A stretch of 64,000 nucleotides of DNA from Acidobacteriota bacterium (GCA_963664705.1 OY761556.1:5632001-5696000), one strand, 5' to 3'; shown: positions 1-64,000, counted from the first letter of the stretch. The notes: a model not told the origin generated them from the sequence alone. Program-made: numbers and translations.

Positions 1-112
1 TACAAAGTGCTATTTCCGAGTTGATCGATACTCCGTACGCATTATCTTCCAGCCGTAATATTGCCAACAAAACGATTTGTTCAAACTCTCCCAGGGACGC
101 ATATGGAACCAT
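1..112 (-). CDS. PadR-family transcriptional regulator, N-terminal part (runs off the window)
   Basis: Manual translation of the minus strand from ATG 112 gives MVPYASLGEFEQIVLLAILRLEDNAYGVSINSEIALC, matching the LGEFEQ-VLLA-LRL-AYG pattern of PadR proteins abundant in Acidobacteria. Confidence 0.8.
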   Translation of the reverse strand, partial: MVPYASLGEFEQIVLLAILRLEDNAYGVSINSEIALC

Positions 113-130
113 GTCTACATTGTATGACAT
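111..130. promoter_or_regulatory. Imperfect palindrome overlapping the PadR start; probable autoregulatory operator
   Basis: ATGTCTACATTGTATGACAT versus its reverse complement ATGTCATACAATGTAGACAT. Confidence 0.45.
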
Positions 131-251
131 ATCATGAATAAAAACCATAAAAGACCATAAATCCTAAGAAACGGGCTTGTAGGAAACTATCCCGTGCCGT
201 GGCAAACTGGTAAAGGGTATTTGAGTGAAGCCGCTATTATTGGGAGATCCG

Positions 252-1067
252 ATGAATAATTCTTATGTCCATGGATATGATTTCAGGGAAGGCATACGCC
301 TGCAAGATCAGGCATCCACATTGATTGAACTCCTGCACTCTGACACTGCCTATTCTGCAGGAAGCCGTGTGCTTGAGGCTGGCTGCGGTGTGGGCGCACA
401 GACCATCACTCTGGCGAAAAACAGTCCTGGTGCGATCTTTACGTCAATCGATATTTCGCAAGCTTCATTGGCGGCTGCAAGACAAAGGATCATGGATACG
501 GATATTTCGAACGTGCATTTTCAGCAGGCTGATCTCTTCAACCTGGAATTTCCGCCCGAGTCTTTTGATCATGTGTTCGTCTGTTTTGTGCTGGAACATT
601 TGTCCCGGCCAATTGCGGCACTCAAGGCTCTGAAAGGAGTTCTAAAGCCGGGGGGCACGATCGTGTCAATTGAAGGTGATCACGGATCAGCCTTCTTCTA
701 CCCGCAGAGTGAAGCGGCGCAAGCTGCAATACGATGCCAGGTTGAGCTGCAGAAACGTGGCGGCGGCAACGCTTTAATTGGGAGAGAGCTCTACCCGCTG
801 CTGTATGCAGCCGGTTTTCAAGAGGTTAGTATCTCTCCTCGGATGGTTTATGTTGATTCAAGCAAACCCAAGCTTGTCGATGGCTTCACGCGGAAAACCT
901 TTACTGCAATGATAGAAGGAGTGCGCGAGCCCGCGATATTGGCCGGCATGATCAATCCACAGCTTTTTGATGCCGGAATAAGGGATCTCCATAGGACGAC
1001 GGAATCTGATGGGGTGTTCTGCTACACGTTCTTTAAGGCCTGTGGCATAAGGGCTATCCGCCAATAG
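252..1067 (+). CDS. Class I SAM-dependent methyltransferase
   Basis: VLEAGCGVG motif I, FDHVF, LKPGG; ATG 252 follows a GGGAGA RBS. Confidence 0.9.
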   Translation: MNNSYVHGYDFREGIRLQDQASTLIELLHSDTAYSAGSRVLEAGCGVGAQTITLAKNSPGAIFTSIDISQASLAAARQRIMDTDISNVHFQQADLFNLEFPPESFDHVFVCFVLEHLSRPIAALKALKGVLKPGGTIVSIEGDHGSAFFYPQSEAAQAAIRCQVELQKRGGGNALIGRELYPLLYAAGFQEVSISPRMVYVDSSKPKLVDGFTRKTFTAMIEGVREPAILAGMINPQLFDAGIRDLHRTTESDGVFCYTFFKACGIRAIRQ

Positions 1068-1230
1068 CCCCCTCACTTTCCGCAAACAGGCTGTTGTTTT
1101 TGCCCGGCCGCGATGCTAACCGGCTGAGATGGTTATTTATAATGTAAATTGCAATCGCTGAAAGGAACGAGACAACCATATGGGATACTGCAAAACGGCT
1201 GCGGACCATTTGCGCGACGTCGGAATGGCG

Positions 1231-3435
1231 CTAAGCCATTTTTGCAAGGCTTGTCAGCCTCTCCCGGAGTTTTGACCATCGTCCGCGGTCCTTATTTCCG
1301 CGCACGGCTAACCCTACGGCCTTCCTTTGACCTACGAGTACTACCAGCTTCTGACCGCGTGTGATGCCGGTATAGACGAGATTTCGTTCCAGCATCATGT
1401 AGTGCTGCATCATGATTGGGATGACAATGGCGGGGTACTCAGAACCTTGGCTTTTATGAATCGTGGTGGCGTAGCAGAGCATTATTTCATCGAGTTCGCC
1501 GAAACCATAGGTCACGGTACGCCCATCGAAGTTAATCATGACCTCATTGGCGTCGGTGTCGATGGCAGTGACAAACCCAATATCTCCATTAAAGGCTTCC
1601 TTTTCGTAGTCGTTCTCCGTTTGCATCACCTTGTCGCCGACCCGATAGGTATACCCGAAGCGTTCAACCGAGGGTTGGCCGGCGCTGCCGGAATTGAGCG
1701 CCTTTTGAAGCTCGACATTCAGCGATCGAGCTCCGACGCCGCCACGTTGCATTGGGCATAGAACCTGGATGTCGCGGATCGGATCGAGACCAAATCGACG
1801 CGGAATGCGAGTCTTTACCAATTCAACGATCTTGGACATCGCATCCTCAGGTTCTGAGGCATCGATGAAATAAAAATCGGTCTCATCGTCCTTGGATAGC
1901 GTCAGTTCCGGCATGTGCCCCTTATTAACACGATGGGCATTGGTGATAATCCTGCTCTTGGCAGCTTGCCGGAAGATTTCGGTCAGGCGAGTCACTGGCA
2001 CGATCCCGGAGGCAATGATATCTGCCAGCACCTGCCCGGGACCGACTGACGGCAATTGATCCGCATCGCCGACTATAATGACTGCAGCATGGTCGGGCAC
2101 CGCCCGTAAAAGCTGAGCCATCAGGGGCACGTCCACCATGGAAGTTTCGTCAATAACGAGCAGATCTGATTCAAGCGGGAAATCGGCGGATCGCTTGAAT
2201 CCACCATTGATGGGATCGAACTCCAACATACGGTGGATAGTTTTCGCTTCAAGCCCGGTACTCTCCGATAAACGCTTTGCAGCTCTCCCGGTGGGAGCGC
2301 CCAGCGCAACCTTGATGCCTTTAGCCATGACTATCTTGAGGATGGAGTTGACGATTGTAGTTTTGCCGACTCCCGGGCCACCCGTTATCGCCAAAGCCTT
2401 AGCCTTTAATGCGATGGCTACTGCCTCCTTTTGGCTTTCGGCCAGCGAGACTCCCAACTTGTTCTCGACCCACGGTATTGCCTTGGCGGGATCAATGGTT
2501 AGCCATGGCATGGCTCCCGAAGACAGCCTGCCCAGTTTTTCCGCAACGGTTTTTTCGGCATGCCATAAATGGGGCAGAAAGATGCAGTCCTTATCCCCGA
2601 TATTGTCGGCGATCACGTTGCCTTCCTGAAGTTCCAGTGCCAGAGCATCGGGAAGAGAAGCCTTTGGGACCTCCAGGATCTGGGCGGCAAGTTCAAGCAG
2701 GCCGTCTTTGGGAAGGGCGCAGTGGCCCTCACCGATGGCTTCCATTAGTGTGTGGGATATGCCCGCCCGGACCCGAACCATCGATGTCTTTTCTATGCCC
2801 AGGCGCTCGGCAATTTCGTCAGCGGTCTTGAACCCGATACCTCGAATATCGCGTGCCAGCCGGTATGGGTTTTCCATCATCAACGGTATCGCTTCAACTC
2901 CATACGTTTTATATATCCGGACTGCCCTCGCTGTGCCAACGCCATGAGATTGGAGGAAAAGCATGATTTCCCGAATGGCCTTCTGGTCTGCCCATCCAGC
3001 GGCGATTCTCTTCGCCCGCACGGGACCGATGCCGTCAATCTCCTTCAACTTGTCGGGGGTTTGCTCGATCACTTCGAACACTGCTTCTCGAAAAGCGTCA
3101 ACTAGTTTCTTTGCATAAACCGGGCCGATGCCCTTGATCATGCCGGAACCCAGATAGCGTTCAATGCCCTCGGTCGTTGTCGGCGGGGTTACTTTGAGAA
3201 AGTCGGCTTTGAATTGAAGGCCGTGATCACGGTGATTGTCCCATCGACCGCTTGCGTGGACGAATTCACCAGGCTGAATTGACGCGGCTGAACCCACGAG
3301 CGTCACCAAATCCCGGTTGCCGCGTGTTTTGACCTGGAGGACACAAAACCCGGTTTCCGGACTGTGAAAGGTAACCCTTTCAACCAACCCTGCCAAAGAC
3401 TCTTTCTCTGATTCTGTTTGCCGGTGCTGCGTCAT
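1231..3435 (-). CDS. recD2: RecD2-like SF1B ATP-dependent DNA helicase
   Basis: N-terminal HhH region (IKGIGP), Walker A GGPGVGKT, DETSM, GDADQLPSVG, YATTIHKSQGSEY, YTGITR. Confidence 0.93.
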   Translation of the reverse strand: MTQHRQTESEKESLAGLVERVTFHSPETGFCVLQVKTRGNRDLVTLVGSAASIQPGEFVHASGRWDNHRDHGLQFKADFLKVTPPTTTEGIERYLGSGMIKGIGPVYAKKLVDAFREAVFEVIEQTPDKLKEIDGIGPVRAKRIAAGWADQKAIREIMLFLQSHGVGTARAVRIYKTYGVEAIPLMMENPYRLARDIRGIGFKTADEIAERLGIEKTSMVRVRAGISHTLMEAIGEGHCALPKDGLLELAAQILEVPKASLPDALALELQEGNVIADNIGDKDCIFLPHLWHAEKTVAEKLGRLSSGAMPWLTIDPAKAIPWVENKLGVSLAESQKEAVAIALKAKALAITGGPGVGKTTIVNSILKIVMAKGIKVALGAPTGRAAKRLSESTGLEAKTIHRMLEFDPINGGFKRSADFPLESDLLVIDETSMVDVPLMAQLLRAVPDHAAVIIVGDADQLPSVGPGQVLADIIASGIVPVTRLTEIFRQAAKSRIITNAHRVNKGHMPELTLSKDDETDFYFIDASEPEDAMSKIVELVKTRIPRRFGLDPIRDIQVLCPMQRGGVGARSLNVELQKALNSGSAGQPSVERFGYTYRVGDKVMQTENDYEKEAFNGDIGFVTAIDTDANEVMINFDGRTVTYGFGELDEIMLCYATTIHKSQGSEYPAIVIPIMMQHYMMLERNLVYTGITRGQKLVVLVGQRKAVGLAVRGNKDRGRWSKLRERLTSLAKMA

Positions 3436-3949
3436 AATTTCGGTGACCGCATTTTATATTTCACGCCACTGATCCTGGCCAACTTTCATCGCTTGTCGAT
3501 TTGTCGCCTGAAATTCATGGGAATTCCTATAGCCCGGGTTTCCGTAATCATTCCATGGAGTCTCCCACCCAAACTCATTACTCCGACTTATTAGAGAGCC
3601 TATAACCTGACGGTTGCAGGGAGCAATAGAATCCCATAGAAACAAATATAGCCTCTCTTGCTCTTAGCAATGCTTTTCAATTTATAAGCCGCCGGATGAA
3701 GTATCGGATCTGACTTTTGCAAACAAGCCCGCCAGCCTGCACGAAAGTTTTATTCATCGCAAATTTGGGCGGGCTGGCCACAAACCTCATGGCATAAAGC
3801 AACCGGTATATAAATCCCTTACTTTATTCCTCAATTGGTTTGCCAATAATCCAAGGTACGATCGATGATGTGGACGGATAATCGCAAAATCAACATTGTC
3901 TTAGAACGCTTGGTTCCGTTATCCTGCCATCCATCTGAGGGTTCCAATC

Positions 3950-4834
3950 ATGCATAAGTTTCTTTTTGTCCTTATCGGAATTCCATTGCTCCTGTTCTGC
4001 CGCCTCGGCAACGCCCAACCGCAGGGCATTACAATGGATATGATAAATACAACCCTGCCCCTGGAAGGAGCTCCTCCCGCTGTGCCGGGTTCCTACAAAG
4101 TTACATCGGAGATTACATTCGGCTCCCCCGGCCATGTCCTATTCCGCCCCGCCGATCTTCGCGGATTCCCTAAGAAAGATATCTTGCCAGTGCTGGTTTG
4201 GGGCAATGGGGGCTGCGCCATCGACAGCACACGTTACGAAGGATTCCTAAGCACTATCGCATCACACGGTTTCCTCGTGTTGGCTACGGCTGGCGTGGAA
4301 GGCGAAAAGCAGCGACAGGCTACGGCCCAAGACCTCCTGTCTGCCATTGACTGGGCAGAAGCCGAAAACAAACGCGAAGGGTCGCCGCTCAACGGCAAAA
4401 TTGATACGAGCCGCGTTGCGGTCATGGGCCAATCCTGCGGCGGAATGTTGTCGGTAAGACTCGGCGCAGATCCTCGTGTCGACACAATCGGAGTCTTCAA
4501 TGCCGGCGTTCAGCCTGGGAACCCCAATGCGCTTCCGCTTCTGCACGGGCCGGTGTTGTTGATTAACGGACATGAACGGGATTTCATGATGAAAACCTCG
4601 GCGGCAAACTTTGCACTAATCAATCACGTACCGGTGTTTTACGGCGCTCGCCATAATGCAGGACACACGGCAACCGTCTTCCACCCGGGCGGCGGTGAGT
4701 ATGCCAATGTGGCGGCAAACTGGCTACGGTATTTGTTCAAGGGAGATAAAGACGCGGGCAAAATGTTCGTAGGTAAGAATTGCGGGCTGTGCACCAATCC
4801 GAACTGGGATACTAACTCAAAGAAGCTCGAATAA
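3950..4834 (+). CDS. Exported alpha/beta hydrolase (chlorophyllase/cutinase-like)
   Basis: Signal peptide, WGNGGC, IASHGFLV, nucleophile elbow GQSCGG, C-terminal CGLC. Confidence 0.8.
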   Translation: MHKFLFVLIGIPLLLFCRLGNAQPQGITMDMINTTLPLEGAPPAVPGSYKVTSEITFGSPGHVLFRPADLRGFPKKDILPVLVWGNGGCAIDSTRYEGFLSTIASHGFLVLATAGVEGEKQRQATAQDLLSAIDWAEAENKREGSPLNGKIDTSRVAVMGQSCGGMLSVRLGADPRVDTIGVFNAGVQPGNPNALPLLHGPVLLINGHERDFMMKTSAANFALINHVPVFYGARHNAGHTATVFHPGGGEYANVAANWLRYLFKGDKDAGKMFVGKNCGLCTNPNWDTNSKKLE

Positions 4835-4914
4835 AGCGGTGACAGGCGCGTTCCCGGAATCGGAAGCCTCAACCCGCAATAACCAGGATCGTGCGTTTCA
4901 GGTAGATACTCCGG

Positions 4915-5295
4915 ATGGAATATGGAACGAAGTACTTTGTTCTTGCTGAAGGGAAGATCCAGGAAATCGGGATTGAACGTCTTGCGCAACTATACCATGG
5001 CGTGGTGCCTGAATATGCCGGGCAGAAGATTCCGTATGCAACCCTGATGTTTGAACGCGTGGGCGACAAACTAAAAGACCTGCGCTACTGGCAGGGTGGC
5101 TACCTTGTCTTCGATAAACAGGGAAAGTCAGATGAGATTAGCGGGCAGACTGTTATCGAATTGTCACTGACTACTGAAAAAGATCCCAGGTCTTTCGTCG
5201 CAAAAAGAGCGGACCAGATTCGAAGAGAAAGGGCCTGGCACCCGACGGACGAACAGTTGAACCAGATGATTGCACTCGCAAGAAGGAAAAGCTAA
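4915..5295 (+). CDS. Hypothetical protein
   Basis: 126-aa ORF with protein-like composition filling the gap between flanking genes. Confidence 0.6.
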   Translation: MEYGTKYFVLAEGKIQEIGIERLAQLYHGVVPEYAGQKIPYATLMFERVGDKLKDLRYWQGGYLVFDKQGKSDEISGQTVIELSLTTEKDPRSFVAKRADQIRRERAWHPTDEQLNQMIALARRKS

Positions 5296-5402
5296 GGCTA
5301 TTCCGGCCATATTGATGAAGACGGGAGTCGCATCGGTTTTGCTTCGGACGCCACTCCTATTTCAGAACTAAGCACCCCCCACAGCAAGGCTATTCTCATT
5401 AC

Positions 5403-5535
5403 ATCCGCTACACCGCTACAAGTGACAATTGGCGCGGGTTTGATGGGTTGAGGATCCGCTACAGATTTGCCCAATGAGGGCAATCAGAATCCTCCGGGAG
5501 CCGCACCAGAAGCGGGTTGTAGCGGTGTAGCGGAT
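5403..5535. repeat. Iteron-like inverted repeat at the 3' end of the Rep gene; putative origin
   Basis: ATCCGCTACACCGCTACAA (5403-5421) and its exact reverse complement (5517-5535), plus ATCCGCTACA at about 5454. Confidence 0.7.
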
Positions 5536-7682
5536 GAAAAACCGGAGAGGTACCGGGAAAACCCGTCCGCAAAATCCTCAAGCTCATAACCCCGGATATT
5601 TGCTTCTTCCATCCTCAACTGCTTAGGGCGGATACCTAGTGGTTCCAGCAAGCGCGCCAGCTGTCGTACCGTAATTGGCTGTCCATTGCGCCATTCGGGC
5701 CAGGGGTGTTCTTCTATGTCGCCAAGTTTGGAACAGATTTCCGCGCTGGCTAACCGACCAACCTCTGCCTTTTTAAATATGGTCAAAATGTCGGCAAGTA
5801 ACAAAGCCCGTTTTGATGCATCGCTGTTTTCACGCGATAGCCTGATAGCGCATTCACGGCCGTATTCTGCCCATCTTTTACCTGTGAGTTCAGCGATTGC
5901 CAATAAAGGGCGCCATGAATCCTGGGCACGATCGTTCAGGGTTGCTGGAATCTGTGGTTCCCAATCGGTCAGACCGGCAAGATTATCCTTCGCCCATCGG
6001 ATCGCTTTTTGACGCAAGTGTTGAAGTTCCTCGAAGATGCGGTCTGAGCGCAGCCGCTCGGATTTCTCGCCCGGTCTTTTTCTTCGCATTTCTATGATGA
6101 TGCCGCGATCCATGATCGTCTCCTGCGGTTTGTCAATCTGGGCGATGGCCTTGGGTCCAAAGGTATTGAAAATCCTTGGCTCATAATCATCGCCCACGGT
6201 TCTGACAACATAGGAGCTTGAGCTTCGATAGCCGCTATTGATAATTCCTTTCAATTCGTCGTTGTTGTGGAGGAATGTATCTGCTTCGTCCAGCAGCAAT
6301 GTCGGTTTGTATTTTTCAATCGCCCGAAACAGTGAGGAAGCTGTGATATTTGATGCTGGCAATGGACGGAAAACCAGGTTCAGCAGCAGTTCCAGGAGTA
6401 AGGTTTTGCCGCATCTTTTTTCGGGGCTTTTGATTACCAGAATTGGACAGATGGAGGTTGCCTCGATAGCGTAGGTGTGCAGAATCCAAAGGGCAACGGC
6501 CTTTATTTCGTCGGAAGGCATGATGATGAATCGACACAGGGAATTGGCGATTTCATCCAACAGCAAAGCCCCGTCGACAGGGTGGGCCCATGGATCCGGC
6601 GTGGAAAAGGCAATTTTGTTCTTATCCTCCTCCTGATCCGGACGTGCCAATGCTGCGCTGACAAGCTGAGCGGGTGCCTGGATCCCTATATCGGAAAGAT
6701 GTTTTACCGCGTCAGCGCGAACGGCTGCTTCGCGAAGCATATCTACTCCGGCAACCTCGCGGCGGAGCTGCCGAAGAGCAGATTCGACGTCATCTATTGT
6801 GCTTTGGTCTGTCAATGCTCCAATGCCGGCCCTTTCCAGGAGCCTGCTTGCTGCATCTGGCTGCCTTCGGGCTGCGCTTTCAATCAATGACAGCATTCGT
6901 TTTGGACCACCATCGGGATGCGCCAGAAAATCATCGGCACCGGCCTTATCCAGACCGGGCAAATCGGGTAGATCCACCTGCAGCACATCGGAACCTCGAC
7001 GTTCAAGTTCACACACAAGCGCCTTCCTGGCTTGCTCAACTGAATGATTGCGTATCGCATCGCTATCAAAAATGACGATAACTTTTCTCTGCTTCCAGGG
7101 GATCCTATCCAGGTCCGGAATGGGACCTTTTACCGGACGAATGCCGCCGTCTGGACCGGGTTCCTTACCAATGGTTCCGCGCCAATTCCATACTCCGCTC
7201 AATCCAATTGGTACAAATCTCATCTCAGATGAGTCCTGACCCGCAAGCCTCCGGAAAGACAAAGCCTTTTTCTCTCCCTCAACGACTATTACCGGCACCG
7301 TCGTATCACTGAGAAGTTCGGGATCCACTCCGCATGGGATATACAAAAGATTACTTCGACCAGGTGCAGAGAGATATTTCCGCTTCTCTTTTACAGTTCC
7401 ATCGGGTTTGTGTTCCAATTCCGGGTGATCGCGCCGCAGGCGATAATCTCGTGGCGTGTCTTCACCAGGCCATTTGTAAGGGAATATCAGGCCTGCGTAG
7501 TCGCCCGTACCATTTCGGCCGACGACCTGAGATCCATCCTGTGATGTCACGCGCCTGATGCCGGCAGCGTTGGCAAGCTCGCGGGAAATCCAGGATCGCT
7601 CGAGCATCAAGTAATCCTGTTGCGTCAGGGCATTTCGAGCCATGCAATCTTTTTTCTTTGGAATCATTCCTCTGCCTTCCAT
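5484..7682 (-). CDS. DUF3854 (Toprim-like) plus DUF3631 primase/replication protein
   Basis: VVEGEKKAL, FDSD and GADD Toprim-type motifs; KRCGKT and LLLDEAD P-loop; LNDRAQDSWRPLLAIA and PWPEW...GY C-terminus. Confidence 0.8.
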   Translation of the reverse strand: MEGRGMIPKKKDCMARNALTQQDYLMLERSWISRELANAAGIRRVTSQDGSQVVGRNGTGDYAGLIFPYKWPGEDTPRDYRLRRDHPELEHKPDGTVKEKRKYLSAPGRSNLLYIPCGVDPELLSDTTVPVIVVEGEKKALSFRRLAGQDSSEMRFVPIGLSGVWNWRGTIGKEPGPDGGIRPVKGPIPDLDRIPWKQRKVIVIFDSDAIRNHSVEQARKALVCELERRGSDVLQVDLPDLPGLDKAGADDFLAHPDGGPKRMLSLIESAARRQPDAASRLLERAGIGALTDQSTIDDVESALRQLRREVAGVDMLREAAVRADAVKHLSDIGIQAPAQLVSAALARPDQEEDKNKIAFSTPDPWAHPVDGALLLDEIANSLCRFIIMPSDEIKAVALWILHTYAIEATSICPILVIKSPEKRCGKTLLLELLLNLVFRPLPASNITASSLFRAIEKYKPTLLLDEADTFLHNNDELKGIINSGYRSSSSYVVRTVGDDYEPRIFNTFGPKAIAQIDKPQETIMDRGIIIEMRRKRPGEKSERLRSDRIFEELQHLRQKAIRWAKDNLAGLTDWEPQIPATLNDRAQDSWRPLLAIAELTGKRWAEYGRECAIRLSRENSDASKRALLLADILTIFKKAEVGRLASAEICSKLGDIEEHPWPEWRNGQPITVRQLARLLEPLGIRPKQLRMEEANIRGYELEDFADGFSRYLSGFSSATPLQPASGAAPGGF

Positions 7683-7692
7683 CCATTGGTGG

Positions 7693-7953
7693 TTACCCTA
7701 CATTTTTAAGCAAAGCATCCCTTTTGATCAATTTCCCCTCGGCAACTTTCAAACTGCGCGAAGGCATCGGACCGCATTCCTTGTTGCGCGACTTTATCCA
7801 CTCATCAACTTCAGATTCATCCCAAGCTACCATCTTGCCCGTTACAAGCCGACGCTTGGGAAAGAGCCCGTCACGCTCTAGTCTCCAGATGGTTGTTCGA
7901 GACAGTCCCCCCGTTTTTGCCTGAACTCCCGAAAGCCGCAGAAGGTTTGCCAT
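7693..7953 (-). CDS. AlpA-family regulator / recombination directionality factor
   Basis: LLRLSGVQAKTGGLSRTTIWRLERDGLFPKRR...VAWDESEVDEWI. Confidence 0.92.
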   Translation of the reverse strand: MANLLRLSGVQAKTGGLSRTTIWRLERDGLFPKRRLVTGKMVAWDESEVDEWIKSRNKECGPMPSRSLKVAEGKLIKRDALLKNVG

Positions 7954-8091
7954 AATTCTCTCCTCTAATTATCCCTGTTGGCTGGATGCCGTCCATCTTC
8001 TGGCCATTCCGTTGAACAGTGTTTAAGGGATGCCGTGCTGCTGTATGTTCACCTGGCATTGCCTTTGAGCCGGGTGGCGTACAGTTCCGAG

Positions 8092-8315
8092 TCTCCTTTC
8101 TTTCCCTTTCTCCCGGGCACTGCTTCGCTTGACGGCCAAGGGCCTAGCCGCGCCCTGCGCTCGCCTCCGTTCTGCTTTCCCGGCACCCCCAGACAAGATT
8201 CTGCACTTCGTGTCCGCAGAATCTTGACCGGTACCCCCAAGAAAGCACTCCGGCTACTTGGGAGCGGCTGCGCTCGCGTTGGCGTGCCCCGGGAGAAAGG
8301 GGCAGAAAAGGAGAA
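8092..8315 (+). promoter_or_regulatory. Large nested hairpin upstream of radC; candidate ssDNA (Frpo/ssi-like) promoter
   Basis: Outer arms CTCCTTTCTTTCCCTTTCTCCCGGGCAC and GTGCCCCGGGAGAAAGGGGCAGAAAAGGAG; inner perfect 11-bp IR CAAGATTCTGC/GCAGAATCTTG. Confidence 0.55.
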
Positions 8316-8320
8316 ACAAA

Positions 8321-8833
8321 ATGAACAGAAAGCGAGCCACCCAAAATCAAAGCCTCTTCGCCATGATGAACCCTGAAACCACCGCAACGGCCAGATATAT
8401 CCCTGTTTATCATGTTGAACTTGTTCGCGATCGCTCCATTAAGGCGGCACCGAGGCCGTCGATTCACAATTCCGATGATGTCGTTGCAATCCTTCAGGAA
8501 GAACTCCTTTCGTCTGACCGGGAAAAGCTTGTTTGCCTCATGCTGAACGCCAAAAACGTTATCGTTGGCATGGATATTGTTTCGATTGGAACGTTGACCA
8601 TGTCGGTTGCGCATCCAAGGGAAATATTCAAATCAGCCATTCTGAAGAATGCAGCATGCATTATCCTCAGCCATGGACATCCATCAGGTGATCCGACGCC
8701 GAGCCGCGAGGATATTCAGCTAACGGAGCGAATTCGGCAGGCAGGTGAAATCCTTGGCATCAAGCTTCTTGATCACATCATCATCGGCGAGAACGGGACC
8801 TTCAGCTTTCGCGATAGCGGCAGATTGCCATGA
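8321..8833 (+). CDS. radC: RadC-like JAB-domain protein
   Basis: REKL, HPREIFK, HGHPSGDPTPSRED, LLDHII; AAGGAG RBS before ATG 8321. Confidence 0.92.
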   Translation: MNRKRATQNQSLFAMMNPETTATARYIPVYHVELVRDRSIKAAPRPSIHNSDDVVAILQEELLSSDREKLVCLMLNAKNVIVGMDIVSIGTLTMSVAHPREIFKSAILKNAACIILSHGHPSGDPTPSREDIQLTERIRQAGEILGIKLLDHIIIGENGTFSFRDSGRLP

Positions 8834-8874
8834 CAGGCAGTATTTGTGGGTTCGCCGATGCCTGGCACAGTTTT

Positions 8875-9708
8875 TCACGCTGTCCGGGCAATAGAAGACT
8901 TTCTATATCCCCTAAATTGCAGCTTGCGCATACCTATGCCAAGCCCTTTTCGAAGTGCTCTGCTCAGTTTCTTTTGTGCAGTTTTTGCCTGCATTTTCAT
9001 GCACTCCGATGTCTCAGCCCATCCATGCTCCAAAGAAAGCCGCGAGTGCGCGATGCTTTTGCAGCCATGATCAAGCGAATCCAGCAATTCCCGATAGAGA
9101 ATTGAGTAATACATGATTCGCGCGTGCTTTCCCGAATCCGAGAAATTCCGAGTCCTGGCCGGATGAAAAGAACCAATGCGAACTGTTTTGTCAAATCCCT
9201 GAGCAAGTGCCACCGCCGAGGTTTCATGCCTGAATGCCGCAAAAATATATTTTCGTATGTCACGAATTTGTTCAGGATGGTCTTTATTACCGATGAGTTT
9301 ATCCACTACTGCATGTGTGGCTTTTGCCATGGCGTCAGCCGCGGCGGCAGGATCAACTCCCCGCTGCCTCGCAACTCTTCGGGATGTTCCCCACAGGCCA
9401 TATGCCTCAATCAAAATCTCAGCAGGCACATCATTGCCGCATTCGGTTCTGGGGTGGATCCAAAGAGCTTCCTTCTTGGCGAATAGGTTTGCCAGCGTTA
9501 CCTGCAGCAAGTCAGATTGCATATCTTGTGATGAGTTATCAATCCAATCCGGCCTCAATTCCCGATACGCTTCCTTGATGGTAGCGGTTAGCCCTGACTT
9601 TCCTTCCTTATGAGTCTTCAGCAAAAGCTGAATCCTTTTTGCCAAAGTGTTTTGAAATACTATTTGATCTTCAGGCGTGGACAATTTGCTCGCCCCTGAA
9701 TCAGACAT
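8875..9708 (-). CDS. Divergent sigma-70/ECF-like regulator
   Basis: GGAAAGGAGG RBS before ATG 9708; region-2-like IRDIRKYIFAAFRHE; region-4-like LDSLD...GWAETSECMKMQAKTAQKKLSRALRK. Confidence 0.55.
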   Translation of the reverse strand: MSDSGASKLSTPEDQIVFQNTLAKRIQLLLKTHKEGKSGLTATIKEAYRELRPDWIDNSSQDMQSDLLQVTLANLFAKKEALWIHPRTECGNDVPAEILIEAYGLWGTSRRVARQRGVDPAAAADAMAKATHAVVDKLIGNKDHPEQIRDIRKYIFAAFRHETSAVALAQGFDKTVRIGSFHPARTRNFSDSGKHARIMYYSILYRELLDSLDHGCKSIAHSRLSLEHGWAETSECMKMQAKTAQKKLSRALRKGLGIGMRKLQFRGYRKSSIARTA

Positions 9709-10474
9709 AAGAATCCTCCTTTCCAGGTAATTGTCAGAAAAGGAAAAACCCTTTCGATGAATGCCGCATTTGATTCGACTTGTGGCCTTGGGAAACAAAT
9801 TTGCTAAGCATCCGTTGCAAAATCAGGGCCACTCGACAGATTCGGGTGAATCGCGCATGGGTAAGTAAGGGATTCGGAGTGACAGAAGTGGCTAATGGGC
9901 TATAAAAGGAAAGGCTTAGGTTGCTCCCTGCTAATCTGAAACAAAACAAAGATGAATGCGGCACAGCCCGTGGCTGCCAGAAGAAATGTCGGAAATAGGA
10001 CAAAACATTTTTCAAAATATCGGCGCTGTTCTGCTCCCGGCTATGCAAATGAAGCTCATCTTTGCGGATTAAGTTACAAAGAGAAAGATTACTGCGGCCA
10101 ATAGCTCGACCGACCTTTCGGAAATCAATTCCCCAACAGATGGATGCTGCTTTATTTCGAAACAGAATGAACAGTCCTGAAACACAATGAATCGTCACTT
10201 CGAAAAAATCTTCAAAAACCCAAAATAATTTGTCGAATAACGCCCGCTTTTTTCACTCTTAACTAATGTAGGGGCACTCGTCAGAGAGTTTTGCTTCTAT
10301 TCCGATCTATCACTTGCTTTAGGCGAATCGTCAAGGGAAGGAAACCCGGAAAGGCTCGAGAAACACTGCAATGAGCGTTAAGCCCGCGAGCCTTTACCGG
10401 AGGTCGCTTTCCGTGAACCATGTTGGGTTGCCCCGCAGATCTATGTGTCACATTGCAAATCAAGGGGAGGTGGT

Positions 10475-10582
10475 ATGGAAATATTTCACCAGGCTATGAA
10501 TGTGTTCTATGGGGTTCTGGTGATCGGCGCAGTTTGCATCGGCGTCTGGTTCTACAGAAAAAAGAAGGAGAGTGACCAATGA
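10475..10582 (+). CDS. 35-aa single-TM protein heading the tra operon (below the ORF-track cutoff)
   Basis: GGGGAGGT RBS; MEIFHQAMNVFYGVLVIGAVCIGVWFYRKKKESDQ; its stop overlaps the pilin ATG (ATGA). Confidence 0.65.
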   Translation: MEIFHQAMNVFYGVLVIGAVCIGVWFYRKKKESDQ

Positions 10583-10869
10583 GCTGCATACGCAAAAAAT
10601 ATCTGATCCTGGCTACATTGTTGTACCTGATCTGGCCGGTTCTTCTTCAGGCACAGACCTCAGTAGCTCCCACATTTCAGGGTGCGGTTGATGATATCCG
10701 GACAATCGCAATTGCCGCCGGCACTCTGGTTGCCGGAATGGTTGGCCTGGTGGGCCTGGGGCGCACTGCTTACAAGCTAAGCCAGGGAGATAACGATTCG
10801 ATGACTTCACTTATTTTTGCAATTGTCGGCATCGTGCTCGGATTCCTGGCCAATACCTTTATTACCTAA
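10579..10869 (+). CDS. virB2: VirB2/TrbC-like pilin
   Basis: Signal peptide plus two hydrophobic helices; first position in the operon. Confidence 0.7.
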   Translation: MSCIRKKYLILATLLYLIWPVLLQAQTSVAPTFQGAVDDIRTIAIAAGTLVAGMVGLVGLGRTAYKLSQGDNDSMTSLIFAIVGIVLGFLANTFIT

Positions 10870-10871
10870 CG

Positions 10872-11267
10872 ATGAACGAAAGACAAATCTTCCGGAATAT
10901 CCAGCACGTTCCCAAGGTCTGGGGAGTTACCTACCTGAAACTCTTCGCAACCCTGGGATCCGGACTTCTGGCGACCACCCTCGGATTCTTTTTGAGCTCC
11001 GGGGCTACGGCACTAGTGAAGGTAATGGTGATCGGGCTGGGAGTAGTTGTTACGGCCATCCTTTATGGAATCTCTTTCTGGATCGATAACACCGATCAAC
11101 TGGATCGGGATTCGGCCGGTTTTCTTCGTAACGAAATGAACTCCCAGTCCCTGTCGTTGCAAAGGCTTCAATTGTTACACGGAGAGGCGATCCATGCGGA
11201 TTCGCGATCTATTGCGGGACGTGAACCGGTACGAACAGAAGTTAGAGAACATCCTGCTGTATGTTGA
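10872..11267 (+). CDS. virB3: VirB3-like membrane protein
   Basis: PKVWGV motif, two TM helices, located between pilin and VirB4. Confidence 0.65.
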   Translation: MNERQIFRNIQHVPKVWGVTYLKLFATLGSGLLATTLGFFLSSGATALVKVMVIGLGVVVTAILYGISFWIDNTDQLDRDSAGFLRNEMNSQSLSLQRLQLLHGEAIHADSRSIAGREPVRTEVREHPAVC

Positions 11268-13683
11268 TTTCCTGAAGCATGAACTGCCAATCATTCTGCT
11301 CAAGGACGGTTCGCTACTGGTTCTTTTCCAGATTCCAGGACTCGACTACGAAGGGCTTTCCGAGGACCAGAAGGAACAGTTCAGTCATTATGCCCGGGCT
11401 GCATTCGAGCAAATGCCTGACGAAGGCGCGGGGTTCATGCTTTCGAACCTGCTGATCCGTGACACACCCAGACCGTTGCCGCTCCGCAGGAACGAGAGTG
11501 CTCCTCCTCTGATTCAGTTTGTGCAAGGCAGGAAACAGGCATTCTGGGATCAACTGATTGCACAGAGTTTCGGAAACCGGATCGTATGCGGCCTGCGCTA
11601 TCACCCGCCGAAGAAAAAGGATCCGCCGTGGGGCCTGTTTATACAGGAATCAAAACTGTTCCGGTTTTACCTGGAACAGATCCGAACAGCAGTGGATAAG
11701 CTGGAACAAGGGTATCTTGCGATCGCAAGCGGGTTTAATCGTTTCGGATTCCGGCCGCTTGATCGGGCGCAATCGTTCGCGGCCCTATATGAGCTCATCA
11801 ACTTCACGATTCCGCCGGCCTACCGGCCAGACCTATCGCTGAATACCCAACTGGCGCAAAGCCGCTATGTCTTCCGGCCGGCAGAGGAGTACCTGGTGAT
11901 AAACGGCCGGGAGTATGTATCGCTCATCGGGATGAAGTATCCACCCCCGACAACCCTGGCGATGTATTTGCGCCGGTTTTATGAACTCGGCTTCCCGCTG
12001 GTTCTTCGGCAATCGATCGGATTTGCTCAGAAAGAACGACTTTTCAAGCAGCAGGATTTTAATACACCCATTGCTTTGGCACTTTCCACGGTGGATCCCA
12101 AAAACCTCGCATATGTCGAAGAGGTCAAGGATTTCAGGAGTCGCATTGAGAATGATAAGGAGTTGCCGGTCTGGTGGCACTTTTCGGTGCTGGTGCGAGC
12201 GCAAGATAGGGAGACTCTGCGGGCAAGGCGTGCGGAAGTCATTACTCTGCTCAAGGAAATCGGATCTTTTGGGATTGCAGAAAAACGCAACCTAAAGACC
12301 GGCTTTTTCTCGATGCTGCCCGGCCACGACCGGTTTTATCTCCGGAAGGCATTGCTTGGTACCGCGAACATCGGTGACCTATTGAGTGCCTATGTTCTGT
12401 ACCAGGGCGACAGGGACCCGGTTGATTACCTTCAAGACCGGTTGCAGGGAGTCTTTGCCTACAATCCATTTACCAGCCGGGAAAGAGCGCACCACCGCGC
12501 CATATGCGGCCCCACGGTTGGCGGCAAAAGCTTTTTTGTCATAAAAGACCTGCTCTCCCATCTTGTGGTCAATCCAATGATCTGGGTTGTGGATCTGTCC
12601 GCCTCGTACCTGGATCTTTTCGAACTGCTTCGCGAAGAGATGCCCTCCGAGACGGCCATCATGCGGGTGTCCCGCCAGGAGAGTAATTTCGAGTTCAATC
12701 CGTTTTTGATGCGAGATCCGCAAGCACTGGTACCGGAGGAGCAGTTTGAGTTCTGTATGGGCTTACTGAAACTAATGGCAGGCCCCAATCTCACGAATCC
12801 TGCCAGTGAAATGGCCATGCGTAAAGGTCTGACCGAGTTTTTCAACGCATACCGGATTCTGCTGCGGAACCAGCAATACAAAACCCCGATTCCACCGATG
12901 ACGCTGTTGGCAAGCATTCTCGAGATGGAAATCCAGCATCCGGAACTCGCAAGCGCTTTTGCGCTCTGGACGGTCGGGCGCCGCGGAGAGCTTTTCAATA
13001 CAGGCCGGGATACGCTGCAAAGTGCTCGGTACTGTTACTTCGATTTGCGAGACCTTGATGGCGAGCCGGAACTGATGACGGCAATCATCTATGTGATCTT
13101 TTCAAAGGTATATCGCGATATTGCGGATGAACGGCTGCGTTCCGTCCAGAAGCGTTTTGTTCTGGATGAAGCACACCGGTACATCACGGATCCCGCATTT
13201 TCCTATTGGATTTCCCTGTTAGCCCGCACCGGCCGGCACTGGAACATCATGCTGGATCTGATTACCCAGTCACTGGCCGATCTTGACAGTCCGGACCAGC
13301 CCTGGTCCAAGGCCATCATAACCAATCTAAAACAGGCTTTCTTCTTCCCGGGACAAAAGGATGTGGAGACTTCGTTTCGCAAGTTGCAGCTGACCGACTA
13401 TCACATCGAACAGTACAAGAAACTCGACCCCTCACGATACGAAGTCCTCTACTGGTCCGATGGTGGATTGCGGAGGATGCTGCGTTCCGTTGCCGACCCA
13501 TATACCTACTGGCTTGCCACAACCGATGCCCGGGAACGCTCGATGAAGCGGCTGATGAAACAGCGCCATGGAGGCAATGTCCGCCAGGCAATTGAGGAGC
13601 TTGTTTTTCTGACCGGCAAATGCCGGACAACCGAAGAACGGCTAAGCATCCTGGAACCATTTTTTGAGCAACAAGTGAGGTAA
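11194..13683 (+). CDS. virB4: VirB4-family ATPase
   Basis: 829 aa; GPTVGGKS, FNPF, FVLDEAH, ITQSLAD. Confidence 0.9.
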   Translation: MRIRDLLRDVNRYEQKLENILLYVDFLKHELPIILLKDGSLLVLFQIPGLDYEGLSEDQKEQFSHYARAAFEQMPDEGAGFMLSNLLIRDTPRPLPLRRNESAPPLIQFVQGRKQAFWDQLIAQSFGNRIVCGLRYHPPKKKDPPWGLFIQESKLFRFYLEQIRTAVDKLEQGYLAIASGFNRFGFRPLDRAQSFAALYELINFTIPPAYRPDLSLNTQLAQSRYVFRPAEEYLVINGREYVSLIGMKYPPPTTLAMYLRRFYELGFPLVLRQSIGFAQKERLFKQQDFNTPIALALSTVDPKNLAYVEEVKDFRSRIENDKELPVWWHFSVLVRAQDRETLRARRAEVITLLKEIGSFGIAEKRNLKTGFFSMLPGHDRFYLRKALLGTANIGDLLSAYVLYQGDRDPVDYLQDRLQGVFAYNPFTSRERAHHRAICGPTVGGKSFFVIKDLLSHLVVNPMIWVVDLSASYLDLFELLREEMPSETAIMRVSRQESNFEFNPFLMRDPQALVPEEQFEFCMGLLKLMAGPNLTNPASEMAMRKGLTEFFNAYRILLRNQQYKTPIPPMTLLASILEMEIQHPELASAFALWTVGRRGELFNTGRDTLQSARYCYFDLRDLDGEPELMTAIIYVIFSKVYRDIADERLRSVQKRFVLDEAHRYITDPAFSYWISLLARTGRHWNIMLDLITQSLADLDSPDQPWSKAIITNLKQAFFFPGQKDVETSFRKLQLTDYHIEQYKKLDPSRYEVLYWSDGGLRRMLRSVADPYTYWLATTDARERSMKRLMKQRHGGNVRQAIEELVFLTGKCRTTEERLSILEPFFEQQVR

Positions 13684-14453
13684 TGATGAAGAGGATTATT
13701 CTGATTGGAATCCTGTTGTGCTTCGTTATGGAAAACCGGGCCCATGCCTTCATATTCACGGACGTTGTGGCACATGCACAACGAATCCTCATGATGGGTC
13801 AGGCATCTCAATATATCCAGCAGATCAACACTTACCGTGGTGAGTTCGACAAATACAAAACCGTTTTCGATGATTATTTCAAAAGCTTCCACATCATCTA
13901 TCGACGGCTCTCTTCCGCCGACTGGAAAGATTTTGTTCCAAACAACTGGCTTCTTCTTAAAAACCACTTTGTCACAATGTGGAAGACCTTCGATGAACCT
14001 GCCTGGCAAAGCCAGGTGCTGGCGCTCAGGACTACACCGCTATACGCCGCCAATCCTGAATACAGGGCATATGCCGAAAGTCTGATCGCCCTCTCGGATG
14101 GACAGGTGGATCAACTGAAAAGGGAAGAGGCCCATCTGATTGAACTCGAGAAACAGGACCTTGCCCACCACGATGATCTCGAGAAATTCAAACTCCGGAA
14201 TGCAGAACTGGCAATTGGCGAAGATGAAGTTGGAAAAGAGATAGCCCTCAGTCAGCAGATAGCCCTGACCAATGCAATCCTGATTGAACTTGCTTCCATC
14301 CAAACCGAAATCAAGGTGGTTGAACAGCGTCTGCTTACGGATCAGAAGGAACAGCGGAACCTCATAACACGCATGAAGCAGCTCGAAATCGACGCTCAAT
14401 CCGGAGACCTCAAAAATCTCGATTACCTCCAGGGGTTAGCAAAGACAAAGTGA
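13683..14453 (+). CDS. VirB5/TrbJ-like exported helical protein
   Basis: Signal peptide AHA-FIFTD, Q-rich coiled coil, position in operon. Confidence 0.6.
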   Translation: MMKRIILIGILLCFVMENRAHAFIFTDVVAHAQRILMMGQASQYIQQINTYRGEFDKYKTVFDDYFKSFHIIYRRLSSADWKDFVPNNWLLLKNHFVTMWKTFDEPAWQSQVLALRTTPLYAANPEYRAYAESLIALSDGQVDQLKREEAHLIELEKQDLAHHDDLEKFKLRNAELAIGEDEVGKEIALSQQIALTNAILIELASIQTEIKVVEQRLLTDQKEQRNLITRMKQLEIDAQSGDLKNLDYLQGLAKTK

Positions 14454-14460
14454 GGATCTC

Positions 14461-15438
14461 GTGAATCTTTTCGACCTGCTTACAACCTTGTGGTCAGCGC
14501 TTCGCGGAAAGATTGGGACCGGACACGATTTTGTCCTGGTCTACACATCTCTTGGAGCAATCCTGTGGGCTTTTCTCCTTTTTAAGGTGTTCCTGCAGGA
14601 GGGTTTGCAGGTGGCATCCGGCCACCGGTCGGAGTTGCTGAAGATCCTGGTGAAGTACCTATTCGTTGCTGCAATGTTCGCTGTCTGGCCGACGGCCTCC
14701 AATAGCATTTTTTCGGCCGTCAAAACACTTGCCACGACCTTCTATCCAAGCATGAACGGACTCTTCGATGCCTTGGCCAACACAATGGCGTTCATGCAGT
14801 CGAATCAGCAGGCTACGGCAAACTCACAGGGCCTGGTCTCCACCGTCCTGGGTACTGTCTACAATTTTACTTTGGGTGGCCTTTTTGAACTGATCGGGAT
14901 GATTGTTCTCTTCCTTTGTTATGCCCTGATCCTGATCAATATGGCCGGGTCCCTGACGATCCTTGCAATGAATCTTGTCCTCGGTCCGGTTTTCTTCGCC
15001 CTCGCCTTCGACCGGGACTTCAGGACGCATGCACAACACTGGTTTGCTGCCGTATTGTCCTATTTCCTGTTGATTCCGCTTTATGGGGCAGCCCTGACAG
15101 TCGCCGCAACAATTGCTGCTGTTGCTGTTCCCACTAATGTATTTGGCCTCCCTTCAAGCGCCCAGGTGGCTGCACAAGTATTGGGTCCCCTGATGGCGGT
15201 CGGGGTTGTCTTTTCAACAAACAAGATAGTGAACGCGCTCGTTGGCGGAGCAGCGGGAGCTGGATTGGGATCCATGGCATTGGGTGTTGCGGGAGTTGGA
15301 GTCAGTATGGTCCCGGGAGGTGCGATGATTCGCTCCACTGCGGCAGCAGGCCGGTCGGCGGCAAGTGCCGCCGCAAGTGCGGGTAGGGCTGTGAGCGCAA
15401 AGATCAGTTCAACGGCAAGAGCAGCGATGGGGAAATAG
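14461..15438 (+). CDS. virB6: VirB6/TrbL-like polytopic membrane protein
   Basis: Multiple TMs, LGPVFFAL...W motif, Gly/Ala-rich tail. Confidence 0.75.
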   Translation: MNLFDLLTTLWSALRGKIGTGHDFVLVYTSLGAILWAFLLFKVFLQEGLQVASGHRSELLKILVKYLFVAAMFAVWPTASNSIFSAVKTLATTFYPSMNGLFDALANTMAFMQSNQQATANSQGLVSTVLGTVYNFTLGGLFELIGMIVLFLCYALILINMAGSLTILAMNLVLGPVFFALAFDRDFRTHAQHWFAAVLSYFLLIPLYGAALTVAATIAAVAVPTNVFGLPSSAQVAAQVLGPLMAVGVVFSTNKIVNALVGGAAGAGLGSMALGVAGVGVSMVPGGAMIRSTAAAGRSAASAAASAGRAVSAKISSTARAAMGK

Positions 15439-15448
15439 GGAGGGGCTG

Positions 15449-16099
15449 GTGTCGACAGCAACAGACGATTTCATCCGGTCAAGCGGCAACCTGGCGTACG
15501 TCAATACGTGGCTCAAGTTGATTGCTTTTGTTCTGGTGCTTATTTCGCTGGCACTCGGCGCTGCGCTGATCATCAAGATCATTGATGGCCGGGCAGAACA
15601 TGTTGTACCGATTGTTATTAATCAGGCCACCGGGGATGCTCTGGCTGTCGATTACCGTGTCATCGATGCTGCCGGCGAAGACCGGTCTCCATTTGAGGTG
15701 CGTAAATTCTGCGAAGATTTCCTGGCAGAGGCATACACATTTAATCGCTTTACCGTCAAAACCAACCTCGAATCTATTGCCCGCTGGACGGCGCCGGAAT
15801 CTCTGGCTCAGGTCCGCGAAGCAATCAACCTGGCGCACCGGGCAGAGCTGATCAGCAAAAACGCTCAGGGGCTTTCGGAAATCACAAGCTTTCTGATTAC
15901 CGAGACAAAACCACTTCTTAAAGCGCAGGCTTATTTTCATGCCAAGGCCATCGCAGGCTCGGATGATGTTATCGAAGAAGGAACCTATCTGGCTGTACTT
16001 GTGATTAAGCCGATCAGACGTTCCGCCCGTAGCCCCCACGGTCTTGTCGTTATCGAATACCGCCAGAGTCAATTTCAGAACAACCCGGAGGAACCATGA
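15449..16099 (+). CDS. virB8: VirB8/TrbF-like protein
   Basis: N-terminal TM, VINQATG, C-terminal SPHGLVVIEY (NPxG-like). Confidence 0.75.
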   Translation: MSTATDDFIRSSGNLAYVNTWLKLIAFVLVLISLALGAALIIKIIDGRAEHVVPIVINQATGDALAVDYRVIDAAGEDRSPFEVRKFCEDFLAEAYTFNRFTVKTNLESIARWTAPESLAQVREAINLAHRAELISKNAQGLSEITSFLITETKPLLKAQAYFHAKAIAGSDDVIEEGTYLAVLVIKPIRRSARSPHGLVVIEYRQSQFQNNPEEP

Positions 16100-16875
16100 A
16101 ACTTTTGTCAGTAGTAACCGCAGTGTCTTTATATGCAGCCTCGGTATTTGCCGGCACCTTACCGCGAACACAGGTTTGTGATTTTGACGGTGAAAACGCT
16201 TCGAAGGTTTACAGGATTGTCACCACTCCCGGGGTGGGGACCACATTCCGGCTTCCGGAGGGATGGAAGATAACGGATTTTGTGGTCGCCGATCCGAAGA
16301 GCTTTCATGGCGAATCAAACGGTACGATCGGGATCGTCACGCCTCTTATTCCGAATAAGAGCACTTCGGTCAGCATCCATACGGATAATGACAAGCTTTT
16401 TGTCTTTAATCTCTCGGCCGAACCGGATCCCGGCGGATATGTGGATCAGCTGGTTATCGTGCAATCGGACAATACCCAGTTTTTCCGCCAGCGGGTCCGG
16501 AACGAAGCGCAGAAGATAGCAAAAGATCAAAACGAAGCGGCTGAAGCACGCTTCAATGCCTCTCTTGAACAAAGGAGCCGTCAGCTCCGGGAACAGCTGC
16601 TTTTTGCCATCAGCAGTAACTATGAGTTTACGGACCACTCCTTCTCCATCACCCGAGTGGCCGATGATGGCATCTTCACATATGTCCAACTGGCCAAATC
16701 CCAGGAACGCCCGGTTGTTTACCTCGCTGAATCCAAGGATCTCAAAAAGCTCGAGCCGGTCAAATACACCGATGAAGGCGAATACTACGTCATTCACCGC
16801 ACATTGCCGTCGGGAGACAAAACTTTTGTCCTGAAGCTTGGCAACCAGGTCAGCGAGATAAGGAGATCCCGATGA
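16096..16875 (+). CDS. virB9: VirB9/TrbG-like protein
   Basis: Signal peptide, YRIVTTPGVGTTF, VADDGIFTYV, FVLKLG. Confidence 0.8.
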   Translation: MKLLSVVTAVSLYAASVFAGTLPRTQVCDFDGENASKVYRIVTTPGVGTTFRLPEGWKITDFVVADPKSFHGESNGTIGIVTPLIPNKSTSVSIHTDNDKLFVFNLSAEPDPGGYVDQLVIVQSDNTQFFRQRVRNEAQKIAKDQNEAAEARFNASLEQRSRQLREQLLFAISSNYEFTDHSFSITRVADDGIFTYVQLAKSQERPVVYLAESKDLKKLEPVKYTDEGEYYVIHRTLPSGDKTFVLKLGNQVSEIRRSR

Positions 16876-18185
16876 GCAAACTGGGAGAGCCGGTAAATAC
16901 GGATATTGCGGTGGAAGAAACCGCGGCGCCGCCAAAACGCAAAAGGCCCCGATGGTGGCTTCCTGTCAGCGCAGCTGTTTTGCTTCTTATCGTAGCGGGA
17001 GGGCTGTATCGAGCTCTATCGAAGTCAGGCGGTTCTTCGCATCAGCCAACGGCAGAAGAACTCCAGCAGCTGAAATACGACTCTGAACGGAAGGACCGGG
17101 AAAAACAAAAGGCAGCTCAACTTCGGGATCAGCCATTCCTTGTCCGAAATAATGATGACACGCAGGCTCGGATCAGCGGCTTCCTCAGGGATTTGAACCC
17201 GAAGAAGGAAAGCGAAAAAATCACAAAACCGCTGGATGAGGCCAAGGCCAAATCCGAGGAAGAGGCAATTTCCCATGTATTAAGGAATGCTCCGCCCCCT
17301 CGCTCTGCCGCGGCAACCCCTTCCTACGAGGCGCCGCGAAGAACCACTCCGAAAACTCAGAATGCGGCCGCGCCGGATGCCGGCAGCATGGGACCCATGT
17401 TCATCTACTCACGTGACTTTGGCGGAGCAAAATATGTGGATGCCCCTCAGAAGCAGACTGTGCAACAAGCGGCTATGCCTGCCAGCGATTCAGCAAAAAC
17501 TGCTAAGGCGGCTATTGATAAGCCCAAGCCTGAAGACCCCAAGACTGAAAAGACTCAGCTAATTTATACAAATTATCCGCCAGTCACCCTGTATGAGGGA
17601 GAGATGCTTGATGCGGTGCTGGTGAACCGTCTCATCGCGGATACTGAAAGCTCGCCTGTGATCTGTCACTTGTCCCGGGACCTCTATGACCAGAGCGCAA
17701 AATATGTGGTGCTTCCAGCAAACTCCAGGATTATCGGATCCTCCCAGGTAGTGAATTACAAAGGTGCGCACAGGCTCTTTGTGAGTTTCAGCCGGATCAT
17801 CCTGCCGAACGGCCCATCGATCGATCTTCCTTCGAGCCAGAAGGCCTTGAAAGCTCTGGATGAAACCGGAGCACTCGGCATTGTTTCCAAGGTTGAACGT
17901 CATTGGTTCCTGCAATTTGGAACATCAATCCTTTTTGGTGTGCTGGATGGTATTTCAGGATTAGCTCAACGCAATCAGGAGGCAAATTCAAGCCGCGCGA
18001 TAGTCCTTGGCCGCACGTCAGAGAATTTTGGCCGCATTCTGGATTCCATCATGTCGCAGTACTCGACAATCGTGCCCACGATCCGCGTGGATCAGGGTAA
18101 GACGATGAGGATTTACCTCGCTGATGACATTGTGATCTCCCCATACGCAAGGATCTCTGACAGGAGCTACTATGCGAGCCATTAA
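16872..18185 (+). CDS. virB10: VirB10/TrbI-like protein
   Basis: N-terminal TM, Pro-rich linker, RIILPNG, DETGALG...VERHW, PTIRVDQG. Confidence 0.9.
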   Translation: MSKLGEPVNTDIAVEETAAPPKRKRPRWWLPVSAAVLLLIVAGGLYRALSKSGGSSHQPTAEELQQLKYDSERKDREKQKAAQLRDQPFLVRNNDDTQARISGFLRDLNPKKESEKITKPLDEAKAKSEEEAISHVLRNAPPPRSAAATPSYEAPRRTTPKTQNAAAPDAGSMGPMFIYSRDFGGAKYVDAPQKQTVQQAAMPASDSAKTAKAAIDKPKPEDPKTEKTQLIYTNYPPVTLYEGEMLDAVLVNRLIADTESSPVICHLSRDLYDQSAKYVVLPANSRIIGSSQVVNYKGAHRLFVSFSRIILPNGPSIDLPSSQKALKALDETGALGIVSKVERHWFLQFGTSILFGVLDGISGLAQRNQEANSSRAIVLGRTSENFGRILDSIMSQYSTIVPTIRVDQGKTMRIYLADDIVISPYARISDRSYYASH

Positions 18186-18798
18186 GGTCCTGCCTGTCGC
18201 GCTTGCAATGCTCCTGCCAATCGGATCTTTCTGTCAGGACATGACAAGGAAAACAGACGCGCGGGCGTACCTCGCCGAGCTAGCCCGCCTGGGCGCCCGC
18301 AAACCATTTATTAAGGACTCACCAGATGTATATCTCGAACGGGCAAGCCTCGGTCAGTTCTTTACTGACCCGATCTACAAACGACTCGAAGGGAATGCCT
18401 ATTTTGGATATCGCTATGACGAAGGTTTTGTATTTGAAGGAAACGATATCCAGATCGAGATCATCAGAGATCTGACGCCAGATAGAGGATGCTCCGCCGC
18501 CTATCGTCTGGCTCTTGAAAAAGCTCTTGAGGCCGCAGGCATCCAGATAAAGCCGTTAGCTGCATATCAGATCGGAATCTGCGTTGTCGGAATTGAGGCG
18601 CGCGAAACTGAAAACACTCTTCCTGGTGTAATGGTCGAATCCTACCTCAGAAACGCCAATCACAAAAAATCGTTTTTCATTAGGTACGGTGCCGGCAGCC
18701 CTCGCAGCCTTGCGGCAGCCATCAGGCTATCGGCTGAAATGCTGGTTGCGGAACTGCAGGCACGATGGAAAGGCCATGAACTCACAGGCACTCGATAA
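18172..18798 (+). CDS. Exported hypothetical protein within the tra operon
   Basis: Signal peptide; overlaps both virB10 and virB11. Confidence 0.65.
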   Translation: MRAIKVLPVALAMLLPIGSFCQDMTRKTDARAYLAELARLGARKPFIKDSPDVYLERASLGQFFTDPIYKRLEGNAYFGYRYDEGFVFEGNDIQIEIIRDLTPDRGCSAAYRLALEKALEAAGIQIKPLAAYQIGICVVGIEARETENTLPGVMVESYLRNANHKKSFFIRYGAGSPRSLAAAIRLSAEMLVAELQARWKGHELTGTR

Positions 18799-19885
18799 GG
18801 AGTTACTCAAACTCTCGCTCAGCCCGATTGCTCCATGGGTGGATGATCCGGAGGTAACGGACATCCTGGTCTATGGAAGCAGACATGTGTATGTCCGCCG
18901 TCGCGGAAGCGCATTCGAGGGGGTGGATGCATCCTGGTTTTCAGATGCGGATCTGATGACGGCCGCCAAAACCATCGGCAGGCAGATGGCCCGCCGCCTT
19001 GATTCGAGGGAGCCTATCCTTGATGCCAGGCTGCCGGATAAGAGCCGGGTCAATATCATTATTGATCCCTGCTACCATCGTGGCGCCTGCATCGTGATTC
19101 GCAAATTCCCGGAACACCAGCTAACGCTGGACCAACTCTGTGGGTATGGATCTATCGATAGAGCAGGCATCGCCATCCTGGAAGCAATCGTAAGGCTCGG
19201 AAAAAACCTCCTGGTATCGGGCGGAACGGGGAGCGGCAAGACCACTCTGCTTAATTGCCTGTGCTCTTTCATCCCTGCTAACCACGTTGTCGTGACGGTG
19301 GAAGATGCCCGGGAGATTTCCATTTCAAATGAGCTCTGGGTCGCGCTTGAGACAAAGCACTCACTCGGTAGCGATGATCGCGAGGTGACACTCCGGGATC
19401 TGATCCGCGCAAGTCTCAGGATGAATCCCCGCTGGATCCTGGTAGGCGAAGTGCGCGGTCCTGAAGCACTGGATCTTGTCCGGGCATTCAATACCGGCCA
19501 CTGTGGAGCTGGAACGATTCATGCCAATTCTCCATATGACGCGCTCCTGGCCCTTGAAGCCCTGATATTGCAGTCCGGGCTTGATGTCCCGGCACGCGCA
19601 GTTAAGGAGATGGTCTCGCGTGCCATCCAGATTGTGATCCAGATGGGTGAGCTTCCGGATCACTCCCGCAGACTGATGGAGATCTCTGAAATCCAGGGCC
19701 TTGATTACGATCGCTCCACCTCGTTTCCTCCCTACAAGCTTCGGACACTTTATCAGTTTGAGTTTGACCACTATGAAACTGACGGCCAGGCGTGCGGACA
19801 GTTTTTTGTCAGGGAGAAGCCCTCCTGGCTTCGCGAACTACAGCTGATTCCCAATTACCAATTGCCTGAATTCTGGATGTCGTAA
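18776..19885 (+). CDS. virB11: VirB11/CpaF-family traffic ATPase
   Basis: GGTGSGKT, VEDARE, LRMNPRWILVGEVRG, TGH...TIHANS. Confidence 0.92.
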   Translation: MNSQALDKELLKLSLSPIAPWVDDPEVTDILVYGSRHVYVRRRGSAFEGVDASWFSDADLMTAAKTIGRQMARRLDSREPILDARLPDKSRVNIIIDPCYHRGACIVIRKFPEHQLTLDQLCGYGSIDRAGIAILEAIVRLGKNLLVSGGTGSGKTTLLNCLCSFIPANHVVVTVEDAREISISNELWVALETKHSLGSDDREVTLRDLIRASLRMNPRWILVGEVRGPEALDLVRAFNTGHCGAGTIHANSPYDALLALEALILQSGLDVPARAVKEMVSRAIQIVIQMGELPDHSRRLMEISEIQGLDYDRSTSFPPYKLRTLYQFEFDHYETDGQACGQFFVREKPSWLRELQLIPNYQLPEFWMS

Positions 19886-20691
19886 TGGAGGAGGCCATGG
19901 ATCGAAATGATCCGCTTTACTCGGATGGAGTTGTCAAACTACGAACCCTTAAAACTCTTTTCGAAGGATTGAACAATATCCCGCCACAAGAGATTTCTGT
20001 GGCGCCACGACGGGATAGCACACCAAGTCGGGAAGAGCGCCTGGTCGAAAAGTGTAGAGACAGGGCTTTTGACGAGCATCAGGAACATCAGAAAAGATCG
20101 GAGTCCTTTCATCTCCTTAGCGACCGGTACCGGGAACTTGGGATGAGCAATCTGGCAGTTACCTACGGAGACCAGGCACGACTCGAAGGAGCCACCGCAA
20201 GAGGGTTTCAGAGCGTGCTGACGGTTTACGAAAAGAAGATGCCGTGGGAAGTCAGCCCCTTTGAGGCCAAGGGCGATCTCAATCATGCGGAACAATATCT
20301 GGAAAGCTACCGTGGCGATCGCAATGCCTTTGAAGAACACACTCTTCAGGTATCCAAGATCGAAGAAACCATCAAAACGCTTCAAACCCAATTAGCTGAC
20401 CGCCCTCCCACCCACGCAGAAAAAGAGCAGTTGACCGAAACCATCCACCAGAGGGAAAGGGCCATCCGGAATGCTGAGTACGAAGCCAGTAATGCCGTAT
20501 TGGCTTACCGGGGTTACCAGCGGGAGATGCAGGCGGCAGAACGAAACTACGATGCATTGACCAGATCGCAGGAACCTGAACTCGAAAAGACGGGAACAGA
20601 CGACCGCAGCCCAAATCAAAACCGAACGAATAAGCTCGCTGTGGGTGTCGCTGTTTACCAAACCCTGAAAGTACTGGACCACGAACTATAA
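19885..20691 (+). CDS. Coiled-coil hypothetical protein
   Basis: Operonic with GGAGG RBS; charged helical sequence. Confidence 0.7.
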   Translation: MEEAMDRNDPLYSDGVVKLRTLKTLFEGLNNIPPQEISVAPRRDSTPSREERLVEKCRDRAFDEHQEHQKRSESFHLLSDRYRELGMSNLAVTYGDQARLEGATARGFQSVLTVYEKKMPWEVSPFEAKGDLNHAEQYLESYRGDRNAFEEHTLQVSKIEETIKTLQTQLADRPPTHAEKEQLTETIHQRERAIRNAEYEASNAVLAYRGYQREMQAAERNYDALTRSQEPELEKTGTDDRSPNQNRTNKLAVGVAVYQTLKVLDHEL

Positions 20692-20702
20692 GGAGCTTTG
20701 CG

Positions 20703-21167
20703 ATGAATTACCGAACACTTTCCCTTTTGCTGTTGATTCTGATGGCTTCGCCGGTCATGGCTCAGGAATTTTCAATTGAGGAGCTGAGTGCCGAAGAACC
20801 AACTTCTATAAGGCCATTTTCGATAACCGGCGTTTCCCCAGCAGATGGGGGCCTTAGGATTTTCATTTCCACAGATAACCCCGCGAATGTTGCCGGCTTG
20901 CTGGCTGACGGGAGTCTTCAGGCTCAACTATCGGACAATGAAGCAGAGTCTGAAACACTGCTTTCGATTACATTCGGTAAGGTTGTCGTGTGTACCGCTG
21001 GAGCCGATCCCGTTTACCTTGCCTATGCTGATCCGGATCCGGATTGTGGCGGTCAGCCGCCGGCAGCTATTGCCTACTTTTTCGCCGTGGAAGCAACCCT
21101 GGGACCCAATCGCGATCTGGCGATCGGAGAAGATCCGGACTTCATGTGGCTTATCGAGGAGCAGTGA
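20703..21167 (+). CDS. Exported acidic hypothetical protein
   Basis: AAGGAG RBS, signal peptide VMA-QE. Confidence 0.65.
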   Translation: MNYRTLSLLLLILMASPVMAQEFSIEELSAEEPTSIRPFSITGVSPADGGLRIFISTDNPANVAGLLADGSLQAQLSDNEAESETLLSITFGKVVVCTAGADPVYLAYADPDPDCGGQPPAAIAYFFAVEATLGPNRDLAIGEDPDFMWLIEEQ

Positions 21168-21811
21168 TGATTGTTACCTCGTGGGATTACATCATCGAAA
21201 ATTTCCGGGCTGAGGACTGCCTGGCAGTAGTGATCAGAAATAGTGATTGGGTAATAGAGCAGGTTGTTACGGCTGAGCAGTTGGCTAGCCGAAGTTTTCA
21301 TGTATGGCTCCGCCATGAGAATGATCACGGCGGCAATATTTACATAAGCATGAACCCGCTAAAACCGGGCGCTCGTGGACGAACCAGGCAGGACGTTGCA
21401 GTTGTCCGGCATATCTGTCTTGATCTTGATCAGGGTGGGACCAGCACACTCCTTCGCATCCTTGCTGACACACAACTGCCGGCGCCTTCTTATGTGTTGA
21501 GGACCTCAATTGGCAGGTTTCAGGTTGTCTGGAGAGTTGAGGGTTTTGGAATTCCTGATGCCGAACATCTGCAAAGGGCTCTGTCTCTCAAACATGATAC
21601 GGATTGCGCAGCAACGGATGTGACCAGCTTGTTACGAATCCCTGGTTTCTACAACTGGAAATACACTCCGCCGCATCTGGTGTGTGCGGTGCGGGTATCC
21701 AATCCCATTTATTGCCCGTCGAATTTTTCAGTTGAGTCGCATCTTTATGTGGTTCCCAAACCCCAAATACCAGGTTCGAGAACCACTAAAGGAAGTGGCC
21801 GGCCAGTCTGA
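21167..21811 (+). CDS. RepB-type (RSF1010 RepB'-like) DNA primase domain protein
   Basis: NIYISMNPL, LDLD, PSYVLRTSIGRFQVVW, D...LRIPGFYNWKY. Confidence 0.8.
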   Translation: MIVTSWDYIIENFRAEDCLAVVIRNSDWVIEQVVTAEQLASRSFHVWLRHENDHGGNIYISMNPLKPGARGRTRQDVAVVRHICLDLDQGGTSTLLRILADTQLPAPSYVLRTSIGRFQVVWRVEGFGIPDAEHLQRALSLKHDTDCAATDVTSLLRIPGFYNWKYTPPHLVCAVRVSNPIYCPSNFSVESHLYVVPKPQIPGSRTTKGSGRPV

Positions 21812-21938
21812 AAGAGACTGAGCTGACACAGGGCGAGCCAGACTCCAGGTATTACCCGGCAGGCACGGTAGAAAGAACACGTCAGGAGCATGAAAACAGG
21901 AAGTTGAATGAGACCGATTTTACCCAATAGGAGGAGCT

Positions 21939-22754
21939 ATGGATAAAGAAGACAGAAAGTACTTCATCACAGGAAACACTTTTGCAGTCAAGGATCAGCT
22001 CAAGGATCTGGGATGCAAGTGGGACCTTGATTCGGCTCAGTGGTATCACCTGGATAAGGATATGGCGGATAAGGCTCAAGTCCTGGTTCCGCCGGGAATG
22101 GAGCGACACATCATCGGGCAGGCTCCCTATGAGATGAGAGAGCAACTGAAACAGCTCGGTGCCAAATGGGACCAGGAGGCGGGCCATTGGTTTCACATGG
22201 ACAAGGACATGGCACTGCGCGCCCAGCAGCTGATTGCGGATGCCGGCCCGCGCCATTACCTGTCGGGCAATGCGCACGATGTCAAAAGCCAACTGAAGGA
22301 TCTTGGCTGCCAATGGGATTCTGAGACAAAACAGTGGTTCCATATGGATAAGGAGATTGCTGTCAAAGCTCAGGCCGTAATCGAGCATGGGGCCGAGAAA
22401 CATTTTATTCAGGGCAATGGCTTTCCAGTTTCCGAACAACTCAAGGAGATGGATTGCCGATGGGATCCGGAAGCCAGGGTCTGGTATCACTTCGATAAAG
22501 ATGTGGCAACCAGGGCGCAGGCTTTAGTCAATAATGGTGCCGAAAGGCACTACATACCCGAAGTCCCTTACAACCTGAACGAGCGTCTTAAAGAGATGGG
22601 ATGCCGTTGGGATGCTGATGCCCGTTGCTGGTACCACACTGATCCCGAGGTCGGGAAAGAAGCCAACCGCCTGGCTCAGGAGACCAGGGAAGGGCTCCAG
22701 GGGCATGAATCGATCCAGCCCGCACTTACAGCTGAAGTAGAACACGGTATGTAA
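21939..22754 (+). CDS. Protein built from five tandem 49-aa DUF5710-like repeats
   Basis: Repeated QLKxxGCxWDxExxxWxHxDxxxAxxAQ unit. Confidence 0.75.
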   Translation: MDKEDRKYFITGNTFAVKDQLKDLGCKWDLDSAQWYHLDKDMADKAQVLVPPGMERHIIGQAPYEMREQLKQLGAKWDQEAGHWFHMDKDMALRAQQLIADAGPRHYLSGNAHDVKSQLKDLGCQWDSETKQWFHMDKEIAVKAQAVIEHGAEKHFIQGNGFPVSEQLKEMDCRWDPEARVWYHFDKDVATRAQALVNNGAERHYIPEVPYNLNERLKEMGCRWDADARCWYHTDPEVGKEANRLAQETREGLQGHESIQPALTAEVEHGM

Positions 22755-22756
22755 CG

Positions 22757-25468
22757 ATGTTTACCTGCGCAAAGATCCGGGAAGGCAGTACATACTTGGG
22801 CAAGCATCTGACGGCCAACGACTATTACTGCGAAAATGAGCATGTCGCTGGTGCCTGGATGGGTCAGGCCGCTGAGAAACTTGGGCTGGCCGGGAATGCT
22901 ATTAATAAGGATGATGAAGCCTTCGAGTCCATCCGGCGCAACCTCAAGCCGGACGGATCCGGCCGATTAACGCCGCGTACAGCCGAACAGGGAGTCCGTT
23001 TTTTTGATTTCCAGTGCTCTGCCCAGAAAAGTGTTTCAATTATGGCAGTCACGATGGACGACCGCCGGCTGTACGCGGCTCATGAGGCAGCCGCTTCCAA
23101 AGCCTTTGCAGAGCTTGAACGCTTTGCAGCATTCCGCGCCGGAGCATCACGGCAGGCTCAGATCACCGGGAACCTTTGTGCGGCAGCATTCAGGCATGAC
23201 GCTTCCCGTGCCCTGGATCCTCAGATCCACACCCATTTCGTAGTTGCCAATGCCACCTGGGATCCGGAGCGGAAACGCTGGGTGGCTTTGGATACCTGCG
23301 AAATGTTCAAAGCCATCCGCTACGCAGGTAAGGTGTATCAGAACGAGCTGGCACTCGAATGCCGGAAGCTGGGATACCAGATTGAAGCTGCCCGAAACGA
23401 AAAGGGCATTGTTGAGGGGTTTGAGATCAAGGGCGTTTCCAGGGAGATCCAGGAGAGATTCAGCAAAAGACGCGCGGAGGTTGAGGCCGGGATCGAGAGG
23501 TTTAAGAATGAGAAAGGCCGGGCGCCTACTGTTCGAGAGATTCATGTAATTACCCGGGAGACGCGGAATGTCAAACTGAGGGAAATTACCACTCCGCAGG
23601 TTCGCGAGCTTCAGCGCTCGCAGCTATCTCAGTCCGAGTTTGCAGCACTTGAAGAAATCCGGAACAGGGCAGGGGGAGAGACTGGAATTACTCCGATGCA
23701 ATCTGCCTGGAAAGTGCTGCTGCAGGCGCGAGACCATATCTTCGAACGGCAGTCGGTTGTGCGCGGTCACCAGCTCTTTGCCGAATCCCTTAACCGCCAG
23801 CTTGGTTTTTTAAACCTCGAAAGCCTTAAGCGATATGCAAAGAGTGCTTATAACGGCCTTGTCCGGTTAACCGAGCACGCACGCAATCCGCTTCTGTCCT
23901 GTCAATGGTCCTCCCTCCGAAGCCTGCACCTCGAACGCTGGGCTACCGAGTTCGTGAACCAGACGCAGGATACCTGTCTGGCACTGGGAAATACTCGAGG
24001 AGTGCCGTTTGATTTCAGGTCAGATGAGCAACGTGAAGCTATCCTTGAAACATTGCAAAACACAGATCGGGTATATGCCATACGAGGGTGCGCCGGTGCA
24101 GGGAAGACAACCTGCCTCACAGAAATCAACAAAGGGCTGAAGGCTGCAGGCAAAAGAGCGTTTTATCTGGCACCCACGGCATCGGCTGTTGAGGTGCTTC
24201 GTCGGGATGGATTTACCGATGCTAAAACGGTTGATGATTTTCTGGTCAATGTCCAAAAGACCGCAGATCTGCGTGGATCCGTAATCATCATTGATGAATC
24301 CAGCCTTCAATCCAGTGAAATGGGATCCCGATTACTCCGGGTTGCCCAGATTCACGATACGCGGGTTTTGTTCGTTGGGGATGTCCGTCAGCATGTTTCG
24401 GTTGAGGCGGGGGACTTTTTACGGGTATTGGAACAGCATTCCAGCCTGAATCGTTCCGAACTCAATGATATCCGGCGGCAGAAGACCCGGGAATATAACG
24501 CAGCCGTGCGCACCATGTCCCAGGGAGATGCTCCGGGAGGACTAAGACAACTGGATGCATTGGGTTGGGTGCACGAATCCAAAGGGGAGTATGTTCAGAA
24601 AGCCGCGGACGCTTACTTTGATGCGACAAATGGTGGCAAAGATCTGGCTCGATGTATTGCCATTTCACCGACATGGGAAGAAAACTATCGATTTACTGAT
24701 GCAATCAGAAATGAGCTCAAAAGCAGAAAGATTCTGGGCGACGGTTCCAGAATAGTTGTCCATGACCAGCTGGATTGGACGGAGGAGCAGAAAAGTAACG
24801 CTGCCAACTACCGGCCGGGAATGCTCATAACGTTTAATGCCCGGGTTCGTGCCATTGAACGTGGCCAGACAGTTGAAATCGATCGTATCAATTCGGGTGA
24901 ACTGTGGCTGAGGGGATTTGATCGATCGATCGACGTTCGAAAATTGGCAAAGAAGATAGCAGTTTCATTGCCGCGAACCATTGAGATTTGCTCCGGCGAC
25001 AAGATCCTTATCCGCTCCAATAATCGCAAGGCTGGTCTTGTTAACGGTCAGGTTCTTACCGTAAAGCACCTGAACAGGGATGGATCCATTGAAACGGAGG
25101 AAGGGAAGTGTATATCTCCCGGCTTCCGCCATTTCTGCCACGGGTATGTTGTAACAAGTCACAAATCCCAGGGCCGGACGCATGACGAGGTCGTCATTGC
25201 CGCCGAGAAACTCGATTCCAAATCTGCATACGTTGCCTGCTCCAGAGGTCGTCATGAAGTCCGGGTGTTCACGCCAGAAAAATCACATCTGTTTGAGCAG
25301 CTTGATCGCCCTTCGGACCGCGTTGCCGTCACCGACGTAATCGGATCATCTCGTAACGCCTTCTGGCGGCAGGATCAGGCCGCCTGGCGGCGAGCAACGA
25401 TGCGTCATTACCCTTCAGATATGGTTCCCAATCGACGACAAAACACTGGAATTGAGATTGGGCAATAA
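22757..25468 (+). CDS. MOBF (TrwC/TraI-type) relaxase-helicase
   Basis: Y...DYY, DFQCSAQKSVS, HDASRALDPQIHTH (HUH), RFSKRR, GCAGAGKT, HGYVVTSHKSQG. Confidence 0.93.
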   Translation: MFTCAKIREGSTYLGKHLTANDYYCENEHVAGAWMGQAAEKLGLAGNAINKDDEAFESIRRNLKPDGSGRLTPRTAEQGVRFFDFQCSAQKSVSIMAVTMDDRRLYAAHEAAASKAFAELERFAAFRAGASRQAQITGNLCAAAFRHDASRALDPQIHTHFVVANATWDPERKRWVALDTCEMFKAIRYAGKVYQNELALECRKLGYQIEAARNEKGIVEGFEIKGVSREIQERFSKRRAEVEAGIERFKNEKGRAPTVREIHVITRETRNVKLREITTPQVRELQRSQLSQSEFAALEEIRNRAGGETGITPMQSAWKVLLQARDHIFERQSVVRGHQLFAESLNRQLGFLNLESLKRYAKSAYNGLVRLTEHARNPLLSCQWSSLRSLHLERWATEFVNQTQDTCLALGNTRGVPFDFRSDEQREAILETLQNTDRVYAIRGCAGAGKTTCLTEINKGLKAAGKRAFYLAPTASAVEVLRRDGFTDAKTVDDFLVNVQKTADLRGSVIIIDESSLQSSEMGSRLLRVAQIHDTRVLFVGDVRQHVSVEAGDFLRVLEQHSSLNRSELNDIRRQKTREYNAAVRTMSQGDAPGGLRQLDALGWVHESKGEYVQKAADAYFDATNGGKDLARCIAISPTWEENYRFTDAIRNELKSRKILGDGSRIVVHDQLDWTEEQKSNAANYRPGMLITFNARVRAIERGQTVEIDRINSGELWLRGFDRSIDVRKLAKKIAVSLPRTIEICSGDKILIRSNNRKAGLVNGQVLTVKHLNRDGSIETEEGKCISPGFRHFCHGYVVTSHKSQGRTHDEVVIAAEKLDSKSAYVACSRGRHEVRVFTPEKSHLFEQLDRPSDRVAVTDVIGSSRNAFWRQDQAAWRRATMRHYPSDMVPNRRQNTGIEIGQ

Positions 25469-25477
25469 GGAGGCGCC

Positions 25478-25831
25478 ATGACTTTTCAATGCTACACGCC
25501 ACGTGCTTCACTTGGATCAACACCGGTTGGCGGATTGTTTATTTCAAGCGACGGCAACAGGTGCATCATACCGGATTACTGCCTGAACCAGGCTGAGCTT
25601 CTGAATGGATCCCGCCTGCTTCGTCTCAATTATTCCTCCTGCATAGTCGAGGTTGCAGGTCGAGGGCTTGGCCCGATTTTCGAGGATGTCTCCATAGGCA
25701 AACTTGGTGAGATTCAAACCGCTCCACGTGACATGGCGCCCGGTATTGAGCCTTGGGTATCGAGCATCGTTACATTACCCCTTCCCCAATCACTTTTTCC
25801 GGTATCCGGAGAGGAGCGCTTCGATGGCTAG
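25478..25831 (+). CDS. Hypothetical protein
   Basis: AAGGAGG RBS, operonic with the relaxase. Confidence 0.6.
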   Translation: MTFQCYTPRASLGSTPVGGLFISSDGNRCIIPDYCLNQAELLNGSRLLRLNYSSCIVEVAGRGLGPIFEDVSIGKLGEIQTAPRDMAPGIEPWVSSIVTLPLPQSLFPVSGEERFDG

Positions 25832-25928
25832 TCCTTGCCGGTTACCCACCAGGGGAGTGGTGGAAATTCTAGGATTGGTGCCTTCCAATCCTAGACGCAA
25901 TACCTCGAAGAATTTCTTCGAGCCATCG

Positions 25929-26060
25929 CGAAGAGGAAATATAGTGGAAATGCGTTTCCGCCTCATTTCCTCTTCGTTTCCACTTAATTTCCACTTCCCC
26001 CGGCTTATGCCGGCCAAGTGGAAATTTAGCGGAAATATATTTCCACTCGCGTTTCCACTT
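25929..26060. repeat. Dense cluster of GTGGAAA/TTTCCAC direct and inverted repeats
   Basis: CGAAGAGGAAAT/ATTTCCTCTTCG IR, tandem TTTCCACTT x2, AAGTGGAAA/TTTCCACTT IR. Confidence 0.8.
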
Positions 26061-26061
26061 C

Positions 26062-26484
26062 ATGAATGCAGATAACCATCAAAATCAAAGGCTTACAATG
26101 CCCGGGAAACCACATCAATCAGTTCTGATTCCCTATGAAAATGAGATTGTGAGCCTGAGACGGCGCAGGCCTCCGGTTTCCTATTCAAAAATCGCTGACC
26201 TTCTGCAGCAAAAGTACAACCTGGCTATTCAGGCGCCAGCCATATTCAAATTCGTGAAAACCAGGTCTCGTGGCCGCAGAATTTATTATTACGAGAAAAA
26301 TTTAGTCACAGAGAATGCTTCGCCGGCAGTGTCGATACCGATACCGCAGCCTGCAAATAACAAAACCAGTTCACAAGACAAGCCTGTATTCGATTTTCCA
26401 TATAGCGAGCGCTACAACCTACACCGCCTGCCGCCGGAGGAAGCTGCGGCGCGACGGAAAAAACTCGAAGAGGAGGGGCACTAA
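26062..26484 (+). CDS. Small HTH-like DNA-binding protein
   Basis: YENEIVSLR...SYSKIADLLQQKYNLAIQAPAIFKFV; start may instead be ATG 26098. Confidence 0.6.
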   Translation: MNADNHQNQRLTMPGKPHQSVLIPYENEIVSLRRRRPPVSYSKIADLLQQKYNLAIQAPAIFKFVKTRSRGRRIYYYEKNLVTENASPAVSIPIPQPANNKTSSQDKPVFDFPYSERYNLHRLPPEEAAARRKKLEEEGH

Positions 26485-27227
26485 TGACTTCAATTCTATT
26501 CACAGCAGGTGCCAAAGGTGGAACGGGCAAATCCACAGCTGTCCGATTTCTGATCACATTCCTCAGGGATAACGGCATCAATCCGGTGCTGATGGATTTT
26601 GATGACGAGAACAGGACACTCTCTCGATTCTTTCCCGAGGCGCTAAAAGTTGAAATCAAGAAGAGATCGTCCCATGACGTCCTCATAGAGCGGGCTATTG
26701 AAGGCAACCAGGTCATGGTTGCGGATTTAAAGGCGGGGACTGGAAGGGAAGTGCTGGATTGGTGGCTTGATGTGCCATTTGATGAGCTCCGAGCGTTACA
26801 GGTTTCCATGGTATGCCTTGCTTCAATCACCAGTTCCCCCGACAGCGTCCAGTCATTCTTCAATTGGGTCTCTGCCCTTCAAAGTCAGGTTCGATATGTA
26901 ATCTTCAAGAACCATAAAGATGGAGAGTATCTGCCCGACTACGATTCAAGCGGTGAAGCGTTGGCCTTTAGGGAACGGTTCAAGCCATACCAGGTTATCG
27001 TGCCCCGGCTGGACGAGGAGTATATGACCGAACTGGAGCGACTGGATTTGACCATTGCGGAAGTGCTCAATTCTTCCAAGGGCAAATCGGATCGCGGAAA
27101 GGACATTGGCCCCATTCTCTGTCAACTGATGGTAAGGGCGCGTCTTCGCCGCTTCCAGCAGAACCTCTACGATCAGCTGGGTCCCATTCTTGATTTGCTC
27201 AAAATGTCAAAGCCTTCAAATCCGTAG
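26484..27227 (+). CDS. ParA/MinD-like P-loop ATPase (StbB/MobD-like)
   Basis: Deviant Walker A AKGGTGKST, DFDDEN. Confidence 0.8.
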   Translation: MTSILFTAGAKGGTGKSTAVRFLITFLRDNGINPVLMDFDDENRTLSRFFPEALKVEIKKRSSHDVLIERAIEGNQVMVADLKAGTGREVLDWWLDVPFDELRALQVSMVCLASITSSPDSVQSFFNWVSALQSQVRYVIFKNHKDGEYLPDYDSSGEALAFRERFKPYQVIVPRLDEEYMTELERLDLTIAEVLNSSKGKSDRGKDIGPILCQLMVRARLRRFQQNLYDQLGPILDLLKMSKPSNP

Positions 27228-27235
27228 GTGGCTGC

Positions 27236-28069
27236 ATGCCCGAGGAACAGAAGGAATCTCAATTTAAAGCGCTAGCCTCCGGCCTATCGGAGCAGCAGCA
27301 GACTGAGTTCTTTAAGACTCTGCACGAAGCGGGGATAAGCTCGAAGGATGTGGAGCTTGCCAAGCTGTTGCGCGCCCTTCAGCTTTACAAGGCTTACTAC
27401 GAAACCATCCCTGCGGCTGTCCAGAATATTGCCGCTGAAATCGACCGGTTGAAAAAGGACGCAGCGGAGTGCAGCCGGGATGCACGCCTGAGCGCAGAAA
27501 ACAGCGCTCAGCTTACCGGCCGGCTCCTCCAGGAAACCGATCGAATCCGCAAGGATTTGGGACAAGTCCATGAACAGATGGAAAAGGGCGTCAACCAGTG
27601 GTCTGCAAGCCTGGCAACCCAGACTTCTGAATTACTAAAGCTGGAAATAGAGAAGACACTTGTCCCGCCGCTTAAGGAATTGACTGGAGCGAATGAAGCA
27701 TTCGGCAAGGCATTGGTTCAAAGCCGGCAGGCGGTTGGCCTGCTGCGGGAAAACGTAGCGGTAATTCGCCGGGTTTATTTATGGATGTATGGGCTATGTG
27801 GAATCGTCGTCGTTCTTGCATTGGCCTTAAGCTCCTGGCTTTATTTGCACTACTGGTACCGGGAACAATTGGAGCAGGAGCGAGCTGCCTGTATCGGTCA
27901 GGTTGACAGGAACCGGGCGGTACTGCTCGAGCTTGCCAGATTCCATAGAACTCTTGATCTGATTAAAGATTCGAACAATCCAAAGCGGAAGCTTGTTGTC
28001 ATGAAAGATGCCTCAGGGTGGCAGGCGCCTGGGAACCTGGGAGTGATCGAATTCAGCGGAGGCAACTAA
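27236..28069 (+). CDS. Coiled-coil membrane-anchored mobilisation accessory protein
   Basis: Long coiled coil plus one TM; stop overlaps the T4CP start. Confidence 0.65.
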   Translation: MPEEQKESQFKALASGLSEQQQTEFFKTLHEAGISSKDVELAKLLRALQLYKAYYETIPAAVQNIAAEIDRLKKDAAECSRDARLSAENSAQLTGRLLQETDRIRKDLGQVHEQMEKGVNQWSASLATQTSELLKLEIEKTLVPPLKELTGANEAFGKALVQSRQAVGLLRENVAVIRRVYLWMYGLCGIVVVLALALSSWLYLHYWYREQLEQERAACIGQVDRNRAVLLELARFHRTLDLIKDSNNPKRKLVVMKDASGWQAPGNLGVIEFSGGN

Positions 28070-29946
28070 TGGCGCGGGCCTATGTAGCGCATGACAGGGT
28101 TGTTACCACAGCCAGGATGTATATCCAGATGGGCGTCATCGGGTTTTTGCTGTCGGCCATCGTTTATGTGGGGGCAATGAGCGCGGTTATTGCGCACCAT
28201 GTTTCCGCTCCGATACCAGAATTGAAAGACATTGATGGAATTCCCAGACTGGTTGCTGCCCCTGAAAACCTGCGCCTCCCATTCTGTTGCTTAGTAAAAT
28301 ACTTTATTTCCCTGAATCCCAAAAACTACCTGACTCCGCAGCTCAGTTTCAGTCGAGTAACCAGGTTGGAGAAGTGGGAAACCGTGGAACCGGAATTGCG
28401 AACATTCCTTAGTGCGACTGAAGTGCCAAGAGAAGCCTATCGGAAGGCAGTCTTTTGGATTACCGAGGGCAGGGTTGAACAACTTCGCTGGATTTTCCCT
28501 TCAAGCCTGCTTTTCTTTCCTGTGTTTGGTGTTTTCTATTTTCTCACTTTCAGCTGGGTAAACAGACGCACGGAAAAGACCCGGTTTGTCCGGGGCGCGG
28601 ACTTGATGCCGTTTGAAAAAATGAAGGCGGAGTTGAGCCAGGCTATAGCGAAGGAGAATGGACCGGATCCATCGTTTGTGCCACTTTGCCTGGGTGCGGC
28701 TGAGTTGCCCGATTCCGTTTCACGCCGGCACATTTTGATTCTGGGGACATCGGGGACGGGAAAATCCGTCTGCCTGAATAATTATCTGGCTTCCGTAAAG
28801 GCCCGACGTCAGTCGGAGAAGCAGGTCAGCAAATGCGTTATCTATGATGTTAAAGGCGAGTTCTGCGGCAAGCACTGTGAAGATGATGACATCATCTTTT
28901 ATCCATTCGATAACAGATCTGTCCCCTGGAGCTTTTTTAATGAGGTTATCGATTATCCCGACCTGGATGTTTTATGTACGTCGCTTTATGAACCGCCGAA
29001 GGACTCAAAGGATGCCTATTGGTATAACGCCGCCCGCGATGTATTTCGAACGGGGTTGTTTTATTTGTACAGGGAAGGACGTAAAACGAACCGGGCTATC
29101 TGGGAATTCTTCTCCCAGCCCTTACAGCAAATCCGGAATGCTCTCTATACACTGCCAGTCCGGGAACTGGGTGCCCTGAAGCATATCGATAAGGCAGATT
29201 CAAACCAGGCGGCCTCAATCATTTCAATCCTTCAGGAACGGCTGACATTCTTTCGATATCTCACAGACCATGATGGCCCCTTTTCATTTCGCAAATTTAT
29301 CCAGGATAAAGAAGAGAAACGAAATCTGTTTCTGATGAATATCCGGCAATACGATGCTATCTTCCGGCCGCTGATGACCTTCATCATCGACATCATGATC
29401 AGGGAGGTCCTTTCGCTGACCGATAGCTTTGACCGCCGCATCACTTTTGTTGTTGATGAATTTGGGTCGCTGTCAAAGATGCCCTGCATTTTTGATTTTT
29501 TGACAATGGGCAGATCAAAGGGAGGATTTCTGGTTTTGGCCAATCAGGACCTCGGTTCTGTATCCAATGTATATGGGTCCGATCAGAAAGAAACCTTCTT
29601 CAATAACTTCAACGTGCACATGGTTTTTCGGCTGAACGATCCTACGACAGCCGATTTTCTTTCGAAGGCATTTGGAGAGCGGGAAGTAATCAAAAAGTTC
29701 CAAAGCAGCCAGTTCAGCCCAAGCGATTATGGGGATCGCTTCAGCATGAGTGAACAGGAGAAACTTGAGAAGATCATCCTTGCAACGGAGTTTCAAAGCC
29801 TCCCGGATTTCCAGGCCTATTTGAAAATTGCCAATTACGGGCTTACCAAGATGAAAACTCCGCGAAAATTCCTGCCTTCGCCCAACAAGGATTTTGAACC
29901 TCGCAATTTCGGACTGAAGGACATGTTTCCGGAAAAGTCTGCTTAG
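28069..29946 (+). CDS. Type IV coupling protein (TrwB/TraD family)
   Basis: Two N-terminal TMs, VRGA, GTSGTGKS, YDVKGEF, VDEFGSL, GRSKGG. Confidence 0.92.
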   Translation: MARAYVAHDRVVTTARMYIQMGVIGFLLSAIVYVGAMSAVIAHHVSAPIPELKDIDGIPRLVAAPENLRLPFCCLVKYFISLNPKNYLTPQLSFSRVTRLEKWETVEPELRTFLSATEVPREAYRKAVFWITEGRVEQLRWIFPSSLLFFPVFGVFYFLTFSWVNRRTEKTRFVRGADLMPFEKMKAELSQAIAKENGPDPSFVPLCLGAAELPDSVSRRHILILGTSGTGKSVCLNNYLASVKARRQSEKQVSKCVIYDVKGEFCGKHCEDDDIIFYPFDNRSVPWSFFNEVIDYPDLDVLCTSLYEPPKDSKDAYWYNAARDVFRTGLFYLYREGRKTNRAIWEFFSQPLQQIRNALYTLPVRELGALKHIDKADSNQAASIISILQERLTFFRYLTDHDGPFSFRKFIQDKEEKRNLFLMNIRQYDAIFRPLMTFIIDIMIREVLSLTDSFDRRITFVVDEFGSLSKMPCIFDFLTMGRSKGGFLVLANQDLGSVSNVYGSDQKETFFNNFNVHMVFRLNDPTTADFLSKAFGEREVIKKFQSSQFSPSDYGDRFSMSEQEKLEKIILATEFQSLPDFQAYLKIANYGLTKMKTPRKFLPSPNKDFEPRNFGLKDMFPEKSA

Positions 29947-29958
29947 GGAGATCCACAA

Positions 29959-30084
29959 ATGGACAAGGAAAATATCGAAGGTAGTGCCAGGATTCTTGAT
30001 GAATTCGGGGGTGAGTGCCTCGATGGATCTGGATTTGAACATGAGATTCCCGAACCGGAGTCAGAATGGAGGAGCCCGAGATGA
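29959..30084 (+). CDS. 41-aa acidic ORF translationally coupled to ardC
   Basis: GGGAGA RBS; MDKENIEGSARILDEFGGECLDGSGFEHEIPEPESEWRSPR; ATGA overlap at 30081. Confidence 0.45.
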   Translation: MDKENIEGSARILDEFGGECLDGSGFEHEIPEPESEWRSPR

Positions 30085-31076
30085 AAAGGGACCTTCGGCA
30101 GGAAATTACTGATGACATTATTGCCGCTCTGGAAAAGGGCGTCGCACCCTGGCAGAAGCCCTGGCAAGCAGGTGCTTTTGAAATGCCGCTGAATCCTACT
30201 TCAGGGAAACCATACCGAGGAGGCAACGCAATCCATCTTATGCTGACCTCAGTGCGAAAGGGTTTTGAGGACCCGAGGTGGATTACCTATCGGCAGGCAC
30301 ATGAGAATGAATGGCAGGTTCGGAAGGGCGAAAAGGGAACACAAATAGAATTCTGGCAATTCCCCAAAACTGCTGATGACCGCCGTGAGTTTCGAGGTGA
30401 TTCAGATCGAGAACGGTTCATATATCGGGTGTATACGGTTTTTAATGCGAGCCAGATTGAGGGTATGCCTGCCCACGAACCCCGGATACGTCAAGAATGG
30501 CAGGTTATGCAGGATGCAGAAACTATCCTCCGGAATAGCGGAGCGCGAATCTATTACGATCAGCCGGACCAGGCTTTCTATAGTCGATCGAGCGACAGCA
30601 TCCATCTTCCTGTTCGTGTTGCCTTCAAAAGCGCCGGCGATTTTTACGGCACGGCACTGCATGAGCTTGGGCATTGGACCGGGCACCCGATAAGGCTGAA
30701 CAGAGAAACCTTGAACGAAAGCTATCGATTTGGAGATTTGGCGTATGCCAAGGAAGAACTCCGGGCAGAGCTGACCAGTGTTTTTCTGATGGCCGAACGA
30801 GGAATTCCCCACAATCCGGATAGCCACGCGGCTTATCTTGGTTCCTGGCTTAAGGCTTTGCGGGAAGATAAGAACGAGATTTTCCGAGCTGCCCGTGATG
30901 CTCACAGGGCTGCTGATCTTTTGATTGCCCTCGAGCTCCATAAATCGCTGGATCAGGCATTGGCAAATATTATCGGGGTTCCAGAAGCTATGAATACAAT
31001 TCCGGACTGCCCGGATGGCAGGTCGGTATCCCCAATAACTACCCAGCATGGCCACAATATCGAAATAGAATTGTAG
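30081..31076 (+). CDS. ardC: ArdC-family ssDNA-binding antirestriction protein (DUF1738 plus zincin-like domain)
   Basis: PWQKPW, YRGGN, RWITYRQA, VRKGEKG, VFNASQ, HELGHWTG, EELRAE. Confidence 0.93.
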   Translation: MKRDLRQEITDDIIAALEKGVAPWQKPWQAGAFEMPLNPTSGKPYRGGNAIHLMLTSVRKGFEDPRWITYRQAHENEWQVRKGEKGTQIEFWQFPKTADDRREFRGDSDRERFIYRVYTVFNASQIEGMPAHEPRIRQEWQVMQDAETILRNSGARIYYDQPDQAFYSRSSDSIHLPVRVAFKSAGDFYGTALHELGHWTGHPIRLNRETLNESYRFGDLAYAKEELRAELTSVFLMAERGIPHNPDSHAAYLGSWLKALREDKNEIFRAARDAHRAADLLIALELHKSLDQALANIIGVPEAMNTIPDCPDGRSVSPITTQHGHNIEIEL

Positions 31077-31116
31077 CTGAGAGAAATCACAGCGCTGACA
31101 GCACAGGATAGTGTGC

Positions 31117-31129
31117 CTATAGACAATAC
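31117..31129 (-). other. Candidate oriT nic site
   Basis: Minus strand GTATTGTCTATAG matches the R388 TrwC nic core as recalled (GTATTGTCT/ATAG); intergenic, at the end of the mob operon. Confidence 0.4.
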
Positions 31130-31182
31130 ATGCCAACGGATCCAGATCATCTGCGCGGTCGGATAGAAATGCCGCCAACTGA

Positions 31183-31863
31183 ACGGGTCAAAAGGCCATT
31201 GGGAAATCGTGGGATTTCCCGAATCTCCTGACTGCGGTAGAAAAGAGCGATGCTGTGCCAGTCTTACTCAATTTGGCTGTGAGCTTTCGCTTGGAACATG
31301 ACTCTTTTCGTTCTGCCGTGATTTACTCTTTCTGTTGGCCTTGTTCAATGAGTTGTTCTCACGCGAAAATAGTTTTCCCAGCAAGGTGCTTTCAAATGAT
31401 GAAAAAAGCCATTCGGAGAATCCAACGAGCAGCGCGAGACTCAAAATCATCGGCAGATAAAGAGTCGAAGAACTATCGGCTGTGTTGAAGTTCTTTATAA
31501 CGCCTGCAATGGACTGTGGCTATCCATCGAAGGTGAAACTGAGGCTGAGGATACCTGAAGCCAGAAAGCCGAAGCCAATCATCGATGCGAGCGCTCCTGT
31601 GGCAGCTCTCCCAAAGATATCTAGCATCGTTGTCACATTTTCCCCATAATCCATAATGCGAGGGAACTTCAGAAGCACATTGACACATGCCCCGCAAACT
31701 CCAGCCACTAGGAACCCGGGGATCAGCTGACTTCGATTGAGCAGCATGATGGAGGCCACCAGACTGTATATGGCAATAACCGAAGATACAGAGTTCAATA
31801 TCAAATAGCTGCGGTTGGCCCAATCGACATAACCTTCCCTGGAATCATGCTCTTCCAAAATAC
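31183..31863. repeat. Diverged direct repeat, copy 1 (partner 38252-38933)
   Basis: Colinear alignment by eye over about 680 bp with scattered substitutions. Confidence 0.9.
31268..31863 (-). pseudogene. Multi-TM GFSE(R)-motif membrane protein, copy 1, interrupted by an in-frame stop
   Basis: TAG at 31520-31522 where copy 2 has CAG; the frame resumes into ORF 31268-31450. Confidence 0.75.
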
Positions 31864-32363
31864 TATAAAAAATCAGTAAATTTCGCGGCTTTTCCTCCCT
31901 TGTTAGGTTCTTTCCCCTCTCGCGAATTGCAGTCACAAAGAGTGCAAACAAACGGCGCTAGAAACTACGATGATTTATCCTCACATCGCCAAACGCGCAC
32001 TATTCCTAGACTTGAGCTTTGCTGCCAGGAAACGACTGTTTCCGGTTTAACAATGAGTAGAGCATTTATCCATGCCGGCCAGACATTACGGGGCAAAGAC
32101 CAATGTTCAAATAAAAACGCCAAAGGTTCGGCCCCCGGCCATTGATTTCAAATGGAAATCCTGTCGCTTTCATTAGCCTAAGAAAATCATGGGTTGCACC
32201 ACAACTGTAATCTGTTACGGCGAGTAGCCATCGGACAATTAGGTTTGCTATCGATCACAGGCTGGCTTAAACTGACGCATCGATTCAGCGCTGGCGTTTT
32301 GGAGTACCTGAAAGCCATAGGGCCGACCACTCTATTTGCTTGTCCAAAGCTAGGGGAATATCG

Positions 32364-35300
32364 ATGCCCTCAAATGAAGATTCGGGCTCAAAGCCCAAAG
32401 GCAGCATCCGTATTCTGATCCGTCTTATCGTTATAGGATTGGCATACTATTTTTCAAACAAAATATCCTTTTTGTTTCCAGATGATGCCGGGAGTCTTAT
32501 GGCTATCTGGCCCGCCGGCGGCATCGGCTTGGCTGCTCTATTACTTACTCCAAAACGGGAGTGGCCGGTCATTTCATTGGTCCTTTTCTTTTCGGGAACA
32601 ACAGCCAGCCTATTTGAGGGACGGCCCGTTATTGCAGCCATTGGATATATGGTTGCCAATGTTCTTGAATCACTGATTTGCGCCCACCTGATTCTACATT
32701 GGTGCAAAACTTCAATTACTTTTGCCCGCGTAAAGGAAATCTTAGCTTTGCTTCTGGCTGCAACAGCTGGAAATGCCTGCACCGCTTTTGTCGGCGCAGC
32801 CGTTGCCGCGATAACTTCACACTCGGCCTTCTGGCATTTTTACGGAACGTGGTTTGTAGCAGATGGACTTGGGATTTTGCTGATCGCCCCGCTGATCGTC
32901 TGCTGGCAACCCCAACAACTGCAGTTGCATCGCATTAGCTGGTTCCGACTGGTTGAAGCAACCATTTTGACTGCTTCCGCAGGCTTGTTTGCTAACCTCA
33001 CATTTGGTCCGGTCAATGTCCATTTTGGGATAACCATCACTCCATACATGCTACTTGGAATAGTAGCCTGGGCGGCGCTTCGATTCCGGTTGCGGGGCGC
33101 TTCGATGATCATGGCCATTGTCGCAGCGATTGCTCTCCACTTGACTCTGGTGAAAAGCGGGAACTTCCCGCTGGGCGGTGCCGTTGCGACGCAAAGATTG
33201 CTGATGGTACAAATCTATCTGGGTGTGGTTGGTGCGTCGGGCATGCTACTCGCAGCCAGCCGTTCGGAACAGGAATCAGCCACAAAGCTGCTGAGTGAAA
33301 GCCAGGCACAATATTTCGCTACGTTTCATTCCAGTGCGATGGGCATGATTCTTAACCAGGTCAATGGGCCTATCTTCGAAGTAAATGAGGCGGCCTGCGA
33401 GATCCTGGGATACACACGCGATGAACTTGTCGGGCGCAGCTTCAGAGAACTGGACATTGCAGCGAATCCCGGGGAGCAGGCCGACTTCCCATCCGAACTT
33501 CAGCGGGAAGCCGGCAGGAAGCAATTTGACGCGCAGGTTCGCAGAAAATCAGGCGAAATCCGTGATGTCATGATCGCCTCGGAATGGGCCGAGATGAACG
33601 GCACAACCTGCCTTCTAACCTCCCTGGCTGATGTGAGTGCGCGCAAACGGGCCGAAGAGGCTCTGCGTGCAAGCGAAAATAATCTCAGCGCATTTTTTAA
33701 TACAGTCGATGATTTGGCGGTGGCGGCAACTCTTGATGGACAAATCCTGTTTGCCAATAAGGCTCTAAAAGAAAAACTCGGATACACTCCCGAAGAGCTT
33801 GGAGCAATGCATTTGCTGCAATTGCATCCGGCTGAGCTGAGACAGGAAGCGGAGAGCATTTTTGCGGCAATGTTCCGCGGGGAGCGATCCACATGCCCCC
33901 TGCCTCTTCGAACCAAAAACGGCGATTTGCTGCCGGTAGAGACGCGAGCCTGGTTTGGCGAATGGAATGGGTTGAAGTGCATTTTGGGTCTATGCAAGGA
34001 CTTGACGGTTGAGCAAGAAGCCCATCAGCGATTTGAACGCCTCTTCCAGCATAATCCGGCTCTGATGGCAATGACCAATCTACCAGAAAGACGTTTTTCA
34101 GATGTCAATGAGATATTCCTCAAGACACTTGGTTACAGTCGGGATGAAGTGATCGGGAAAACAGCGGAGGAACTGGGGCTTTTTATAATGCCGTCGCGGC
34201 ATGAAGTTGTTTCAAAGGATTTGAGGGAATCCGGGCATGTCTGCGATGTTGAATTACAGGTGCGCTGCAAGGATGGTCGGATCCTGGATGGCTTATTCTC
34301 TGGCGATCTGATTTCCAGTCAAGGCAAGAGTTATTTCCTGACGGTAATGATCGATATCACTTCGCGCAAGCAGGCAGGACGGGCGTTGCTTGATAGCGAG
34401 GCAAAGCTTGCCAAGATTTTCAACAGTTCCAGTAATGGAATGGTATTTGCCGAATATGAATCCGGAAAGATACTCGATGTCAACAGCACGTGGATTCAGG
34501 AAACAGGAATTGAGCGTGAGGTGGCAATCGGGAAAAATGCAATAGAGTTGGGTATATGCGTAGACTGGATGAATCTGAATTTACGTCTTGCGGAGCTGGA
34601 GCACGAGGGACGTTTTAGGGACCATGAATGTGAACTGCTGGTGAATTCGCGAAAAGTGCCTTATCTGGCGTCCGCCGAAGTCATTGAGCTGCAGAACAAA
34701 CGGTATACGCTGTGGGAGTTTAAAAACATAGCCGAGCGCAAGCAAGTAGAAGAGGCTCTTCTTGCCAGTGAGGCCAGACTTCGTGCGGTGCTGGAAAGCT
34801 CGGTGGATGCTATAGGCGTCCACATCGATGGCATTTGGGAAATGTGTAATCCTGCTGCGGTGAAGCTCTTTGGAGTCGCGTGTTCACAGGATTTGATTGG
34901 ATCCTCAATCCTCAATGTCATTGCTCCGGAGGAGCGAACGCGCATTAGAGCTTATGCAAAGAATCGAGCGCAGGAAAGTGGTGCGCCATCTGCATATATC
35001 ACAAGAGGGCTGCGCGCTGATGGAACAGAATTTGACTTGGATGTGAAAATTACTTCCTTTAACCTGGAAGGCAAAACCTACATCCTTGTCGTTCTGCGCG
35101 ATATCACGGAGGTACTGCAGGCTGAGGAGGCACTGAGAAGAGAGGCAACCTTCCGGCGTTCAATCATCCATCGAGCAACAGAGGGTTTGTGCGTTTGCCA
35201 TCCCGTGCCGGAGTATCCATATCTTCGATTCACCATATGGAACGAGCGCATGAGGCAAATCACGGGGTATTCTCTCGATGAAATTAATCAGCGCGGCTGG

Positions 35301-36191
35301 TATCAGACGCTTTATCCTGATTTAGATGTCCAACATCGGGCTGAGATGCGAATGGAACAAATGCGCAATGGGCAGGATCTGGTTGCTGAGGAGTGGGAGA
35401 TCCGACGGGCAGACGGCCAGATGCGCACAATAAGCATCTCGACGACTGCATTGGAACCCGACGGCAACTCAATACCCGTACTGGCACTGATGTCGGATAT
35501 AACGGAACGTAGGCAGTCGGAAGAAGCGTTAAGAGAACTGCATACATCTGCCGCGCGCGATGCTCAAATCAAGGCGGAGTTAGTTAAGGAGATCAACCAT
35601 CGCGTTAAGAATAATCTGACCTCAATCCTGGGTCTGCTCGTGAGTGAACGTAAAAGAAAACCTGAAGGAGATCAGCCTTTTGTTAATGAAGCTCTGGACC
35701 GATTGTCCAATCGCGTTCGCAGTTTGCTTGATGTTCACCAGATGCTGGCGGAATCCCAATGGGGACCCGTCAGAGTGACTGACCTCGCAGAACACATTAT
35801 TCAGGGAGTAATTGCAGCAGCTCCGGGTTTGAACCCAATTGCCCTGGTAATTGAAAAATCTCCCATGCACGTATCCCCTCGCCAAGCCGGCAACCTGGCA
35901 TTGGTCTTTAACGAGTTGGCGACTAACTCGATCAAACATATGTCTGCTCAGCGACCGTTGACAACCATTCGAATACATGTGGACCAGGATGATGGATTTT
36001 CAAGAATAGTGTATCGCGATGATGGCCCCGGATATCCCGGGAGCGTGCTTTGCAGTGGACAGAAGGCTGTCGGTCTTGGTTTGGTCAAGCAGTTGGTGAC
36101 CGAATCATTGCGAGGCGAGCTCATTCTGACGAATGAGAGCGGGGCGATTGCAAATCTGCGTATCAAAAATGAAGAGGCTGCGCGAACGTAG
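32364..36191 (+). CDS. MASE1 - multi-PAS - HisKA_2 sensor histidine kinase
   Basis: IWPAGG...WFVADGLG MASE1 region, about six PAS repeats, EINHRVKNNL, NELATNSIKH, DDGPG. Confidence 0.92.
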   Translation: MPSNEDSGSKPKGSIRILIRLIVIGLAYYFSNKISFLFPDDAGSLMAIWPAGGIGLAALLLTPKREWPVISLVLFFSGTTASLFEGRPVIAAIGYMVANVLESLICAHLILHWCKTSITFARVKEILALLLAATAGNACTAFVGAAVAAITSHSAFWHFYGTWFVADGLGILLIAPLIVCWQPQQLQLHRISWFRLVEATILTASAGLFANLTFGPVNVHFGITITPYMLLGIVAWAALRFRLRGASMIMAIVAAIALHLTLVKSGNFPLGGAVATQRLLMVQIYLGVVGASGMLLAASRSEQESATKLLSESQAQYFATFHSSAMGMILNQVNGPIFEVNEAACEILGYTRDELVGRSFRELDIAANPGEQADFPSELQREAGRKQFDAQVRRKSGEIRDVMIASEWAEMNGTTCLLTSLADVSARKRAEEALRASENNLSAFFNTVDDLAVAATLDGQILFANKALKEKLGYTPEELGAMHLLQLHPAELRQEAESIFAAMFRGERSTCPLPLRTKNGDLLPVETRAWFGEWNGLKCILGLCKDLTVEQEAHQRFERLFQHNPALMAMTNLPERRFSDVNEIFLKTLGYSRDEVIGKTAEELGLFIMPSRHEVVSKDLRESGHVCDVELQVRCKDGRILDGLFSGDLISSQGKSYFLTVMIDITSRKQAGRALLDSEAKLAKIFNSSSNGMVFAEYESGKILDVNSTWIQETGIEREVAIGKNAIELGICVDWMNLNLRLAELEHEGRFRDHECELLVNSRKVPYLASAEVIELQNKRYTLWEFKNIAERKQVEEALLASEARLRAVLESSVDAIGVHIDGIWEMCNPAAVKLFGVACSQDLIGSSILNVIAPEERTRIRAYAKNRAQESGAPSAYITRGLRADGTEFDLDVKITSFNLEGKTYILVVLRDITEVLQAEEALRREATFRRSIIHRATEGLCVCHPVPEYPYLRFTIWNERMRQITGYSLDEINQRGWYQTLYPDLDVQHRAEMRMEQMRNGQDLVAEEWEIRRADGQMRTISISTTALEPDGNSIPVLALMSDITERRQSEEALRELHTSAARDAQIKAELVKEINHRVKNNLTSILGLLVSERKRKPEGDQPFVNEALDRLSNRVRSLLDVHQMLAESQWGPVRVTDLAEHIIQGVIAAAPGLNPIALVIEKSPMHVSPRQAGNLALVFNELATNSIKHMSAQRPLTTIRIHVDQDDGFSRIVYRDDGPGYPGSVLCSGQKAVGLGLVKQLVTESLRGELILTNESGAIANLRIKNEEAART

Positions 36192-36223
36192 CATTACGCA
36201 GACCGAACGGAGTCAAAAACACT

Positions 36224-38140
36224 ATGAAACCACTCAATGTTTTGATTGTCGACGACGATTCGCTGGTAAGCGATGTTATTCAAAGCGAACTTGAATCGGT
36301 TGGTCATACGGTGATCGGCCGGGCATCGGATGGCAACCAGGCTGTAGAAATGGCAATGTCCCTTAATCCTGATTTGGTTTTGATGGACATAGCTATGCCT
36401 GAAGTTGATGGATTAGAAGCCACGCGAAGAATTCAACAGTATTGCCCGCGACCTGTCGTATTGCTGACGGCGCACGACTGCGTTGATCTCATTGGGAAAG
36501 CTGGTGAACTCGGAGCCTCCTCCTACCTACTGAAGCCGCCTCGAGCATCGGAACTTTCTAGGACAATGGAAATTGCGCGCGCGCGCTTTGAGGATTGGAG
36601 CGCTATGCAGCGTATGAACCAATCTTTGAACGAGGCTAAGCAATTTGCGGAAGGCGTGATCTCATCCATGCAGGATGGTTTTATTGTTATCGACAATGCT
36701 GGAACTCACCGCACGATTAACGATGCCTTTTGCCGAATGACCGGGTTTTCGAAAGATGAGCTGTTTGGAATTGGCATGCCATACCCGTATTGGCCGCAAT
36801 CAAAGAGTGCTCTGATCGAGCAGGAAATGAAGAGGGCAATGAAGGGCGAGGCAGCGGATATGGATTTTACATTCATGCGCAAGGACGGCACTTTATTTCC
36901 TGCAGAAGTGGCGCTTGCCCCTGTGAAGGCCCGGGATGAAAGTCAGCCCAGTTATTGCTTTACGATTAAAGATCTTACCGAGCGAAAGCGATCAGAGGAC
37001 CAGATCCGGCAGGCTTTGAGAATGCAAGGCATCCAGCATCTGGCGGCAGGGATAGCGCATGAATTTAACAACATCCTGGCAGGCCAGATTATGAGCTTGG
37101 AATTGATGCGGCCTTCCGGCGGTGAAGGATCAGAGGAACATGAACTCATACAGTGCATGAAGGATGGCTGCCAGCGAGCCGCGGGTCTAGTAAAGCAGAT
37201 TATGGCATTAAGCGGTCAATCTCTAATGCAACCGCAGCCGCTTAATTTGTTATCCTGCATCTCAAATCACCTGGAGAACCTGAGGGAATTAGTTGGCGAG
37301 CGCATTTCCTTGAAGTTAACCTGCGCCAAAGCCATCTCCGATGTAAAAGCCGATCCGGCATTGATCCACAGGGTATTGGAATGCCTGTGCGAAAACGCGC
37401 AGAATGCGATGAAGAATGGCGGATTGCTGACGCTTGATTTGGTGGAAGTCGAGATTGGATTGGATCAGGCCAAAGGTCAATCTAATGTTCGATCAGGGCA
37501 ATACATCCGCCTTTCTGTAGCTGATACTGGTTGCGGCATGGATTGTCATACCCTGCAAAACATCTTTGACCCGTTTTTTACCACCAGGAATGTGGGCGAG
37601 GGACATGGGTTGGGTCTGCCTGTAGTTCAAGGGATTGTACATCAGCATAACGGATGGGTTGAAGTTGAGAGCAAGATTGGCGTGGGGACAACGTTCCGCG
37701 TTTTTCTTCCGATACTGAAACCATCTCCAAAATCTTCCGCGATCGCCACAATGGACAAACCGGCGAATCGCTCGGGCGCTATCCTTTTAGTGGAAGATGA
37801 GCCAATGTTGAGAGAGTTAACACGAAAATGTCTGGTCAAGCAGGGTTATAGAGTTCTTGAGGCCGCCACGGGTGAAGAAGCCTTGGCTGTTTGGAAGGCC
37901 AACAGTTTGGAAATTGAGCTTATATATACGGACATGATGATGCCGGGAGAACTCACCGGCCTCCAGGTTGTACAATATCTTTTGGCAGAGAATCCGCGTC
38001 TCAAAGCGATAATTACTACAGGCTATGATGCCACACTGATCAAATTGGATAAATCGCTTGAGAGGACGATAGTCTTGCTTCCAAAGCCATGCCCGATTCA
38101 AGTATTGCTTGGGACCATCAATCAATGTTTCAAGGTCTGA
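36224..38140 (+). CDS. REC-PAS-HisKA-HATPase-REC hybrid kinase
   Basis: LIVDD...LMD receiver, IAHEFNNIL, DTGCG, PFFTT, GHGLGL, C-terminal LLVEDE receiver. Confidence 0.92.
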   Translation: MKPLNVLIVDDDSLVSDVIQSELESVGHTVIGRASDGNQAVEMAMSLNPDLVLMDIAMPEVDGLEATRRIQQYCPRPVVLLTAHDCVDLIGKAGELGASSYLLKPPRASELSRTMEIARARFEDWSAMQRMNQSLNEAKQFAEGVISSMQDGFIVIDNAGTHRTINDAFCRMTGFSKDELFGIGMPYPYWPQSKSALIEQEMKRAMKGEAADMDFTFMRKDGTLFPAEVALAPVKARDESQPSYCFTIKDLTERKRSEDQIRQALRMQGIQHLAAGIAHEFNNILAGQIMSLELMRPSGGEGSEEHELIQCMKDGCQRAAGLVKQIMALSGQSLMQPQPLNLLSCISNHLENLRELVGERISLKLTCAKAISDVKADPALIHRVLECLCENAQNAMKNGGLLTLDLVEVEIGLDQAKGQSNVRSGQYIRLSVADTGCGMDCHTLQNIFDPFFTTRNVGEGHGLGLPVVQGIVHQHNGWVEVESKIGVGTTFRVFLPILKPSPKSSAIATMDKPANRSGAILLVEDEPMLRELTRKCLVKQGYRVLEAATGEEALAVWKANSLEIELIYTDMMMPGELTGLQVVQYLLAENPRLKAIITTGYDATLIKLDKSLERTIVLLPKPCPIQVLLGTINQCFKV

Positions 38141-38261
38141 ATGCAGAAGGTTTTCATTTTGCATTGTACCGGTTCGATTTCTGCTTCAAGATATGGGGGT
38201 AAAATATCAAATTACATATTCCCGAGAGTTGGTATTCGCGACGTAATTTGCACGGGTCAGC

Positions 38262-38299
38262 AGACCATTTGAGAAATCGACCGATCTCTCAAATGGTCT
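38262..38299. terminator. 13-bp stem hairpin between convergent genes
   Basis: AGACCATTTGAGA / TCTCAAATGGTCT. Confidence 0.55.
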
Positions 38300-38338
38300 T
38301 GGCTATGGTAGAAAAGAGCGATACTGCTGCAGGCCTGT

Positions 38339-38933
38339 TCAATTTGACTGCGAGCCTTCGCTTGAAATAAGGCACTTTTCGTTCTGTCGTGATTTACCCT
38401 TTCTGTTGACCTTGTCCGATGAGTGGTTCTCGCGCGAAAATAGTTTTCCCAGCAAGGTGCTTTCAAATGAGGAGAAAAGCCGTTCAGAGAAACCGAAAAG
38501 CAGCGCGAGACTCAAAATCACCAGCAGATAAAGAGTCGAAGAACCATCGGGCGTGTTGAAGTTCTTTATAATGGCTCCGATAGACTTCGGCTGCCCATCG
38601 AATGTGAAATTGAAACTGATGGTACCTGAGGCCAGAAAGCCGAAGCCGATCATCGATGCGAGCGCTCCCGTGACAACTCTCCCAAAGATACCAAGCATCG
38701 TTGTCACATTTTCCCCATAATCCATTACGTGTGGGAACTTCAGAAGCACACTGACGCATGCCCCGCAAACTCCGGCTACAAGGAACCCGGGGATCAGGTG
38801 ATTTCGATTAAGCAGCATGACGGAGGCCACCAGACTGCATATGGCGATGGCCGAAGATATAGATTTCAATATTAATAGCTGCGGTTAGCCCAATCGACAT
38901 AACCTTCCCTGGAATCATGCTCTTCCAAAATAC
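38339..38933 (-). pseudogene. Multi-TM GFSER-motif membrane protein, copy 2, frameshifted and 5'-truncated
   Basis: 1-bp deletion near 38872 relative to copy 1 creates TAA; the remainder is open to 38339. Confidence 0.7.
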
Positions 38934-39047
38934 ATTCATAGAGATTCCTGTGCTCCGCAATAAATACATCCTGCCGTTCCCGGAACGGGTAGGCGACGCT
39001 AGTATGTATTAGCGCGCAAAGGAATTATGTGACATCCTACGGGGCCC

Positions 39048-39311
39048 ATGGACCTGCTCACAACGCTGACACACTTTCTTACGGTATCGGTTCTTCTGCT
39101 TGTGGACATCCTCCGTTTTTGGGCTTTGTCCGCCCGATCAGGCGCAAGCTTAAGAGCTGAAAATCTCTTTCTTCGAAAGCAACTGGCACTCTATGAAGAG
39201 CGGAAGATAAAGCCGCGGCGAGCGAATGACAGTACCCGGCTCGTTTTGGTGCTGCTGTCGAGATTGTTTGACAGCAGGGGGTTTAATTTTAGGATAGCGT
39301 TGCTAGATTGA
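39048..39311 (+). pseudogene. N-terminal fragment of an rve (integrase-core) transposase
   Basis: LRAENLFLRKQLAL resembles LALENLALRQQLAI of 50375-51403; end-like CCTGTGCTCCGCAATAAATAC at 38947. Confidence 0.7.
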
Positions 39312-39561
39312 CACGAGTTTTTGGAATAACTCACCGGATTATCGAAAATCCAATTTGCTATGATTAGGAGAAGAGATACCAAGATAGGTGACATCGCATA
39401 ACTAATATGAGATATGGAAGCTCAAAATCCCGAGTGGCACATCCAGGCGAATCTTGGCTCATATTTCCTTCGCAACATATCCCAATAGAATCCAAGAAAC
39501 GATTGGGCGGCTGCCATATCCGTTGTAAAGAGCATATCGTAATTGAAATTTCGATCCTTGT

Positions 39562-39738
39562 TCACCGGTGCCTATATCGAGCCGCCATCTTGCATATCGA
39601 TAGCGCCAGAAGGGTAAGAGAAATGGTTACGAAACATAAAACAGCATCCTTTGGACCGGCAATCCATTCGCAAAAGAGGTAAAGGCATAGCGCGAGAAAC
39701 TGCAGTTGAACGACTCGAATGACTACTTTGAGTAACAT
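39562..39738 (-). CDS. 58-aa two-TM protein, allele A
   Basis: GGAGGT RBS before ATG 39738; homolog at 53051-53227 keeps frame and length. Confidence 0.65.
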   Translation of the reverse strand: MLLKVVIRVVQLQFLALCLYLFCEWIAGPKDAVLCFVTISLTLLALSICKMAARYRHR

Positions 39739-39770
39739 GCGCTTCGTACCTCCATGGTTCGGGCTGCTCA

Positions 39771-39852
39771 ATCTGCTACAAATAGTTTTTTGTAGCAGAT
39801 GTGAAAAGCGATCGCATCCAAGTCAGATGCGGCTTGTAGCGGTGTAGCGGAT
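39771..39852. repeat. Iteron cluster downstream of the integrase, matching the Rep-associated repeat at 5517
   Basis: ATCTGCTACAAA/TTTGTAGCAGAT IR and TTGTAGCGGTGTAGCGGAT (39834-39852). Confidence 0.75.
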
Positions 39853-39888
39853 CTTTCCAGGGGTGCGGAAGGTCCCCCCTATGGCACC

Positions 39889-41103
39889 CTAAGATGCTAC
39901 AGCCTGCTTTCCCGAAATTATTGCGGTTAAGCGTTTGGCCCAAGCCTCCAAGGCCTCTTTCTTCTCCGCATCGTAACTGTGCCGGTCATAGACGGCGGTA
40001 ATATCCCTCTCGACATGATTCAGGATTTTTTTGACTGTAAGGCGTGGAATTCCCATTCCCGTCATCAGACTGGCGGCGGTGCGCCGGAAGTCATGACCAA
40101 CAAATTTGATCTTTGTGGCTCTTTGGATCCGCTCCAGTGCTTTCTGTGGATTGCTTATGTGCGTGTCGCCTTTAGGACTAGGAAAAACAAACCGCGAGTA
40201 CTCGTCCTTTCCTGCAATTGATCTCATTTCTTTAATAATGGATAGCGCTGGCTCACTGAGGGGAACCCGATGAGATAAGCCGTTCTTCGTTTTTGCTCCG
40301 GGGATTGTCCACCACCCGGAGTCAGTGTCAATTTCATCCCATTCTATGCCCATGACCTCAGCTCCTCGCTGAGCGGTCAGGAGTCTCAATTTCATGGTCC
40401 CGGCAGTAATAGCCTTTATCTTTAGATGTGATTCGTTTGTATCTTTCCTGTCGGCTTCTATGGCATCCCAAATGATCTTGATTTCATCTTCTGACAAAAC
40501 TCTGTCCCGCTGGTGCTCTTTTCCGGGTGCAGGTATCAAGTAGACTGGATTACTTTCGACAATGTCGGTGGTGATGGCCCAGTTGAAGATTTTTCGCAGA
40601 AGAGCCCGGATACGATTGGCCATTATTGGCGCAGTTAAGCTTTTACGTTCCAACAAGGCACGAACGTCTTTCCGGGTGATATCCTTGGCATACTGCCTGC
40701 CGAATTCCGGGATGAGGTCCTTTTTAATGACCCGTTCATCCTCCTGCCAGCTTTTCTTTTGGGTTTTGGCATGGCGCTCAATATATTCCAGGGCAACCTG
40801 TCTAAAGGTTAGTGCATGCCGTTCTTCCTGTTTCTCGGTAGCTGGATCCTGTCCGAGTTCTGCATTTCTGAGGGCTTTTGTAGCTTCGTTTCGTGCCTTG
40901 GCTAGACTCAGTAATGGGTAAGTGCCCAGTTTCATACGACGCAGGCGATCGCCGTGGCGATACATAACTCCAAAGCTCTTTTTCCCGTCTTGTGAGACAC
41001 GCAGGAAGAAGCCTGAAAGTGCTTTGTCGAAGTAGTCGACCTGCTTCCCAGGAACACCTTCCAGGAACTTAATTTTGGCGGCTGTGAATTTGATGGAGGG
41101 CAT
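39889..41103 (-). CDS. int: Tyrosine integrase with N-terminal arm-binding domain (P4-like)
   Basis: GFFLRVS...LGTYPLLSLAKAR; catalytic R (TAQR), K (KTKN), HDFRRT, LNH, Y (VYDR). Confidence 0.95.
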   Translation of the reverse strand: MPSIKFTAAKIKFLEGVPGKQVDYFDKALSGFFLRVSQDGKKSFGVMYRHGDRLRRMKLGTYPLLSLAKARNEATKALRNAELGQDPATEKQEERHALTFRQVALEYIERHAKTQKKSWQEDERVIKKDLIPEFGRQYAKDITRKDVRALLERKSLTAPIMANRIRALLRKIFNWAITTDIVESNPVYLIPAPGKEHQRDRVLSEDEIKIIWDAIEADRKDTNESHLKIKAITAGTMKLRLLTAQRGAEVMGIEWDEIDTDSGWWTIPGAKTKNGLSHRVPLSEPALSIIKEMRSIAGKDEYSRFVFPSPKGDTHISNPQKALERIQRATKIKFVGHDFRRTAASLMTGMGIPRLTVKKILNHVERDITAVYDRHSYDAEKKEALEAWAKRLTAIISGKQAVAS

Positions 41104-41125
41104 GGATTATCTCCCTTGATTTTCA

Positions 41126-41191
41126 AAAAGGTAACACAAAGGTAACAAAATATCCATGACTGTAGTGAAACGTAGTGAACCGTAGTGAAAC
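41126..41191. promoter_or_regulatory. Integrase arm-type sites and RDF-type repeats left of att
   Basis: AAAGGTAACA x2 followed by GTAGTGAA x3 at 10-bp period. Confidence 0.7.
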
Positions 41192-41299
41192 AACAAAATG
41201 TGATTATAATCAGTATCTATGCGGTGATAGTGCGGGAATAGGTTGTTTCACTGTTGTTCAGGACGTTTCTGTAAGTGTTGACAGGAGAGAAACCGAATT

Positions 41300-41345
41300 A
41301 CTGGCAGTCAGGAGGTCACGAGTTCGATCCTCGTCAGCTCCACCA
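41300..41345 (+). other. 3' half of tRNA-Ala(GGC); att core, not an intact tRNA
   Basis: A-CTGGCAG-TCAGG AGGTC ACGAG TTCGATC CTCGT CAGCTCC ACCA: anticodon loop, T arm and CCA; the 5' half is absent. Confidence 0.88.
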
Positions 41346-41350
41346 ATAGA

Positions 41351-41402
41351 ATCAACAACTTACATCCTTTCCGCAAATTCCAAAGGTAACAAAAAGGTAA
41401 CA
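41351..41402. promoter_or_regulatory. IHF-consensus site and second pair of arm sites right of att
   Basis: AATCAACAACTTA fits WATCAANNNNTTR; AAAGGTAACA x2 at 41381-41402. Confidence 0.7.
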
Positions 41403-41778
41403 GCTGCAACAATAATTCACCTAAGGAGGTCACAGCTTTCTCTTGGATAGCCTCTGCAAAGTCAGGCAATCGTGCAACTATCACCGGCCTCCTTTGTTTC
41501 CTGCCTCCTCAGGAATTCAGACTGAAAATTGCGTCATACCGAATGCAAAGGAATGACGCTAGTAGCTTCGGTTGCTCTATCCTCACATCGCAAGGCGCAC
41601 AGAATTTCTAGTCCAGGGCTTTAGGCTCGTCGAGGTGCTTGTAGCCTTCTTTTTCGGCATATGGTTCGGCGGAAGAGGCTTTATGTGCTCCGGGAGCTTT
41701 CTGCAGGATCCTGGGCTCCGTAGGATTTGTTGATAATGTATCGCATCTCGTCACAAAGGTGCTCCAGCGGAAGCCCGA

Positions 41779-42615
41779 CTAGTAATTTTGTTTCTCGAGG
41801 AATGATTCAAGCAGATGATTGAACTCCGATGGTTTTTCCATCATCAGGAAATGGCCGGTTCCGGGAATGCGTGCATAGGTCAAATTGGGGAAACGCTGCT
41901 TCATTTCATCAGGATTGACCGACATTAGCGGATTGTCGGCATAGATGCCTAAAACGGGCATTTTAATAATGGCCTGTTTCCAAATGCCGGGATTCCTGAC
42001 TGCATTCATCGCTTCGACCGCAGCGATTGGCGACGTTCCCAACATCCTCGACAAAATATTCTGTCGCATTACATCAGTTGTAGCTGACGAAAACATATCC
42101 CGAATCATACCTTCGCGGATCCGCAATCCCGCTGGGCTGGAGAATTGTCGGACTGTGTAGGTAGGCGCCTTTTGATTCCAGGGGGATGTTGTTAAGCCTT
42201 CGACAAATACCAGGGCCGCCACATGTTGCGGATACAGGCATGCATATTGAAGAATTACCGCCGTGCCCATGCTGTGCCCAATCAGGATCATCCGGTTTGC
42301 TCTGACGTCGGATCGGACTGCTTCCACGGCGCGAGCAAATAAATCCATGGATAATCTGCCGCTCTTGGGCAACGGGGTTGGCCCGTGGCCTGGTAAATCC
42401 ATCGTGACAACTTGATAACGCTTGGATAGCTCGGGCACCTGAGATTGCCATGATGTCGCATCGCAGGTCCAGCCGTGTACCAGTAAAACCGTTTTGTATC
42501 CATTTCCGGTGACAGTGAAGTGGATTGGTATTCCGTCTACCGTGGCGGCGAAAACTGATGTGGGCAGCATTGAGCAGACCAGGACCATCCAAAGCAGGTT
42601 ATATCCAATCTTCAT
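41779..42615 (-). CDS. Exported alpha/beta hydrolase
   Basis: Signal peptide, VHGW, DLPGHG, GHSMG, GHFLMMEKP. Confidence 0.9.
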   Translation of the reverse strand: MKIGYNLLWMVLVCSMLPTSVFAATVDGIPIHFTVTGNGYKTVLLVHGWTCDATSWQSQVPELSKRYQVVTMDLPGHGPTPLPKSGRLSMDLFARAVEAVRSDVRANRMILIGHSMGTAVILQYACLYPQHVAALVFVEGLTTSPWNQKAPTYTVRQFSSPAGLRIREGMIRDMFSSATTDVMRQNILSRMLGTSPIAAVEAMNAVRNPGIWKQAIIKMPVLGIYADNPLMSVNPDEMKQRFPNLTYARIPGTGHFLMMEKPSEFNHLLESFLEKQNY

Positions 42616-43262
42616 ATCCTTCCTCGGATTGCTTTGTTCAATAGAGGATAAGGGTCTCGATAACCATCCTATCATATCGCGCATATTGCAGAATTGGGCT
42701 CATCCTCAGACTAAGTATAACCTCGACGGATTTTGTCTTCCCGACCTATTTCGTAGGTCAATTCTTCCGTGGCATCAGGCCGGAAGCGGAAAGCTCAATG
42801 AACGGAGAGGGATACTGCTGGAAAACTGTCCTCGGAAAATTCAGTCCTTTTGCATCCCGCCTTTAGGATGTGAACGGGACGGAGAAGGGAAAACCGGAAT
42901 CCTACTGCATGACTGGGCAAATGAGGCTGGCCGACGCACGGGTTAGTCGGACCACTAACTATCCGCTGCAGGACACTTGCGGGGTGATCCTATTAATAGC
43001 GGCATCTGAATCCTGCGATTGTCGGTTGGATGGAAAACATGCATAGTGCAGAGGATCAGGCTTAATTGGGCAGTCTCCATGTTTTCAGTAATAATAGAGA
43101 AATGGCAAAATAGCCTATATTGCTTTGCATTATTTCTCCCATTGAACTAAGGTAGCCGCACCCCTACCTTTTATATATGCGCTTTGGTAAAGGCGCCGTT
43201 CAGAACAACCATATTTCGAGCAGAAGAGCGTAATTTCCTGGGCTCTATGTTCCTGTTTTTAG

Positions 43263-46200
43263 TTGCTAAATATGCCAGCCAGAAAAAAGACCAGCAAAGC
43301 GTTAAAAGATAGCAAGAATCGGTATCGTGCCTATTTTAATCTCCCGACAGCAGGGATTGCGATCACCTCTCCTGACAAAGGATGGGTGGACGTGAATTCG
43401 GCCCTTTGTGAGATGCTTGGATACACACAGGAGGAATTGAGTTGCCGGACCTGGAGTGAGCTGACGTATCCAGAGGATCTGGAAGCAGACGTTCTCCGGT
43501 TTGAAAGAGTGCTGACAGGCGAAATCGACAGTTACAGCCTTGAAAAGCGCTTTATCCGCAAGGATCAGACAATTATCTGGGTTGACCTGTCCGTGCATTG
43601 TGTGCGCTCGGAAACCGGAGCCGTCAGCTATTTCATTGCTTTGCTAAAAGATATCACCGGCCGCAAGACAGCTGAGCAGGCTCTCAGAGAAAACGAAGCA
43701 CAACTCCGCGGGATCATCGATAATCTTCAGGATGCATATTTCCGGGCGGATCTATCCGGGCATCTCACCGTAGTTAGTCCGTCTGCAGTGCAGATGTTCC
43801 GCTATGAATCGGTCGAGGAAATGATTGGTCTGGCTGCCAAAACATTATATGCCCGGCAGGAGGACCGAAAATCGCTGCTCGAGGAGGTGCGTAGGTGTAA
43901 GCGCGTAAATGACTGGGTGAGTGTAGCGAAAAGAAAGGATGGCTCAAAATTCTGGGTCTCCATGAGCGTCCAGATTTACTGCGACAGCTCTGGCAAAGTT
44001 TCCGGCAGCGAAGGAATTGTTCGTGACATCACGGAACGCAAGGTTGCAGAGGAGACGCTTCGTTTAAATGAGGAGCGGTTGAGCCTGGCACAGACAGTTG
44101 CACATGTCGGTACGTTCAATTGGGACCTAATCACGGGGGTAAATACTTGGACATCAGAGCTGGAGGCAATGTATGGATTGCAGCCTGGCAGTTTTGCTCA
44201 AACGCAGCCTGCCTGGGAAAACCTTGTGCATCCGGAAGACCGTGAGCAGGCTGTAAAAAGGGTTAATAGCGCATTTGAGACTGGTCATCCAACAGAGGGT
44301 GAATGGCGGGTGATCTGGCCGGACCAGAGTATCCACTGGATTGCCGGCCGTTGGCAGGTCCTCAAAGACGAATCGGGAAAGCCGATCCGGATGGTTGGCG
44401 TAAATATCGACATGACAGAACGCAAACGGATCGATGAGGAAACGGCGCGATTAGCCTCCTTTCCGATCCTGAATCCAAATCCGATCATAGAAGCGGATTT
44501 GGAAGGTAACGTGCTATATGCAAACCCTTGTGCCCAAAGGCTATTTCCGAAACTTCAGGTGCTTGGTCAAAAGCATCCGTATCTGATGGGCTGGACGAAC
44601 CTGCAAAACATTAATGCCAAGGACGGACGAGCTGTTGCGCGGGATGTTATGGTGACTGACCGCTGGTATAATCAGACAATTCACTTTCTTCGGGATTCTC
44701 AAAGAATCCGAATTTATGGTTTGGATATTACCGAGCGGAAGATCGCTGAACATGCTCTCCGCGAAAGCGAAGAACGTTTCCGCAACATGGCCGACAGCTC
44801 GCCTGTGATGATCTGGGTGACGGAACCGGAAGGCGAGTGCTCCTTCCTGAGCAAATCCTGGGAGGAATTTACCGGGCAGACGCTCTCCGAAGGATTGGGT
44901 TTCGGCTGGGTTCAAGCAGTACATCCGGAAGACCGTCCGAATGTCGAATTGGCTTTCCGGCGCGGCAACGACGCACACGGCCATTACCAGATTGAATATC
45001 GGCTAAAACGCAAGAACGGACTCTATGGCTGGGTAATCGACACTGCCGCACCACGGTTCGATGCTCAGAAAACATTTCTGGGATACGTCGGTTCAGTGGT
45101 CAATATCACTGAGCGCAAGCAGAAAGAAGAAGAGCTATTCAATTCCCGCCAGTATCTGCAAACACTGATGAACGCAATTCCGGTAGGCATTGCAATCTCT
45201 GCAGATACAACCTGCAATAAAATAACAGGCAATCCGGCGATGCTTGCGCAGTTTGAGGTCGCACCGGGTGCCAATATATCCGCATCAGCTACAGATCCTG
45301 CCGAGGCAGGATCCTCCATACGATACTTTAAAAATGGACGCGAACTCACAGGCGGCGAGTTGCCGATGCAGCGGGCCATTGCAGAAAATCGCGACATCCC
45401 GCGAATGGAACTGGATATCGAATTGCCGAGCGGCCGCCGTATTTCAACTATTGCCTCCGGCGTACCTATAAGAGACCAGGGTGGAAATATCATAGGTGCC
45501 GTTGCCGTGAGCATGGATATCACCGAGCGAAAGCAGGCAGAAGATATTATCCGCCGAGCTAATGAGGAACTCGAAGCACGAGTGCAGGAGAGAACAAGCG
45601 AACTCGCTGTTCGCGCTAATCAACTCCGCGCACTGGCGGGTGAACTGACCATCTCAGAACAACGCGAACGAAAGCGCCTGGCAAATCTTCTCCATGATCA
45701 CCTTCAACAATTGCTCGTGGGGGCCAAGTATCGCCTGACGGTGCTAAGCAATAGAGTTGCGGATGATGGGACAAAACTCGCTGCAAAGGAAATTGAAGCT
45801 CTGATTGATGAAGCCATCAGGTCTTCACGATCTCTTACGGCGGAATTGAGCCCTCCAATTCTGCATGATGCGGGCTTGACTGCCGGGCTTGAATGGCTTG
45901 GCAGGCGAGTGGCTGATACGCATGGACTATTCGTGTATCTGAAAGCAGAACAAATCGGACCGCTGCCAGAAGATTTGACCATCGTTCTTTTTGAGGCAGT
46001 ACGCGAACTATTATTCAATGTGACAAAACATGCCGACACAAATTCAGCTGCAGTCATATTGCGTCAGATTGACAACTTCCTGGAGATCGCTATCACTGAC
46101 CAAGGCGTAGGCTTTGACCCGAATGATATACCGCCGGCAGGCGGCACGGGAAGTGGCTTTGGACTTTTCAGCCTCCGAGAGCGGTTGGAGTTGTTCGGAG

Positions 46201-46742
46201 GGAAACTGATGATCGACAGTGCTCCAGGACGAGGCAGCCGATTTATGATCGCAGTACCAATAACTAAGGTCGAATCAAAACCATCCGGGTTGGCGGAGTT
46301 GCCGGGAGAAATCCCTCCCAAGCTTATGCCTATACGCCAGTCAGAGAAGAAAATTCGAGTCCTGCTAGCCGATGATCATGGAGTGGTTCGGCAAGGAATT
46401 GCAAACCTGCTTAGCGATGAAGAGGACTTGGAGGTTGTCGGCGCAGCGATAGACGGCCAAGATGCGGTTAACCTGGCTGCCAAGTTAGTGCCCGATGTGA
46501 TCCTGATGGATATGAATATGCCGAGATTGAATGGAGTTGAAGCAACGCGCATTATCCACAGAGATTACTCCAACATTTGCATCATCGGTTTATCCATGTT
46601 CGAAGAAGCGGAAAAAGCTCAGGCGATGCGCGATGCCGGAGCGGTGAATTACTTGACTAAGAGCGGGCCAGCGGAGGAACTGATTAGCGCAATTAGAGCA
46701 GTAGTTGGTCGCTCTCAAAAAGCGTTTGCGGCAAAAAGTTAG
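43263..46742 (+). CDS. Multi-PAS HisKA_3 kinase with C-terminal NarL-type receiver
   Basis: About six PAS repeats, ERKRLANLLHDHLQQ, DQGVGF, GFGL, VLLADDH receiver. Confidence 0.92.
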   Translation: MLNMPARKKTSKALKDSKNRYRAYFNLPTAGIAITSPDKGWVDVNSALCEMLGYTQEELSCRTWSELTYPEDLEADVLRFERVLTGEIDSYSLEKRFIRKDQTIIWVDLSVHCVRSETGAVSYFIALLKDITGRKTAEQALRENEAQLRGIIDNLQDAYFRADLSGHLTVVSPSAVQMFRYESVEEMIGLAAKTLYARQEDRKSLLEEVRRCKRVNDWVSVAKRKDGSKFWVSMSVQIYCDSSGKVSGSEGIVRDITERKVAEETLRLNEERLSLAQTVAHVGTFNWDLITGVNTWTSELEAMYGLQPGSFAQTQPAWENLVHPEDREQAVKRVNSAFETGHPTEGEWRVIWPDQSIHWIAGRWQVLKDESGKPIRMVGVNIDMTERKRIDEETARLASFPILNPNPIIEADLEGNVLYANPCAQRLFPKLQVLGQKHPYLMGWTNLQNINAKDGRAVARDVMVTDRWYNQTIHFLRDSQRIRIYGLDITERKIAEHALRESEERFRNMADSSPVMIWVTEPEGECSFLSKSWEEFTGQTLSEGLGFGWVQAVHPEDRPNVELAFRRGNDAHGHYQIEYRLKRKNGLYGWVIDTAAPRFDAQKTFLGYVGSVVNITERKQKEEELFNSRQYLQTLMNAIPVGIAISADTTCNKITGNPAMLAQFEVAPGANISASATDPAEAGSSIRYFKNGRELTGGELPMQRAIAENRDIPRMELDIELPSGRRISTIASGVPIRDQGGNIIGAVAVSMDITERKQAEDIIRRANEELEARVQERTSELAVRANQLRALAGELTISEQRERKRLANLLHDHLQQLLVGAKYRLTVLSNRVADDGTKLAAKEIEALIDEAIRSSRSLTAELSPPILHDAGLTAGLEWLGRRVADTHGLFVYLKAEQIGPLPEDLTIVLFEAVRELLFNVTKHADTNSAAVILRQIDNFLEIAITDQGVGFDPNDIPPAGGTGSGFGLFSLRERLELFGGKLMIDSAPGRGSRFMIAVPITKVESKPSGLAELPGEIPPKLMPIRQSEKKIRVLLADDHGVVRQGIANLLSDEEDLEVVGAAIDGQDAVNLAAKLVPDVILMDMNMPRLNGVEATRIIHRDYSNICIIGLSMFEEAEKAQAMRDAGAVNYLTKSGPAEELISAIRAVVGRSQKAFAAKS

Positions 46743-46820
46743 ATATCACAAAAGGCCGAATGGACTTTTTGACATTTTATTCAGACTGACACGACTGGAT
46801 CTATTCAGTGTCTAACAATT

Positions 46821-47291
46821 TCAGAGTGGTTGATCACGCACAACTGTCTCATGTGCGGCTATCTTCCATTCTCCATTGATCTTTTTCAGCACGATTAAAA
46901 TGCGACCGTCGACTGTTACGCCGGCATTGGTTGCCTCGTAGATGCCTGCACAATAGGCAAGATCCCCGCTATGATAGACCGTCAGAGGTCTTATAAAATC
47001 GATATGGCCTCCAGCCCGGATGCCGCGCTCCCAATAAGATTGAATCGCCTGTCTCCCATTGGCCAAGATGTGTGCTGATAGATAGTAGCCGTCTTCCGTA
47101 TACAATTCAGCAACCGCGGACGCATTTCCATTGTTGTATAACCTGACCCATTCTTCCGGGATCTGTCGTATGGCTATATCATCAGGAATAATCTGTTTTT
47201 GACTGGGTTGAGGATTCGGCGCGGTAGCCTGGGGTACGGCAATCCTCGAGGCCAACATCAACACAACAGCGAGCTCAAGTATCAGTTTCAT
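46821..47291 (-). CDS. Exported SnoaL/DUF4440 (NTF2-like) protein
   Basis: Signal peptide, LYTEDG, GRQAI, SGDLAY, GEWKI. Confidence 0.8.
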   Translation of the reverse strand: MKLILELAVVLMLASRIAVPQATAPNPQPSQKQIIPDDIAIRQIPEEWVRLYNNGNASAVAELYTEDGYYLSAHILANGRQAIQSYWERGIRAGGHIDFIRPLTVYHSGDLAYCAGIYEATNAGVTVDGRILIVLKKINGEWKIAAHETVVRDQPL

Positions 47292-47390
47292 GGCTTGAAC
47301 GATAACATAGAAGAGATTGACGCTTCACCTTCGATAAAATAGCGTTTGTCTGCTTTTGCAAAGTATGAATAATGTGAACAGGCTTCTTTT

Positions 47391-50180
47391 GTGAAACGGA
47401 CTGACTCCATGGCCGACAAAGATCGCAATAAGACTGCATTGCCTGAGAGGATTGACCAAATAGAAACTCAGAACGGGTCTGATCGGACTAAAATTGATAT
47501 TTACAATCAACTTGCATCCGACGATACACTCGGCCGGAATCGTTATGAGATGCTATTGCAGTTGAGCCGCGACGTTATCCTGTTCATCCGGCGCAGTGAT
47601 ACTCGGATTGTTGACTTCAACAGCGCAGCCCTTAAAGCCTACGGCTATTCGCGAGATGAACTATTGTCTCTGAACATTGGCGATTTGCGGGCCCCGCAAA
47701 CAATTTCACTGACTCCAGCGCAGTTGAATCAAGCCGATCAATCAGGAATTCTATTCGAGACAATCCACAGACGTAAAGATGGCACTCTGTTCCCGGTGGA
47801 GGTCAGCTCAGTAGGAACTGAAATTGAAAGCGAGCGCATACTCATCAGTATAGTCAGGGACATTACCGCGCGCAAAAAGACGCAGGGAGAGCTTGCAGAA
47901 GCAAATCGTCTATTAAGGATGACGATTGATGCCATTCCCGATCTGATGTTTGAGGTTGACGCGGATGGACGATTTTATAGCTACCATATGCTTTCGGGTG
48001 ACACCTTGTATGCCCCTCCAGAGGTTTTTCTTGGGAAAACAGTACAGGATGTACTACCCGCAGAACCCGCCAGAATCATAATGACAGCTCTTGCCCAGGC
48101 TGTGGAAAAGGGCAGACATCGAGGAGCTACATACTCATTGGCTTTGCCGGGTGGACAATACTGGTTTGAACTGTCCATATCGGCAACGCCGGGAGAAAAG
48201 TTGCAGAGTTCACGATATATTGTTCTGGCCCGCAATATTACTGAACGAAAGAGAACCGAGGAATCACTGAGGGAAAATGGTCGGCTGCTATCGGAATCAC
48301 AGAGGATCGCGCACCTGGGAAATTGGGAACTGGATATATGTACCAATGAGGTAACCTGGTCTGATGAGACGTACCGGATTTTCGAAACCGATCCGAAAAC
48401 AAGGATTTCCTACGAAACATATGTCGATGCTATTCACCCGGATGATCGCGATAGGATAACGGCTGCTTACGCGCGGTCTCTGAAGACGCATGAACCTTAC
48501 GAGATCGGTTATCGAATCCTTTTGCCGGGCGGGCGGATTAAGCATGTGCAGGGACATTCCCAATCCTTCTACAACCCGGAAGGAAAGCCGATCCGCTCCA
48601 TAGGGACGGTACAGGATATCACTGAACGAACGCGATCGGAGGATGCGCTCCGAACCAGTGAACTCAAATATCGTTCGCTGTTCGAGGCTGCCGAGGACGG
48701 AATTATATTGCTGGATTCGACAGGCTTCGTAGATTGCAATGATGCCGGTGCGCGCATGTACGGGATTTCCAAATGGGAAGTGATCGGGAAAGCGCCCACA
48801 GACTTCTGTCCGGAAAATCAGCCTGATGGCCGTCCATCAACAGAAGTGGCTCTGGAAAAAATATCCGCGGCCCTGAAAGGAACCACACAGAAGTTTGATT
48901 GGGTATCTCGGCGCCCCGATGGGACTCTTTTCGATGTCGAGATCACTTTGAGCCGGATTGGTGATCCGGGAAGTACGCTGATGTTGTCGATTGTCCGGGA
49001 CGTTACCGACCGCAGACGGGAATCGGAGAAAAACGCAAGGCTTGCCGCTCAATTGCAACAGGCTCAAAAAATGGAATCGGTGGGCAGGCTTGCAGGTGGA
49101 GTGGCGCATGATTTCAACAATATGCTCGGCGTGATCCTCGGGCACACGGACCTGGCTCTGGAACAGGTTGATCCGGAGGATCCGATTAATGAGGACCTTC
49201 GGGGAATTCAAATGGCAGCCAGAAGATCTGCCGATTTGACTCGGCAACTACTGGCCTTCGCCCGCAAGCAGACCATCGCGCTTCAAATCCTGGACCTTAG
49301 TGAAACCATCACCGGCGCTCTCAACATGCTCCAACGCTTGATCGGCGAAAATATTCAGCTGAAATGGAGTCCGACCGCGGATCTGTGGCCGGTCAAGGCA
49401 GACCCCTCGCAGATTGAGCAGATTTTGACAAATTTATGCGTAAACGCGCGCGATGCAATACAAGATGTCGGCGAAATTGTCCTCACTGCAGGGAATTGCA
49501 TGGTTGATGATCACTATTGCTCGACAAGAGAAGGGTTGACTCCCGGAGAATATGTGCGGCTTGAAATAAGAGACACCGGCGGCGGCATGGAAAAGGAAGT
49601 TCTTGAGCATATATTTGAGCCCTTTTTCACAACCAAGCAAATGGGGAAAGGTACCGGACTTGGGCTTGCGATGGTTTACGGAGCGGTAAGGCAGAACAGC
49701 GGCTTTATCTATGTTGCTAGCGAACTGGGATACGGAACAACTTTCTCTATCTACCTACCCAGGCAGGAGGCCTCTCCAAGGCAACCGGCGGCGGCGAAAA
49801 GGCCCGCCCGGCAAGGCAAGGAGACCGTTCTGCTGGTGGAGGATGAGCCGGCTATATTGAATCTGGCAGCAAGGTTGCTTCGAAAGCAAGGCTACGGAGT
49901 ATTGGCCACTAAAAGCCCGACGGATGCCTTGCGTTTGGCTGCAGAGCATGAAGGAGATATTCATCTGCTCTTAACCGATGTCATCATGCCTGAGATGAAC
50001 GGGCGTGTCCTGGCCGATAATCTGCGAGCCAGATATCCACACATCAAGTGTCTTTTTATGTCCGGATACACGGCTGATGTTGTGGCAAAGCAGGGCATAC
50101 TGGATGAAGATGTTAGCTTCCTTCAGAAACCGTTTTCAGCGGAAGAACTTGCGGACAAAATGGAGCTTGTTCTTGGCTGA
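47391..50180 (+). CDS. Multi-PAS hybrid histidine kinase
   Basis: [43 protein letters not shown]-terminal receiver. Confidence 0.93.
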
Positions 50181-50185
50181 TTGCC

Positions 50186-51484
50186 TGTGCCTTGCCAAAA
50201 TTCCAAACTTCGGCGAAATGGCGCCCGGCGGTCTACCGATAAGTTTGGATATCGCAATGGCATGGTGATTTGGATAAGCGCCTATTGGTGTTTGCAACGG
50301 TTGAATTGCGGGCACGAGCGAAAAGAGACCGGTCGATCCGGTTCTTTTTGCAGGGAACAAGATGAATTTCGTACCTATGCAGCACGGCGTCCGTAATGAT
50401 GATGAAGGCCGCCGACCTCAGGAATCTCTATCACTTCAGCAAGTTTTGCATCCTGAATTGGCCGTCGTTCTGGCGCATCCTTATCGAGTGAGAGATGGGT
50501 ACGATATTTATGATAATAATAAAAATACCGTGCCAGGATTTTTCGCAAATGCGATTCCCCGAGAATAATTACGTGATTCAGGCAGTCCCGACGTACGGAT
50601 CCGATTAAGCGTTCGCAGAAAGGATTTTGCCAAGGGCTCCGCGGTGCCGTCATGATTTGCTCGATGCCAATCGCCTGAATCCGTTCTCGAAACTCCTCTC
50701 CATAAATGCTATCTCGATCGCGCAGCAGATACTTCGGTTCCGTCCCATCGGGAAATGCCTGAATCAGCTGCTCCCCAGTCCAGCGCGCTGTCGGATGCTC
50801 CGTCACATTGAAATGCACAATGCGCCGACGATCATGGGCAAGAACGACGAGGACAAACAGGGTTCGAAAGGTGGCCGTGGGAACCACGAAAAAGTCGATG
50901 GAGACCAAGTCCTTGACGTGATTGTTCAGAAAAGTATGCCATGTCTGGGAAGGAGGTTTTCTCCTTTTCGGCATCAATCGAGCGACAGTCGGTTCCGATA
51001 TTTTTATTCCGAGTTTAAGTAATTCCCCGTGGATTCTCGGACTTCCCCAGGTTGAGTTTGCATTGGCCATTTTGCAGACCAACTTGCGGATTTCGTTGTC
51101 TGTTCCCGGCCGACCGGCTCCGCAATGTTTTGAGAGGCGGGTCCAATATAATGCAAATCCTTTCCGATGCCACCGGACGACCGTTTCGGGTTTGACTACG
51201 ATGAGGGAATCTTGCCATCTCTGCCAGACCGAGGAAAGGAATCCCCAGAAAAGCCGATCTCTCCGTCTTAAACGTGCATGGGAACGCTCGCGTTTCAGGA
51301 TTGCCAGCTGTTGCCGCAGCGCCAGATTTTCGAGGGCCAGCTCAGTTCGATTTCTAAACCCGGATTTTAAGAATGAAAACAACAAAGACAGTGCCTCAAT
51401 CATGATTCAGAAGATTCAGAAGCCTGCTTGCTGGTGACGCTAATGTCAATATTTTCAATGCGGGCGGAATTCTGGCAAAGGACA
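50186..51484 (-). mobile_element. Insertion sequence with TGT...ACA inverted ends (rve/IS481-like)
   Basis: CCTGTGCCTTGCCAAAATTCC versus reverse complement of GGAATTCTGGCAAAGGACAGG, 18/21 match; no target duplication seen. Confidence 0.75.
50375..51403 (-). CDS. DDE transposase (integrase core domain)
   Basis: WGSPRIHGEL, IDFF, RDRDSIYG, PWQNPFCERLIGS, GGLHHHY. Confidence 0.92.
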   Translation of the reverse strand: MIEALSLLFSFLKSGFRNRTELALENLALRQQLAILKRERSHARLRRRDRLFWGFLSSVWQRWQDSLIVVKPETVVRWHRKGFALYWTRLSKHCGAGRPGTDNEIRKLVCKMANANSTWGSPRIHGELLKLGIKISEPTVARLMPKRRKPPSQTWHTFLNNHVKDLVSIDFFVVPTATFRTLFVLVVLAHDRRRIVHFNVTEHPTARWTGEQLIQAFPDGTEPKYLLRDRDSIYGEEFRERIQAIGIEQIMTAPRSPWQNPFCERLIGSVRRDCLNHVIILGESHLRKILARYFYYYHKYRTHLSLDKDAPERRPIQDAKLAEVIEIPEVGGLHHHYGRRAA

Positions 51485-51702
51485 GGGCTGCATCACCGCT
51501 ATGATTGGCAGCAAACAGCGTAGCAATCAATTGCAGAGACGCCCAAATTCCTGGAAACGGAACCGCTCTTATCCTCCGCATTATATGCAAAAATCAAAGA
51601 CTTACAAATTTCTCCAGATTCAGGGATTTGGCGTCTTTATAGAATTTTATTCAAGCCTTCCTAATTCCCGTCGATGGCATTATGGCGACACACAAAGCTA
51701 CA

Positions 51703-52938
51703 CTAAACAAAGAACGGAAGTATGGATGATGCGCTGGAGACAACCAATGTTGCATCACCAACCCGGTACCGGGCTTGATAATTGGGCTGTTTGATTACTT
51801 GCAGAGCAAGCGGGCAATTTAGGTGCGGCAGAAAACGTTTGAAATGTGGAGAAGGTTGCGTGTCGTTCTCCTTAACCTCCACCGGCAGCCAGGGCTTCTT
51901 ATCTTTCACAATCAGGAAGTCAATTTCCTGTTTTTCTTTTGTCCTCAAATAAAACAATTCAAACAGGCCTTCTCCTGTATCCGTCCAATAGTGGCATGCC
52001 TTAAGAAGATGGGCCGCAACCAGGTTTTCGAATTTCGCAGCAGGATTGGTGATCTCCGAATAATCCCAGAGATAGAGTTTGCCTTCTCTTTTCAATGAAC
52101 GTGAAATTTTGGAGGTGAAGGGTTTGATCTCAAATGCATAATAGAGTTCAAATAAATACTGCATCCAGCGGCGAATAGTATCGAAACTGACCTCGAGGTC
52201 TTCTCGAAGCGAAGCGCGACTGAAAAGTGATCCGACTCTTTCCGGCAAAAGGGAGACCAATGCCTCAATCTGGCTCAGTTCGGGAATGCGCGATAAATCC
52301 CGCAGATCTTCTCGGATGACTTTCTCTATGCGGCCCCGGCGCCACAAAGTCAATCGCCTTTCTTCGCCGGCTAGAAAAGGCTCGGGGAAGCCTCCCAATC
52401 GAATGAGATCCTCCAACAGGGCCTGATCCCCCTTCCTATGGTGGCTGCTATCCTCCAGTATCCGTCTGCGAACCTGGTCCGGCGGCAATAGGGGATAACT
52501 GCCAACCTCCGCCAAGGTTAGGGGGTGCAGTCTGAAATGATAATAACGGCCCATCAGGCTGTCACTCCCCTTCCGGTAGATGCTCAATCTGGCGCTGCCG
52601 GTTACGAGAATGTCCGCGTGTAGATCCATAGTGTCGTAAACGCCTTTCAGCGTCTGTTTCCACTTCTTGGCTTTGTGAATTTCATCGAGCACCAAGAGAG
52701 GAACCTGCTGGCCGGATTTTTCGATGCGGTCGGATAAGAAGATCGATTTTGGTGACTTTGTCCAGAGACGACGGAATTCTGTCTCGTCCCAATTAAAATA
52801 TGCTCCGATTCTCCGGTCCTTCAGCAGCATTTTTCCAAGCGTTGTCTTGCCGCATTGGCGCGGCCCGGAAACGAATGACATTTTCCGATGTGCAAAGGAA
52901 AGATTTGTAAGTGCGTTTTCGATATACCGATGCAACAT
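51703..52938 (-). CDS. AAA_14 plus DUF4143 ATPase
   Basis: GPRQCGKT, LDEIH, TGSA, GGFP, KLYLWD, FEN, EIDF...EVK. Confidence 0.9.
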   Translation of the reverse strand: MLHRYIENALTNLSFAHRKMSFVSGPRQCGKTTLGKMLLKDRRIGAYFNWDETEFRRLWTKSPKSIFLSDRIEKSGQQVPLLVLDEIHKAKKWKQTLKGVYDTMDLHADILVTGSARLSIYRKGSDSLMGRYYHFRLHPLTLAEVGSYPLLPPDQVRRRILEDSSHHRKGDQALLEDLIRLGGFPEPFLAGEERRLTLWRRGRIEKVIREDLRDLSRIPELSQIEALVSLLPERVGSLFSRASLREDLEVSFDTIRRWMQYLFELYYAFEIKPFTSKISRSLKREGKLYLWDYSEITNPAAKFENLVAAHLLKACHYWTDTGEGLFELFYLRTKEKQEIDFLIVKDKKPWLPVEVKENDTQPSPHFKRFLPHLNCPLALQVIKQPNYQARYRVGDATLVVSSASSILPFFV

Positions 52939-53050
52939 GTGACCATACTACGATGTGTCCGCAGTATGGTCAATATCGAACAGCGTCCAAATTGCGGGTT
53001 CATCGCAGTTTGGTCAAAATAGGTGATGGCTTTTATATCGGGCGCTTCCG

Positions 53051-53227
53051 TCACCGATGCCGGTATCGATTCACCCTTGCTAAAATCGTCCAAATCAGCA
53101 GGACTAAGGAAATAGTTACAAACCACAAAACGGCCTCCTTTGGACCGGCAATCCATTCGCAAAAGAGGTAAAGGCATAGCGCGAGAAACTGCAGTTGAAC
53201 GACTCGAATGACTACTTTGAGTAACAT
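53051..53227 (-). CDS. 58-aa two-TM protein, allele B
   Basis: N-half identical to allele A; C-half diverged but same length and ending RYRHR. Confidence 0.65.
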   Translation of the reverse strand: MLLKVVIRVVQLQFLALCLYLFCEWIAGPKEAVLWFVTISLVLLIWTILARVNRYRHR

Positions 53228-53377
53228 GCGCTTCGTACCTCCATGGTTCGGGCTGCTCAATCTGCTACAAATAGTTTTTTGTAGCAGATGTGAAAAGCGA
53301 TCGCATCCAAGTCAGATGCGGCTTGTAGCGGTGTAGCGGATCTTTCCAGGGGTGCGGAAGGTCCCCCCTATGGCACC

Positions 53378-54592
53378 CTAAGATGCTACAGCCTGCTTTC
53401 CCGAAATTATTGCGGTTAAGCGTTTGGCCCAAGCCTCCAAGGCCTCTTTCTTCTCCGCATCGTAACTGTGCCGGTCATAGACGGCGGTAATATCCCTCTC
53501 GACATGATTCAGGATTTTTTTGACTGTAAGGCGTGGAATTCCCATTCCCGTCATCAGACTGGCGGCGGTGCGCCGGAAGTCATGACCAACAAATTTGATC
53601 TTTGTGGCTCTTTGGATCCGCTCCAGTGCTTTCTGTGGATTGCTTATGTGCGTGTCGCCTTTAGGACTAGGAAAAACAAACCGCGAGTACTCGTCCTTTC
53701 CTGCAATTGATCTCATTTCTTTAATAATGGATAGCGCTGGCTCACTGAGGGGAACCCGATGAGATAAGCCGTTCTTCGTTTTTGCTCCGGGGATTGTCCA
53801 CCACCCGGAGTCAGTGTCAATTTCATCCCATTCTATGCCCATGACCTCAGCTCCTCGCTGAGCGGTCAGGAGTCTCAATTTCATGGTCCCGGCAGTAATA
53901 GCCTTTATCTTTAGATGTGATTCGTTTGTATCTTTCCTGTCGGCTTCTATGGCATCCCAAATGATCTTGATTTCATCTTCTGACAAAACTCTGTCCCGCT
54001 GGTGCTCTTTTCCGGGTGCAGGTATCAAGTAGACTGGATTACTTTCGACAATGTCGGTGGTGATGGCCCAGTTGAAGATTTTTCGCAGAAGAGCCCGGAT
54101 ACGATTGGCCATTATTGGCGCAGTTAAGCTTTTACGTTCCAACAAGGCACGAACGTCTTTCCGGGTGATATCCTTGGCATACTGCCTGCCGAATTCCGGG
54201 ATGAGGTCCTTTTTAATGACCCGTTCATCCTCCTGCCAGCTTTTCTTTTGGGTTTTGGCATGGCGCTCAATATATTCCAGGGCAACCTGTCTAAAGGTTA
54301 GTGCATGCCGTTCTTCCTGTTTCTCGGTAGCTGGATCCTGTCCGAGTTCTGCATTTCTGAGGGCTTTTGTAGCTTCGTTTCGTGCCTTGGCTAGACTCAG
54401 TAATGGGTAAGTGCCCAGTTTCATACGACGCAGGCGATCGCCGTGGCGATACATAACTCCAAAGCTCTTTTTCCCGTCTTGTGAGACACGCAGGAAGAAG
54501 CCTGAAAGTGCTTTGTCGAAGTAGTCGACCTGCTTCCCAGGAACACCTTCCAGGAACTTAATTTTGGCGGCTGTGAATTTGATGGAGGGCAT
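53378..54592 (-). CDS. int: Tyrosine integrase, second identical copy
   Basis: Same 404-aa translation as 39889-41103. Confidence 0.95.
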   Translation of the reverse strand: MPSIKFTAAKIKFLEGVPGKQVDYFDKALSGFFLRVSQDGKKSFGVMYRHGDRLRRMKLGTYPLLSLAKARNEATKALRNAELGQDPATEKQEERHALTFRQVALEYIERHAKTQKKSWQEDERVIKKDLIPEFGRQYAKDITRKDVRALLERKSLTAPIMANRIRALLRKIFNWAITTDIVESNPVYLIPAPGKEHQRDRVLSEDEIKIIWDAIEADRKDTNESHLKIKAITAGTMKLRLLTAQRGAEVMGIEWDEIDTDSGWWTIPGAKTKNGLSHRVPLSEPALSIIKEMRSIAGKDEYSRFVFPSPKGDTHISNPQKALERIQRATKIKFVGHDFRRTAASLMTGMGIPRLTVKKILNHVERDITAVYDRHSYDAEKKEALEAWAKRLTAIISGKQAVAS

Positions 54593-54788
54593 GGATTATC
54601 TCCCTTGATTTTCAAAAAGGTAACACAAAGGTAACAAAATATCCATGACTGTAGTGAAACGTAGTGAACCGTAGTGAAACAACAAAATGTGATTATAATC
54701 AGTATCTATGCGGTGATAGTGCGGGAATAGGTTGTTTCACTGTTGTTCAGGACGTTTCTGTAAGTGTTGACAGGAGAGAAACCGAATT

Positions 54789-54834
54789 ACTGGCAGTCAG
54801 GAGGTCACGAGTTCGATCCTCGTCAGCTCCACCA
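54789..54834 (+). other. 3' half of tRNA-Ala(GGC); second att core
   Basis: Same sequence as 41300-41345. Confidence 0.88.
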
Positions 54835-55062
54835 ATAACCTCTTAAAATACAATCATTTACAATCGGAGAAAAAGAATCAGATAATGCATCTTTCGTTGG
54901 GTGCGCCTGGGGTGCGGATTACTTTTAACGCCGATGTGAATAGATAAGACCTGATTAGTAAAATGGGACATACTGCAAACCCAACCAAGAGGGCTCCATT
55001 TAAGGCAGAGCCTCTTGGTTGGGTTGGTGAGCCTGAGGTGCCCACTTATTTCTAACCTCCTA

Positions 55063-55269
55063 TTACTCCTCTTCTTTCCACTGGCCGTTTGCAATTGCGT
55101 CTCCAACAGATTGGCCACTGTTCACCTGCAGCTTTAGGACTTCGCCTGTATCCGTATTCTCTATAAGCTCTGTTGTGCCGTATAGTAGCGAGAACGGGAA
55201 AGATAGTGCATTTGCCAACGATTGGCTTGCGTCGGGATCTTCGCCGAGGTGCTTATATTTTTCTGCCAT
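55063..55269 (-). CDS. Small acidic hypothetical protein
   Basis: GGAG RBS; 68 aa. Confidence 0.55.
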   Translation of the reverse strand: MAEKYKHLGEDPDASQSLANALSFPFSLLYGTTELIENTDTGEVLKLQVNSGQSVGDAIANGQWKEEE

Positions 55270-55456
55270 AGTTTATACTCCAATAAAACCTAAGAGAGAT
55301 CGGAGCTTGTTATACTATTCTCCTCTGCTCTTCTCTCTGGATGGATTGATTACCAGGAACAAACAACCGATTCTCAGAATCGCCTTGTGTTTCCCCGGCC
55401 GCTTTCAAACCAATTTGAATCGATAATGTGCCTGTCGATCCGATTGGCTAGTGGTT

Positions 55457-55490
55457 AAAACCGAAGCTCCTCAAAAGTGAGGAGCTTCGG
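55457..55490 (-). terminator. Rho-independent terminator
   Basis: 13-bp stem CCGAAGCTCCTCA/TGAGGAGCTTCGG followed by TTTT on the minus strand. Confidence 0.75.
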
Positions 55491-55505
55491 CGATCACTTC
55501 TGTGG

Positions 55506-55595
55506 TTAATTGTCTACTTCAGGACTATCAGCGTTGCTGTCCTCACTGTAATCATCAGAAGAAACGGACTCGTCGTCCGCGGAAAAATGGATCAT
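55506..55595 (-). CDS. 29-aa highly acidic peptide
   Basis: GGAGG RBS; MIHFSADDESVSSDDYSEDSNADSPEVDN; terminator directly downstream. Confidence 0.55.
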   Translation of the reverse strand: MIHFSADDESVSSDDYSEDSNADSPEVDN

Positions 55596-55779
55596 GGTGT
55601 CGTCCTCCATTTAACGAGTGGTGGTAACGCTTCTATGTTGCTTTAATCGGACCCTTCCGTTATCTTGCCCCGAAATGACATCCGACGTGAAAAGGTATAG
55701 CTTGCTTCCGCCCGCGTTCTCAAGGCATGGAAAGGTCATAAAAAGGACAACTTGCACATCGTTTACACGAGGTTAAAAA

Positions 55780-57336
55780 ATGGCAAGAAAAAGACATAGT
55801 GCGAGGTCTCCTTCAAATGGCAGAAAAACGATGAGGACTTGTAAAAAAGAGGTGGTTTCACATCGGGAATGGGGGGACCATTTTAACAAAATTCGCAAAG
55901 AACTTGCGTGGACGATAGAACAAACGGCTTTACATGTGGACCTAAGCACTGGCTGGGTTAAAAGAGCCATCAGCGGACAAAGCTTAATTGGATCCTTGCG
56001 TACGAGCGCTGAAGAAATCCTGAGAGATGAATGGAAGAGGAAATTTCCAGACAGACCATTTCTCGAATTTCCATATTGGATGCCCTGGTCGGAAACGGAG
56101 ATCAGTAATGATTTCGAGAATACATCAAAATTCGATCAGGCTATTTTGCAACAAGAAGAGGGTCTCGTTGATATCTCACCATATTCAACACGGACGGATG
56201 CTGTTTCTGTTAATTGTGAGAACAAGGTTCATCCTCTCGTCGAGGCGCTTAATATTCCCTTGACTAATGATTTCAGAACCGACCCGCTTCTGCTAAGGTC
56301 ACTTGATTTAGAGAAGACAATCGTAATTGGACACGTGATCGAGATTGCAAGTTATCATAAGTACAAAGGAATTACTGGGGCGGAGATCTTAGTCAGTATT
56401 GAGGGTAAAGCCATCCAATACCTTTCGCCTACTGTTCGTGATTTGGTTAGTGAAAGCCGCGCTAATTTGGTCAGTATTGGGAAAAAGGCGGCGAAGGAGT
56501 CCCGCGAAAAACAAGCAGTATTTGAGAGGGATCAATGCGAAACAAAGCTGCATTTAAAACCACCACATGGATTAGGAGGATTCATTCTAGATTCGGGGAA
56601 TGCCCACATTCACCTGTGCCGAAATGATTGGTTCACATGGCTTGCAATGAAGCAATTCACGAATGATATAAAGCGAGATGTGGCTAAAAATGGGCTGGAC
56701 TCTTTCCCTAATCGCCTGGATGTAGTATTGGGCATCTTGAGTGCATCTCAAGATAAAATTCTTATGGGGCTTCGCAGCCGCGATTCCGAATGTCTGGAAT
56801 CTGAGGTAGGTGTATGGGCATTGCCGGGTGAGCAAATGATCTTAGAAGAAAAGAATGGCATGCTCGTTGATGCTGACCCTGCTGGGATTCCAATGCCTGA
56901 AAAAACTGTTAGAAGGGCATTGCATGAACCCGATGAGACGGGATTTCCGGGCAAGTGGGCAAACGACCCCAACGTCACAGTTAGGTTTGTCGCCGCAGCA
57001 ACAGAATGGAATTATTTAATGACCAACCTTTTCGCGGTGGTATCGCTGGCCGAGTACATGTCTGAAGAGCGCTGCAATAATTTCCTGCCGAAAAAGGGCG
57101 AGCACGTAATGTGGGATTGGTTTCCGCTTAATGTGGAATCAATCGTGGATCTGATATGCAGAGGAACGTACGAAAAATTTGGTGTGGTTAATTCGAAAGC
57201 TCCATTGGCAGATTTCGCCAGATATGGACTACTTGTTGCAGCCTTTAACAAATTTGGGTATGAGGCCGTCTCTGAGTACATACTCCGGAGAGGTGAGAAT
57301 AAACAATTTGGGCTTAAGCCTTCGTCGTCTCTTTAA
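55780..57336 (+). CDS. XRE-like HTH plus C-terminal Nudix-like protein
   Basis: IRKELAWTIEQTALHVDLSTGWVKRAISG; ILMGLRS...GVWALPGEQM...VRRALHEPDETG degenerate Nudix box. Confidence 0.6.
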   Translation: MARKRHSARSPSNGRKTMRTCKKEVVSHREWGDHFNKIRKELAWTIEQTALHVDLSTGWVKRAISGQSLIGSLRTSAEEILRDEWKRKFPDRPFLEFPYWMPWSETEISNDFENTSKFDQAILQQEEGLVDISPYSTRTDAVSVNCENKVHPLVEALNIPLTNDFRTDPLLLRSLDLEKTIVIGHVIEIASYHKYKGITGAEILVSIEGKAIQYLSPTVRDLVSESRANLVSIGKKAAKESREKQAVFERDQCETKLHLKPPHGLGGFILDSGNAHIHLCRNDWFTWLAMKQFTNDIKRDVAKNGLDSFPNRLDVVLGILSASQDKILMGLRSRDSECLESEVGVWALPGEQMILEEKNGMLVDADPAGIPMPEKTVRRALHEPDETGFPGKWANDPNVTVRFVAAATEWNYLMTNLFAVVSLAEYMSEERCNNFLPKKGEHVMWDWFPLNVESIVDLICRGTYEKFGVVNSKAPLADFARYGLLVAAFNKFGYEAVSEYILRRGENKQFGLKPSSSL

Positions 57337-57479
57337 TTCGCTGCGCTCCTGCTTTCCGGTCAGCCCCAGCAACCAAATGCCCCATTAACCATGCAAATTG
57401 CAACAAAAGGCACGACAGGATTTAAGTTGATTGTCATCGAGTGGCTATTTTTTTTTCTTAGCTGGATGACAGGTTTTCG

Positions 57480-58223
57480 TCAGCTGAGATCCGGGGCGTC
57501 TTTAGTGTTCTTTCCCGAAATAATTTCGGAATACTTTGACAAATGAGCTTCTGCCCCTTGAACACTATCAAGGTGCTCTGCAATCTCAGAATCATCCAAA
57601 AGCCTGGCAGCCAATTTGTTGCCGGAGGAATTAGCCAAAACAGCTATCTGCTGGGGTCCCTTAATTCCTCCTGGATTTACATCGATTGCATGCTCTAATG
57701 CCCAAGATACCGCGAAAACACCCTCGTTCAGCCGAGGAATAGTGTTTTTCCAAAAAACCCTTCTCATTAGCCCTAAGAATGGATCAGTGATAGGTTGTCC
57801 ACTGCCCATTGATACATACCACATATTCGTATCCTTAAATTCGGGCTGAAAATCAGTAATTGATAACTCACACAAATAGGGCTTGTCTCTATAGGGAAAT
57901 GCTACCAATGCGCCATAAGCACCCTGATTGGCTCGGGTGAATGAGAAATCCGAAATGCCGCTGGCGCATAACTGCTTTCCAATATCTATGTACGATTTTT
58001 CTTTAGAAAAGATGTGTCGATCCCACAAATCCTGAACAACTGTCCTAAAACGTTGGCCGAGTCCCACTTGTCCCGTTCCAGCGACTATTATGGAATTTTC
58101 AATTATTGATATTTTTTTTACGGGCTGCTCAATTGTAGAAACGGTACCGGCGCCAAATGTTGCAGAACTATCTGAACCAATGACAACTCCATCCTGGCAC
58201 ATCAAACCAAGTAGGACGGTCAT
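57480..58223 (-). CDS. Proteasome-beta/HslV-like Ntn peptidase
   Basis: M-T1VLLG...GVVIGSD17S, KKI, AGTG, SMGSG, DVNPGG. Confidence 0.8.
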   Translation of the reverse strand: MTVLLGLMCQDGVVIGSDSSATFGAGTVSTIEQPVKKISIIENSIIVAGTGQVGLGQRFRTVVQDLWDRHIFSKEKSYIDIGKQLCASGISDFSFTRANQGAYGALVAFPYRDKPYLCELSITDFQPEFKDTNMWYVSMGSGQPITDPFLGLMRRVFWKNTIPRLNEGVFAVSWALEHAIDVNPGGIKGPQQIAVLANSSGNKLAARLLDDSEIAEHLDSVQGAEAHLSKYSEIISGKNTKDAPDLS

Positions 58224-58228
58224 ATACA

Positions 58229-58669
58229 CTAGCCCTGGAAAACGCTGTTGGCTTTCATTTCTGGGTAGGCTTTGTAAATTGCCGAAACCAGGTCTGCGAA
58301 AGAAAGGCTACGAACTATGTTTGATAATCTTGTAATAGTCTGAACCACCTCTGGGTCCAGAGAAGAAAGCACACTTTCTCCGACTACCTGTCCAGCGGAA
58401 GTAGTGCGGTATTTTCTCAATCGCATACTAGGTGATTTTATTATTTCAACCAACCCGGAATCTGCTAGTACATCCAGAATGTCATAAACATCCCGGTCAA
58501 ATGGCCCATAATCATATGGTTCGAAGTTGAAATGCGGGCCGTCTAGTTCCTTCGATAACTTACGATCGAGTAGAAAGAGGAGTTTTTGCATCTGCACCGG
58601 CGAATGCAATGCTCCTTTTGAAACGGCCATTGCTGCCAAAACCAGATCGCGGTTACCCATAACTCCCAA
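58229..58669 (-). CDS. Panacea/SocA/YwgA-like winged-helix protein
   Basis: QMQKLLFL...FNFEPYDYGPFDRDVYD...L...GLV. Confidence 0.7.
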   Translation of the reverse strand: MGVMGNRDLVLAAMAVSKGALHSPVQMQKLLFLLDRKLSKELDGPHFNFEPYDYGPFDRDVYDILDVLADSGLVEIIKSPSMRLRKYRTTSAGQVVGESVLSSLDPEVVQTITRLSNIVRSLSFADLVSAIYKAYPEMKANSVFQG

Positions 58670-58919
58670 GATACCATATTTTTGTTATGGTACGACTAAC
58701 TTATCGGCATACTCATCATATTCCATGGACTTTGGAGTTACTGATGCCACTGAGGATTTACAGCATGCCTTTTAGTATTACTGTGTCATAAATATATATC
58801 AAACCCGCATAAACAGCGGGTTTGATGCGTTTTCACGCTCCAGAGCGACCATGCTGAAACCCGCACCAGGCAAGGGTTAGTATTAGACCCCCAATACAAA
58901 ATGCCCTTAAACGTCGAAT

Positions 58920-58972
58920 GGTGATTTTGATGCTGAATGCCCAAGCTGTTCTTTAACGTAAGTCAGTGGTTC
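58920..58972 (-). pseudogene. 53-bp relic of a related integrase (box II region)
   Basis: Encodes EPLTYVKEQLGHS then frameshifts; aligns to about 59500-59553 (ESLTYVKEQLGHSSIKIT). Confidence 0.65.
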
Positions 58973-59250
58973 ATGCAAATGTTTAGCGTAGGTCGCGGGA
59001 AAAGGATTCGCGGTAGCTCGGATGTTTCCGACACTTGGGGACTCTTGAGAATTCTGGGTTTTGCTTTATAAAATCAGAATTTATATAGACCCCGATTCCG
59101 ATGCCGGGCAGGGCTTTCATTATTTTCAAGGTATACCCCCCAGTGGTGACGGGCACCTATTGAGATTGCATTTCAGATTTGCTGAAGGGAAGCTGGAGGC
59201 AACTGGCTCCCTCCAATTTAGTTTTTGGGGAGCCACGTCGTCGGATGTGA

Positions 59251-60552
59251 TCAAAGTCTTCCTGGTGTGTTGCTAAATACAATTGGTGCGCTTGTCACCA
59301 ACAATTGCGGAATGCCTGTTCCGGTCAGTTTAGAAACGGCAGTACCTTCGAAACCATGTGATCGTGCGCTTGTGAGCTTCTGAATTTGCATCGTGGCAAT
59401 GGTCGGCTGATCTACCGCGGTCTGCACGATATTGAGGTGGGGCAGACGGTTCACTGCTTGCCGGTTTGCGCCAGGCACCAAATGGCCGTAAATATCCACG
59501 GTGATTTTGATGCTGGAATGCCCAAGCTGCTCTTTAACATAGGTCAGGGATTCCCCATTCTGAAGAAGCAATGAGGCGAATGTGTGCCTTAGATCGTGAA
59601 ATCTGATGCTGCGCAGGCCGGCTTTCTCCAGACATTTCTGAAAATGCCGCTTCTTTAAATTTTTCATGTCCCGGAAGCCACCATTTTGGTTGGGAAAGAT
59701 CCAGTCTGTTTCTGGTAATTCGTTTTTGCCTTGGGCTAGAAACAATTCCTTTCGCTTACGTCGCAAGTCCAAAAGCGCTGATAGCAGCGCATCTGAAACA
59801 TCAACCTTCCTGATCTTACCTGATTTTGTGAGGTTGATTTTTCCGCGGACAATTCCTCTCCGAATAATCAGGAATTTGCCATTTTTATCGAAGTCGCCCC
59901 ATTGAAGTCCGGCCAGTTCTCCAGAGCGCAAACCCGTGTGAATGGCGCAGAGGAAAAGAGCAAAATGTTTTGGTGAATGCTTATTGACAGCCTCAAGGAA
60001 TTTTATAACTTCATCATTTGTAAGTGGCTGGATCTCTCTGTGTCGTATTGGTGCCTGCCTGTAAAATTCACCCAAGCGGGTTGCCGGGTTGTCTGCAATC
60101 AGTCGCGCCCGCAGCGCTTTATTCAGCATTTTTCGAAGTGTTGCCAGTGTGAGCCTGATTGTATCCTTAGCAAGTCCCTTGCTTACAAGAGAGGAGACAA
60201 ATTCCTCCACACGCTCCCGGGTTATTTCATCAAGGCGCAGCGCTCCTAATTCCTCCCTGAGGTCAACATTGTAGCGTCCCTCGTAACAGTTCCGGGTTGA
60301 TTCGCGAACGGAACCATCCAGCGTTTTCTTGAACCGCTCAAAATATGCATCCAGAGTCGGGGCTGGGGGAGAATCCTTTTTCTTTTCATCTTCTATTGTC
60401 TGGCCTAGTTTGAGCCGAGCTTCGATGTGTTCCTTTACCTTCAGCGCTGCCTTTTCCGAGCCAACTCGTTTGGATTTGCGCTTACCGTGGTGGTTTATAA
60501 ATACCCACCAAGTACCGGAACCTTTAACCTTTTCCCTGATTTGAACTCCCAT
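59251..60552 (-). CDS. int: Tyrosine integrase (second type)
   Basis: TGLRSGE, TKSG, FHDLRHTFAS, QLGHSSI...DIYGH. Confidence 0.95.
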   Translation of the reverse strand: MGVQIREKVKGSGTWWVFINHHGKRKSKRVGSEKAALKVKEHIEARLKLGQTIEDEKKKDSPPAPTLDAYFERFKKTLDGSVRESTRNCYEGRYNVDLREELGALRLDEITRERVEEFVSSLVSKGLAKDTIRLTLATLRKMLNKALRARLIADNPATRLGEFYRQAPIRHREIQPLTNDEVIKFLEAVNKHSPKHFALFLCAIHTGLRSGELAGLQWGDFDKNGKFLIIRRGIVRGKINLTKSGKIRKVDVSDALLSALLDLRRKRKELFLAQGKNELPETDWIFPNQNGGFRDMKNLKKRHFQKCLEKAGLRSIRFHDLRHTFASLLLQNGESLTYVKEQLGHSSIKITVDIYGHLVPGANRQAVNRLPHLNIVQTAVDQPTIATMQIQKLTSARSHGFEGTAVSKLTGTGIPQLLVTSAPIVFSNTPGRL

Positions 60553-60710
60553 CCGTCACCGCCCTTCCATGCCGGATAGGCATAACAGATGAGTGAATTG
60601 CAGATGCAATACGGGTAGAATGGACTCAGCCATCTCTTCCTCCTTAGTAGGAAGACTGGTTAGGGGCCGATGGATGCTCGCTACATCCTCCGGTCCCGCT
60701 TTCCAGCGGA

Positions 60711-60896
60711 TTATTTGGAATGCTTCTTGATTGCCATTGTGATCCCCTCGCGCACGAAATAGGACACCGGCAAACCCTCCCTTTCTGAAATCTTTTCCAG
60801 CTGTTTCAATTCCGATTCGGTTAACCGGACGCCGATTTGGTGCTTCTTTCTGTCGACGTCCGGAATCAATCGAAGTCCTTTGCGAGGAGCCATCAA
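60711..60896 (-). CDS. Ribbon-helix-helix (CopG-like) regulator
   Basis: QIGVRLTESELKQLEKISEREGLPVSYFVREGI. Confidence 0.75.
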   Translation of the reverse strand: MMAPRKGLRLIPDVDRKKHQIGVRLTESELKQLEKISEREGLPVSYFVREGITMAIKKHSK

Positions 60897-61120
60897 TTAT
60901 GTTTACCATTATGATTACCACTTTGTCAATCAGATAATGAAAGATAATTTCCTACGCGTAAACTGTCTGGCTTTCATTTTGAATTTGGATTTCCGCACCC
61001 CCCGCGCACCCGGCGGGTGGTTGCAAGTTTGTTTGACTAGGCTGTTGTTGGGCAACTTTTGCTAAATCAGGTGGTTAGCATTTCCGGCTGTGATAGTGAC
61101 CCCCTGACTACGTATTATTT

Positions 61121-61399
61121 TCAATCCAAAAGCCCTTCCATTACTTCGTCTACCATGAGATCGAGATCGGGCCAGTCGTTTTTCTCTATGTGTTTCTCCA
61201 TCCATTTCTCTAGGTCTGATTTCTTAAACAGCAGCTTAGATCCGACACGATGATGCTTGATCTCGGGCAGGAGCTTTCTGATAGTTCTTTCGGATAAATT
61301 GAGGTATTCAATCGCCTCGGAAAGGGACAGATATCGATCCTGGTTCAAATACGCAATGACTTCTTTGACCGATACCAAACCCTGCAGAACTTGGTCCAT
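61121..61399 (-). CDS. Excisionase-like HTH protein
   Basis: YLSLSEAIEYLNLSERTIRKL...RVGSKLLFKKSDLEKWM. Confidence 0.85.
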   Translation of the reverse strand: MDQVLQGLVSVKEVIAYLNQDRYLSLSEAIEYLNLSERTIRKLLPEIKHHRVGSKLLFKKSDLEKWMEKHIEKNDWPDLDLMVDEVMEGLLD

Positions 61400-61456
61400 G
61401 CCCGACAGACTCCTAAACGAGAGACCCGATCTTTTGACTTTTTGATTTGATGATTG

Positions 61457-61981
61457 TTAGGACAGCCGTTCGTGTTTCTTTATTTGTTCAATTCTTTGCG
61501 CTAATTCCAAAAGGTTCTTCAGCCTTTCATCCGAAAGGACATCCCGGCCTGGATCCTGCACTTTGAGTTCTCGTTGGAGACTGCCGGAGATTTCTGTCGA
61601 TACTCTTTCACGGTACTTCTCGGGTTTGACGGCTTTGAGAAGAAAGATAAGAAGAGTTGTCGACCCCGGGTCGCGCTTGTCCTGCGCTCGCTCAAAGGCG
61701 AGTGACTCAAGATTATCGCCGGCTATTTCCTGCGCATACTCGAAGGCTTTTCTGTATTCGGGATCCTTCAGCCAATGGTAGTGGCTCGAACGGTCGACCC
61801 CGGCAATCTGGGCAGCCCTGGTCAACATGCCGGTTGTTGAGAAGGCTACCAGGAAAGCCCTTTTTTTAGGATGTGGAATATAGCTGAAGAGCTGGTTTTC
61901 CTTTGGTTGAACCCATTCTTCTCCTAGTGGCTCGACCGATTGGGCTGCTTCATATTTTACGAGGCTTATGGCATTAGTCAT
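61457..61981 (-). CDS. Terminase small subunit-like protein
   Basis: KRAFL...G...AAQIAGVDRSSHYHW...LE...RA...LLIFLLKAVKPEKYRE; AGGAGG RBS. Confidence 0.75.
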   Translation of the reverse strand: MTNAISLVKYEAAQSVEPLGEEWVQPKENQLFSYIPHPKKRAFLVAFSTTGMLTRAAQIAGVDRSSHYHWLKDPEYRKAFEYAQEIAGDNLESLAFERAQDKRDPGSTTLLIFLLKAVKPEKYRERVSTEISGSLQRELKVQDPGRDVLSDERLKNLLELAQRIEQIKKHERLS

Positions 61982-62146
61982 TTGATACTCCCTCCTCCTG
62001 ATTGGTGGTTTCGGTGGCAAGCGTATGCTCTTTGTTTTGTTGAAGTTAGTCTGGTTGGATTTGACTACTGGACAAGTATTGTGACTGTATTCATGAAGGC
62101 TTGTCTGCAGACCTGAACTTCAGTACGCTATCTTTTTACTTTCGGA

Positions 62147-62420
62147 TGCGAACCTTGCTATCCCCCGCGAACGTTATCCCTCGCTGGTTCGCAAGCCGTA
62201 AATCTTTATTTCCTAATTGCATATAGATTGTTTGCGAACGTGCGAGCCAAAATTCGATTTCCACCAATAATTACTAATAAATGAAAGCCCAGAGAATACT
62301 TCTCTCACCAGTAGAAAGAAGTTCGCAGGTTCGCACAAATAGTATTAATAGTGAAAATAGAATGATTTAGCGCATGCGAACCTCTGGTGATGAAGGTTCG
62401 CATAGGTTCGCAGGTTCGAG
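62147..62420. repeat. Iteron array (GGTTCGCA/TGCGAACC) with AT-rich spacers; putative origin
   Basis: About 11 exact or near copies in both orientations immediately downstream of the primase-helicase gene. Confidence 0.75.
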
Positions 62421-62427
62421 GCATAGG

Positions 62428-63951
62428 TCATTGCTTTTCGGGTGATTCAATGCCCCGATCGGCTTTCATCAGCTTCCATTGTGGGTACCCTTTCCGAACG
62501 GTAGCTTCTGTGATTTGTAAGCCACCAATGATACAGTCACGTTTCTTTTGCAAAAGAGTCCCGAGACGCGTGGCAGCTGAATGATCAGAACCATCGCCTA
62601 AACCGAAACCGTCCGCACATACAACAAGCTCCCCGGCCTTAACTGGGCAATCCCTGTATTTATCCCACCAACTCAGTAGGAATTTTGTCCAGAGAGCAGT
62701 TTCGGAGTCGGTTTGATCATAAAAGTTTTCACGATTTTCCAAAAATCCCGGGATTTCGGCGCACTCAAGTATGCCGCCAATAATATCGCTCCAGCTTTCG
62801 AAACTGCCGAGCCGATGCCCATTAAATTTAGGACGACCTCGAGCAACCCAGTTTTGGATTAGAGTGAGTACCGCCCATACGAGTTGTGGGCGATTTTCAG
62901 AGACCCAGCCACGCAGGTCGGGGTGCTTAAAGTCTTTTTCGGATCTCTCATAAGGACGCTCCATCTTGGCATCCATTCGAATCTGAATCGTCCTTCGTGA
63001 TAGCTCTTTTGAAAACTGTAGGTTATTCCCGGTTATAACGCATGCACATCTATTTGGAACTCTTTGTACATCGGAGCTGCCTACACGGCGGTCAACATAG
63101 TATTCGGAGGTTGTAATGGCAGAAAGAGCCGCAGAATCAAGCACACGACCAACATTATCAATGATCAGCATTTCCGGACTGCTTAAAAGCATTGAGAATA
63201 ATGTTCGGCGCATTTCGCTTTCATCGGGAGGAGCTGACATATTAGAAGGCCTTTCTCCAGAGATGACATAAGCCAACGTATCACAAAGCAGGCTTGCTCC
63301 GGTTCCTGGGGTTGGCTTATCAATCCCATATAAAGGAGTTGGCCCTGATATCATTTCTCGGGCAGGCTGTTGCAGGATAAGCGCGATGGCATTTGCAAGA
63401 TCGGAACGATTTGTAAACGGAAAATCGAAAAGCAATTCCTCAATTAATAGCCGACGTGCCTCCGTCACCTCCAATGCGGATGGATTTTGAGATACGGAAG
63501 GTAATACGAACCCTGGCATTTGATAATAGTAGATGTTTGCCGCCGGATTATATCCAGGACAAGTCTGTTGGATTCCATCAGCGGCAAAGATAGGGGATCT
63601 AGTAATCCTTTTGAGCGGCGGAAACTCGATCCATGGAAGGGACATAATATCCCTAATTACTTCCAATGGAGGGAAGGCAGGAATTTCATCATCCCCTTTG
63701 AAGGTATAATACTCGGCAGCGCGTGCCGCTTCCCCTCTCATTCCGTCAATCCCTAATTTTGATATCTGGGGGGCTCCTGTCTCGTCGTACCCAATACGGA
63801 CAATGGAGCTACCTCGAGAAAAAATTCGTACAGGCGAATTAGCCAGATGGAGGGCATCTAATGTCTCTCGGACTGCAGACGCTAAATCTTTGTTGCCGGC
63901 ATAAATTCTTGGCAGACCAAAGTTATCTGGATTAAGGGAAATACATTTCAT
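62428..63951 (-). CDS. Primase-associated helicase-like replication protein
   Basis: PGYNPA, DFPF, PGTGASLL, IIDNV, ITGNNL, RRTI, GSFESW. Confidence 0.75.
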   Translation of the reverse strand: MKCISLNPDNFGLPRIYAGNKDLASAVRETLDALHLANSPVRIFSRGSSIVRIGYDETGAPQISKLGIDGMRGEAARAAEYYTFKGDDEIPAFPPLEVIRDIMSLPWIEFPPLKRITRSPIFAADGIQQTCPGYNPAANIYYYQMPGFVLPSVSQNPSALEVTEARRLLIEELLFDFPFTNRSDLANAIALILQQPAREMISGPTPLYGIDKPTPGTGASLLCDTLAYVISGERPSNMSAPPDESEMRRTLFSMLLSSPEMLIIDNVGRVLDSAALSAITTSEYYVDRRVGSSDVQRVPNRCACVITGNNLQFSKELSRRTIQIRMDAKMERPYERSEKDFKHPDLRGWVSENRPQLVWAVLTLIQNWVARGRPKFNGHRLGSFESWSDIIGGILECAEIPGFLENRENFYDQTDSETALWTKFLLSWWDKYRDCPVKAGELVVCADGFGLGDGSDHSAATRLGTLLQKKRDCIIGGLQITEATVRKGYPQWKLMKADRGIESPEKQ

Positions 63952-64000
63952 CTTTGTCTCTAGTTGTTCCGACGTGGAACAAGGATGTTCGAGAGAATTC

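Follow-up and report, generated by a model that had tools for sequence, protein, structure and literature searches.

The locus described here raises the question of what a stand-alone peptidase of the proteasome beta fold does beside a small winged-helix protein, and whether the two constitute one system. The window, that is, the whole stretch of 64,000 nucleotides which was analysed, comes from an Acidobacteriota bacterium (GCA_963664705.1 OY761556.1:5632001-5696000) and carries both genes on the minus strand. The upstream gene (P0002, 58660..58229, minus strand, ATG start) encodes a partner protein of 143 amino acids, a winged-helix protein of the Panacea-clan and DarG-C-terminal-like type, and the downstream gene (P0001, 58223..57480, minus strand) encodes the peptidase of 247 amino acids, an Ntn peptidase of the proteasome-beta fold. 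According to the ORF coordinates only 5 bp separate the partner stop from the peptidase start (58224..58228, minus strand), as the preliminary description had claimed. The partner start given in it, a TTG at 58669 which would add three codons, has to be corrected, because the homologues align from the ATG at 58660.

The peptidase begins with Met-Thr, and its D18, K37, G51 and S138-M-G-S-G are, when counted after removal of the methionine, the equivalents of Thr1, Asp17, Lys33 and Gly47 and the GSG loop, the same residue set as in the accessible text of PMC8665760. Thr2, Asp18, Lys37 and Gly51 are kept in all 126 non-redundant intact pairs, in every one of which the start codon immediately precedes the Thr, so there is no propeptide. 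The Ntn layout with Thr1 after Met removal, proposed from the single sequence, thus extends to 126/126 relatives, and the fold is supported by Pfam, Foldseek and VIA. The window's peptidase scores 31.4 bits with Pfam Proteasome (PF00227, cut-off 22.4, E 1.8e-7), and its AlphaFold model (pLDDT 92.6) matches 20S beta subunits both in Foldseek (E 1e-11, TM 0.6-0.7) and in VIA (Z 21.4, rmsd 2.5, 180 residues). The longest structural alignment is that to Anbu (5loy; Z 20.4, rmsd 3.8, 217 residues, 11% identity), and HslV and BPH follow with Z 18.2. In a profile search the nearest solved relatives are archaeal beta subunits, and the 48 profile matches (E 0.1) include no Anbu chain. In the model the core continues into a long C-terminal helix (211-235), whose hydrophobic residues recur in a 3-4 pattern. 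Catalytic activity as a threonine peptidase is predicted from these residues.

The family is large, with 947 matches at 90% clustering and 520 clusters at 50% identity (E up to 1e-30), and a distant Chloroflexota subfamily (L238-L243), only 19% identical to the window's protein, keeps the same upstream partner. PADLOC gave no match for the peptidase or for four of its distant relatives, and tblastn of the peptidase found none among 72,556 plasmid or 50,697 phage records. Two familiar identities were rejected. The protein is not a 20S proteasome beta subunit, as it scores 29.2 bits against 224 for TIGR03634, has no propeptide and has no conserved alpha gene nearby; nor is it HslV, as it has no conserved ATPase neighbour, possesses the helix 211-235 (H5) and occurs in a host with a separate HslV-like gene. 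In the host genome the beta-subunit profile found only the window's peptidase and that HslV-like gene, which lies about 4.6 Mb from the pair. The early observation that HslU, the proteasome alpha subunit and Pup machinery are missing from the neighbourhood holds as well, none being recognised among the annotated ORFs of window positions 50-64 kb and the next 30 kb.

A proteasome-like fold does not necessarily mean broad proteolysis, and the enzyme might be a narrow Ntn amidase, isopeptidase or ligase of the connectase kind, with a single target, which may be a small molecule, a conjugate or a protein, and with the partner as the subunit that confers specificity or inhibition. The accessible text of PMC8665760 describes connectase as a ligase and knows of no function for Anbu, and the near-invariant family-specific residues of the 126 pairs (Q57, R58, E119, Q126-P-E-x-K130 and D147) suggest a defined ligand. 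Connectase (Z 11.6-11.8) and the acylases are nevertheless much more distant from the peptidase in fold than 20S beta, Anbu, HslV and BPH, which reach Z 18-21, and the model has helices H1-H2 and lacks the connectase insertion. A narrow enzyme is thus very unlikely as the explanation of the pair, although it would be compatible with a toxin-antitoxin reading.

The partner is modelled as a winged-helix protein with pLDDT 94.1, its last residues having low confidence in the monomer model. Among solved structures, the DarG chain in 7yk3, a DarTG complex, comes closest (Foldseek E 2e-4), and the alignment to the DarG C-terminal domain covers 138 residues, the whole length of the partner, with Z 10.6 and rmsd 5.0 (the next match has 8.7); no Panacea or PanA structure is among the fold-search matches listed. 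The Panacea profile (PF13274) gives 21.2 bits, below the Pfam cut-off of 25.7, and at E 1e-3 it is matched by 20 of 80 partner members, the best with 1.8e-5. Of the Panacea/SocA-like label given earlier, the Panacea-clan part therefore stands on a weak match, below the cut-off, the closest fold being the DarG C-terminal domain. SocA identity was rejected, as the score with NF047745 is 17.5 bits against a cut-off of 190 and the adjoining gene is the peptidase, not SocB.

In PADLOC all 80 partner members match the N-terminal part of PDC-M19A, a partner-like domain joined to DUF488, and 78 of the 80 match DarG and a type I specificity model, in both cases in the C-terminal part, the match of the window's own partner to DarG being limited to residues 166-272 of 329. 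Because of these matches to PDC-M19A, DarG and type I specificity models, the partner domain is, on sequence grounds, regarded as a reusable conflict-system domain of the Panacea/DarG-C clan. A fusion of the partner-like domain to DUF488 (L064:3521-4342, PDC-M19A, E 3e-78) adjoins the pair in a type I R-M locus. Partner-like genes also occur without a peptidase in viral contigs and genomes (L180:6001-7220, L182:2140-2589, L184:3389-4219 and L199:1276-1944), namely as one tandem pair, one gene between portal and head genes, and two genes with C-terminal extensions. The conserved motifs of the partner are P-x-Q-x-QK-x-x-F, YGPFD and YP-x-M-x-x-NSVF; G52-P53 is invariant, and the third position is Phe in 123 of the 126 (the PanA signature is GPV).

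A winged helix could also mean DNA binding, and the polarity of the pair could be reversed: the peptidase would cleave the partner, itself a repressor (or a toxin), in the manner of ImmR/ImmA or RosmerTA. The fold agrees with this, as do matches to the PadR and MarR families (PadR is matched by 12/80 members), and protease antitoxins and anti-repressors are known, as described in the accessible text of PMC10440598. The partner is nonetheless unlikely to be a repressor, judging from its sequence, because the helix equivalent to the DNA-reading recognition helix is net acidic in 120 of the 126 (mean -2.7) and no upstream palindrome is common to more than 4 of 119 loci. In addition, no regulated gene is conserved nearby, and intact partners persist without a peptidase, which argues against a toxic partner. 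A regulatory cassette or reversed polarity is thus highly improbable. The partner is likely an antitoxin or a sensor.

The two genes are associated far beyond the window. A peptidase set of 86 loci was composed of the window's own locus, the best 80 of 155 genome loci and 5 viral loci, and a partner set of 98 loci of the best 80 of 437 metagenome loci and 18 viral loci. In this survey, which the preliminary description had proposed as a check, the partner was present at 83 of the 86 peptidase loci, two of the three misses being at contig ends, and the peptidase at 87 of the 98 partner loci. The 83 comprise 76 tandem pairs, whose genes are -4 to +25 bases apart, 6 convergent pairs and 1 pair split by an insertion into the peptidase. 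The pair has hosts with at least 18 phylum labels, methanogenic archaea included, and one locus (L026) belongs to the cultured isolate Piscinibacter caeni MQ-18. In a 401-genome Chloroflexota sample the peptidase was matched in 9 genomes, six of them at only 36-48 bits, and the partner adjoined in 9/9. Archaeal matches served as a negative control: the 158 at about 40 bits, nearly all true beta subunits, were not counted as members, and none of 28 archaeal beta-subunit loci of comparable score had an adjoining partner. No third conserved gene appeared among the 1,589 ORFs of the 86 loci, the next cluster being IS1595 transposases at 9 loci, and no ATPase gene is conserved with the pair at these loci. 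One apparent partner-peptidase fusion (P0397, 386 aa) was rejected as a frameshifted gene call, as it has off-frame stretches and its catalytic N-terminus is missing.

Mean identity is 47% for the partner and 44% for the peptidase. Pairwise distances in one protein correlate with those in the other (Spearman 0.44, with 0/500 permutations as high), for which shared descent alone can suffice. Fourteen close pairs, 4 of them saturated, were used for dN/dS, which is 0.02-0.18 for both genes in 9 of the 10 measurable pairs and about 0.49 in the tenth; both genes are under purifying selection. The convergent arrangement accounts for 8 of the 126 pairs, which are hence not co-transcribed. Such pairs cluster in a mainly alphaproteobacterial clade of a quick tree and occur again in one Chloroflexota genome; the tail-to-tail loci are L057, L060, L070, L078, L080, L081, L143, L164 and L236.

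In the window the pair belongs to a 51.6-kb island bounded by copies of the tRNA-Ala(GGC) 3' end, the left edge being the att copy at 54789..54838 (plus strand), and the cargo of the island comprises the pair, a type I R-M system, GmrSD, an AAA_21 ATPase and a DUF4011 helicase. Next to the pair stands a satellite-like block with a tyrosine integrase (59251..60552, minus strand) and genes for an RHH regulator, an excisionase-like HTH protein, a small terminase-like protein and a primase-like protein (60711..64000, minus strand), which continues beyond the window end. The att-proximal slot in a satellite-like element that had been described is supported by these neighbours, but the att belongs to a tRNA-Ala(GGC) island array and no direct repeats delimiting the satellite-like block were found. 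Between integrase and pair there are a terminator-like hairpin with an 11-bp stem and a T-rich run (58798..58826, minus strand; a consensus match only) and, as a recombination scar adjoining the pair, a degenerate 78-bp copy (58896..58972, minus strand) with 82% identity to the integrase segment 59477-59553. Because this degenerate C-terminal coding segment of the integrase sits between the integrase and the pair, it suggests that the cargo was captured by recombination at the integrase 3' end. The sequence from 54809 to 62500 is reproduced without difference in contigs of two sequencing runs of the same sample. The GC content of the pair is 44.5% vs 53.2% for the genome. Promoter-like sites are at chance level (3 found vs 3.6 expected), Rfam has no match in 50-64 kb, and there is no tRNA gene in the window.

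Several other features of the surroundings may be recorded. A 1,734-bp segment containing a tyrosine integrase and a tRNA-Ala(GGC) att copy is duplicated with 99.6% identity at 39615-41348 and 53105-54837, and att copies at 41300 and 54789 and, beyond the window, at about 106438, 111871 and 121488 make up a tandem island array at one tRNA. A 20-bp direct repeat at 54899-54918 and, beyond the window, at about 106336-106355 is nested inside the tRNA-Ala att pair; it contains 14 bases complementary to the 3' end of tRNA-Arg(CCT) and is possibly an older att pair. An ORF of 518 amino acids (55780-57336, plus strand), convergent with the pair in the same low-GC slot, has no match in Pfam, NCBIfam, PHROG or PADLOC, and the region 51703-52938 (minus strand) encodes an ATPase with AAA_14 and DUF4143, which matches the PADLOC candidate PDC-S01 (E 7e-51).

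The pair is an accessory, mobile two-gene module. Within the host phylum, 401 genomes gave the peptidase in 5, the partner in 6 and both in 4, and neither was found in the 6 genomes of the host family; the GC content of the pair is below that of the distal flanks in 44 of 48 loci. In one genome (G399) a 2.5-kb IS1595 element, which has terminal inverted repeats and is flanked by 8-bp target duplications, carries nothing but the pair as cargo, and four intact copies of it stand at three or more sites. IS1595 elements enclose the pair also at L022, L065 and L067, terminal repeats and 8-bp duplications being present in four genomes; the element coordinates are L052:8490-10965, L022:5851-12345, L065:8518-11889 and L067:7594-13182, and at L022 and L067 a canonical Panacea gene is also close to the pair. 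In viral contigs, in which a single-protein scan gave no match and alignment searches gave 5 (peptidase) and 18 (partner) loci, the pair adjoins portal and capsid genes. A satellite setting, in which the pair was first described, is thus not a defining one, as the pair is also found on IS1595 elements, in proviruses and alone between housekeeping genes. The expected co-location with defence genes does exist: by hand classification R-M, TA and Abi families account for 30 of 287 nearest neighbours vs 6 of 150 genes drawn from the 265 distal ones (p 0.026). The association is real but modest, as a neighbour of these families occurs at just 22 of the 81 loci, and many pairs stand alone between housekeeping genes.

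The losses of the two genes are one-sided. After identical copies and loci cut by contig ends were removed, 15 of 72 intact partners had a broken peptidase or none beside them (12 of 65 when only close partners are considered), whereas 1 of 74 intact peptidases had a broken partner or none, which gives a Fisher p of about 1e-4 for two counts that come from different collections, each search favouring intact copies of its own query. These counts also have to be read with the facts that the peptidase gene is 1.7 times longer, that some breaks may be sequencing errors, that kin are non-independent and that, the partner being upstream, a single deletion can take the partner and the peptidase N-terminus together. 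Even the peptidase-anchored set, whose search selects against such loci, contains 3 broken peptidases with intact partners. The partner-less peptidases L062, L188 and L193/L194 are all without the catalytic N-terminus; L193/L194 are deletion copies of an IS element, of which L197 is the opposite derivative with the partner intact and the peptidase broken. The loci L168-L170 do not differ from L156 over the partner, but their peptidase breaks off after about 10 codons. The one exception is L051, where an intact peptidase adjoins a partner with a frameshift, which is possibly an error, the assembly being based on long reads. Because the peptidase is often lost beside a kept partner and almost never the reverse, the peptidase is likely, as far as sequence comparison can tell, a toxin and the partner its restraint.

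The preliminary description had left two readings side by side, a toxin held by an antitoxin and an adaptor with a protease, and the one-sided loss favours the former. According to the latter, the partner would recognise a phage or host protein and deliver it to an ATP-independent protease, neither protein being toxic alone. In its favour, SocA, a Panacea-domain protein, is a ClpXP adaptor according to the accessible text of PMC8832971, the partner shows high conservation, the pair is not accompanied by an ATPase gene and convergent pairs persist. An adaptor predicts equal tolerance of either loss, against the counts given above; moreover, the PanA antitoxins tested are independent of ClpXP and Lon and bind directly, as stated in the accessible text of PMC8832971, and the partner's SocA score is far below the cut-off. 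The adaptor with its protease is thus unlikely.

The explanation held here, with somewhat better than even confidence, is a module resembling type II toxin-antitoxin systems, with a threonine peptidase as the toxin and a probably defensive role. As in type II systems, the module consists of two genes, is accessory and mobile, and often loses the peptidase but hardly ever the partner while the peptidase is intact, subject to the sampling caveats named with the counts. As there is no propeptide, the catalytic Thr would become free as soon as the initiator Met is cleaved off; the peptidase would be ready to cut once made and would need restraint from the start. The upstream partner, co-translated, would bind and inhibit the peptidase. 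The release cue may be a phage protein that binds the partner, or the loss of the partner when host synthesis stops, and the freed peptidase would then cleave host (or phage) proteins and arrest the cell, with abortive infection or addiction to the carrying element as the outcome. Prediction of a 1:1 complex gave scores of 0.41, 0.28 and 0.21, that is, a median of 0.28 vs a mark of 0.32, and is counted neither for nor against binding. Several facts speak against the toxin-antitoxin reading: the partner misses the Panacea cut-off, the convergent pairs are not co-transcribed, L051 keeps an intact peptidase beside a frameshifted partner, the defence enrichment is modest and there is no match in curated plasmid or phage records. 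In addition, conservation of the partner equals that of the enzyme, and this would suit an activator or a sensor as well.

This last point leads to a sensor-activator with a latent peptidase, in which the partner, on sensing infection, would dock its conserved C-terminal NSVF-xx tail between the subunits. HslU or HbYX tails dock between subunits in a comparable manner. Phe141 of the partner is kept in 124 of the 126 and is followed by exactly two residues in 87 and by one to five in all, the tail being of low confidence in the monomer model. Furthermore, Panacea has been proposed as a sensor (PMC10440598, accessible text), and isolated proteasome subunits are inactive before assembly (PMC8665760, accessible text). 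The sensor-activator leaves the one-sided loss unexplained, and the NSVF motif may be structural, because it is kept in peptidase-less orphans and within the longer fusion L184; this explanation is decidedly unlikely.

A more specific form of the defence idea is that of a minimal ATP-independent immune proteasome, in which the peptidase would self-assemble into a ring, or into a split ring like that of Anbu, be shut by a Panacea-type sensor and be released by a phage cue to break down proteins, with abortive infection as the result. It is possible, though on the doubtful side; if true, it would be the first proteasome-fold toxin and would give a first function to an orphan family of proteasome homologues across many phyla. 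If the toxin-antitoxin reading is true, threonine proteolysis joins the activities of TA toxins, the Panacea/DarG-C clan is extended to protease inhibition, and the proteasome fold is tied to bacterial conflict systems, from which a compact, switchable protease may result. As it stands, a near-obligate partner is now assigned to one large proteasome-like family.

The two-gene module is real and widespread, and apparently undescribed. In agreement with the earlier claim, no description of the pairing was found in the titles and abstract beginnings of freely searchable papers. Fuchs, Alva and Lupas (2021) distinguish 22 proteasome-like families, for which the accessible text mentions no informative genomic context and no co-occurring partner (PMC8665760). 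The window's peptidase family is probably WPH-like, WPH being one of the group II proteasome homologues, and was compared by described traits, no accession compared here being that of a representative: the accessible text of PMC8665760, which gives WP_040339656.1 as the WPH representative, describes a bacterial and archaeal range, closest affinity to beta subunits, a long C-terminal helix (H5), no long insertion and no propeptide, all shared by the present family. WPH is listed there with actinobacterial and crenarchaeal members, and neither group occurs among the best 80 of 155 genome loci here. Anbu likewise shares the helix H5, which forms coiled coils in Anbu (PMC8665760, accessible text), and the 217-residue alignment to 5loy, but differs in its low identity, in its absence from the profile matches and in that the window's family is without a conserved multi-gene operon. 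SocAB of Caulobacter is similar in that a Panacea-clan protein is linked to proteolysis; SocA, however, sends the toxin to the host ClpXP (PMC8832971, accessible text), whereas here the protease adjoins and is probably the toxin itself.

The likeness to DarTG lies in the DarG C-terminal domain (7yk3), which matches the structure of the partner best and from end to end, and DarG binds and inhibits its own toxin (PMC8832971, accessible text). The difference is that the partner stands alone here, with no macrodomain and no DarT ADP-ribosyltransferase as neighbour. The terms "proteasome" in the main texts, and "proteasome", "HslV" and "Ntn" in the supplements, are absent from the accessible parts of Kurata 2022 (PMC8832971) and Ernits 2023 (PMC10440598), in which an unannotated toxin cluster could be the window's peptidase family. 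The PanAT systems treated in these papers are two-gene, patchy and mobile, with a small stand-alone Panacea-clan protein beside a variable effector, as far as their accessible texts describe (PMC8832971, PMC10440598), and stand-alone Panacea domains neutralise toxins directly (PMC10440598, PMC8832971, the same parts). A GP-x motif stands in both, with a different third residue: YGPF in the partner here vs GPV in PanA (PMC8832971, accessible text). The present partner differs in being below the Pfam cut-off and in a subfamily of its own, and the effector beside it is a proteasome-fold peptidase. The pair is best read, then, as a Panacea-clan toxin-antitoxin or defence system with a new class of effector.
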